DNA from: Candidatus Moranbacteria bacterium GW2011_GWE1_49_15
GTDB taxonomy: Bacteria > Patescibacteriota > Minisyncoccia > Moranbacterales > GWC2-37-73
Direction: 5' to 3'
DNA: 38,620 nt
Assembly (NCBI GenBank): GCA_001003855.1
Contig: LCPX01000002.1
Span: 1 to 38,620, forward strand
Each line of letters starts with the position of its first letter. Positions within the stretch are counted from its first letter, which is position 1. Below are positions 1-38,620 of the stretch, piece after piece. The position numbers and the translations under genes are program-made. Under the pieces are notes generated by a model. That model did not search any database and had not been told where the DNA came from. It saw only the letters and a list, made by a program, of their open reading frames with translations.

Positions 1-685
1 CCGAACCGCATGTGGAAGATCTGGGAAAATTCCTGATCAGGATGGGAGCGAAAATAAAAGGACTCGGAACGCACACTTTGGAAATCGAAGGAACCAGGAG
101 ACTTAAGGGAACCAAGCATGAAATAATCCCGGACGCCAACGAGGCCGCCACTTTCCTCATTATGGGGGTCGCGACCAGAAGCCCGATCGTCGTGAAGAAC
201 GCGCAAGAGGATGCTTTGGATTTGGTTTTGGAAAAACTCCGCGAAATGGGAGCGGAATTCTTAGTCAGGGAAAACGAAATAGAAGTGGTTCCGACCAAAA
301 AGATTAAAGCTCTTTCTAAGATCGATGCGCGGATATATCCCGGAATCCCGACGGACGACCAGGCGCTTTTCGGAGTTTTGGCGACGCAGGCCGAAGGGGA
401 GACTTTGGTTTTCGACACGATGTCGCGGAAATCGAAAAGATGGGCGCAACCGTGAAGGTTCTCAACCCCCACCAGGCCGTCTTTTCCGGGCCGACCCCGC
501 TGCGGGGTGAAACGATCACGAGCTATGACCTTCGCGCCGGAGCCTCGCTGATTTTGGCCGCGCTGTTGGCGAAAGGGCAATCCGTCATCAAGGAGATTTA
601 CCAGGTGGACAGGGGTTATGAAAAAATAGAAGAGAGACTGCAGAAACTGGGAGCGGATATCCAGAGGGTTCCGGAAGGCGAGTAG
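1..685 (+). pseudogene. murA: UDP-N-acetylglucosamine 1-carboxyvinyltransferase, C-terminal part, 5'-truncated by the window and split by a frameshift near 420-423 (pseudogene or assembly error)
   Basis: ORF 12..455 has MurA motifs (IIPDANEAATF, YPGIPTDDQ). ORF 440..685 in another frame continues with DLRAGA and DRGYEKIEERLQKLGA. The FExRF segment is missing at the junction. Confidence 0.85.
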
Positions 686-719
686 GAAATTTATAATTCC
701 TAACAGTAAGCAATGGATT

Positions 720-1166
720 ATGGAAAAAGAATTCAAAATCGGAAAGGATTGCATAGGGGTAGGTTGTGGTGCTTTGATTTTCAATAAGAAAAATGAGGTG
801 CTTCTCATGAAAAGAAGCAAGAATGCCAAAAACCAAGCGGGATGGTGGTCGCAGCCCGGAGGGGCTGTCGATTTCAATGAAAAAGCCGTCGTTGCGACGA
901 AAAGGGAAATCAAGGAGGAGTTGGGAATCGAGATAGATATATGGGCGCAAGTCCCGCACATAGACCATGTCCTTAAAAAAGAAAACCAGCATTGGATGGC
1001 CATTCCTTTTTTAGCGAAAATTAAAAAAGGAGTTCCGAAGATTATGGAGCTTGAAAAATGCGACGAAATAGGGTGGTTTTCCCTGAAAAAACTTCCCAGG
1101 AAATTGTCCCAGACTACCAGGGAAACGATCGGAAGTTATTTGAAGAAAAGATATATAAAACTGTAA
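720..1166 (+). CDS. NUDIX hydrolase
   Basis: Nudix box GGAVDFNEKAVVATKREIKEELG. Confidence 0.9.
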   Translation: MEKEFKIGKDCIGVGCGALIFNKKNEVLLMKRSKNAKNQAGWWSQPGGAVDFNEKAVVATKREIKEELGIEIDIWAQVPHIDHVLKKENQHWMAIPFLAKIKKGVPKIMELEKCDEIGWFSLKKLPRKLSQTTRETIGSYLKKRYIKL

Positions 1167-1191
1167 ATTATTTTTTGAATTTTATTAAAGT

Positions 1192-2199
1192 ATGTTCATA
1201 CGAAAGATGGGAATAGACTTGGGGACGGCGAACACGTTGGTGTTCGTTCCGGGAAGGGGGATCGTGATCAACGAGCCTTCGGTGGTGGCCATTTCGATGA
1301 TAGACAATACCGTTTTGGCGGTGGGGAACGAAGCCAAAGAGATGCTTGGAAGGACACCTGACACGATCGTGGCGTCGCGTCCCATGAAGGACGGGGTTAT
1401 CGCCGATTACCGGGTGACCGAAGCGATGCTCCGCTATTTCATCAACAAGGTGAGCGGCAAAGTCAGGTTTTTCAGGCCCGAAATCATGCTTTCGATCCCG
1501 GCCGGGGTGACTTCGACCGAGAGAAGGGCCGTCGTCGACGCCGCGGTGAAAGCCGGGGCCAAATCGGCCTATGTCGTGAAGGAGCCTCTTCTCGCGGCCA
1601 TCGGTGCGGGAATACCGATCCACAACGCCCAGGGAAACATGATAGTCAACATCGGAGGAGGAACTTCCGAGATAGCCGTGATTTCGCTGGGAGGCGTGGT
1701 CGTCGCGCACAGCGCCCGCGTCGGGGGAAACAAATTCGACCAGGCGATTTCGGATTACATCAAAAGGAAATACGGCTTGGCCGTGGGGGACAGGACGGCT
1801 GAGGAAATCAAGATTGAGATCGGCAGCGCCATCGCCCAGGTCAAGGAGGAACATATGGATATCAGGGGGCGCGACCTGATGGGAGGTCTTCCGAAGACGG
1901 TGAAAATTTCTTCCAATGAAGTGACGGAAGCGTTGCAGGACGAGCTTCGCGAGGTCATCAACGCCATCAAGAAAGTTTTCCAAGAGACCCCCCCGGAATT
2001 GGCGGCTGACATCATGGACAAAGGGATGGTTCTTTCAGGCGGAGGGGCGCTGCTTCGCAATCTCGACCAGCTCATCACCAAGACCATCGGGGTGCCTTGT
2101 TACGTGGCGGACGATCCGCTCTTTTGCGTGATCAAGGGCACGGGAATTTCCCTGGAAAACCTGGATCTCTACAAAAGGACGATAATGCTTTCCAAATAA
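1192..2199 (+). CDS. mreB: Rod shape-determining protein MreB/Mbl
   Basis: GIDLGTANT, INEPSVVA, RPMKDGVIAD, NIGGGTSE and SGGGALL actin-like motifs. Confidence 0.96.
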   Translation: MFIRKMGIDLGTANTLVFVPGRGIVINEPSVVAISMIDNTVLAVGNEAKEMLGRTPDTIVASRPMKDGVIADYRVTEAMLRYFINKVSGKVRFFRPEIMLSIPAGVTSTERRAVVDAAVKAGAKSAYVVKEPLLAAIGAGIPIHNAQGNMIVNIGGGTSEIAVISLGGVVVAHSARVGGNKFDQAISDYIKRKYGLAVGDRTAEEIKIEIGSAIAQVKEEHMDIRGRDLMGGLPKTVKISSNEVTEALQDELREVINAIKKVFQETPPELAADIMDKGMVLSGGGALLRNLDQLITKTIGVPCYVADDPLFCVIKGTGISLENLDLYKRTIMLSK

Positions 2200-2251
2200 T
2201 TCCGGCGATTCCATCGAATCGACAAAATCCAATAAAGAAAAAGAAAAAAAC

Positions 2252-3352
2252 ATGAAAATAGGAATCGACGGTTCAAGAGCTTTCATAAAAAGACGCACGG
2301 GAATAGAGGAATATTCTTACCAGGTTATTAAGCATCTGCGCCCTTGGCTCAAGGAGGACGAGGTCTCTTTGTATGTCCGCCATAACCAGGAAGTCGATTT
2401 CGATTTGCCGGACAACTGGAAAGTCAAAAAATTATGGCTCCCATATTTCTCCAGCCAGCTCCGTTTCTCTTTGGAATTGCTGCTCCATCCTTGCGATGCT
2501 TTTTTCGTACCCGCGCACACCGTGCCCCCGATCCATCCGAAAAATACGACGGTGGTCGTGCACGGTCTCGAATACGAATTCCATCCGAAAGCTTATTCCC
2601 GATGGGCGAGGTTTTATATGCGGACGGTGATCAAGAATTCCTGCAAATGGGCGAGCAGGGTCGTTTGCGTTTCGGAAAACACCAAAAGGGACGTGATGAG
2701 ACTCTACGGAACTTCCCAGGAAAAGATAAGGGTGATTTATGAGGGTTATTCCGGAAAGACCGCGGGGCACTCGGAAGCCGGCATACTCGGACATGTTGAG
2801 AAGGAAAAATGCGATATCGGGGCCCCATACTTCCTTTTTATTGGCAGGATCGAAGAAAGGAAGAACGTGAAGGGGATCGTGGAGGCGTTCGATATCGTCA
2901 AGGAGAAATACGGAGTGGCTCACAAGCTGGTCCTTGCAGGAAAGCCCGGTTACGGATATGGGGAGATAAAAGAGAGGATCGGAATTTCCAAATTCAAAAA
3001 TGATATCGTGGAAATGGGATATGTGAGCGATGAGGAGAAATGGGAGATCCTCCGGTGCGCGGACGTTTTCGTTTTCCCGACTTTCTATGAAGGATTCGGA
3101 CTTCCTATCTTGGAAGCACAGAACGCTTTCGTCCCGGTGGTGACTTCCAAGGTCTCGTCAGTCCCGGAAGTGGCGGGGGACGCGGCGCTTTATGCCGATC
3201 CGAAAGACCATCGATCCATAGCCGAGAATATGTATGTTTTGATAAGCAACAGAAACGCCAAAGAGGATATTGTCAGAAGAGGTTTCGAGAACGTTAAAAG
3301 GTTCAGCTGGGCCGATTGCGCCAAAGAGATCGCAGGGGTGTTGCGCGGTTAG
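2252..3352 (+). CDS. GT4 family glycosyltransferase
   Basis: TGIEEY at the N-terminus, FIGRIEERKN, FPTFYEGFGLPILEA. Confidence 0.92.
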   Translation: MKIGIDGSRAFIKRRTGIEEYSYQVIKHLRPWLKEDEVSLYVRHNQEVDFDLPDNWKVKKLWLPYFSSQLRFSLELLLHPCDAFFVPAHTVPPIHPKNTTVVVHGLEYEFHPKAYSRWARFYMRTVIKNSCKWASRVVCVSENTKRDVMRLYGTSQEKIRVIYEGYSGKTAGHSEAGILGHVEKEKCDIGAPYFLFIGRIEERKNVKGIVEAFDIVKEKYGVAHKLVLAGKPGYGYGEIKERIGISKFKNDIVEMGYVSDEEKWEILRCADVFVFPTFYEGFGLPILEAQNAFVPVVTSKVSSVPEVAGDAALYADPKDHRSIAENMYVLISNRNAKEDIVRRGFENVKRFSWADCAKEIAGVLRG

Positions 3353-3382
3353 ATTTTCGAAATCCTAAGGCGTAAAAATAAT

Positions 3383-4522
3383 ATGGAGAAAAAAAACAAT
3401 TCGGAAAAACGGAACTTTGAAGATCTGCGCGTGGCCTTGGTGCATGATTTCTTGGTGCAACGCGGAGGAGCGGAAAAGGTGCTGGAAGGAATTTCGGAAA
3501 TTTTTCCCGAGGCTCCCGTCTACACCCTTTTGTATGATAAGGAAAAGATGAGGGGAATGTTTGAGGACAGGGATATAAGGCCGTCCTATCTGCAGAAATT
3601 ACCGGCCTTTTTAAGAAAGAGGTATCGATGGTTGTTGCCTTTTTTGCCGGTCATCCCCGAGACGTGGGATCTTCGCGATTTCGACCTCATCATATCCTCT
3701 TCCGGAGCCTGGTCCAAAGGGATCATAACCAAACTTGATACGAAACATGTGGCTTATGTGCATTCCCCGATGCGTTTCGTTTGGGATTACAACGAAAGAT
3801 ATCTTAGGGAAAAAAAGATCAGAAGCTCTGTTTTCAAGCGCCTGATTTTCAGTTATCTGCGGATCTGGGACCGTTTGGCGGCGGATAGGCCGGACCATCT
3901 CATCGCTAATTCCGAACATACCAAAAAGCAAATTGAAAAGTATTACAGAAGGGAGAGCGCGGTGATATATCCGCCGGTGGAATTCAAGTCGGTCGCCGAT
4001 GACGGATCCTTGGAAAAAATAAAGGATTATTTCCTCGTGGTTTCCAGGCTTTCTGGATATAAAAAGACGGACATCGTCGTCGAAGCTTTCAACAAGTTGG
4101 GATTGCCGCTCATCGTCATAGGCGAGGGGGAACAGGAAGGGTATTTGCGTAAAATATCCCAAAGCAACGTGAAGATCTTGGGATGGAAAAGCGACGAGGA
4201 TCTGGCGCGATATTACGCGAAGGCCCGGGCGCTGATCTTCGCTTCGGAGGACGATTTCGGTATAGTCCCGGTCGAAGCCATGGGACACGGCGTTCCGGTG
4301 GTGGCCCTGCGCAAAGGAGGAGTTTTGGAAACCGTGACCGAGGGGTTCAGCGGGGAATTTTTCGACGCTCCGACGCCAGAAGTGCTCGCAGACGGAGTCA
4401 GGCGCTTTTTGGAAAAGGAAAAGATATATGACAGGGGGGATATAAGAAAGGCGGCCCAGAGGTTTTCAAAGGAAAGGTTTAAAAAAGAATTCGAAGAGTT
4501 TATAAGATCATGCGGAGTATGA
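3383..4522 (+). CDS. GT4 family glycosyltransferase (WbaZ-like mannosyltransferase type)
   Basis: HDFLVQRGGAEKV, YVHSPMRFVWD, EDFGIVPVEAM-like motif (EDDFGIVPVEAM). Confidence 0.92.
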   Translation: MEKKNNSEKRNFEDLRVALVHDFLVQRGGAEKVLEGISEIFPEAPVYTLLYDKEKMRGMFEDRDIRPSYLQKLPAFLRKRYRWLLPFLPVIPETWDLRDFDLIISSSGAWSKGIITKLDTKHVAYVHSPMRFVWDYNERYLREKKIRSSVFKRLIFSYLRIWDRLAADRPDHLIANSEHTKKQIEKYYRRESAVIYPPVEFKSVADDGSLEKIKDYFLVVSRLSGYKKTDIVVEAFNKLGLPLIVIGEGEQEGYLRKISQSNVKILGWKSDEDLARYYAKARALIFASEDDFGIVPVEAMGHGVPVVALRKGGVLETVTEGFSGEFFDAPTPEVLADGVRRFLEKEKIYDRGDIRKAAQRFSKERFKKEFEEFIRSCGV

Positions 4523-5424
4523 ATTTCATAGGCAATAAAAAAGCCGTTAGTTTCATAGAAAAGACGCTTGAAAAGGGGGGCGCGAGCCAAGCCTATCTTT
4601 TTTCCGGACCGGAGGGGGTCGGGAAACTTTTTTTGGCTAAAGCTTTCGCCAAAAGTCTCATTAGTGGAGGTTCGTTGCCTGATTTCGAATCCGGGGATGT
4701 GGAAAAACTCCCGGTGGATCTTATTTTACTCAAACCCGAAATAGAAGAGAAGAAGGGAATAAGGAAAGAGAGGGATATCGCAGTGGAAAGGATCAGGGAT
4801 GCCAAGAAGGACCTGTCCCTCTACCCTTACAGCGGCAAGATGAAGGTCCTGATCGTCGACAACGCGCACAGGATGAACGTAGCTTCCCAGAACGCTTTTT
4901 TGAAATTATTGGAAGAGCCGAATTCCACGTCGGTGATCATCCTGGTCACCCATGAATATTCCAAGATGCTCCCGACGATCCGATCGCGATGTCAAAAGGT
5001 CGGTTTCGGATTGGTCGGACCGGAGGACATGGGGACGGCCGCGGATTTTTTGGGTGGTGATTTCGTCTCCCGATACGCTGAAGCGGCGATGGGCAGGCCC
5101 GGTCTCCTTTTTCGGATGTCGACGAACCAGGAAGAGCTGGCGCTTTACAGGGATGCTTCCGAAGAATTGGCGCAGATGTCGTCCGCCGATCTCAACCGCA
5201 AGTTTTCATTCGCCGAAAAAATGTCCAAGGATGTGGACGGTGCCATAAAGACTTTGAACATGTGGTCCTGGATGATCAGGAAAAAGGCGCTTGCGGAAAA
5301 TGGAGCCGACTTGGATTCTTCCTATGGGAACATCTCCAAGATAGAGGAGACCGTATCCGCGCTCAAGAACACGAACGCCAACGCCAGGTTGGTCCTGGAA
5401 AACCTGCTTATCAATATCCGATAA
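4519..5424 (+). CDS. holB: DNA polymerase III subunit delta-prime
   Basis: AYLFSGPEGVGK, QNAFLKLLEEP, LPTIRSRCQ; ATG at 4519 overlaps the upstream stop. Confidence 0.88.
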   Translation: MNFIGNKKAVSFIEKTLEKGGASQAYLFSGPEGVGKLFLAKAFAKSLISGGSLPDFESGDVEKLPVDLILLKPEIEEKKGIRKERDIAVERIRDAKKDLSLYPYSGKMKVLIVDNAHRMNVASQNAFLKLLEEPNSTSVIILVTHEYSKMLPTIRSRCQKVGFGLVGPEDMGTAADFLGGDFVSRYAEAAMGRPGLLFRMSTNQEELALYRDASEELAQMSSADLNRKFSFAEKMSKDVDGAIKTLNMWSWMIRKKALAENGADLDSSYGNISKIEETVSALKNTNANARLVLENLLINIR

Positions 5425-5431
5425 ACAAAAA

Positions 5432-6358
5432 ATGCTGTCTTTCAAGAAAAACATAAAAAGAAAAGAGGTAGAATACAAAAAGCTCCGCTCGATTTCGAAA
5501 AAGGAGGAGAATTTCAAGGCGCTGGAAAAAGCTTACAGGGTCTTTTATTATATGCTTGTCTTTCTTTTCGCGGCCGTAGCTGTATACGTGATGTTTTTCT
5601 CGCCTTTTATGGCCGTCAGTGCCGTTGAGATAACCGGCCTGGAGGATCTCGATCGTTCCAAAGTTTCTTCGGCCGCCAAGGATGTCTATGGCGGGGCATA
5701 TTTGAAATTGATCCCCAAAAACAATTTCCTATTGTTTCCTCGCAAAGCCGTTTCCAAAAAATTGCAGGAGGAGTTCAAAAGGATAAGGAGCGTGGAAATT
5801 TCAAGGTCATTCCCTGACAAGGTGGAGATAAAAATTACCGAAAGGAAAGCGCTGCTCCTTTGGTGTTCCATCGGTGAGGAATGTTTTATTGTCGACGAGA
5901 ACGGTTATGCTTACAATCGGGTCAGGCTGGACTCGAAGGAAGCTTTGGAGAATAATCTGGTGAAAATAATCAGCGAAGAGGAGACAGGGATTTCCGAGGG
6001 CGACAGGATTTTCGATGCGGAAAAGGTCATTTTCCTACTTGGCGCCAAAGAGCTTTTTAGGGAAAAAACAGGTTTGGAATTTGAGGGCGATATGCGTATC
6101 AAATCCAAGATAGCCGAGGAAGTGGTCTTGAAGAGTCGTGACGGTTGGGGTCTCCATGTGAGCATGACCTTGCCTCTGGAAAAAGCGGCCCAAACCCTCA
6201 AGCTTTTTTTGGAAAAGGAAATGGATACCCAAAATATGTCCAAATTGGAATACATAGATCTTCGGGTGGAAAACAGGATTTATTACAAGTTCAAGAAAGA
6301 GGAGGAGAAAGAAGGTGAGGCCGCGAACGGAGAGGAAGGTAAGGATGATAAGGACTGA
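5432..6358 (+). CDS. ftsQ: FtsQ/DivIB-like cell division protein
   Basis: Single N-terminal TM, POTRA-like VEITG...FPDKVEIKITER, C-terminal YIDLR. Confidence 0.75.
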   Translation: MLSFKKNIKRKEVEYKKLRSISKKEENFKALEKAYRVFYYMLVFLFAAVAVYVMFFSPFMAVSAVEITGLEDLDRSKVSSAAKDVYGGAYLKLIPKNNFLLFPRKAVSKKLQEEFKRIRSVEISRSFPDKVEIKITERKALLLWCSIGEECFIVDENGYAYNRVRLDSKEALENNLVKIISEEETGISEGDRIFDAEKVIFLLGAKELFREKTGLEFEGDMRIKSKIAEEVVLKSRDGWGLHVSMTLPLEKAAQTLKLFLEKEMDTQNMSKLEYIDLRVENRIYYKFKKEEEKEGEAANGEEGKDDKD

Positions 6359-6397
6359 CATGTACGTGGCATATTACGTAACCGGTGAAAGGGAAAT

Positions 6398-6433
6398 AAA
6401 AAAACAGCCTCGGTCGTGCCGGGCTGTTTTTTT
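6398..6433. terminator. Bidirectional intrinsic terminator
   Basis: A7-CAGCC...GGCTG-T7 hairpin between convergent genes. Confidence 0.8.
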
Positions 6434-6445
6434 GTCGCGTAAGAC

Positions 6446-8287
6446 CTATTCGATATCGGTCACGTGGTAGATGAGTATCGAGGCGCCGATCATGTCGACC
6501 GGTTCGTATTCGAGGGTCCAGCGGTAGCTGTCCTCGGCGGTTTTGGTTTCGCTATAGATGCTGCCTTGCATGTAGTTCGTCGAAAGCGCGTACCAGCCGT
6601 TTTCTATCGGGCGCTTGCTGTCCCACCAAAGGATCGCTTTATCCTCACCGACGGTGCGGAAGATGTCTCCGCCGCCGAAATAATCCACCCGGATCTTGTC
6701 TATTTCCGGATGTTCGTCCAGGTATTTCCTGAGTCTTTTGAGGTCCTGTCCCCAGTCGGTGTTGGAATCGGTGACGTAGTGGTAGCCGTTTTTTGGTCCG
6801 CCGACGGTTTCATTGAAGTATGACGTGAAGGACGGGTAGGCGAAGGCGGTGGTGGCTATCTGCCAGGCGAGCAGAATTCCTATGATGATGGCGAAAACAT
6901 GCCTGGTCTTGAGATGGCTTTCACTGAGGAACTCAAAAACCTTTTTAGTTATCAGGATATAGGCGAAAGGCAGGATGGGGAAAAGATGGCGGAATCCGAT
7001 GTTGAGTCCTCCTTTGATGGAAAGGAAGGCGTAGAGGATTATGAAACCGAACAGTGTGTATCCCACGAGCGATTTCCTGAAGAAGTCGGCCAATTTCTCC
7101 CTAGTTCTGCCGAAATTAAGTTTCGCGTAGGAGAGTGTCTGGGCTGTTTGCTTGGCTGTGTAACCCAAGGAAAAAATCGCGAGCAATAAGAATGGAAGAG
7201 TTTCTTTTATAAGAAAGACCACCGGGAAATACCAGGTGAAGCCGTTGCCGACTTGGCCCAAAAAGTACGCTCCGTTTCCTCCGGACACGCGTTTGAAGAC
7301 CCAGGCCGGTCCGAGCAGATAGGCGCTCCAGGGGCGGGTGAGGTCGGATTCGTTCAGGGCGTGGAGAGTTTTGTTGGTGTAGATTGTTTTCGGGTTGCCG
7401 TCTTCGGCCGAGAAGAAGAATTCTATGGTCTTGGCCAGGGTTTCCTTGGGCATCTCGAAAGTATTGGCTTGGTAGACGACCCATACGACAGCGGCGGCGA
7501 CAATGAAAGCCGCCAAGGATTTCAAGGAATATTTCAGCAGGCTCATGACCCTATCCGTCCAAGCGGTGACTGCGGAAGCGGTATTGTTCCTGACCAGGGC
7601 ATAGACGAACATTATCGCGCCGAAAACCGGAAGAGCCACGATCGAGGAGAATTTGCTGACCAAAAGAAGTCCCATGAAGATTCCACCCAGGGCGACGTTT
7701 TTCCAGGAGGGCGTTTTGAGGAATTTGAGGAAATAATAAAAGGCGAAAGTGAGGAAAGCGGCGATGCCGATGTCGGTGGTGACGAAATGGTTGTGCCCCA
7801 GGATGTTCGGGTCGAAGGCATAGAGCGTAAGGGCGAAAAGTCCGGCTAGGGGACCGGCGATTTCCTTGCCCCATCTGAAGAGGAAAAGCCCCAGAAGCAC
7901 CGAGAGGATGACTATGGGTAGGCGCGACCAGAAGATTATCTTGTCAGGATCGTTTCCTGCTCCGTAGAGAAGGTGTCGCCCGGCCGCCCATTGCCCTTCG
8001 TCCCAGAGGTTCGGCAATTCGCCGGTCCAGAATTTCTCGGAAGTGTCGAAGTTGAGGTCCATAAAGACGAGTGGAAGCGCGGAAAGGTCTTTTATGAGCG
8101 GGGGATGCTCGGGATTGAGGCGCGTGTCATGCTGGGTCAGGTATGAATAGCCGGCGGGAATGTGCGCGACTTCATCGAACGTCGCGCTGTCATTGTTCGC
8201 GTTGAGCGCGGAAACCACGAAAAACAGCGACAGGATCGCGAAAGCGATCTTTTTATAATGCCGCTCCAGGAAGTCTTGGATTTTCAT
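6446..8287 (-). CDS. GT-C fold membrane glycosyltransferase (ArnT/PMT-like)
   Basis: SATFDEVAHIPAG, NPEHPPLIK, many TM helices, DSNTDWGQDL. Confidence 0.85.
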   Translation of the reverse strand: MKIQDFLERHYKKIAFAILSLFFVVSALNANNDSATFDEVAHIPAGYSYLTQHDTRLNPEHPPLIKDLSALPLVFMDLNFDTSEKFWTGELPNLWDEGQWAAGRHLLYGAGNDPDKIIFWSRLPIVILSVLLGLFLFRWGKEIAGPLAGLFALTLYAFDPNILGHNHFVTTDIGIAAFLTFAFYYFLKFLKTPSWKNVALGGIFMGLLLVSKFSSIVALPVFGAIMFVYALVRNNTASAVTAWTDRVMSLLKYSLKSLAAFIVAAAVVWVVYQANTFEMPKETLAKTIEFFFSAEDGNPKTIYTNKTLHALNESDLTRPWSAYLLGPAWVFKRVSGGNGAYFLGQVGNGFTWYFPVVFLIKETLPFLLLAIFSLGYTAKQTAQTLSYAKLNFGRTREKLADFFRKSLVGYTLFGFIILYAFLSIKGGLNIGFRHLFPILPFAYILITKKVFEFLSESHLKTRHVFAIIIGILLAWQIATTAFAYPSFTSYFNETVGGPKNGYHYVTDSNTDWGQDLKRLRKYLDEHPEIDKIRVDYFGGGDIFRTVGEDKAILWWDSKRPIENGWYALSTNYMQGSIYSETKTAEDSYRWTLEYEPVDMIGASILIYHVTDIE

Positions 8288-8317
8288 TTTGAGTATGTTT
8301 AATTTTTTATATTTATC

Positions 8318-9874
8318 CTATTGTTTGAGTTCCCACATCTTGTCATCAGGAAAATTCTTATATTCGGTGACGGTCAGGTCGGGGAATTGCGACCTCACTC
8401 TTCCTATGAGATGGCTGTCAGTCAGCAGGATCACGAAATCTCCTTGGGGCTGAAGCGAGTCCAGTTCCCCCGGATAGACGTAATGCGTGTCCGGCAGGTC
8501 AGGGTTGAGGAATTTCACCGGTATCCTTTCCATACTTTCCGCAATCACGTATTTTTGGGTGCCAGCCGGATAGGTTCGCAGGCGGTATGCCATATCTTTG
8601 AGATTGGCATTGAAAGACTCGTGTTGTTTCTGGTTGTTTTTGAAGAAGACGAAATATTTCAAAGTGTTGAATGTCGCGATGAAAATGAACGCGCCGGCCA
8701 GGACCGACAATATCACGACCCTTAGGGAATAGCCGTGTTTGGGGATTTTGCCCATTATCCAGAGGAAAGGGATGGTCGCGAAAATCATGACCACCGGCAA
8801 TGTTCCGATCGCGCGCAGGGCGTGCGGTAGTCCTTCCGCGGTCAAAAATTCCGGGGCCAGCATGGCGAAAAACCAAGCCAGGAGGAAAAAATAAAGATAA
8901 AGCTTTTCATCGTGGACATCATGTCTAAATCTGAGCCAAAGCAGGTGGAAGGCCTTGGCGATCACATATAAAAATCCTGCCAGGAAAGTTATGCCCACGA
9001 TGGGATCAAGTATCGGATAGGGAGGATAGTTGTGCCGCCAGTTCTGGTCGCCCCAGAAATTGTATTTGACCAGACTGAGGACGAAGCTCCTCGCTATGGT
9101 CGGGACGAGCTTGCCCTGGTTCATTTCAGGAGCGAACACCGAGATGGAGGCGGATCTGGATTCCAGATATTCCGGATGCGTATAGAATTCGTAGATCATC
9201 GGGGAAAGCGTTATCAGGGTGGCGGCCCCGAAGACGATTATCTGTTTCCAGAAATTCCTGATGAAATGTTTCTGGGTGATCAGCATGAAAACAAAAAGTG
9301 CTCCGACTATGGCCGGGGCGATGCGGAAAGCGATATAGGTGTGGAAGCCCAGACCGAAAATGAGTCCGGAAAAAATGAAAGGGGAATATTTTTTGCTGCG
9401 AAATCCCTTGAGAAGGAAATAGAAGGAGAATGAAAGGATAAGCGGCACCATGATCGCGCGGAAGCCTATCCTGGAGAAATTAATCGCCCAAAAAGAAAAG
9501 GCTGTCAGGTACGCGCTGATTAGTCCCGCCCTGGCGCTGCGGAAAATCTCCTTTGATAGAAGGAAGACGCCGAAGACCGTGAGCGTTCCGATGAGGATGG
9601 ACGCCAGTTTGAGCGAAAGTACGCTCGGACCCATGAGTTTGATGAAAAAAGCTTGGATGTTTATGAACAAACCTTCGCGTCCGTTGTTGTCGGGATAGAA
9701 AAGTTGGTAATTTCCGGTTTCTATGGCGCGCAGGGCATCCATTCCGTTGACGGCTTCATCGGGATAAATTCCCGAAGGGATGTTTTCGATGTCTGCGAAC
9801 CTCAGGAAAAACGCCGCTGCGATGATGGCGAGCAGCATGAGCACGTTAAGAAAGCATTTTTGTTTTTGTTTCAT
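8318..9874 (-). CDS. GT-C fold membrane glycosyltransferase (ArnT/PMT-like)
   Basis: PSGIYPDEAVNG, FSRIGFRA, many TM helices. Confidence 0.85.
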   Translation of the reverse strand: MKQKQKCFLNVLMLLAIIAAAFFLRFADIENIPSGIYPDEAVNGMDALRAIETGNYQLFYPDNNGREGLFINIQAFFIKLMGPSVLSLKLASILIGTLTVFGVFLLSKEIFRSARAGLISAYLTAFSFWAINFSRIGFRAIMVPLILSFSFYFLLKGFRSKKYSPFIFSGLIFGLGFHTYIAFRIAPAIVGALFVFMLITQKHFIRNFWKQIIVFGAATLITLSPMIYEFYTHPEYLESRSASISVFAPEMNQGKLVPTIARSFVLSLVKYNFWGDQNWRHNYPPYPILDPIVGITFLAGFLYVIAKAFHLLWLRFRHDVHDEKLYLYFFLLAWFFAMLAPEFLTAEGLPHALRAIGTLPVVMIFATIPFLWIMGKIPKHGYSLRVVILSVLAGAFIFIATFNTLKYFVFFKNNQKQHESFNANLKDMAYRLRTYPAGTQKYVIAESMERIPVKFLNPDLPDTHYVYPGELDSLQPQGDFVILLTDSHLIGRVRSQFPDLTVTEYKNFPDDKMWELKQ

Positions 9875-10026
9875 TTTTTTTAGTTATTTTTGATTTCAGA
9901 AAAGGCTCCGTTCAACCGACAAAGGGCGGATGACGGTCCGATTTCCGTTTTCATTATATCATCCGATAGGCGTTTTTAAAAGAAGCGTCGCGCGCGTGCG
10001 GATTCTTAGCGCCTTTGGATTTTTTA

Positions 10027-10035
10027 TGGTATAAT
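10027..10035 (+). promoter_or_regulatory. Extended -10 promoter
   Basis: TGGTATAAT about 40 nt upstream of ATG 10073. Confidence 0.5.
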
Positions 10036-10072
10036 TTTGACAAACGTCATTTCGTGTAAAACAAAAAAACGC

Positions 10073-12751
10073 ATGGAGGAAGGACCGAGAAAAATTCCAG
10101 TCAGAATCGAAGATGAAGAATCGAAGAAACCCGAAGAAAGAGTTTTTTCAAACGCTCCTGTCATCAAGGGCGCTAATTTGCATAGGCTTTTGGAGCTCAG
10201 TAAGTCTCTGCCGAAAGGACCGGATAATCCGTCTTTGGAAAACGGGCCGACAGGGAAGCCTGTAAGCAAGGTGGCGTTCCCGATGGAGCCCCAGCAGGGA
10301 ACTGTTGAGCGTGTTGCGAAAAATTTGGGAGCGGCAGCGGCTGCCGACATGGAAAATATCCAAGCGAAGGAAAGGAGTTATCTCCGTGCCAGGAACGAAG
10401 TGGGGAACATGCTTACCAGCATAAGGAAATCCCTTGAGGGCCTGTCTTTCGAGGAAGTGGACCAAAGGAAATGGGGATTTAAAATCGATACGGCCCAAAT
10501 AAACATGGACGGACTCGATGAGGATCAAAAAAAGGAGCTCGCGTCCTATGTGGAGAAACTGAACAAGGTCGAGATACCCAAGTTTTTTCCGGAAAAACCG
10601 AAAGTCCCGAGGGTCCGCAAAAGGAAGGTTCTCGGAGAGGAATGGCGGAAAAATGAAAAAAAGGGGGATTTGAACGAGCGGAAGTCTTATGTCGATACCA
10701 TAGTGAAAGGACAGCTGGATAAGTTGGAAGATGTGATTTCCGGAAAAAAGAAGGCGACTAGGATGTTGCTAAAGACCACAGGGGGCATAAACATCCAGAC
10801 GAAATTGCTATCGGTTGCCGACAGGGAGAAGTTGGAGCTTTATATCAAAGAAAAAAAGGAACTTATTTTGACGAAAAAGAGGATAGTGGAAGACATCCTC
10901 GGGAAAAAACTGAAATCCAAGAAGAATGGTTTTGCGGAAAAGATAGCCTCCGAGATCAACGAAGCCAAGGAAAAATTCGACGCTTTGTATGATGAAAAAT
11001 TCGGCAAACTGAAAACTGCTTTCGAAAGCGGCGCGATTGATGCGCAAAAACAAGACGAGTCACAGTCGATGCTGGGCGATATCGCGAACGGATATACGGC
11101 TTTTATTGTGAGCGCCGAAGGTAAACGTTCCGATAAGTCGGTCTTGGCCAGGATTTCGGAATTTTATGCTGAATTAGGCTCGTTGGATTTTGATTTCGCT
11201 CCGGTAGCTGTCGTGGGCAGCGGAGCCGCGGAGGCGGTGCCCGCCACCCCGGCCCAGGGCGCGCCAGAAGAGGAGCCGTTGGAGACTAGAAACGAAGAGG
11301 CACTGGAAAAGAGAATCGAGGAGCTCCACTTGCTGATTAAGGATGCGCTGGACAAGCATATCGACATGGGCAGGGGCCTAGAGGAGATTGAAAAAACGAA
11401 TCCGGTTTTGGGGGGTTATATCAAAAAAGAACTCGGCTTGTTGGAAGAAAACATCAGGCGGTGGCATAAGGAAATCAAGCAAGGGGAAATTTCATTGGCC
11501 CAAGCGGAAGATTCTTTGGTTATTGATTTGGAGGACGAGGTTTCGGAGCCGGGGGAGCGGCAGGCGGGTGACGCCGGTCCTGGAACTGTGGTCACGGAAA
11601 AGTTGCAGCTGGAAAGCGACGCGCGGTTAAACAGAGACAGGGACAGGCTCGATAATTCGAGAAGGATGTTGGTGGAAAACTTCGTTGAAAAGTTCAAGAA
11701 ATACAAGGCTATCGGTCGCGGTTTGGGCATGAAAAACGACGTATTCGAGCGGATCATGGAAGATTATGACGACAGGGATAAAGGTTTCAGGGTATATTAC
11801 CGGGACGACTTGGACGTTTTCAAGAAAGCGGCGAATAGTCTTGAAGCCGCGGACGGTTCGCTTGAAAGCGGTATGGATATTTTCCTGGAAAAAGAAGTCA
11901 GCGAGATAACCGGCCAATTGCAAGAAGGTTTTTCCGGATATGCGGTTGACGCCGATGAATTGGCGGACAAATTCACGGGATATCTTTTCGCCGATATCGC
12001 CGTGGAAAAAAGAAACGGTGCAGAAGAGCCGGAGTTCCGGGAGGTCATTGTTATGGAGCCGGCCGGAATGGAGAATGAGGCTGACATGAAAGGCAATGAG
12101 AGCGAGTCCTTCAAGACTGTCGAAATAAAAGAGGGACCATTGGAAGACGTTGAGAAATTCATTACCGTCAGAAGACATGTCTTGGACAAGCTGCATCCGG
12201 AACTCAAAAATTGGAAAACGATCGACGTGGCCAGGAAGATGCTGGATAATTTCACCCACGACAATCCGAGCGAGGATTTTTCCCAGGGCATGATATCGGG
12301 AGATAGGATTTTGATAGATCTTGAGTCGTTGCATATATTCCCCCTGAATCCGGGCGAGGGAAAAAGGATATATCTGGAAAGATATAAGGGAGAAGAAATG
12401 AGCAATGAACAGTGGAAGGATCTTCCCGATGCCGTCAGGATAGAAATCCTTTCCTATGGAGAGGACGATTTCGGAGGAACGGTCAGGGAATTGCAATCCG
12501 ATTTGGCCGGGCTGTCGAACATCAGGGTCGGAACCGTATGGCAAAAATGGAGGGAGATAAAAGACTCGACTTATGGGGTGGCTTGCGATAAATTCGGCAT
12601 GAAAGTCGGGCTGGACGCCCTTGTCGGCAGGTATGCGGACGTTTTGGATCCGGATACCGTGAAGCCGCAACCCCAGGAAAGCTTGAGGCTCTGGAGCGGC
12701 AAAGTCGCCAATTTGATTTTGAAGCTCAAAAGCGGTAGCAGGAAGCGATAA
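10073..12751 (+). CDS. Large hypothetical charged, helical protein (about 890 aa)
   Basis: Long open frame, E/K-rich, no TM or recognisable motif; ATG 10073 chosen because it lies downstream of the promoter. Confidence 0.8.
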   Translation: MEEGPRKIPVRIEDEESKKPEERVFSNAPVIKGANLHRLLELSKSLPKGPDNPSLENGPTGKPVSKVAFPMEPQQGTVERVAKNLGAAAAADMENIQAKERSYLRARNEVGNMLTSIRKSLEGLSFEEVDQRKWGFKIDTAQINMDGLDEDQKKELASYVEKLNKVEIPKFFPEKPKVPRVRKRKVLGEEWRKNEKKGDLNERKSYVDTIVKGQLDKLEDVISGKKKATRMLLKTTGGINIQTKLLSVADREKLELYIKEKKELILTKKRIVEDILGKKLKSKKNGFAEKIASEINEAKEKFDALYDEKFGKLKTAFESGAIDAQKQDESQSMLGDIANGYTAFIVSAEGKRSDKSVLARISEFYAELGSLDFDFAPVAVVGSGAAEAVPATPAQGAPEEEPLETRNEEALEKRIEELHLLIKDALDKHIDMGRGLEEIEKTNPVLGGYIKKELGLLEENIRRWHKEIKQGEISLAQAEDSLVIDLEDEVSEPGERQAGDAGPGTVVTEKLQLESDARLNRDRDRLDNSRRMLVENFVEKFKKYKAIGRGLGMKNDVFERIMEDYDDRDKGFRVYYRDDLDVFKKAANSLEAADGSLESGMDIFLEKEVSEITGQLQEGFSGYAVDADELADKFTGYLFADIAVEKRNGAEEPEFREVIVMEPAGMENEADMKGNESESFKTVEIKEGPLEDVEKFITVRRHVLDKLHPELKNWKTIDVARKMLDNFTHDNPSEDFSQGMISGDRILIDLESLHIFPLNPGEGKRIYLERYKGEEMSNEQWKDLPDAVRIEILSYGEDDFGGTVRELQSDLAGLSNIRVGTVWQKWREIKDSTYGVACDKFGMKVGLDALVGRYADVLDPDTVKPQPQESLRLWSGKVANLILKLKSGSRKR

Positions 12752-12795
12752 CTTCGGATATAATGGAACATATAAACAAGTAAGTTGAAATAATT

Positions 12796-13245
12796 ATGGA
12801 ACCCATAAAGTCAAATCTGGAGCCGATCGATGAGAAAGATCTCGATCTTCGGGAAAAATTGAAAGGTGGAGAGGTGGGGGTCGGAGAATTCGGTGCGGAA
12901 GAAGAGGTTTTCAAAGTCGAGAAGGAAGTTTCCCAGGAAAAGGCGGTAGCCGAAAAGGACAATGCGTATTCCCAGATCATGTCCAAGTTGCAAGATAACG
13001 GTACCGGATCCGATATCGACGCTTCCGTCGTTTCGGACGATGCCCAAAAAGTATCTGAAAAAACCGATGCCGATTCCCAGATCCAGCATCTTGTCGATAT
13101 CGCCATGACCAAGGGGGTCGTGCATGCGGTGAAGGTCGCAAAACACATAGATGACAATTACGTGCTCGATACCTTCCATGACAAACTTATGGCCGAGGGA
13201 TTGCATGATGCCCTTGTCGAAAAGGGGCTATTGAAAAACATGTAG
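12796..13245 (+). CDS. Hypothetical protein (acidic N-terminus, compact helical C-terminus)
   Basis: 149-aa ORF in an operon-like position before the ATPase gene. Confidence 0.8.
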   Translation: MEPIKSNLEPIDEKDLDLREKLKGGEVGVGEFGAEEEVFKVEKEVSQEKAVAEKDNAYSQIMSKLQDNGTGSDIDASVVSDDAQKVSEKTDADSQIQHLVDIAMTKGVVHAVKVAKHIDDNYVLDTFHDKLMAEGLHDALVEKGLLKNM

Positions 13246-13346
13246 GTCGGTTTTCCGATAAAATAAAAACAGATATAAAAAACAACCTTTTTGCGTCCTT
13301 GTGGCAACTGTCCGTCACAAGGAGTCATCAGGAGTGAAAATAAAAA

Positions 13347-15809
13347 ATGTTCGAAATAGACCTCAATATAATCCTGATCCCGTTGGTCGCGGTTTTGGCC
13401 GCACTTACCCTGGTGGCCGGAGCCCTTTTGGTTCTCCGCAGTTTTTTCAATTTCCGCGCACAGATAAACAGATCGGTGAATATGGATCTTGAGATAATAA
13501 AGATCGCCAAGTCTTTCAAAAGCGGACAGGAGCAGGACAACCCGGAAGGCTGGAAGGAGGAAATAGGAGCCATGGAACAACTCTTAATGACGCTGGCCAA
13601 CCTCAAGGAAAAGAGCTCCTTTTTTGGCAAGCTTGTTTATGGTCAGCCCCACGTGACTTTGGAGTTGGCCCAGCCGGCCAACAGCGAGGAGATCTTATTC
13701 TACATGGCCATACCTAAAAAGTTCAGGGAAAGCATCGAGAAACAGGTGCATAGTTATTTTCCGGAGGCTTCAATCGAGAAGGTTACCGATTATACGATTT
13801 TTTCTCCGGGAAGTTATACGGCGGCCGCGGTCTTGGGGCTCAAAAACAGCTATGCTTTGCCGGTCATGACGTATGAGGATATGAATGTCGATCCTTTGAA
13901 CGAGATTTCCAATGCTTTAAGTAAGTTGCATGATTTCGAGGAGGGAGGAGTGATCCAATTGGTTTTGCGTCCGGCCGGAACCAGTTGGAGAAGACGCGGG
14001 AGGGATATAGCGCACAAAATGCAGCAAGGGAAAAGGCTTAAGGATGCCAGCGGAGATTCTTTTATTCTTGATGCCGGCAAGGAAACTATCAGGATATTGC
14101 AAAATAAGCAGAGCGACCAATCTTATGGGAGCGGGGATTCGGTGCAATTGACGCCTGAGGAGCAGGAACTCGTCAAAGATATTGAGAGGAAATCAGGCAA
14201 AGTCGGTTTCCGGGTCAATATCCGCATCTTGGCTTCAGCCAAAACCCAACAAAGGGCGGATGACATACTTTCCCATTTGGAAAATTCTTTTTCGCAATTC
14301 GAAAGCGCGGAATCCAATCATTTCGTCATTAAAACCAGGACCAAGAATAAGCAGGTCGCTTTCGATTATATATTCAGGAATTTCAATCCGGACAATTCCA
14401 TGATCCTCAGTACGGAGGAGATAGCCAGCATTTTCCATTTCCCGATTTCCACGACCGCGACCCCGAAAATCAAATGGCTGAAAGCCGGGGCGGCCCCGCC
14501 GCCGCTCAACATCCCCAAGGAGGGACTGCTTTTGGGGTATAATGATTATCGCGGCGTGAAAACGGATATCAGGATGACGGACACCGACAGGCGCCGACAT
14601 TTATACACTATAGGTCAGACCGGAGCCGGAAAATCGAATTTCCTCCAGGAATTGGCCAAGCAGGATGCGAAAAACGGCAAGGGATTCTGCTTCATCGACC
14701 CGCACGGGGATGCGATCGAGGATATTTTGACCGCTATTCCGAAGGAGCGGGCGGAGGACGTGATAGTATTCGATCCGTCCGACATGGAGAGACCTTTCGG
14801 TCTCAATATGCTTGAATATGATCCGGCCAATCCCCAGCAAAAGACTTTTGTGATAAACGAAATGATAGGCATCTTCGACCAGTTATACGACCTCAAGGCG
14901 ACGGGAGGGCCTATGTTCGAGCAATACGTCAGGAACGCCATGCTTCTTATCATGGAAGACCCGGACTCCGGTTCAACTTTGATGGAGATTTCCAAAGTGT
15001 TGGCTGACGAGGATTTCAGAAGGATGAAGCTTTCCAAATGCACCAATCCGGTAGTCCGCGATTTCTGGATCAAGGAGGCTGAGAAAGCCGGAGGGGAAGC
15101 TGCGCTTGCCAACATGGTCCCGTATATCACGTCGAAGCTCACGACCTTCATCTCCAACGACATGATGCGTCCGATCATCGCCCAGCAGAAAAGCACGCTC
15201 AATTTCCGCGAAATCATGGATAATGGCAAGATTTTGCTGGTGAAGCTCTCCAAGGGAAAAATCGGCGAGATCAACGCGCATTTGCTCGGTATGGTGATCG
15301 TCGGAAAGATTTTGATGAACGCACTGGGGAGGGTGGATATGCCGGAGGAAGAGCGCAGGGATTTTTATCTGTATTTGGATGAGTTTCAAAACGTCACCAC
15401 GGATTCCATTTCCCAGATCCTTTCCGAGGCCAGGAAATATCGCTTGTGCTTGGTTATCGCGCACCAATTTATCGGGCAACTCAGCGAGCCCATATCCAAG
15501 GCGGTGTTCGGCAACGTCGGTTCCATGTGCGCCTTCCGCGTAGGTCCGGAAGACGGGGAATTTCTGGAAAAACAGTTCGAGCCCATATTCAAAGCCAATG
15601 ATCTTGTTAACGTGGACAACTACAACTGCTTTACGCGCATGCTGGTGAACAACGAGCTTTCGAAACCTTTCAGTATGAAAACCTATCCTCCGACGGCCGG
15701 GGACCAGAAAGTGGCGAATTACCTTAAGGAGCTTTCCAGGTTGAAATACGGAAGGGATTCCCGCATCGTGAACAGGGAAATCATGGAAAGGACGAAGTTC
15801 GCCGAATAA
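13347..15809 (+). CDS. VirD4/TraG/TrwB-like (HerA-FtsK superfamily) membrane-anchored ATPase
   Basis: N-terminal TM, Walker A GQTGAGKS, FIDPHGD, Walker B LYLDEFQN, SEARKYRLCLVIAHQ. Confidence 0.88.
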   Translation: MFEIDLNIILIPLVAVLAALTLVAGALLVLRSFFNFRAQINRSVNMDLEIIKIAKSFKSGQEQDNPEGWKEEIGAMEQLLMTLANLKEKSSFFGKLVYGQPHVTLELAQPANSEEILFYMAIPKKFRESIEKQVHSYFPEASIEKVTDYTIFSPGSYTAAAVLGLKNSYALPVMTYEDMNVDPLNEISNALSKLHDFEEGGVIQLVLRPAGTSWRRRGRDIAHKMQQGKRLKDASGDSFILDAGKETIRILQNKQSDQSYGSGDSVQLTPEEQELVKDIERKSGKVGFRVNIRILASAKTQQRADDILSHLENSFSQFESAESNHFVIKTRTKNKQVAFDYIFRNFNPDNSMILSTEEIASIFHFPISTTATPKIKWLKAGAAPPPLNIPKEGLLLGYNDYRGVKTDIRMTDTDRRRHLYTIGQTGAGKSNFLQELAKQDAKNGKGFCFIDPHGDAIEDILTAIPKERAEDVIVFDPSDMERPFGLNMLEYDPANPQQKTFVINEMIGIFDQLYDLKATGGPMFEQYVRNAMLLIMEDPDSGSTLMEISKVLADEDFRRMKLSKCTNPVVRDFWIKEAEKAGGEAALANMVPYITSKLTTFISNDMMRPIIAQQKSTLNFREIMDNGKILLVKLSKGKIGEINAHLLGMVIVGKILMNALGRVDMPEEERRDFYLYLDEFQNVTTDSISQILSEARKYRLCLVIAHQFIGQLSEPISKAVFGNVGSMCAFRVGPEDGEFLEKQFEPIFKANDLVNVDNYNCFTRMLVNNELSKPFSMKTYPPTAGDQKVANYLKELSRLKYGRDSRIVNREIMERTKFAE

Positions 15810-15881
15810 GGAGGATAGGAATGGGTTGTTGCGGCTGACGCCGAAGATTTTCCGGGCCGCCCCCATCTTTGCTTGAGAAAT

Positions 15882-15910
15882 AAAAACCACCCTTTGTCGG
15901 GTGGTTTTTT
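15882..15910. terminator. Bidirectional intrinsic terminator
   Basis: AAAAACCACCC-loop-GGGTGGTTTTTT. Confidence 0.8.
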
Positions 15911-15947
15911 GCGTGTTCCGATGTCGGCGCGCGGCGACGGATTGTCG

Positions 15948-18227
15948 CTATTGGATATTCATAGCGTTTATCTCATCGGAAGTGATTATGTAAGCTTTTT
16001 TGTCGGTTTCGTTGATGGAGAAACCCGTAGCATCGCTTACGGATTCGTTATGGTATTGCTTAAGAAGCTTCCCTTCTTTGTCGAATTTTATTATCCTGGA
16101 ATTTCCGATATCCATGACGTAGATCCCTTCGGCGGTTATGTCCGTATGGACCTTGTTGAAGTTGACCGGAGTGGTGGAGTTTTCCATGGTGAAATCCACG
16201 ATCTCCCCTCTGAAAAGTTTCCTGAGTCCGGTCTTGTCAGCTAGAAATACGTTGTCATCGATGGCCATGTCGCTCACGGATGACGCGTCCAAAGGTTTTT
16301 TCACCCAGTCAGTTTTCTCCCCGAAGCCGCCTTCGGCGCGCGGATATCGGTATATCTGATTGTTCTTTTTATCCAGAAGGTAGAGGTAAGTCAGATAGGT
16401 AGAGGCTTGGCTTATCTGGGCGCCCTGGGGAATCACGATGGAATTATCCTTGAAATCCAAAGAGACGGGACTGAATGAAACCACTTTTTCCCGGTCAGTC
16501 AGGATGAAAATGAGATTCAAGTCTTTCATGTAGGCGGTGATCCTGCCCGATCCGTACTCCTCAAGCCAGGTGAATTCCTTGGTTTCGTTTTCCTTGATCA
16601 GGGTTACGGTTCTGTCCGTCACCGCATAAAGGTCGCTTTCCAAAGGGAACGAACCGATGACTCCGCTCAGCGAACTTATTTTTTCCACCTGCTCAACGAA
16701 GGCGATATTTCTCTCATTCAAATATTTTTCTTCGTTTTGGTCCGGTGATTCCGTGGTTGGAATGGTGTCTATGGAGGCGGCCTCCTTCTTTTTAAAGTCT
16801 ATTTTTGAGAAAAACAGGGGCAATATTATCAGGGCGAGTATTATTGATACGGTTGAGATTTTCTGTTTGGGCGTAAATCCGGCAAAGAGACGATTCGCCT
16901 TGCTTGCGTCCGGAAGCACGGTCCTCAGTTTCTCCAAGGTGTGTCCGTTCGGCAATAGTTCGGGAATTTTTCCAACCAGCGGTTTCAAATTGGCGATACC
17001 CTCGGAAACGCTCTTTTTGACCGGTATTCCAAGTTTGGATATTTTGGAGACGTTTTTGCGCGGCGAAGGTTGGAATTCCTTTTCATATTGCTCGATTATG
17101 TTTTCCAACGATTCTTCCGGTATCATTTCGGGGGCATCCGGCTTCTTGCGACCCCGGTATTTTTTGCCAAGTCCGTCCTTCAACGAGGAGAATTTACCGG
17201 CGTAGTTGTAGGATGCCGCGGAAGAAAGGGTCTTCTTGGTTTTTTTCCAGGCGGAAAATGCCTGTTTTTTGAAGAAGTCTTTGGTCGCGAACATCGAGTT
17301 ATACATGACCTCTTTGACCATTTGCGCCTGCTCCTGCAACGCCCCGGAATCCTCTTTTTCTTCGTTGTCCCCCTGGATGTATATGTGGCCGGTCTTCTTG
17401 TCGACGTATTCCTTTTCCTGTTCCGGGTCCTCGGTCTCCGGTTTTGCTTCAACGAGCGGGGCTGTCCATTTTTTCTTTTTTGAGAAGGCAGTCTCACTAA
17501 AAACGCTGATAGTGGCGGTTTCCTCTTTTTGTTTTATCGGTTCCTTGCGGACGGTTTTTTTCTCCGGTTCGTCTATGTCGACGATCAATGTTCCGGCCAT
17601 GTCCAGTTCGTTGGTAAGCGCCGTTTTTATGAATTGTATGAATTTGTCCTTGTCGAACCTGGCGACGTTCTTTTTAAGGTCGGAAAGGGAAAGGATATGG
17701 AAAAGGTCTTCGGAAGTGATTATGAGCTTGTCTCCTTTTTCCAGGCGGCCGCTGGAGACGTTCGTGAAAGTTTTCAGCGGATGCGGATCCGGCGAGTCCG
17801 GCGCCAGGTCTTCTGTCACGTCCGTGAGGACCGTGTTCCTATTGAGGAGTATCTTGGCCTTTCCCGTGACGCTGAAATGGATGCTGTTTTTTTCGATAAC
17901 GCAGATAGCGGAGTCTATTTTTCCGAGCCAGTTTATGTTGCCATGCTTGGCCAGTTCGGAAAGGGCCAAATTTACCTTATGCAGGGCGGCGTCGAAGCTG
18001 TCCTGAACCGAGCGCTTGGGATTCAGATAATACTCCTTTTTAACTACGGAGTTGAGGAAATTGACCACGTAGGCGGAATCCTCGCTGTAATCCCTTATTT
18101 CGAAAAATCCCACCAAACTGCCCAAGGGCTGCTGGCTGATATTTTCCGGCTGATAGCTGAAGAGCTCTATATAAGGCTTCAGGTTTGAGTTATTGACTAC
18201 CAAAATAGGGAAAATGCTCTTTTCCAT
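15948..18227 (-). CDS. Membrane protein with degenerate PP2C-like N-terminal domain and C-terminal beta-propeller-like domain
   Basis: SSGRLEKGDKLIITSEDL resembles PP2C/SpoIIE; one TM (ISTVSIILALIILPLFF); NHL-like YLYLLDKKNNQIYRY and IYVMDIGNSRIIKFD. The start could also be 18266. Confidence 0.7.
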   Translation of the reverse strand: MEKSIFPILVVNNSNLKPYIELFSYQPENISQQPLGSLVGFFEIRDYSEDSAYVVNFLNSVVKKEYYLNPKRSVQDSFDAALHKVNLALSELAKHGNINWLGKIDSAICVIEKNSIHFSVTGKAKILLNRNTVLTDVTEDLAPDSPDPHPLKTFTNVSSGRLEKGDKLIITSEDLFHILSLSDLKKNVARFDKDKFIQFIKTALTNELDMAGTLIVDIDEPEKKTVRKEPIKQKEETATISVFSETAFSKKKKWTAPLVEAKPETEDPEQEKEYVDKKTGHIYIQGDNEEKEDSGALQEQAQMVKEVMYNSMFATKDFFKKQAFSAWKKTKKTLSSAASYNYAGKFSSLKDGLGKKYRGRKKPDAPEMIPEESLENIIEQYEKEFQPSPRKNVSKISKLGIPVKKSVSEGIANLKPLVGKIPELLPNGHTLEKLRTVLPDASKANRLFAGFTPKQKISTVSIILALIILPLFFSKIDFKKKEAASIDTIPTTESPDQNEEKYLNERNIAFVEQVEKISSLSGVIGSFPLESDLYAVTDRTVTLIKENETKEFTWLEEYGSGRITAYMKDLNLIFILTDREKVVSFSPVSLDFKDNSIVIPQGAQISQASTYLTYLYLLDKKNNQIYRYPRAEGGFGEKTDWVKKPLDASSVSDMAIDDNVFLADKTGLRKLFRGEIVDFTMENSTTPVNFNKVHTDITAEGIYVMDIGNSRIIKFDKEGKLLKQYHNESVSDATGFSINETDKKAYIITSDEINAMNIQ

Positions 18228-18452
18228 GTCTGTATTTTTTATTTTGTCATTGTTTTCCAGGGGCATATCTCTGAATATTATAACACATAACCTTCCGGAA
18301 ACGTCCCCCTGTTTTCTTTCTTGATTATACATCAACACTCCTTCAAGTCCAAGGAAGTGATGGGATGTTTACTTTTTGGCCCTCGGAAGCTATAATGGCA
18401 ATTAGACATGTCCGAAAAGGGCGAAATTCTAATATTTTTTAAAGAAAATGCT

Positions 18453-19058
18453 ATGTCTGAAATTCTAGAGACGTTATTCGGTTCCAGAGCGAAAACGAGA
18501 TTGCTGAGATTTTTCCTGCTGAATCCCGAAGGGGAGTATTCCGTGATGGAAATCGCCCAGAAAAACATGCTTACTAACGCGCAGGTCAGAAAGGAGCTCA
18601 ATTCTTTGAAAAAGATAAAGTTCGTCATAGAGAAGAGCAAGAAAAACCAGAAACATTACATATTGAACAGGAATTTCCATTTCTATCCGGAGCTTAAAGG
18701 ATTGATAGCCAAATCCAATATCTATCCGCAATGCAAGAGCCTCGGTAAGATAAAGGGGATCGGTGACGTAAAGCTGGCTCTTATAAGCGGGATATTCCTC
18801 AACCATCCGAAAAGCAAGGTTGATATGATATTGGTGATCAACAACACCAGCCGGGGCAAGCTCAAGAACGTCATGAATAATCTTGAGGCGGAAGTGGGGA
18901 AGGAAGTCAGTTTCGTCCTTATGAACAGTGAAGAATTCAAATATAGGTTGGATATGCTGGACAGGTTCCTGATGGATTTCTTGGAAGGGCCATATGACGA
19001 AATCGTGAACAAGATCCCCGGACTCAAGAGGTTCGTGGCAGGCATAAAAAAATATTAA
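18453..19058 (+). CDS. Winged-helix domain fused to a nucleotidyltransferase-like domain
   Basis: LFGSRAKTRLLRFF...VRKELNSLKKIKFV (wHTH); LISGIF...SKVDMILV (NTase-like). Confidence 0.65.
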   Translation: MSEILETLFGSRAKTRLLRFFLLNPEGEYSVMEIAQKNMLTNAQVRKELNSLKKIKFVIEKSKKNQKHYILNRNFHFYPELKGLIAKSNIYPQCKSLGKIKGIGDVKLALISGIFLNHPKSKVDMILVINNTSRGKLKNVMNNLEAEVGKEVSFVLMNSEEFKYRLDMLDRFLMDFLEGPYDEIVNKIPGLKRFVAGIKKY

Positions 19059-19073
19059 TCTTTCTCGCGCACT

Positions 19074-20198
19074 ATGCTTTTGAACATAATCCTATCGGTG
19101 CTGGTCCTTGTCATTCTCGGTTTCGCTTGGGTCGTTTTCGAAATGAAAAGGAAAATGGAGCAGAGCGCGGATAACCGTGAAGAGCGCGATAGGATAGTGG
19201 CGATGCAGGAGTCACTGAGGCATATCGTCGAAGAAAACCGGGAGCTTCGCAAGGAAATAGACTCGAAACTTTCCCAAACCCACCGTGCCGGACAGGATCA
19301 GATGTCCCAAACCATCCGTACGGTACAGGGAATCACGGAACAGTCCGCCAAGCTCATCAGCAACGTCACTGAAAAACTTACCAAGCTCGATGAGACCAAT
19401 AGGCAGGTGGTCAATTTTTCCGCCCAACTTCAGAACCTCCAGGATATACTGAAGAATCCGAAGCAAAGGGGCGTTTTGGGCGAGTATTTTTTGGAAGAGA
19501 CTCTCAAGAATGTGCTCGGTCCGAAATCATACCAGATGCAATATAAATTGGGCAAAAGCGAAAAAACCGAACAGGATCTGATCGTGGACGCGGTCGTTTT
19601 CGTCAAAGACAAGATAGTGCCCATAGATTCGAAGTTTTCTTTGGAAAATTATGAAAGGATCCTGAATTCCACGGATAGTGGGGAGCGGGAGAGATTCGAG
19701 AAGTTGTTCAAGCAGGACTTGAAGAACCGCATAGACGAGACTTCGAAATATATCCGCCCCGAAATGGGAACGATGGATTTCGCTTTCATGTTCATACCTT
19801 CGGAAGCGATTTATTATGACTTGTTGGTGAACAAGGTGGGTATGGGACAGGTGAATACGCGGGATCTGATCGAGTATGCTTTTCAGGAAAAGAAGGTTAT
19901 CATAGTGTCCCCGACCTCCTTCTTGGCTTATCTGCAAACGGTCCTCCAGGGCCTGCGGGCCTTCCAGATAGAGGAAAGCGCCAAGGAGATCAGGACTAAC
20001 GTGGGCAAGCTCCAGCAGCACATCTCCAAATACGACGAGTACTTCAAGAAAATAGGGAACAGTTTGGGAACCACCGTGAACCATTACAATAACGCCCATA
20101 AGGAATTTGAAAAAATAGACAAGGACGTCGCAAGGATAACGGAGACTGAAAAGGTGATCGAGCCGCTCGCGCTGGAAAGGCCGCAGGAAAGCATGTGA
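19074..20198 (+). CDS. rmuC: DNA recombination protein RmuC
   Basis: TM plus coiled coil; NPKQRGVLGEYFLE, IDSKFSL, MDFAFMFIPSE, IVSPTSF. Confidence 0.93.
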   Translation: MLLNIILSVLVLVILGFAWVVFEMKRKMEQSADNREERDRIVAMQESLRHIVEENRELRKEIDSKLSQTHRAGQDQMSQTIRTVQGITEQSAKLISNVTEKLTKLDETNRQVVNFSAQLQNLQDILKNPKQRGVLGEYFLEETLKNVLGPKSYQMQYKLGKSEKTEQDLIVDAVVFVKDKIVPIDSKFSLENYERILNSTDSGERERFEKLFKQDLKNRIDETSKYIRPEMGTMDFAFMFIPSEAIYYDLLVNKVGMGQVNTRDLIEYAFQEKKVIIVSPTSFLAYLQTVLQGLRAFQIEESAKEIRTNVGKLQQHISKYDEYFKKIGNSLGTTVNHYNNAHKEFEKIDKDVARITETEKVIEPLALERPQESM

Positions 20199-20248
20199 TT
20201 CGCGGTTTCGGGCCAAGGGCATAATCCGGACAGTTTATTGAGCTGAAA

Positions 20249-20614
20249 ATGAAGATGAAATCTTTCATGGCGCAGGAATTTTTCAAAAACGCTATCATCC
20301 AATGGGTCATGATAGTGTCTTTGCTTTTGAACGGGGCTTGCTGGGGCGTCCTTATATTTTTCATCAGGTCGGTTGATTTTCCTATCATATTGCACTATAA
20401 TGTATACTTCGGAGTGGATATCATCGGGGATTGGTGGCAAGCGTATTTCCTACCCCTGATAGCCCTTTCCGTGATGGCTGTGAACGTGCTATTGGCCCAT
20501 TTTTTCTATAAAAACGAGGAGAGGGTCATATCCTACCTGTTGCTGTTGGCTTCGCTGATTGTGCAGATAAGCGCTGCGATAGCCATTGGCGCGATAATAA
20601 GAATAAATTACTGA
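20249..20614 (+). CDS. Small membrane protein (3 TM)
   Basis: Hydrophobic helices, PIILHYNVYFGVD loop. Confidence 0.75.
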   Translation: MKMKSFMAQEFFKNAIIQWVMIVSLLLNGACWGVLIFFIRSVDFPIILHYNVYFGVDIIGDWWQAYFLPLIALSVMAVNVLLAHFFYKNEERVISYLLLLASLIVQISAAIAIGAIIRINY

Positions 20615-20615
20615 A

Positions 20616-22298
20616 ATGTTCAATTTTCCAGACCCCAAAACCAAGGATCCTAAACAATGGAGGTTGCAGCGGAGACTCGAGGTCATCCCCGGCACATTGA
20701 CGTGGTTGACCATCATCGGAATGTTCGCCCTTTCGTTCATAGTCCCCGTTTGGATAGCCGTGTTCATCATAGCTTTCGACATATATTGGATATATAGGAC
20801 CATTTTTATCACTACTTATTCCGTCGTAGCGTATAGGAAATTCCAAGAAGGCAAGACTATCGATTGGTGGGAGAGATGCCAGAATATCGTGGATCCGGCC
20901 AAATACGCCGAGGAGATTTCGGAGAGAATAGCCAAACTCAAAGGACAGTTGGGGGAGAGTTTGAGTTTTTTCCAGAAAAGGAAAGTGAAAAAAGAAATCA
21001 GGAAGCAGGAGACATTCTTGCAGAAGGTCCGGGAAATCGGGGAAAACAAGGACGAGATATTGGATTGGCGCAAGATATTGCACGTGGTGATGCTTCCCAC
21101 CGCCAATGAGCCGGCGGAGGTCATCGAACCCGCGATAGCGGCCATCGCCGACAGCAATTTTCCCAACCAGCAGATCATCATCCTGTTGGCGACCGAAGAG
21201 AGGGAGGATGAGAAGCGGAGGATGGAAAAGGTCAATCATCTCAAGAGTAAGTTCAATGGAGTTTTCCGTGATTTTTTGGTGACTACCCATGAAGTCGCCG
21301 CAGGGGAGTTGAAATGCAAGGCTTCGAACGCCACTTATGCTGCCAAAAAATTGCAGGCATATCTGGATGAAAGGGAGATCGATTACAAAAAAGTCATTTT
21401 TTCCAATTTCGATTGCGACAGCGTGTGCCATCCGCAATATTTCGCCGCGCTCACCTATGAATATATAACCGATCCGAAGAGGCTCCAACGCTCATACCAG
21501 CCGCTTCCGATGTACCACAACAACCTTTGGGACACCAATGCGTTCGTGCGCGTCATCGTGACGAGCTCTTCTTTTTGGCATATGTACCAGAGCACCAGGA
21601 TAGAGATGGTCACTTTCTCCTCGCACAGCGAACCTTTCGACACTTTGGTTAAAGTCGGTTTCTGGCCGGTGAACGTGATCAGCGAGGATTCCATAATCTA
21701 TTGGAAGTGTTATTCCTATTACCATGGGGACTATATGGTCAAACCTATTTATCTGCCTATTTCCCTGGATGCCGTGTTGGCGCACACCTATTGGCAGACG
21801 ATCAAGAACCAATATAAGCAGAAAAGGCGCTGGGCTTATGGAATCGAGAATTTCCCGATGATCATGCGCGCGATCTGGCCTGATAAGAAGATAAAGCTTT
21901 CTAAGAAATTGGGAATCGCTTCCGAGATGCTGGAAGGGCATCATTCCTGGGCCACCTCGTCTTTCATTTTGGCCGTTCTGGGATGGCTGCCGCTCATTTT
22001 CGGCGGTGCCGATTTCAATGAGAGCGTGATAGCGCACAATCTGCCCTTCGTCACCAGGTATCTGATGACGTTGGCTATGGGGGGGTTGATCGTTTCGATG
22101 TTTTTGAGTTTCCTGCTACTTCCTCCGCGGCCCGCGAAGTATTCCAGGAAGAGGTATATTTATATGTTCTTGCAATGGTTCTTGGTTCCGATCATAGCTC
22201 CGACGCTCGGCGCCCTTCCGGCCATAGATTCACAAACCAGGATATTGTTCAAGAAATATTTCGGAGAATTCTGGGTTACCGATAAGATCAGGAAATAA
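20616..22298 (+). CDS. Processive GT2 family membrane glycosyltransferase
   Basis: DCD, SED and QKRRW (D,D,D,QxxRW) with N- and C-terminal TM helices. Confidence 0.88.
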   Translation: MFNFPDPKTKDPKQWRLQRRLEVIPGTLTWLTIIGMFALSFIVPVWIAVFIIAFDIYWIYRTIFITTYSVVAYRKFQEGKTIDWWERCQNIVDPAKYAEEISERIAKLKGQLGESLSFFQKRKVKKEIRKQETFLQKVREIGENKDEILDWRKILHVVMLPTANEPAEVIEPAIAAIADSNFPNQQIIILLATEEREDEKRRMEKVNHLKSKFNGVFRDFLVTTHEVAAGELKCKASNATYAAKKLQAYLDEREIDYKKVIFSNFDCDSVCHPQYFAALTYEYITDPKRLQRSYQPLPMYHNNLWDTNAFVRVIVTSSSFWHMYQSTRIEMVTFSSHSEPFDTLVKVGFWPVNVISEDSIIYWKCYSYYHGDYMVKPIYLPISLDAVLAHTYWQTIKNQYKQKRRWAYGIENFPMIMRAIWPDKKIKLSKKLGIASEMLEGHHSWATSSFILAVLGWLPLIFGGADFNESVIAHNLPFVTRYLMTLAMGGLIVSMFLSFLLLPPRPAKYSRKRYIYMFLQWFLVPIIAPTLGALPAIDSQTRILFKKYFGEFWVTDKIRK

Positions 22299-22342
22299 GC
22301 TTCATTGGGGAAGCTCCATCTTTCTTGTTTTCATAAAGCTCT

Positions 22343-23374
22343 ATGGGTTATTCCCTTTATTTTTTTCCTTTCGTTTTTTCATTCCTGATAGCCACCATGC
22401 TGTCGGCGAGCCTTCTTTTGGTGAGAAGATTTTTCCCGGACGACAGGCGTTCCGGAAGGCATGTGCATAAAGCTGGAAAATTGCGTTTGGGCGGAGTGGC
22501 CGTCATAATCGCCTTCGTGGCATCTTTGTTGTTGGACGAAAGTCTTTTTATCCCGCAGTCTTTATGGGGGATAATAGCCGCTTCCGTTTTGATATTGATC
22601 GTCGGCGTTTGGGACGATATCAGGGAACTTAACTGGAAATATCAGTTGTTTTTCCAATTTTCCATAGCGGTCCTGGTTTTCATTATGGGCGTCAGGATAG
22701 AATACGTGACGAACCCGTTCGGGGGAGTTTTCGATTTGGAACCCGAAAGGCTTTTTTTGCCGAATCTGCTGCTGGTGGCGATCTGGATAATGATCTTCAT
22801 GAATTCCATGAATTGGATAGATGGGATAGACGGGTTGAGCGGGGGGATAACCTTGATAGGGGCGACGACCATATTCATTCTCGCCCTTAAGCCGGAGGTT
22901 AATCAGCCCCCGGTAGGAATCATCACGGCCGCTCTTTTCGGAGCCGTCCTGGCTTTTCTGGTGTTCAATTTCAATCCTTCAAGGATAATGGCTGGAACGA
23001 GCGGGTCCATGTTTATGGGGTTTATCTTGGCCGTTTTGGCCATATTCGCCGGAGCTAAAATAGCGACCATGCTTTTGATTATGGCTATACCCATAATCGA
23101 CGCTTTCTGGGTGATCCTTGAGAGGATAAAAAACGGCAAATCCATCTTCGAAGCGGATAGGAACCATCTCCATCACAAACTGTTGGAACTTGGTTGGTCG
23201 CAGAAAAAAATATGCCTCTTTTTTTACGCCGTCACGTTCGTTATCTCCTTGATTGCGCTCAACACGAGGGCGATAGGAAAATTCGTGACCATCTTGCTGG
23301 CGGCGGCGGTCATGGCGTCCCTGCTTTACGTTATAAACAGAAAGGTTTATTCCGTTAAATCCAAAAGCACATGA
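22343..23374 (+). CDS. MraY/WecA/TagO family polyprenyl-phosphate sugar-1-phosphate transferase
   Basis: GVWDD, NWIDGIDGL, FNFNPSRIMAG, DRNHLHHKL. Confidence 0.92.
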   Translation: MGYSLYFFPFVFSFLIATMLSASLLLVRRFFPDDRRSGRHVHKAGKLRLGGVAVIIAFVASLLLDESLFIPQSLWGIIAASVLILIVGVWDDIRELNWKYQLFFQFSIAVLVFIMGVRIEYVTNPFGGVFDLEPERLFLPNLLLVAIWIMIFMNSMNWIDGIDGLSGGITLIGATTIFILALKPEVNQPPVGIITAALFGAVLAFLVFNFNPSRIMAGTSGSMFMGFILAVLAIFAGAKIATMLLIMAIPIIDAFWVILERIKNGKSIFEADRNHLHHKLLELGWSQKKICLFFYAVTFVISLIALNTRAIGKFVTILLAAAVMASLLYVINRKVYSVKSKST

Positions 23375-23823
23375 AAGGAAAAATCGTAAAAATAACAGCC
23401 GGTCTGCTTGTTTTGGCGGGAATAGTCCTGGCTACTTGGAAGGATCCGAAAATTTTTGATTTTGGCGATCAGCATCGGCAAACAGTCGTGCTTTCCGGGC
23501 GGGAATTCGAGGTCGAGATTGCGGACACGCATGAAAAATCTTTACTGGGGCTTGGTGGCAGAGAAGGCATGTGCGAATATTGCGGCATGCTGTTTACTTT
23601 TCCGGAAAAAGCCAGGCACGCGTTTTGGATGAAGGGTATGCGGTTCGATCTGGATATCATATGGGTCGCGGACGGAAAAGCGGTCTGGATCGAGAAAAAG
23701 ATCCCTTTTGACAGCGGTGAAACTTTCGATCCGGACGTCGTTTCAGATCAGGTGTTGGAGCTGAATGCCGGTTTGGCTGATGGAATCGGAATCGCGGTGG
23801 GGGACAGGATCGATTCTCGCTAA
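23371..23823 (+). CDS. DUF192 family protein
   Basis: VEIADT, GMLFTF, FWMKGMRFDLDIIW, VLELNAG. Confidence 0.9.
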   Translation: MKGKIVKITAGLLVLAGIVLATWKDPKIFDFGDQHRQTVVLSGREFEVEIADTHEKSLLGLGGREGMCEYCGMLFTFPEKARHAFWMKGMRFDLDIIWVADGKAVWIEKKIPFDSGETFDPDVVSDQVLELNAGLADGIGIAVGDRIDSR

Positions 23824-23838
23824 AACGCTTTTAAAACA

Positions 23839-23868
23839 CATAAAACCCCGCAGTTGCGGGGTTTTATG
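23839..23868. terminator. Bidirectional terminator
   Basis: CATAAAACCCCGC-AGTT-GCGGGGTTTTATG. Confidence 0.8.
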
Positions 23869-23956
23869 CTATTAAAAAAAATTGATTGCCAAACGAGTGT
23901 TGACAATGAATTTATTCATTTCATTCTAAAGAACGATGCTTTCGCTTCGCAAATCC

Positions 23957-24553
23957 CTATGTAAGGGAAGTAACCAGCGCTGAGTATTTCTGCAGATTTT
24001 TGAGCTGCGCTTCATTCAGATTTTTGGACTGTTCTATCGCGTTCTGGATCAAGTCCTTGGAAAACTCTACGGTAGTTCCAGGGTATACCCTACCCTCGAA
24101 ACCGACGTTCTTCCTTAGGTAATCCTCGATGTAAATCTTGTGCTCTTTGGTCAATTCGGAATTAGGATTCTTTTCGAGATAGTTTGCAAGAGCTCTACGT
24201 GCGAGATGGGTTACCCCGTCTCCGTTTCCAGCTGATTCCACGAATGAACCCTCGGTTTCCTTGCTGACAGGAGCCACCGCCTCTTCGGTCTTTTGGGTTT
24301 GGGTTCCGGCAACCTGCTGTTCTCCCTGCTCTCCTTCAACTTCGATAGTCGCTTGTCCGTCGGCAGCAAGCTGCTCCTGGGAAGCCTCTTCTTCGGTCGC
24401 TAGCGGAGTCTCGGTTCTCTTTGAGTATGAATATATTCCTCCGGCTATAACTATCACGATAACGACGCTAACAATTATGCGGAGATTATCCTGAAACCAT
24501 CTTTTGGCCTTATCCATACCCGTTTCTTGTGATTCTGGTGTCATTTCTTCCAT
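23957..24553 (-). CDS. Membrane-anchored hypothetical protein with LysM-like C-terminal domain
   Basis: TM IIVSVVIVIVIAGGIY, acidic linker, GDGVTHLARRAL; SD-like AAAGGTAGGTG upstream of ATG 24553. Confidence 0.75.
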   Translation of the reverse strand: MEEMTPESQETGMDKAKRWFQDNLRIIVSVVIVIVIAGGIYSYSKRTETPLATEEEASQEQLAADGQATIEVEGEQGEQQVAGTQTQKTEEAVAPVSKETEGSFVESAGNGDGVTHLARRALANYLEKNPNSELTKEHKIYIEDYLRKNVGFEGRVYPGTTVEFSKDLIQNAIEQSKNLNEAQLKNLQKYSALVTSLT

Positions 24554-24657
24554 AATTTTCACCTACCTTTCTAGCTTAATCGTTAAAACGCGATTATTTG
24601 CTTTCGTTGAAGCCTTACTCTGCCCCCTGAAGGGCTTCATCGACCCGTCTTTTCTTA

Positions 24658-24686
24658 ATTGTATAGTAGGCAAAATTGCGCGTCAA
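24658..24686 (-). promoter_or_regulatory. Sigma70-type promoter
   Basis: TTGACG-N17-TACAAT on the minus strand. Confidence 0.6.
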
Positions 24687-25165
24687 CTAGACAAAAAGTG
24701 CAATATTTGGCGTAGTAAAGGGATAAAAAAATGATCTTAGATTTTCAATCGTCCGCTTCCGCGCACGCCCTGTCATTTTTTAAAAAAAACTATTTCGGAG
24801 GGATCTCGCGGAAATGAAATTTTCAAAAAATCAGAGCCGCTTTTCGGAGGACGGGAATTTTCCATCAAAAAATTCAATTTTTTTTGATAAAAATTTTCGC
24901 AAATCCCCAGTGGTCAATCCTGTCAGATCCATGGGTGCGGAAAATGTTTTCCCTAAATGTCTGATCCGAAAAATGAAGTTCCGCTCGTTTAAAAATTATT
25001 TCCAGTGCGGCAAGCGACGCCCATGGAATCCTTGGTGCTTGGAGAATTTTCAGTGCGGTGATTATTCCCTGTGTTTATCGGGATAAATCGCGCCAGTGTC
25101 CTGAGAAATTTTTATTTTGTGGCGACATTTTAAAATTCAGTTTCCGCATCCGATATTTTCCATGC

Positions 25166-25174
25166 TGTGGATAA
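25166..25174. promoter_or_regulatory. Consensus DnaA box
   Basis: TGTGGATAA is the reverse complement of TTATCCACA. Confidence 0.5.
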
Positions 25175-25184
25175 CTTTTTTGCA

Positions 25185-25212
25185 TTGCTTTTTTAAAAAA
25201 ACAATCTATAAT
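25185..25212 (+). promoter_or_regulatory. Sigma70-type promoter
   Basis: TTGCTT-N16-TATAAT. Confidence 0.55.
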
Positions 25213-25358
25213 TAAATCATGAAGAGAAAAAATATTAAAATATTTTTTTGAAACATTTGTACTAAGTTCTGCGAAAATAAAAAAACAAAAATTAAAAATT
25301 AATAATAAAATTTTTTATCCTGGGATATGGAAAATATCTTCGGGAAAAAAATAAAAGA

Positions 25359-25551
25359 CTGTTGAAGCCGGTGTGCGAAAGTCGGTCCTGCATCTTTTTC
25401 AAAGATAAAACAAAAACAAAAAACCAATTCCGCCGAATGAGCTCCCTGTCTGTGATATTTCCGAAAACCGAATTGGGAAAGGGTGATTATCTGAAAAAAA
25501 GATGCGGGGCTAACAGCTTCGTATGCTAAGAATCTTCTGACAGTATCAGAA
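25359..25551 (+). ncRNA. Putative structured RNA or 5' leader upstream of the histone-like gene
   Basis: Nested complementary segments found by eye (see findings). Confidence 0.4.
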
Positions 25552-25567
25552 AAGGAGGTGAATGAAA

Positions 25568-25714
25568 ATGGCAGCAAAAAAGAAAGTCGCAAAGAAAAAA
25601 GTAGCCAAGAAAGCTACTAAGAAAGTTGCAAAAAAGAAAGTTGCAAAGAAAAAAGTAGCCAAGAAAGCTACTAAGAAAGTTGCAAAAAAGAAAGTCGCAA
25701 AGAGAAAAAAATAG
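25568..25714 (+). CDS. 48-aa lysine-rich histone-H1-like basic protein (absent from the ORF track)
   Basis: MAAKKKVAKKKVAKKATKKVAKKKVAKKKVAKKATKKVAKKKVAKRKK; SD AAGGAGGTGA at 25552-25561; downstream terminator. Confidence 0.85.
   Translation: MAAKKKVAKKKVAKKATKKVAKKKVAKKKVAKKATKKVAKKKVAKRKK
25574..25703 (+). repeat. 54-bp tandem repeat (about 2.4 copies) inside the histone-like gene
   Basis: Unit encodes AKKKVAKKKVAKKATKKV; full copies differ by one synonymous base (GTC/GTT). Confidence 0.9.
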
Positions 25715-25760
25715 TATCTTTTGAATTTCACTAAGCTTAAACGCTTATTAGTGCGCACAA

Positions 25761-25790
25761 GCAAAAAACCACCAAATGGTGGTTTTTTGC
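25761..25790. terminator. Bidirectional terminator
   Basis: GCAAAAAACCACC-AAAT-GGTGGTTTTTTGC. Confidence 0.85.
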
Positions 25791-25845
25791 GTTATACGCG
25801 TGTCAGTATCATTTTCAGGGAGATTTGATGTAAAATGTCCCGAGC

Positions 25846-25984
25846 TAACTTTTCTTGGCGCCAAGAAAAGTTACAAAAGAAGCGCCGAACGTGCTCGCGC
25901 TGGCCGGACCGCGACGCTTTCTCGCTGAAATTTACACTTCGCTGTCCCTCGCTGCAGTCCGGAAACGCGCTTCGCAATGTTCGG
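25846..25984. repeat. REP/MITE-like palindromic element
   Basis: Perfect 28-bp palindrome 25846-25873 followed by a nested GC-rich stem 25885-25984. Confidence 0.55.
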
Positions 25985-26014
25985 AAAGAAATTGAAATCT
26001 TAGTTTTAACGCTT

Positions 26015-26911
26015 TTAGATTAGATTTATTTTCACTGTCCTCCATTTTTCCGCCAGATCTTGCTTGAATTCCGATTTCGCATTAGGAAAAAAGTCAGGGA
26101 TGATTTTTTCGAGAAGTTCTTTTTGTTCGGGACTGTATTCGATCAATATGGTGACTGATGATAAGTTTCGGATGACAGAGGAGTTCTTTATTTGTTCGAA
26201 TAGCTCCCTGTAATGTTTCAATCCCGCTTCCGGGCTGTAGAGCGCCGTCTTCGGTTCGAAATTTATCACGTCCTTCGGTGCGCTTTCATATATGTCTTCC
26301 GAGAGGTAGGGAAGGTTGGCCAGAATGATCAGGCGGCCGGGTCCTAGGTTATGGATGTCTGGTTTTAAAATGGGAGAAAGGAGGTTTCCGTGGAGAAATT
26401 TTATTTCCTTATCAAGTCCATGGGCTTTGGCGTTTTGTCTGGCCACTTCCAACGCGTCTCCGCTCATGTCGATACCTATGAATTTCAAATTTGAAATTTC
26501 AAACTTGAAATCTTCCATCGCTTTGGCGATGGAGACGATGATATTGCCCGATCCGGTCCCTATGTCGGCGACCACGATATCTTCGTCTTTGTTGCGTAGC
26601 GCGTTACGTAACAGTCCCAAAGCATCCTCCACGAGCATTTCCGTTTCCGGGCGGGGAACAAGGGTGTGTTCGTTCACCTTGAAATCCAATCCATAAAATT
26701 CTCTTCGTCCTGTGATGTAGGCGAGCGGTTCACCCCCGATCCTCCTGGCTATGTCTTTTTCGATAAGGGGCAATTGGTCATCGGTAATATTGTTTTCCGG
26801 ATAAGTTAAAACAAATTCCCTCGATTTTGCAAGGGAATTCGCGATGATAAGCTCGGCGTCCAACGCGTCCAGCTTGCATTTGTATTTTTGAAGCAAGTCC
26901 TTGATGGTCAT
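26015..26911 (-). CDS. prmC: Release factor glutamine methyltransferase
   Basis: GEPLAYI, LVPRPETE, DIGTGSG, NLPY, FEPKTAL; directly downstream of prfA. Confidence 0.95.
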   Translation of the reverse strand: MTIKDLLQKYKCKLDALDAELIIANSLAKSREFVLTYPENNITDDQLPLIEKDIARRIGGEPLAYITGRREFYGLDFKVNEHTLVPRPETEMLVEDALGLLRNALRNKDEDIVVADIGTGSGNIIVSIAKAMEDFKFEISNLKFIGIDMSGDALEVARQNAKAHGLDKEIKFLHGNLLSPILKPDIHNLGPGRLIILANLPYLSEDIYESAPKDVINFEPKTALYSPEAGLKHYRELFEQIKNSSVIRNLSSVTILIEYSPEQKELLEKIIPDFFPNAKSEFKQDLAEKWRTVKINLI

Positions 26912-26917
26912 CGGGTT

Positions 26918-27994
26918 TTATTTTTCCAGGGAAAGAAGTTTTCTGATGTTTTCCTCTTGGAGCTCTTTTAGGATATCGTCCAGGTTTCCGTCCAGAACCC
27001 CTTCGATATTGCTCCAGGATTGCTTGATGCGGTGGTCCGTGATGCGGTCCTGCGGGAAGTTGTAAGTTCTGATCTTTTCGCTGCGGTCTCCGGTTCCGAT
27101 CTGGCTTTTCCTTTCCTCTCCGAGTTCCTTGGCTTTCCTTTCCTCTTCCGCTTGGACGAGACGGGAGCGCAGAACCTTCATAGCCTTGTCCTTGTTCTTG
27201 TGCTGGGATTTCTCGTCCTGGCAGGAAACGATGAGGCCGGTCGGGATATGAGTGATGCGGATGGCTGACTTGGTAGTGTTGACCGATTGCCCTCCCGGAC
27301 CGGAAGAGCAGAAAGTGTCGATGCGCAGGTCGTTCGGGTTTATTTTGAATTCGACTTCTTCGATCTGCGGAAGAACGGCGACGGTCGCGGTGGAAGTGTG
27401 GATCCTGCCCATTTTTTCCGTCTCAGGAACCCTTTGGACGCGGTGCACTCCGGATTCATGCTTGAGGCTTCCGTATACCGGAACATCGCTGGACGAGTTT
27501 ATTTCGAAAACTATCTCCTTGAATCCTCCGAGGTCGCTCTGATGCGAATCCATAACGGAAACTTTCCAGCCGTTCTTTTCGGCATATTTCGAATACATCC
27601 TGAAAAGGTCACCCGCAAAAAGCGAGGATTCGTCTCCGCCGGCCCCCGCGCGGATTTCCATGATCACATCTTTGCCGTCATTGGGGTCTTTCGGAAGCAA
27701 CATGAATTCCAGCTCCTTTTCCAGCTCCTCTTTCCTTTTGGCCAGTTCGATGCTTTCCTCCATGGCCATCTGTTTCATTTCCTCGTCGTTTTCCGCGTTC
27801 ATGATTTCGGCATTGCCTTTCATGTCCGATTCGATCTTTTCCAATTCCTCGATGGTTTGGATGGTTTCGGATAATTCGGATTGCCTTCTTCCCAAGGTGG
27901 CCATTTTTTTCGGATCGGAAACTATCTCAGGGGAATTGAGCTCGTCGGATATTTCCTGGTATTCTTTTTTGATAGCGTCTACTTTGTTCTTCAT
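26918..27994 (-). CDS. prfA: Peptide chain release factor 1
   Basis: GGQ motif, PxT (RVPETE), [15 protein letters not shown]. Confidence 0.97.
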
Positions 27995-28104
27995 ATATAT
28001 GCTGTGTAAATGTGGACGAATTTAGGTGGAATATGGCATGATTAAACCATAAAATACGCGTAAATACAGTTTATCTTTCAAAGAGGGGAAAGTCAATGGA
28101 TGAT

Positions 28105-28134
28105 AAAAACCCGACCATCTTGGCCGGGTTTTTT
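28105..28134 (-). terminator. Terminator after rpmE
   Basis: AAAAACCCGACC...GGCCGGGTTTTTT hairpin. Confidence 0.7.
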
Positions 28135-28148
28135 GAAATCGGGATAAG

Positions 28149-28427
28149 TTATTTCTTTTTTTCTTCCTTTTTGGCGGCAGGCTTTTTGGCGGCCTTCGCT
28201 TTCTTGGTAGCCTCTTTTTTGGCTTCGGATTTCTCCGCGAGCTTCTTGAAGCGGTCCACGCGTCCTGTCGTGTCCAGGGTCTTTTTCTTTCCGGTATAGA
28301 AAGGATGGCACTGCGAGCAGATTTCGACATGCATCTCTTTCTGGGTGGCTCCGGTGGTCAGGACGGCTCCGCATGAGCAGGTGATCGTGGCCTCTTCGTA
28401 GAATTTCGGGTGGATATTCTTCTTCAT
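28149..28427 (-). CDS. rpmE: 50S ribosomal protein L31 (Zn-binding type) with Lys/Ala-rich tail
   Basis: [27 protein letters not shown]. Confidence 0.97.
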
Positions 28428-28436
28428 GTGAATCTT

Positions 28437-28475
28437 TACGAATTACGAATCTGTACTTATATACGAATTACGAAT
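28437..28475. repeat. Four TACGAAT heptamers in two tandem pairs
   Basis: Copies at 28437, 28444, 28462 and 28469. Confidence 0.8.
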
Positions 28476-28510
28476 TCGGTGTAAATAGATGATAATATTG
28501 TTACTAGAGC

Positions 28511-28560
28511 AATTTAGCACGTATTGTTAGAATTGACAAGGGCTGAGGGTCTGCTATACT
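28511..28560. promoter_or_regulatory. Overlapping divergent promoters for rpmE and rpsB
   Basis: Plus strand TTGACA(28533)-N16-TATACT with extended TG; minus strand TTGTCA-N17-TAAATT with extended TG. Confidence 0.65.
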
Positions 28561-28589
28561 GAAGCTCGTACTCACTATTTGAATAAAAA

Positions 28590-28744
28590 ACATATTTTTT
28601 CTCGGCCTTTTCCTGCCCCGATATGTCGGGGTTAAGGCTTATGTAAAGGAAAAAATAGGTGATTACTCCCGCCTTTTTGGGGCGGATGTTAATAAATTAA
28701 GGAAAATCCCGGTCTCAAATGCCCTTTTTGCGGAATTTGGCGGG
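28590..28744 (+). promoter_or_regulatory. Structured rpsB 5' leader (probable S2 autoregulatory element)
   Basis: TATTTTTTC/GAAAAAATA, GCCTT/AAGGC and CCCCGA-TATG-TCGGGG nested stems upstream of rpsB. Confidence 0.5.
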
Positions 28745-29542
28745 ATGAAAGTAATGAAAAAAGAAGAGAAAGCCCCTGTGGCTGCAACTTCGGTTGCGAA
28801 GAAGAGCGAGGGAGTCGAGAATTATTTCTCCACTCTGGATTTGTCGGCGTTGGAGGTAAGTATGGAGGAAATGCTCAAGGCCGGCGTGCATTTCGGACAC
28901 CAGAAAGCCAGAAGGAACCCGAAGATGAACAGATACATCTTCACCACTAAGAAAAGCCTGAACATCATCGACCTCGAGAAGAGCGCTCAGAAAATCAAGG
29001 AAGCTCTTGATTTCATTGCCGGTCTCAGGAAGGAAGGAAAAAACATTCTTTTCGTCGGAACCAAACCGCAGATCAAGAATTTGGTTATTTCGGCGGCCGA
29101 GGCCTCCGGAATGCCGTATGTCGTGGAGAGATGGCTCGGTGGAACTTTCACGAATTTCAAGAATATCAGGTCCAGGACCAGGTATCTCGTCGAATCGCAG
29201 GATAAGATGGAGAAAGGTGAATTCCAAAAATACACCAAATTCGAAAGGATGAAAATGACCGAAGAGCTGGAGAAGATGGAGGACAGGATGGGCGGAATCA
29301 AGCACATGTCAGAGCTTCCGGCCGCCATTTTCGCGACCAGCATCAAAGAGGATAGGATAGCTATCAACGAGGCCCAGAAAATGGGGATTCCGGTGATCGC
29401 GATCGCCGACACCAACACGGACCCTACTCTTGCGGATTATCCTATTCCGGCGAACGACGACGCTTTGTCTTCCGTCAGGCTCATTTTGAGCTATGCTTGC
29501 AAAGCGTTGGCTACTACGGCCGACGTCGCCGCTAAGAAGTAA
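28745..29542 (+). CDS. rpsB: 30S ribosomal protein S2
   Basis: MLKAGVHFGH, RWLGGTFTNF, DTNTDP, PANDDA. Confidence 0.97.
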   Translation: MKVMKKEEKAPVAATSVAKKSEGVENYFSTLDLSALEVSMEEMLKAGVHFGHQKARRNPKMNRYIFTTKKSLNIIDLEKSAQKIKEALDFIAGLRKEGKNILFVGTKPQIKNLVISAAEASGMPYVVERWLGGTFTNFKNIRSRTRYLVESQDKMEKGEFQKYTKFERMKMTEELEKMEDRMGGIKHMSELPAAIFATSIKEDRIAINEAQKMGIPVIAIADTNTDPTLADYPIPANDDALSSVRLILSYACKALATTADVAAKK

Positions 29543-29608
29543 TTTTTGGTTTTTTGAAATTTGAAATAGGGATTTCAGTCAAAATTAAAAATTAAAATTG
29601 AAAAAGTT

Positions 29609-30187
29609 ATGTTGAATACGATCAAAAAAATAAGGGAGAGAACCGGAGCCGGCGTAGTGAATATCAAGAAAGCCTTGGATGAAGCCGGTGGAAACGAGGA
29701 GAAGGCAATCGAGATCCTTCGCAAGCAGGGGCATGACAAGGCTCTCAAGAAAGCCGACCGCGCCGCCAACGAGGGAGTGGTCGTTTCCTATATACATTCG
29801 AACAACAGGGTTGGATCTCTGGTCAAGCTTCTTTGCGAGACCGATTTCGTGGCCAGGAACACCGAGTTTCAGGAACTGGCCAGGGATATTGCAATGCATG
29901 TGACCGCGATGAACCCCCAGTTTTTGAAGCCAGAGGAGGTTCCCGCTGAGGCCGTCGAAAAGGAGAAGGAAATCTGGAAGGCCCAGTTGGCCAAGGAAGG
30001 TAAGCCGGAGAATATGATGGAGAAGATCATGGAAGGAAAGGAAAAGAAATTCCGCGAGGAAATCTCACTTTTGACCCAGTCTTTCGTCAAGGATCCCTCC
30101 GTTAAGGTGGGGGATTTGATCGCTGAAAAGATCGGAAAGATAGGAGAGAATATCCAGATAGGGGAATTTGTCCGTTTTGAGTTATAA
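29609..30187 (+). CDS. tsf: Elongation factor Ts (short form)
   Basis: IRERTGAG, CETDFVARN, follows rpsB. Confidence 0.97.
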   Translation: MLNTIKKIRERTGAGVVNIKKALDEAGGNEEKAIEILRKQGHDKALKKADRAANEGVVVSYIHSNNRVGSLVKLLCETDFVARNTEFQELARDIAMHVTAMNPQFLKPEEVPAEAVEKEKEIWKAQLAKEGKPENMMEKIMEGKEKKFREEISLLTQSFVKDPSVKVGDLIAEKIGKIGENIQIGEFVRFEL

Positions 30188-30230
30188 TATAATCACAAGG
30201 AGGCTGGCAGCTTCCCGATAGAACTGTCTT

Positions 30231-31010
30231 ATGGCTAAATATTTGGCGAAGATATACAGTTGGGAAAATCCCCACTTGTGTTATAGTGATATAGAATTGG
30301 AGCGCGGGGACAGGATAGTTTTGAAAAAAGACGAGTTCCAGAGCGAAATAGGCACCGTTGAAGCTGTCGGGGTGGAAACCAGGGAGAAGCCCAATTGCAG
30401 TGTTGTGAGGAAGGCTACCGAGAAAGACATCGAGGTTTTCGAAAAAAATGAAGATAAGAAAAAGGAAATCTTGGGAACCTGCAAAGAGGAAGTGAAGAGG
30501 TTGGGATTGGGAATGAAGCTCGTGGATGCCAGGATAAGCTTGGATTCAAGCAACGTGGTCATCGCTTTCACGGCGGACGAGAGGGTTGATTTCCGGGAGC
30601 TGGTGAAGAACCTTTCCAAGATATTCCGAAGAAGCGTTAGGATGCACCAGATCGGATCGCGTGACGAGGCCAGGAACCTCGGAGGATGCGGGGTGTGCGG
30701 GAGAGGGCTTTGCTGTCTGCGGTTTTCCGGCAATCTTCCGAGCATTTCCATTGATATGGCGAGGATCCAGCAGATAGCCCACCGGGGAAGCGAAAGGATT
30801 TCCGGAATATGCGGAAGGTTGATGTGCTGCCTCTCATACGAATCCCCCCAATATCAAGAGATGATGGTGGGAATGCCGGAGCTCCATTCGAGCGTGAACA
30901 CTCCCCAAGGCAAAGGGGAGGTGATCGAGATAAACGCGCTCACCCAGGAAATCAAGACGAGGCTTCTGGACGGAAAGTATGTGGTTTTCAAGAAAAAGGA
31001 TATAAATTAA
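30231..31010 (+). CDS. PSP1 domain / RicT (YaaT)-like Fe-S protein
   Basis: RVDFRELVK, GGCGVCGRGLCC, ISGICGRLMCCLSYE. Confidence 0.92.
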   Translation: MAKYLAKIYSWENPHLCYSDIELERGDRIVLKKDEFQSEIGTVEAVGVETREKPNCSVVRKATEKDIEVFEKNEDKKKEILGTCKEEVKRLGLGMKLVDARISLDSSNVVIAFTADERVDFRELVKNLSKIFRRSVRMHQIGSRDEARNLGGCGVCGRGLCCLRFSGNLPSISIDMARIQQIAHRGSERISGICGRLMCCLSYESPQYQEMMVGMPELHSSVNTPQGKGEVIEINALTQEIKTRLLDGKYVVFKKKDIN

Positions 31011-31025
31011 AAATACATTCGATCA

Positions 31026-31748
31026 ATGCTGTACTATATCGTTCCCCCGATAATAATAGTTGTAGGGACCGCATCCCTGATATTTTTCCTTTTTAGGAAA
31101 TTTTCCGGCATGGAAATGGCCGGTGAATTGCAGGGAAATCTGAACGCTCAAGCGCGGGAGGAAAGGAATGGCAGCAGGATCGGCATATTTTTATCGCAAC
31201 TGTGGCTCAGGATATTGGAGAGGATGATGCAGAGGACAAAGCTTTTTTCCTTGAAAATGCACAACGCCAGCAATAATTGGTTCCACTCCATAAAAAACAA
31301 ACGTGAAAGCATAGGAATGGAGGACGATGGCCGGGATGAAGCCAGGGCAGAGGAGGTTGCGAGCGAAAGTGCGGTCCAGGCAAGAGCGGAGGTCATAGAG
31401 AAAGCAGCGGAACAGAAAGTCGAGGCGGTAATCAGGAGAACTCCCAAGACGGAAGGCATGTCCATAAGGCAGCGCATGTCCAGAAGCAGGCTGGGTCTTC
31501 CGAGGAAGGAGAAGGTGGAATTGGCCAAGCCGCCTATGGAGAAGAACAGGTTGGAGGACGCGCTTATCAAAAGGATAGCGGTGAACCCCAAGGATATCGA
31601 AGCATATGAGAGGTTGGGGGATTATTATTCCGACATGAAGAATTTCAAAGATGCGGTGGAATGTTTCAAGCAGGTGATCAAGCTGGGGCCGAGCAACACG
31701 AAAGCGAAGATAAAACTGAAAAACCTGGAAAGAATTTTGAAAAGATGA
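31026..31748 (+). CDS. Membrane-anchored TPR protein
   Basis: N-terminal TM; C-terminal TPR NPKDIEAYERLGDYY...AVECFKQVIKLGP. Confidence 0.85.
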   Translation: MLYYIVPPIIIVVGTASLIFFLFRKFSGMEMAGELQGNLNAQAREERNGSRIGIFLSQLWLRILERMMQRTKLFSLKMHNASNNWFHSIKNKRESIGMEDDGRDEARAEEVASESAVQARAEVIEKAAEQKVEAVIRRTPKTEGMSIRQRMSRSRLGLPRKEKVELAKPPMEKNRLEDALIKRIAVNPKDIEAYERLGDYYSDMKNFKDAVECFKQVIKLGPSNTKAKIKLKNLERILKR

Positions 31749-31786
31749 TAGACTGGATTTTGTTTGGCTAAGGCGGCCAAGCATAG

Positions 31787-31858
31787 GCCACCCTAGCTCA
31801 ACGGTAGAGCTACTGTTTTGTAAACAGTGGGTTATCGGTTCAAATCCGGTGGGTGGCT
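31787..31858 (+). tRNA. tRNA-Thr(TGT)
   Basis: Acceptor GCCACCC/GGGTGGC, anticodon arm ACTGT-TTTGTAA-ACAGT, GGTTCAAATCC. Confidence 0.96.
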
Positions 31859-31917
31859 CAGGTTTTTTTAAATCCCTTCCTTGTCGATTTTTCAAATAAC
31901 AAAATTTGAAAAATCAT

Positions 31918-31999
31918 TGGGAAAGGGGTCGGGAAAACGGAAGTTTTCCCGGGGTGGAAATATTAAAACCGCAAGGTTTTAAAGAGTGCTATGCACGAC
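31918..31999 (+). repeat. 82-nt structured repeat, copy 1 (5' of tRNA-Tyr)
   Basis: 76/82 identical to 32228-32309; three hairpins. Confidence 0.9.
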
Positions 32000-32003
32000 A
32001 AAT

Positions 32004-32086
32004 GGGTAGTTGGCGGAGTGGTCAATCGCAGCTGACTGTAAATCAGCCGACTTCGGTCTTCGGGGGTTCGAATCCCTCACTGCCCA
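32004..32086 (+). tRNA. tRNA-Tyr(GTA)
   Basis: Acceptor GGGTAGT/ACTGCCC, GCTGA-CTGTAAA-TCAGC, long variable arm, GGTTCGAATCC. Confidence 0.96.
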
Positions 32087-32141
32087 CATGGTACGAAGTA
32101 CCTTATGAGATGTAAATGGGATGAGAAGTTTATGCCCTGAA

Positions 32142-32224
32142 AGGGATTCGAAGGGTGCGCCCGGGAAAAGCGAACAGCTTTACTTTTTCAGCACCCAGGT
32201 CCGAAGGAGAATCCCTCACTACCC
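32142..32224 (+). repeat. tRNA-3'-linked structured unit (Tyr copy)
   Basis: Starts with AGGGATTCGAA (antisense of the Tyr T-arm) and ends with a 15/16 copy of the Tyr 3' end; core 60/69 identical to 32784-32852. Confidence 0.85.
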
Positions 32225-32227
32225 CGG

Positions 32228-32309
32228 TGGGAAAGGGGTCGGGAAAACGGGAGTTTTTACGGGGTGGAAATATTAAAACCGCAAGGTTTTAAGGAGCGCT
32301 ATGCGCGAC
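32228..32309 (+). repeat. 82-nt structured repeat, copy 2 (directly abutting tRNA-Thr GGT)
   Basis: 76/82 identical to 31918-31999. Confidence 0.9.
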
Positions 32310-32382
32310 GCCGTTGTAGCTCAGTTGGTAGAGCGTATCCATGGTAAGGATAAGGTCCGCGGTTCAATCCCGCGCAACGGCT
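32310..32382 (+). tRNA. tRNA-Thr(GGT)
   Basis: Acceptor GCCGTTG/CAACGGC, TATCC-ATGGTAA-GGATA, GGTTCAATCCC. Confidence 0.96.
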
Positions 32383-32451
32383 CAGGTAATCCGGAAATCG
32401 GCAACCGGCAACCAGTGTAATCAATAATGGGTAACCAAATCATTCAAAAAT

Positions 32452-32613
32452 ATGGGACACATCAAGGACACAATGGCGAAGATGCGATGCTCTGAATGCA
32501 AGGAAATCAATTACTATTCTTCACGCAACAAGAAGAAGGTAAAGGAGAAACTTGAGATGAACAAGTATTGCAAGAGATGCCAGAAGCACACGCTTCATAA
32601 GGAAATGAAATAG
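32452..32613 (+). CDS. rpmG: 50S ribosomal protein L33 (Zn-binding type; absent from the ORF track)
   Basis: [53 protein letters not shown]. Confidence 0.95.
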
Positions 32614-32649
32614 TCCAAAGGGGCGGGCTTTGCCCGTCTCTTTAAAATT

Positions 32650-32720
32650 GCGGGCATCGTATAGTGGTAATACGGCGGTCTCCAAAACCGTTAACGTGGG
32701 TTCGATTCCTACTGCCCGTG
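32650..32720 (+). tRNA. tRNA-Trp(CCA)
   Basis: Acceptor GCGGGCA/TGCCCGT, GCGGT-CTCCAAA-ACCGT, GGTTCGATTCC. Confidence 0.96.
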
Positions 32721-32725
32721 CATTA

Positions 32726-32766
32726 TTCAAAAAGCATACCCCTTTATGATGGGTATGCTTTTTGAA
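32726..32766. terminator. Terminator hairpin after tRNA-Trp
   Basis: TTCAAAAAGCATACCC...GGGTATGCTTTTTGAA. Confidence 0.8.
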
Positions 32767-32783
32767 CATGTCATGAGATGTAG

Positions 32784-32869
32784 AGGGAATCGAAGGGCGC
32801 GCCCGGAAAAAGTGAACAATTTCACTTTTTCAGCGCCCAGGTCCGGAGGAGATTCCTACTGCCCGTGCA
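32784..32869 (+). repeat. tRNA-3'-linked structured unit (Trp copy 1)
   Basis: GGAATCGAA antisense of the Trp T-arm; ends with a 19/19 copy of the Trp 3' end (32851-32869 = 32704-32722). Confidence 0.88.
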
Positions 32870-32910
32870 AATGAAATAAAAGACGCCTCCATGGCGTCTT
32901 TTATTTTATT
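32870..32910. terminator. Terminator hairpin after Trp unit 1
   Basis: AAATAAAAGACGCC-TCCAT-GGCGTCTTTTATTT. Confidence 0.75.
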
Positions 32911-32922
32911 TTATTTTGTCTA

Positions 32923-33023
32923 AGTAGGAATCGAGCGTATATGGATGCGAGCGAGCATTCAGCGCTGCCCAGGGCAAGGAGTTTTCAGCAGAAAACGACG
33001 CGTATAATTCCTACTACCGTGCA
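32923..33023 (+). repeat. tRNA-3'-linked structured unit (Trp copy 2, different core)
   Basis: AGTAGGAATCGA is a 12-nt antisense of the Trp T-arm; ends ATTCCTACTACCGTGCA (degenerate Trp 3' end). Confidence 0.8.
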
Positions 33024-33082
33024 AAATAACAAAAGCGCTTTTGAAAAGGAGTGCTTTTTTCGGTTTTGAAGAATAATTTTAA

Positions 33083-33478
33083 CTAGCGATCGGTCTTTTT
33101 GGCTTTTTTGGCGATGCGGGAAGCGTCTTCGGCGAGTTCTTTTTTAGCAGCGATGGCTAATTTACTCATGGATTTCCAGTGTTTTTTGAGATCGGCGGCC
33201 AGGGCGTCGATTTCCGGTTGGCTGGCTTTTTTACTTTTCTTGTATTCTTTGGAGACGGTGTCAATAATGGCTAGATAGACCGGCTCTGTTATTTCGCGGG
33301 CTTTTTCCAATTTCTCTACGACCTCACCTTTCATTTTAATGGCCCAGGCCTTGGCATGTCGTTGATGTTTTTTTCCTTTTGGTCCGAAGAAAAAATAGGC
33401 AGTGGCTGCGAGTCCGGCCAGGCTGGCGCCGGCGACGGCCAACTTGATAGCTTTGGTTCTGTTGATTTTTTTAGGCAT
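33083..33478 (-). CDS. YtxH-like protein
   Basis: AVAGASLAGLAATAYFFFGPKGKKHQ followed by a Lys/Ala-rich helical region. Confidence 0.7.
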   Translation of the reverse strand: MPKKINRTKAIKLAVAGASLAGLAATAYFFFGPKGKKHQRHAKAWAIKMKGEVVEKLEKAREITEPVYLAIIDTVSKEYKKSKKASQPEIDALAADLKKHWKSMSKLAIAAKKELAEDASRIAKKAKKTDR

Positions 33479-33504
33479 AAGTTTCGGCTTAAAATTATTA
33501 TTTA

Positions 33505-33783
33505 TTAATTATTTTTTTTCAGTATTTTTTCTTTAGCGCGTTTTCTTCCGCGCGATGGTGGAAAAAACAAACGAAAAAGCATGTTATCCTCCAATCTTTC
33601 CTTAAGCTCCAAAACAAACTCTTCCGACTCCTTGAAATGATCCTGTAGTTTTTCGGAAATTTGATAGAGATTCCGGCCCGCTTTAATGAAATAATATAAA
33701 ACTATCGAAAGCAAAATAGCCAGCACCACGGTTGCGATTGAAGATATAAAGAAAAAAATATCAGCTTTCATGATTGTTGACAT
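33505..33783 (-). CDS. Small membrane protein, YtxG/DUF948-like
   Basis: ADIFFFISSIATVVLAILLSIVLYYFI TM plus coiled coil; upstream of the YtxH-like gene. Confidence 0.65.
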   Translation of the reverse strand: MSTIMKADIFFFISSIATVVLAILLSIVLYYFIKAGRNLYQISEKLQDHFKESEEFVLELKERLEDNMLFRLFFPPSRGRKRAKEKILKKNN

Positions 33784-34194
33784 GTTTATATGTGTTTCGC
33801 CAAAAGCCTCTTGGACAGAGTCTGATGGCTGGGTGATTTTTTTAGCCAGATGATCTTGCATCCTTTCAGAAAAACGTCCCTTTCAGTTTTTGTCATACTG
33901 GCTTTTTTAAGTAATTGCAGTTTCTCTTGATAATACACTACCTGGAAGTTTATATTCCAATAGTTTTTCTCTGCAAGAATACGATGTTCCGAGTTTGTTG
34001 CATTAAGGAGTTAGCGCACTTAGGTTGGCTTCAATAATATCCCAATTTTCAAGTATATTTGTCCGAATGTCATTTAGCGCTTCGTGCAGATAAAACAAGA
34101 AAAAACATCCAATCGGGTGCTTTTTTGTTTTTGATATCGATTGTGGTAAAATAAAATCACTTGAAAAAAACTTCATATGCAAAACAAAAACAAA

Positions 34195-35559
34195 ATGAAA
34201 AAAATAATATCGATAGGATGCGGCGGCGCGGGGATGTTCTCGGCAATCGTCGCGACCCAGCTTAAAAAAGGGGAATTCGAAGCGATCGTGCTTTCGGATG
34301 AGAAGGATATCTATTGCCGTTGTACGACGCCGTATATCGTGACGGGCGAAGCCCAGCTTTGCGACGCGATCCAGCCGGAAAGCATGATCGAGAGTTACGG
34401 GCCGAAGATCGTGCATGAGAAGGCGATCGGCATCAACACCAAAAGGAAACACGTCCTGACCAAGGAAGGGCGCATCCATAAATATGATTATCTGGTCATC
34501 GCCACGGGTGCTTCCCCGTTCATTCCGCAAATCAAGGGAATGGATTCAAAAAACGTCTTCACTGTCAGGAACAGCCACGACATGGAATGTATCCAAGCTC
34601 GCCTAGGAAAAGCCAAGAGCGCGGTCGTGGTTGGGGCGGGGGTGATCGGCATGGAGATGGCCGGAGCGCTCAAGGCCAAGGGATTGGAAGTCAGCCTTGT
34701 CGAATACGCGCCGGGAATTTCCTCCGGAATCACCGATAAGGAATTCGCCAAAAAGATAATTTCGCATCTGGAAGGAAACGGAATCAAGATGAGATTCCGG
34801 AGCAAGGTCGTGGAAATAAACGACGCGCCGAGAAAAAAGAAAGAAATAATAATCAAAAAAGGCAGGCAAAGCGAAAAGATCGTCGCCGATCTGGTGATCG
34901 TGGCGGCGGGAGTGCGTCCCAATCTGGAGGTCATCAGCGGAACGAAGATAAAAGCCAACCAATTCGGGATACTGGTGGACGAAAAGATGAGGACGAATAT
35001 AAAGGACGTTTATGCTTGCGGGGATTGCTGCGTGCCGCTTTCGGCGGTGACGGGGAAAAACGAACCGAGCTCTTTGGCTTCAAGCGCGATCCAGCAATCC
35101 AAGATCGTCGGATACCAGATGGCGGGATTTCCGATCAAATACGCGGGTTCCACGGGAGCTTTCGCTTTCCAGACGCTTGGCAGGGAATATGCGGCGGCTG
35201 GACTTAATGAAGACGAAGCGCGCAGGAAATTCAGGTGGGTCGTCGTCGGGCGCGCCCAAACCACGGACGTATACAAGGATTTGGAAAGGAACAAGCCCTT
35301 GGACGTGAAGCTGATTTTCGCGGGACCTAAAATGAGGTTGGTCGGCTACGAAGGTTTCGGAAACGGGGTGATCGCTTCGGCGGAAGTCGCCAGTTTCGCG
35401 ATCGGACTTCGCCTCAACATCTTGAAAGTCTTGAAATTCAACTACATCGCGCATCCGAGCCTGACCCCTTGGCCTTTCATGAACCCGATCATCATGGCGA
35501 CCGAGGACGCGATGGGGAGTTTGATGAAAAAATTCAAAGAGTTTTTCGGGAAAAAATAA
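34195..35559 (+). CDS. FAD-dependent pyridine nucleotide-disulfide oxidoreductase (NADH oxidase / CoA-disulfide reductase family)
   Basis: GCGGAG, YCRCTTPY, IATGA, GAGVIGMEMA, DVYACGDC. Confidence 0.9.
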   Translation: MKKIISIGCGGAGMFSAIVATQLKKGEFEAIVLSDEKDIYCRCTTPYIVTGEAQLCDAIQPESMIESYGPKIVHEKAIGINTKRKHVLTKEGRIHKYDYLVIATGASPFIPQIKGMDSKNVFTVRNSHDMECIQARLGKAKSAVVVGAGVIGMEMAGALKAKGLEVSLVEYAPGISSGITDKEFAKKIISHLEGNGIKMRFRSKVVEINDAPRKKKEIIIKKGRQSEKIVADLVIVAAGVRPNLEVISGTKIKANQFGILVDEKMRTNIKDVYACGDCCVPLSAVTGKNEPSSLASSAIQQSKIVGYQMAGFPIKYAGSTGAFAFQTLGREYAAAGLNEDEARRKFRWVVVGRAQTTDVYKDLERNKPLDVKLIFAGPKMRLVGYEGFGNGVIASAEVASFAIGLRLNILKVLKFNYIAHPSLTPWPFMNPIIMATEDAMGSLMKKFKEFFGKK

Positions 35560-35582
35560 TAATATTTTTCAAAGCAGATTTT

Positions 35583-35607
35583 CAAAACACCCCCTACGGG
35601 TGTTTTG
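35583..35607 (+). terminator. Terminator
   Basis: CAAAACACCC...GGGTGTTTTG. Confidence 0.7.
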
Positions 35608-35682
35608 TTGGTAATAAGGGAAATATACGAACTTTGCCGGTGTATTAAAATCATAGGCTTAAGTCGCAACTTAATCTCATGT

Positions 35683-35982
35683 ATGTTTGGAATAATAAGA
35701 ACATTGGTAAATATAGTTTTCGGGGTGATCGAATTTCTATTATTGCTCCGTTTCGTATTCAAGTTTTTTGTCGTTAATCCCGGTACCCCTTTCGTTGCTT
35801 GGATTTATGGTACGACGGCGCCACTGGTCAGTCCATTCGCAGGAATCCTTCCGGACCTTAAATTGGGAGGATTCGTGGTCGATTTTGCGACACTGGCCTC
35901 ACTGATCGTTTACGCTTTCGTGAGTTATCTGATTTTGCAATTGTTTTCCCATATAGGCCCTAGGTGGCATAGGGATTCATGA
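35683..35982 (+). CDS. YggT family membrane protein
   Basis: LLLLRFVFKFF, FVAWIYGTTAPLVSPFAGILP. Confidence 0.85.
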   Translation: MFGIIRTLVNIVFGVIEFLLLLRFVFKFFVVNPGTPFVAWIYGTTAPLVSPFAGILPDLKLGGFVVDFATLASLIVYAFVSYLILQLFSHIGPRWHRDS

Positions 35983-36027
35983 ATACCGCCTAGATTCATT
36001 TAAGTTAATTTATTTAATAACAAACAT

Positions 36028-36177
36028 ATGTTGTGGACAATAGCCGTAATATTATTCGTACTTTGGCTCTTGGGATTCATAACGGCGAGCACTTTCGGCG
36101 GATGGATCCATGTGTTGCTGGTCATAGCTCTCGTGGTAATCGTAATACAACTTCTCCAAGGTAGGAAAATTTTGTAG
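36028..36177 (+). CDS. lmo0937-family small membrane protein (absent from the ORF track)
   Basis: MLWTIAVILFVLWLLGFITASTFGGWIHVLLVIALVVIVIQLLQGRKIL. Confidence 0.9.
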   Translation: MLWTIAVILFVLWLLGFITASTFGGWIHVLLVIALVVIVIQLLQGRKIL

Positions 36178-36305
36178 TGCCATCATTAATGATAAGAAGA
36201 CACCTTTTTCGAGGTGTTTTTTTTGTTTAGCTTTTAAGTGGAGACAGGCATCGAAGGAAACAGTTTTGCTGTTGTAATATAAACATTAATCATTCAGGCA
36301 AAAAT

Positions 36306-36374
36306 ATGCCGTATAAAAACATAGAGGAACATATAAAAGACGCGAAATCCGGCAAGTGGAAGAAGAGGGAGTGA
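36306..36374 (+). pseudogene. Possible internally deleted ChaB-family remnant (22 aa)
   Basis: MPYKNIEE resembles the ChaB N-terminus and KDAKSGKWKKRE resembles its C-terminus. Confidence 0.45.
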
Positions 36375-36427
36375 GGACGTTTTCGTATGTTCCGATTCCT
36401 GATAATTTCTTAACCTAGCTTAATCAT

Positions 36428-36757
36428 ATGGAATTCTTAATAACCTGGTTGGTGTCCGCGGTGGTCATCCTGCTGCTGTCCTATCTTTTGCCGGGAATCA
36501 CCGTCGCTGGATTCGTCAGCGCCCTGCTGGTAGCCTTGGTTTGGGGTCTGCTTAACGCATTCATAAAGCCGATCCTGCTGGTTTTGACGCTGCCCATCAA
36601 CATACTGACCCTGGGTCTTTTTACCTTCATTCTCAACGCGCTCCTGGTCATGTTGGTAGCGGCTGTCGTTCCTGGATTCCGGGTCGCTAATTTTTGGTGG
36701 GCCCTGCTCTTCAGTGTCCTCTTGTCGTTGGTCATGTTCCTGGTTTCAAAGTATTGA
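36428..36757 (+). CDS. 4-TM phage-holin-like (YvlD) membrane protein
   Basis: LLNAFIKPILLVLTLPINILTLGLFTFILNA. Confidence 0.92.
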   Translation: MEFLITWLVSAVVILLLSYLLPGITVAGFVSALLVALVWGLLNAFIKPILLVLTLPINILTLGLFTFILNALLVMLVAAVVPGFRVANFWWALLFSVLLSLVMFLVSKY

Positions 36758-36779
36758 AAAAAAGGGGCATCTTTGGCGC

Positions 36780-36808
36780 AGGCGCACCGTGCGAACGGTG
36801 CGCCTTTT
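36780..36808 (+). terminator. Terminator
   Basis: AGGCGCACCGT-GCGA-ACGGTGCGCCT followed by a T-run. Confidence 0.8.
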
Positions 36809-36922
36809 GTTTTTGCTTCGCATAGCTGTTTAACGGAACCGATCCTTAAGCGATCTGAATAAAGAAATAAAAACGGAAAGCAATAAAGATGAAACCAAGC
36901 AGGAAAAATAATTTTCGATAAT

Positions 36923-36953
36923 AAAAAAACACACCCTTGCGGGTGCGTTTTTT
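36923..36953 (-). terminator. Terminator after the DEAD-box helicase gene
   Basis: AAAAAAACACACCC...GGGTGCGTTTTTT. Confidence 0.7.
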
Positions 36954-36964
36954 GAAACCAAGAT

Positions 36965-38200
36965 TTATCCGACGAATGTCAGGGCGACTCCGGTCTTGCC
37001 GGCGCGTCCGGTCCTTCCGATACGGTGGATGTAATCCTCGAAGGTCGCAGGGACATCGAAGTTGATCACATGCGAAACGTTCGGGATGTCGAGTCCTCTG
37101 GAAGCGACGTCGGTCGCGACCAGGATCTGGACTATATTCTCCTTGAAAAGTTTCAAGGCTTTCTGTCTTTTGGCGTGGGATTTGTCTCCATGGATGGATT
37201 CGGCCTTGAAGCCCTTGTGGTGCAAGGCCTTGGAAAGCTTCTCCGCTCCGTGTTTGGTCCTGGAAAACACCAAGACTTTTTGGAAGTGGGTTTGCGCCAA
37301 AAGGTTATGCAACACTTCGATCTTATCCTGACCGCGATCGATGCGGACGACGTCCTGGTCGACTTGCGCGGAAGTATCCCTCTTTCTGATGGAAATCTTT
37401 TCGGGATTATTCAAGAACTCGCCGGTAAGCCTTTCGATTTCAGGCGCAAGCGTAGCGGAGAAAAGCAAAGTCTGCCTTTTCGGTGAAACGAGCGAGAGTA
37501 GATAGCGGACATCCGGGATGAATCCCATGTCGAGCATCTGGTCGGCCTCGTCCAGAACTACGTTGGCGAAACGGTCGAGGATCAGTCTCTTTCTTTGGAT
37601 AAGATCCTTGAGTCTTCCTGGCGTTCCGATCACGACGTTGTGCCTTGAACGCAATTTGTCGATCTGCGGGCGGATATTGGCTCCGCCGACGACTACTACC
37701 GAGTTAATGTGAAGTCCCTTGGAGAAAGCCACGAACTCGTCCTGGATCTGGATGGCCAATTCGCGCGTAGGCACGACGACCAGCAGTTTCTCATGCGGGT
37801 TGCGAAGGATCTTGTCGATCATAGGCACCAAGAACGCTCCGGTCTTTCCGGTTCCGGTGTTGGCCAGGCCGATCACGTCTTTTCCTTCCATGATCAAGGG
37901 AATGGTTTTTTCCTGGATCTCGGTCGGGGTTTCGAAACCTCGCTGGGCGATTATGGTTTTGAGGCGTTGGTCGATCGGGAATTCGGGGAAAAGGGTCTTG
38001 GCGATATATTTATCCTCCGCTACCGGTCCGGCCGACTTGTTGATGAACTTGTTGATGTCGATCGCGTTTCCGGTGAACCTTCCTCTTCCTCCGCTTCTTC
38101 CGCGGTTGAAGGTGTTGCTCCTGCCTCCTTGGTAACCGGATCCCGGTCCTCTTCTTTTGGGACCGCGTGGCCCGTTCGGTTTGAAATTCCTGCTTTGCAT
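36965..38200 (-). CDS. DEAD-box RNA helicase (RhlE-like)
   Basis: PTEIQ, ANTGTGKT, PTRELA, TPGRL, LDEAD, SAT, HRIGRTGR; ATG 38200 preferred as start. Confidence 0.96.
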   Translation of the reverse strand: MQSRNFKPNGPRGPKRRGPGSGYQGGRSNTFNRGRSGGRGRFTGNAIDINKFINKSAGPVAEDKYIAKTLFPEFPIDQRLKTIIAQRGFETPTEIQEKTIPLIMEGKDVIGLANTGTGKTGAFLVPMIDKILRNPHEKLLVVVPTRELAIQIQDEFVAFSKGLHINSVVVVGGANIRPQIDKLRSRHNVVIGTPGRLKDLIQRKRLILDRFANVVLDEADQMLDMGFIPDVRYLLSLVSPKRQTLLFSATLAPEIERLTGEFLNNPEKISIRKRDTSAQVDQDVVRIDRGQDKIEVLHNLLAQTHFQKVLVFSRTKHGAEKLSKALHHKGFKAESIHGDKSHAKRQKALKLFKENIVQILVATDVASRGLDIPNVSHVINFDVPATFEDYIHRIGRTGRAGKTGVALTFVG

Positions 38201-38459
38201 TGGGTTTTTGGCCTCGGGAGTCAGGGCACATAACAAGCCGGGGGACCGATAACGGTTCCTTGCTTTTATTTGCCAGGCTCTGGGCCGATGATTGTTGTTG
38301 TAGCTCCTTGCTAGAGGGCAAGGCTCAAAAAGTGATTCCGCTTGGCGGAAAAGTCCTCTCGTTCACCCGGGCTGAAAAGCTGCGGGCTTCGCTAAACAAT
38401 GAAAATTAAAATCTATGTTTAGATACACGAGATAGTTCAAGGTATTAACATAGATGCTT

Positions 38460-38500
38460 ATAGTAGCACGCTTGACTTTCCTTGTCAATAGGAGTATAAT
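38460..38500. promoter_or_regulatory. Overlapping divergent sigma70 promoters
   Basis: Plus strand TTGACT(38472)-N17-TATAAT(38495); minus strand TTGACA(38488)-N17-TACTAT(38465) with extended TG. Confidence 0.75.
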
Positions 38501-38505
38501 GTATA

Positions 38506-38620
38506 AAGAGGATGAAGAGGGGATTGGCAGTCCTTTCGAGCCTGAAATAAGGCATAATCTTCGAAACAACCAGAGAGAAGTCTCCGCTTGTGAGCGGGGG
38601 AAAGCGGGTGGAACCGCGGA
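38506..38620 (+). promoter_or_regulatory. T-box riboswitch-like leader (cut by window end)
   Basis: GATGAAGAGG, CAGAGAG (38571), loop TTGTGA, and T-box AAAGCGGGTGGAACCGCG at 38601-38618. Confidence 0.7.

Follow-up and report, generated by a model that had tools for sequence, protein, structure and literature searches.

Short folded units behind tRNA genes of a Candidatus Moranbacteria genome carry ends matched to their host tRNA and look like undescribed mobile cassette boundaries or tRNA-linked RNAs

The window, by which we mean the whole 38,620-nucleotide stretch of DNA analysed here, is contig C2 of a 58-contig, 0.87-Mb (871 kb) Candidatus Moranbacteria-type groundwater genome (G000). At positions 31787-32721 it carries four tRNA genes in the order Thr, Tyr, Thr, Trp (ARAGORN and Rfam), with a 53-codon ORF that looks like a putative ribosomal protein L33 gene between tRNA-Thr(ggt) and tRNA-Trp. 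Three units were read among and behind these genes, where the initial annotation had two, and the features of the region are as follows.

31918..31999, + strand: P repeat, copy 1, ending 4 nt 5' of tRNA-Tyr (nhmmer with P seeds; hairpins with GNRA-type loops read by eye)
32004..32087, + strand: tRNA-Tyr(gta), host of the first A unit (ARAGORN; Rfam tRNA 57.5 bits)
32105..32141, + strand: C-type unit fragment, starting with ATGAGATGTA (32105-32114) (comparison with C-type units on contigs C40 and C58)
32142..32152, + strand: A unit (Tyr), 5' arm, antisense to tRNA-Tyr positions 54-64 (sequence; A-unit alignment)
32153..32208, + strand: A unit (Tyr), core, stem 32153-32158/32191-32196 around a hairpin (fold; alignment of six of the seven A units)
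32209..32224, + strand: tRNA-Tyr 3'-end copy, 15/16, degenerate past that (sequence comparison)
32228..32309, + strand: P repeat, copy 2, abutting tRNA-Thr(ggt) (nhmmer with P seeds)
32650..32721, + strand: tRNA-Trp(cca), host of the second A unit and of the B unit (ARAGORN; Rfam)
32729..32763, + strand: terminator-like hairpin 1, 3' of tRNA-Trp (read from sequence)
32773..32782, + strand: ATGAGATGTA, remnant of a C-type 5' end (comparison with C-type units)
32784..32794, + strand: A unit (Trp), 5' arm, antisense to the Trp T-loop and T-stem, the closing pair being one G·T (sequence; A-unit alignment)
32795..32850, + strand: A unit (Trp), core, stem 32795-32800/32833-32838 and 11-bp hairpin 32807-32830 (fold; alignment)
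32851..32869, + strand: tRNA-Trp 3'-end copy, 19/19 (sequence comparison)
32877..32907, + strand: terminator-like hairpin 2 (read from sequence)
32924..32934, + strand: B unit (short form), 5' arm GTAGGAATCGA, an exact 11-nt antisense of the Trp T-loop and T-stem 3' strand
32935..33006, + strand: B unit, core (B HMM match 32928-33025, E 3e-22; model R1, E 3.8e-13)
33007..33023, + strand: second, degenerate tRNA-Trp 3'-end copy, closing the B unit (sequence comparison)
33031..33060, + strand: terminator-like hairpin 3 (read from sequence)

Two of these elements were absent from the initial annotation, namely the P repeat of about 82 nt that stands directly 5' of tRNA-Tyr and of tRNA-Thr(ggt), and the B unit at 32924-33023 that follows the Trp A unit. 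The pair of A units on which that annotation had centred was recovered as described: 32142-32210 and 32784-32852 form an ungapped alignment with 60/69 identities (86.96%; E 1.4e-12 when searched against all 871 kb of the genome), each ends in a direct copy of its host's 3' end (Tyr 32209-32224, 15/16; Trp 32851-32869, 19/19), and each begins with an arm (32142-32152 and 32784-32794) that is the antisense of the host T-loop and T-stem 3' strand. The arms also cover T54-G57, a part found only in the real tRNA and missing from the 3' copy. Both fold into an outer stem, an inner stem that bears the reported compensatory change (32153-32158/32191-32196 against 32795-32800/32833-32838) and an inner hairpin, which has 11 bp in the Trp copy, and no ORF lies inside the units. 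The shared ATGAGATGTA stands 5' of both units as stated, and corresponds to the start of the C unit type, complete on contig C40. Each tRNA-Trp 3' copy in the window is then followed by its own terminator-like hairpin.

Elsewhere in the genome the units follow a common plan, consisting of an antisense arm (T-loop plus T-stem), a folded core and a 3' copy with sharp borders that runs from A58 to N73 plus C and is usually followed by A. One or two downstream copies of the tRNA's own 3' end were found behind 12 of the 30 tRNAs of G000, a recurrence that excludes chance (the expectation, an estimate, is well under one). Current annotation is blind to the units, though about 40% of the tRNA loci of this genome carry them. 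Four core families, with names coined here, were distinguished in G000.

A / A' family: 70-130 nt; hosts in G000 Tyr, Trp, Gln, Ser and Lys
B family: about 100-200 nt; hosts in G000 Gln (twice), Lys, Arg and Trp
C family: about 50 nt; hosts in G000 Ser (two units in tandem), Asp and Gln
P family: about 80 nt; hosts in G000 Leu (twice) and Val

The P repeat is additionally nested in an A unit and, in the window, placed directly 5' of whole tRNA genes; its hairpins are capped by GNRA-type loops. All units read in G000 share the orientation of their tRNA, as do the 47 B hits with a same-strand upstream tRNA, and many of the 3' copies are followed by a terminator. One core type can carry different host-matched arms, A' being found with tRNA-Lys in G000 and with tRNA-Trp in G001, a genome of the same genus.

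That the 5' arm tracks its host tRNA, as proposed from the two A units, was borne out in a larger set of 44 B units and seven A units. A B-family HMM gave 79 hits in G000 and in sampled loci (some picked for a tRNA locus, others via B or A matches), and 71 once eight from duplicated contigs were removed; a same-strand tRNA lay at most 700 nt upstream of 47 of them, most others being at contig starts or inside arrays, and the 44 units having both a 5' part and a host formed the test set. The B arm is complementary to host positions 53-65, with a perfect 12/12 match in 17 of the 44 units, and varies in length from 9 to 19 nt with its end always at position 53, reaching up to 7/7 acceptor positions. 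Arms matched their own host with a mean of 11.07/14 as compared to 8.99 for other hosts (0 of 2000 permutations reached the own-host value), and at hosts whose T-loop 5' half is variant (GTCCGA or TTCAAAT) the complementary variant arm was present in 6/6 units, as against 0/38 others. T-loop positions 54-57, which the arm tracks, are absent from the unit's own 3' copy. The 3' copy of B units was 15/15 in 15 of 42, at least 13/15 in 25 of 42 and below 13/15 in 17 of 42. The seven A units (Tyr, Trp, Gln, two Ser, Lys and Ala) behaved in the same way, with an antisense arm of 16 nt at Ala and an inner hairpin found in three compensatory versions. In one genome of another family with B hits (G178) both arms are changed jointly, away from the host T-stem. 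A choice of target by base pairing, as raised in the initial annotation, is possible and gains from the tracking of positions 54-57, while copy-correction by the neighbouring tRNA gene would predict the same match of arm and host.

The core is a covarying structure, as the pairing tests of 45 B units (three helices, 19 pairs; shuffles and slid registers as controls) indicated. Paired cells amounted to 93.8% against 85.7% in shuffles (0/500 reached the observed value), pairs changed on both sides were 11 of 19 against 5.8 (0/500), and only 22-48% of cells were paired in the slid-register controls. In helices P1, P2 and P4 of 63 units, G·T combinations outnumbered A·C by 55 to 10, and by 30 to 1 in P4, one pair of which is A-U in 31 units, G·U in 13 and G-C in 1; this excess identifies the tRNA-sense strand as the folded strand, which fits either an RNA or one specific DNA strand. 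The loops and junctions of the core are conserved in sequence across genera.

Units also occur in arrays, which mix subtypes and are not simple tandem copies: locus L003 holds six B units, all different and about 10 nt apart, and contig C40 has A, B and C behind tRNA-Gln. Protein-coding cassettes bounded by units were likewise observed, including one behind tRNA-Pro in which 2.9 kb of ORFs without Pfam hits lie between two B units, both with Pro-type ends, a 9-kb array in which each ORF is followed by a terminator and a Gly-type B unit, and an AbiEii cassette flanked by B units. Loci L096, L288 and L289 show such arrays, with a unit closing each gene cassette. Gly-type and Pro-type units thus stand behind protein-coding cassettes, kilobases from any tRNA. 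Pfam returned nothing informative for the cargo ORFs except an aldose-epimerase fragment and AbiEii, and one cargo ORF was present in 1 of 33 family genomes. Turnover at the same tRNA genes was observed both in a congener and in co-occurring relatives. G001 is without the A unit after Tyr and without P repeats, carries an A' unit after Trp where G000 has A plus B, and has after Arg(tcg) a B subtype unlike that of G000. In relatives' contigs from the same samples, the gap between tRNA-Tyr and tRNA-Thr is only 16 or 34 letters; these contigs belong to other organisms, since 15 of 87 letters differ on the tRNA-Tyr piece.

Of 41 related genomes, 25 matched a query made of the window's A and B units; they comprise 20 of the 24 members of the same family and 4 of the 16 genomes from the order's other families. 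Among 151 genomes drawn from across the class, a B covariance model had hits in four, namely G000, one family member (G002) and two genomes of other families (G130 and G178), whose units are likewise behind a tRNA (Trp, Ser) with matched ends. The distribution of B is patchy, covering most of the family, with scattered occurrences in the rest of the class. Searching genome and viral contigs with a 17-nt degenerate B pattern gave mostly chance matches; they include contigs of Candidatus Moraniibacteriota, Moranbacteria, Parcubacteria and Patescibacteria, and the viral ones are probably due to chance.

The enzymes that might move such units were surveyed in G000 and in the 41 genomes, and none co-occurred as a partner; a search for tyrosine or serine recombinase or HUH genes had been suggested in the initial annotation. 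The single tyrosine recombinase ORF of G000 is Xer-like (281 aa, contig C9) and lies far from the units, and neither a serine recombinase, a reverse transcriptase (PF00078) nor an IS110 enzyme (PF01548) was found in this 87.5% complete genome. Tyrosine recombinases (PF00589) are present in nearly all of the 41 genomes, with or without B, and being universal are uninformative; serine recombinases (PF00239) do not follow B, being missing in 7 of the 25 B-positive genomes, G000 included, and nor do Y1 transposases (PF01797), with no hit in 11 of the 25. The arrays inspected contained no tyrosine recombinase gene. Two resident elements of G000 were rejected as the source of the units: a frameshifted IS200 (contig C19), whose own ends are unrelated, and a RAYT-like gene (contig C11), whose associated palindrome is different.

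The reading that we place first, tentatively and short of calling it probable, is that the units are attC-like, ORF-less, cis-acting mobile cassette junctions whose site of recombination is the tRNA 3' end. Cassette-like architecture, turnover and host-matched direct repeats make insertion by recombination in the tRNA 3' end the best explanation, and the sharp borders of these repeats, their recurrence behind 12 of 30 tRNAs, the mixed arrays, the unit-bounded gene cassettes, the patchy distribution, the use of one core type with different arms and the covarying fold of one strand are all consistent with it. From the same features we infer that units were placed by recombination rather than by duplication, and the fold would then be the recombination substrate. 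A mobile unit would begin with the copy spanning A58 to N73 plus C, followed by a terminator of its own, in some cases cargo genes, then the antisense arm and lastly the folded core, and would enter by recombination inside the T-loop or 3' end of a tRNA gene, or in an earlier 3' copy. The tRNA would be rebuilt from the copy and terminator of the incoming unit and the old 3' end displaced downstream, so that repeated entries could generate mixed arrays and gene cassettes each closed by a unit. The tRNA-sense strand would fold, with arm and 3' copy forming stem P1, which would close a conserved multi-helix core, the part recognised in trans; the enzyme could possibly be the universal Xer-type recombinase, a serine recombinase supplied in trans, or RecA working on single strands taken up from outside. 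Of the tRNA-targeting cassette proposed in the initial annotation, the ORF-less nature, the host-matched arms and the covarying core stood, and arrays and gene cassettes resembling those of attC sites were added to it; a co-occurring recombinase did not emerge.

Integrons offer one comparison. As with attC sites, the units are imperfect inverted repeats that fold on one strand and conserve their structure; each integron cassette also ends in a structured site whose outer stem holds the crossover-side repeat, and integron arrays also assemble unrelated cassettes with orphan and toxin-antitoxin genes. In the units, however, the primary site is the tRNA T-loop and 3' end and not attI, no IntI gene adjoins the arrays inspected, the cores are conserved in sequence, and the arms are copied from the host tRNA. 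The core boxes of attC sites follow the consensus RYYYAAC ... GTTRRRY (R''/R'); the units lack both boxes, and the T-loop GTTCGAA does not fit GTTRRRY. Several observations also speak against cassette junctions: no recombinase co-occurs, core loops and junctions are conserved across genera, unlike those of attC sites, the match of the arm at T-loop positions 54-57 would be needless for a hairpin that requires P1 only, the joint arm change in G178 suggests that P1 itself is under selection, and the G·U excess, the GNRA-type loops of P and the terminators fit a transcribed RNA at least as well.

The close rival, which we regard as rather unlikely when taken by itself, is that the units are genes of structured non-coding RNAs, transcribed from the tRNA-sense strand as tRNA trailers or from their own starts, whose 3' part mimics the T-stem and acceptor strand. 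Such an RNA could be handled by, or act as a decoy for, the enzymes of the tRNA 3' end, or could pair with the cognate tRNA or pre-tRNA; stem P1 would close the fold, and the arms would be host-matched because the function needs the match. The initial annotation had offered an RNA as its own alternative, and the G·U excess (55 G·T against 10 A·C in the stems, and the P4 pair that alternates between A-U, G·U and G-C) and the GNRA-type loops fit it at least as well. The shared orientation with the tRNA, the terminators after many 3' copies, the junction sequences kept across genera, the tracking of positions 54-57 of the real tRNA (6/6 variant hosts against 0/38) and the joint arm change in G178 argue for an RNA too, as do some Lys arms that cover all seven acceptor positions, giving a minihelix-like stem. 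An RNA accounts less readily for Gly-type and Pro-type units after protein-coding cassettes kilobases from a tRNA, for arrays of up to six units, for 3' copies degenerate to below 13/15 in 17 of 42, and for congeneric species that lack or swap units at the same tRNA. Scans with Rfam 15 at permissive E-values, covering the window region and eight other loci, yielded no family at its gathering score and no ribozyme family. The TD-2 RNA (RF03162) has a three-hairpin layout like that of the units and reached 42.9 bits on contig C1 of G000 against a gathering score of 48.7; this match spans the terminator and the 5' half of an A' unit and not a whole unit, and TD-2 matched no second unit among the loci scanned. 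The cassette-junction and RNA readings may both hold, if mobile modules encode the RNA.

It is improbable that the units are passive REP/BIME-like palindromes, matched to the tRNA by template switching (quasi-palindrome correction) and gene conversion. T-loop, terminator and antisense arm would then be parts of a single long imperfect palindrome, cores would have spread by T-loop homology and by homologous exchange between tRNA and 3' copy after DNA uptake, and no dedicated enzyme would be required, which agrees with the lack of any recombinase that co-occurs with the units. In line with this, the tRNA 3' part, the terminator and the arm form a single hairpin longer than 40 bp, Rfam models scored the Pro locus L083 as microRNA-precursor-like, and loci on contigs C40 and C1 read alike. 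Arms of 9 to 19 nt that always end at position 53 and track positions 54-57 would also be expected, and at L295 a rearrangement at the arm is seen, where a recombinase gene, a terminator and a tRNA-Glu antisense run straight into a B core; per this locus, the arm can replace the tRNA site in inverted form or act as an inversion partner. The compensatory changes in core stems and the G·T excess of one strand nevertheless indicate a selected fold, the G·T pairs in P1 and the paired arm change in G178 show that the arm does not simply copy the host, and the sharp A58 border of the 3' copy in all core families is not predicted, so that the passive model accounts for the copying of the arm and not for the selected fold. 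REP, BIME and REPIN elements with their RAYT enzymes resemble the units as multi-copy extragenic hairpins that follow genes and form arrays, whereas the arms of the units vary with the neighbouring tRNA, the RAYT-like gene of G000 is linked to another palindrome, and 11 of the 25 B-positive genomes are without a Y1 transposase hit.

A further, distinctly improbable reading takes the unit as a guide, in which the arm would base-pair to the tRNA gene's sense strand, at positions 53-65 and further, and the 3' copy to its antisense strand (58-74), so that a small folded RNA or single strand would read both target strands and direct a host or trans-acting recombinase. The unit would then be a homing module free of protein genes and re-aimed by changing its two ends, by a logic like that of IS110 bridge RNAs and IS200/IS605 guides. 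IS200/IS605 elements and their ORF-less derivatives have single-strand hairpin ends, act strand-specifically and read the target by an internal guide pairing of 4-5 nt beside the hairpin, with no copy of the target; the units do have a target copy, and the ends of the G000 IS200 are unrelated to them.

The remaining reading, that the units are decayed, inactive att scars of tRNA-targeting integrase or serine-recombinase islands, is the least probable, and the G016 Glu island (L326), the only one with a readable far junction, speaks against it: there, a short host piece from about position 64 is left upstream of both the host terminator and a B unit that was resident before the island, as it lies beyond that terminator. 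This separate junction rejects serine-recombinase islands as the source of the units, and they explain neither the units nor the A58 border at which the 3' copies start. Large serine recombinase genes do converge on tRNA 3' ends in these genomes (5 of 7 loci, and 12 of 20 regions that include L307 and L312 from the seven, L307 being counted among the 12), and one island heads the Gly array of G013. The other nine of the ten islands gave only chance-like matches, all with 3 mismatches, when up to 3 mismatches in 16 nt were allowed, and no B hit (two of the islands run to the contig end after 6.5 and 17.4 kb), and double-stranded, protein-binding arms would not covary as helices. In a preprint on the tycheposons of Prochlorococcus (10.1101/2020.12.28.424599), partial tRNA 3' copies, the classic mark of such islands, denote successive insertions, and the islands stack. 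A direct repeat of the tRNA 3' part likewise flanks the insert in our units, which differ in being 70-200 nt long, in lacking a recombinase, and in their antisense arm and covarying core; where serine-recombinase islands insert in these genomes, they enter upstream of resident units and through a different junction.

A search through the full texts of papers turned up no description of such units, whose appearance is that of a mobile cassette boundary, or a tRNA-linked RNA, of an undescribed kind. If they are recombination modules, they would constitute a cassette-capture system of ultra-small Patescibacteria in which tRNA genes serve as docking sites and an own integrase gene is absent, which would help to explain how reduced genomes gain orphan and defence genes, and would provide a natural case in which two short, exchangeable arms specify the target. 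If they are RNAs, they would form a large, unreported family of tRNA-linked structured RNAs with a built-in mimic of the tRNA 3' half, with a bearing on tRNA processing or tRNA protection in organisms with minimal RNA machinery.

A repeat of about 80 nt, P, has three hairpins with GNRA-type loops at their tips. It ends 0-4 nt before the whole tRNA genes Tyr, Thr-ggt and Arg-tct, and is absent at the same tRNAs of the congeneric genome G001. At other sites it serves as the core in a unit of the arm-core-3' copy type (antisense T-arm of the host tRNA, folded core and repeat of the tRNA 3' end) or is nested inside a unit of core family A. In some units, about 20 nt forming a GC-rich hairpin separate the T-stem part of the 3' copy from its acceptor part.

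Window 31918-31999 and 32228-32309: P repeat copies, with others on contigs C4, C1 and C6 of the same genome (G000)
Related-genome loci L125 and L143 (3' copies of tRNA-Glu) and L005 (Lys): units with a hairpin inside the 3' copy

In G001, an intron-like insert, about 210 nt long, interrupts tRNA-Thr(ggt) in its anticodon loop, and putative GIY-YIG-like small ORFs, assigned by eye, follow tRNA-Tyr and precede tRNA-Trp, the latter ORF adjoining a duplicated 5' fragment of tRNA-Trp. In G000, a palindromic repeat, about 35 nt long and present in several copies, interrupts a RAYT-like Y1 transposase ORF in frame, and a 10-nt stretch is common to this repeat and the first hairpin region of some units of core family B. 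An IS200-type element of the same genome carries a frameshifted tnpA gene and has end hairpins of its own.

L014 (G001, contig C1) about 1140-1410, 780-1100 and 1720-2080: split tRNA-Thr(ggt) and small ORFs near tRNA-Tyr and tRNA-Trp
G000 contig C11 about 20380-21100, minus strand: RAYT-like Y1 transposase ORF
G000 contig C19 1560-2130: IS200-type element

A shorter class of serine recombinase genes has no tRNA after the gene. In its place stand about 200 nt of conserved, hairpin-rich sequence, and then a small membrane-protein-like ORF. Genes for large serine recombinases, of about 500-600 aa, are convergent with tRNA genes of many specificities, their open frame often entering the tRNA 3' end; in the related genome G013, one is accompanied by genes for an AAA_25 ATPase and a CHC2 primase finger.

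L312, L314, L317, L319, L320 and L322, within about 300 nt downstream of the recombinase stop: conserved hairpin-rich sequence
L292, L294, L296, L298, L299, L301 and L306-L325: large serine recombinase genes convergent on tRNA genes
L295 (genome G022, contig C22) 2900-3130: junction of serine recombinase gene, tRNA-Glu antisense and B core

At L295, a serine recombinase gene is followed by its terminator, the antisense of tRNA-Glu 73-53 and a B core. As far as position 53, no letter differs from the junction between recombinase and tRNA in another genome, which suggests either integration into the unit arm or inversion at it. The large serine recombinase loci look like islands of a tRNA-targeting type that is common in this order.
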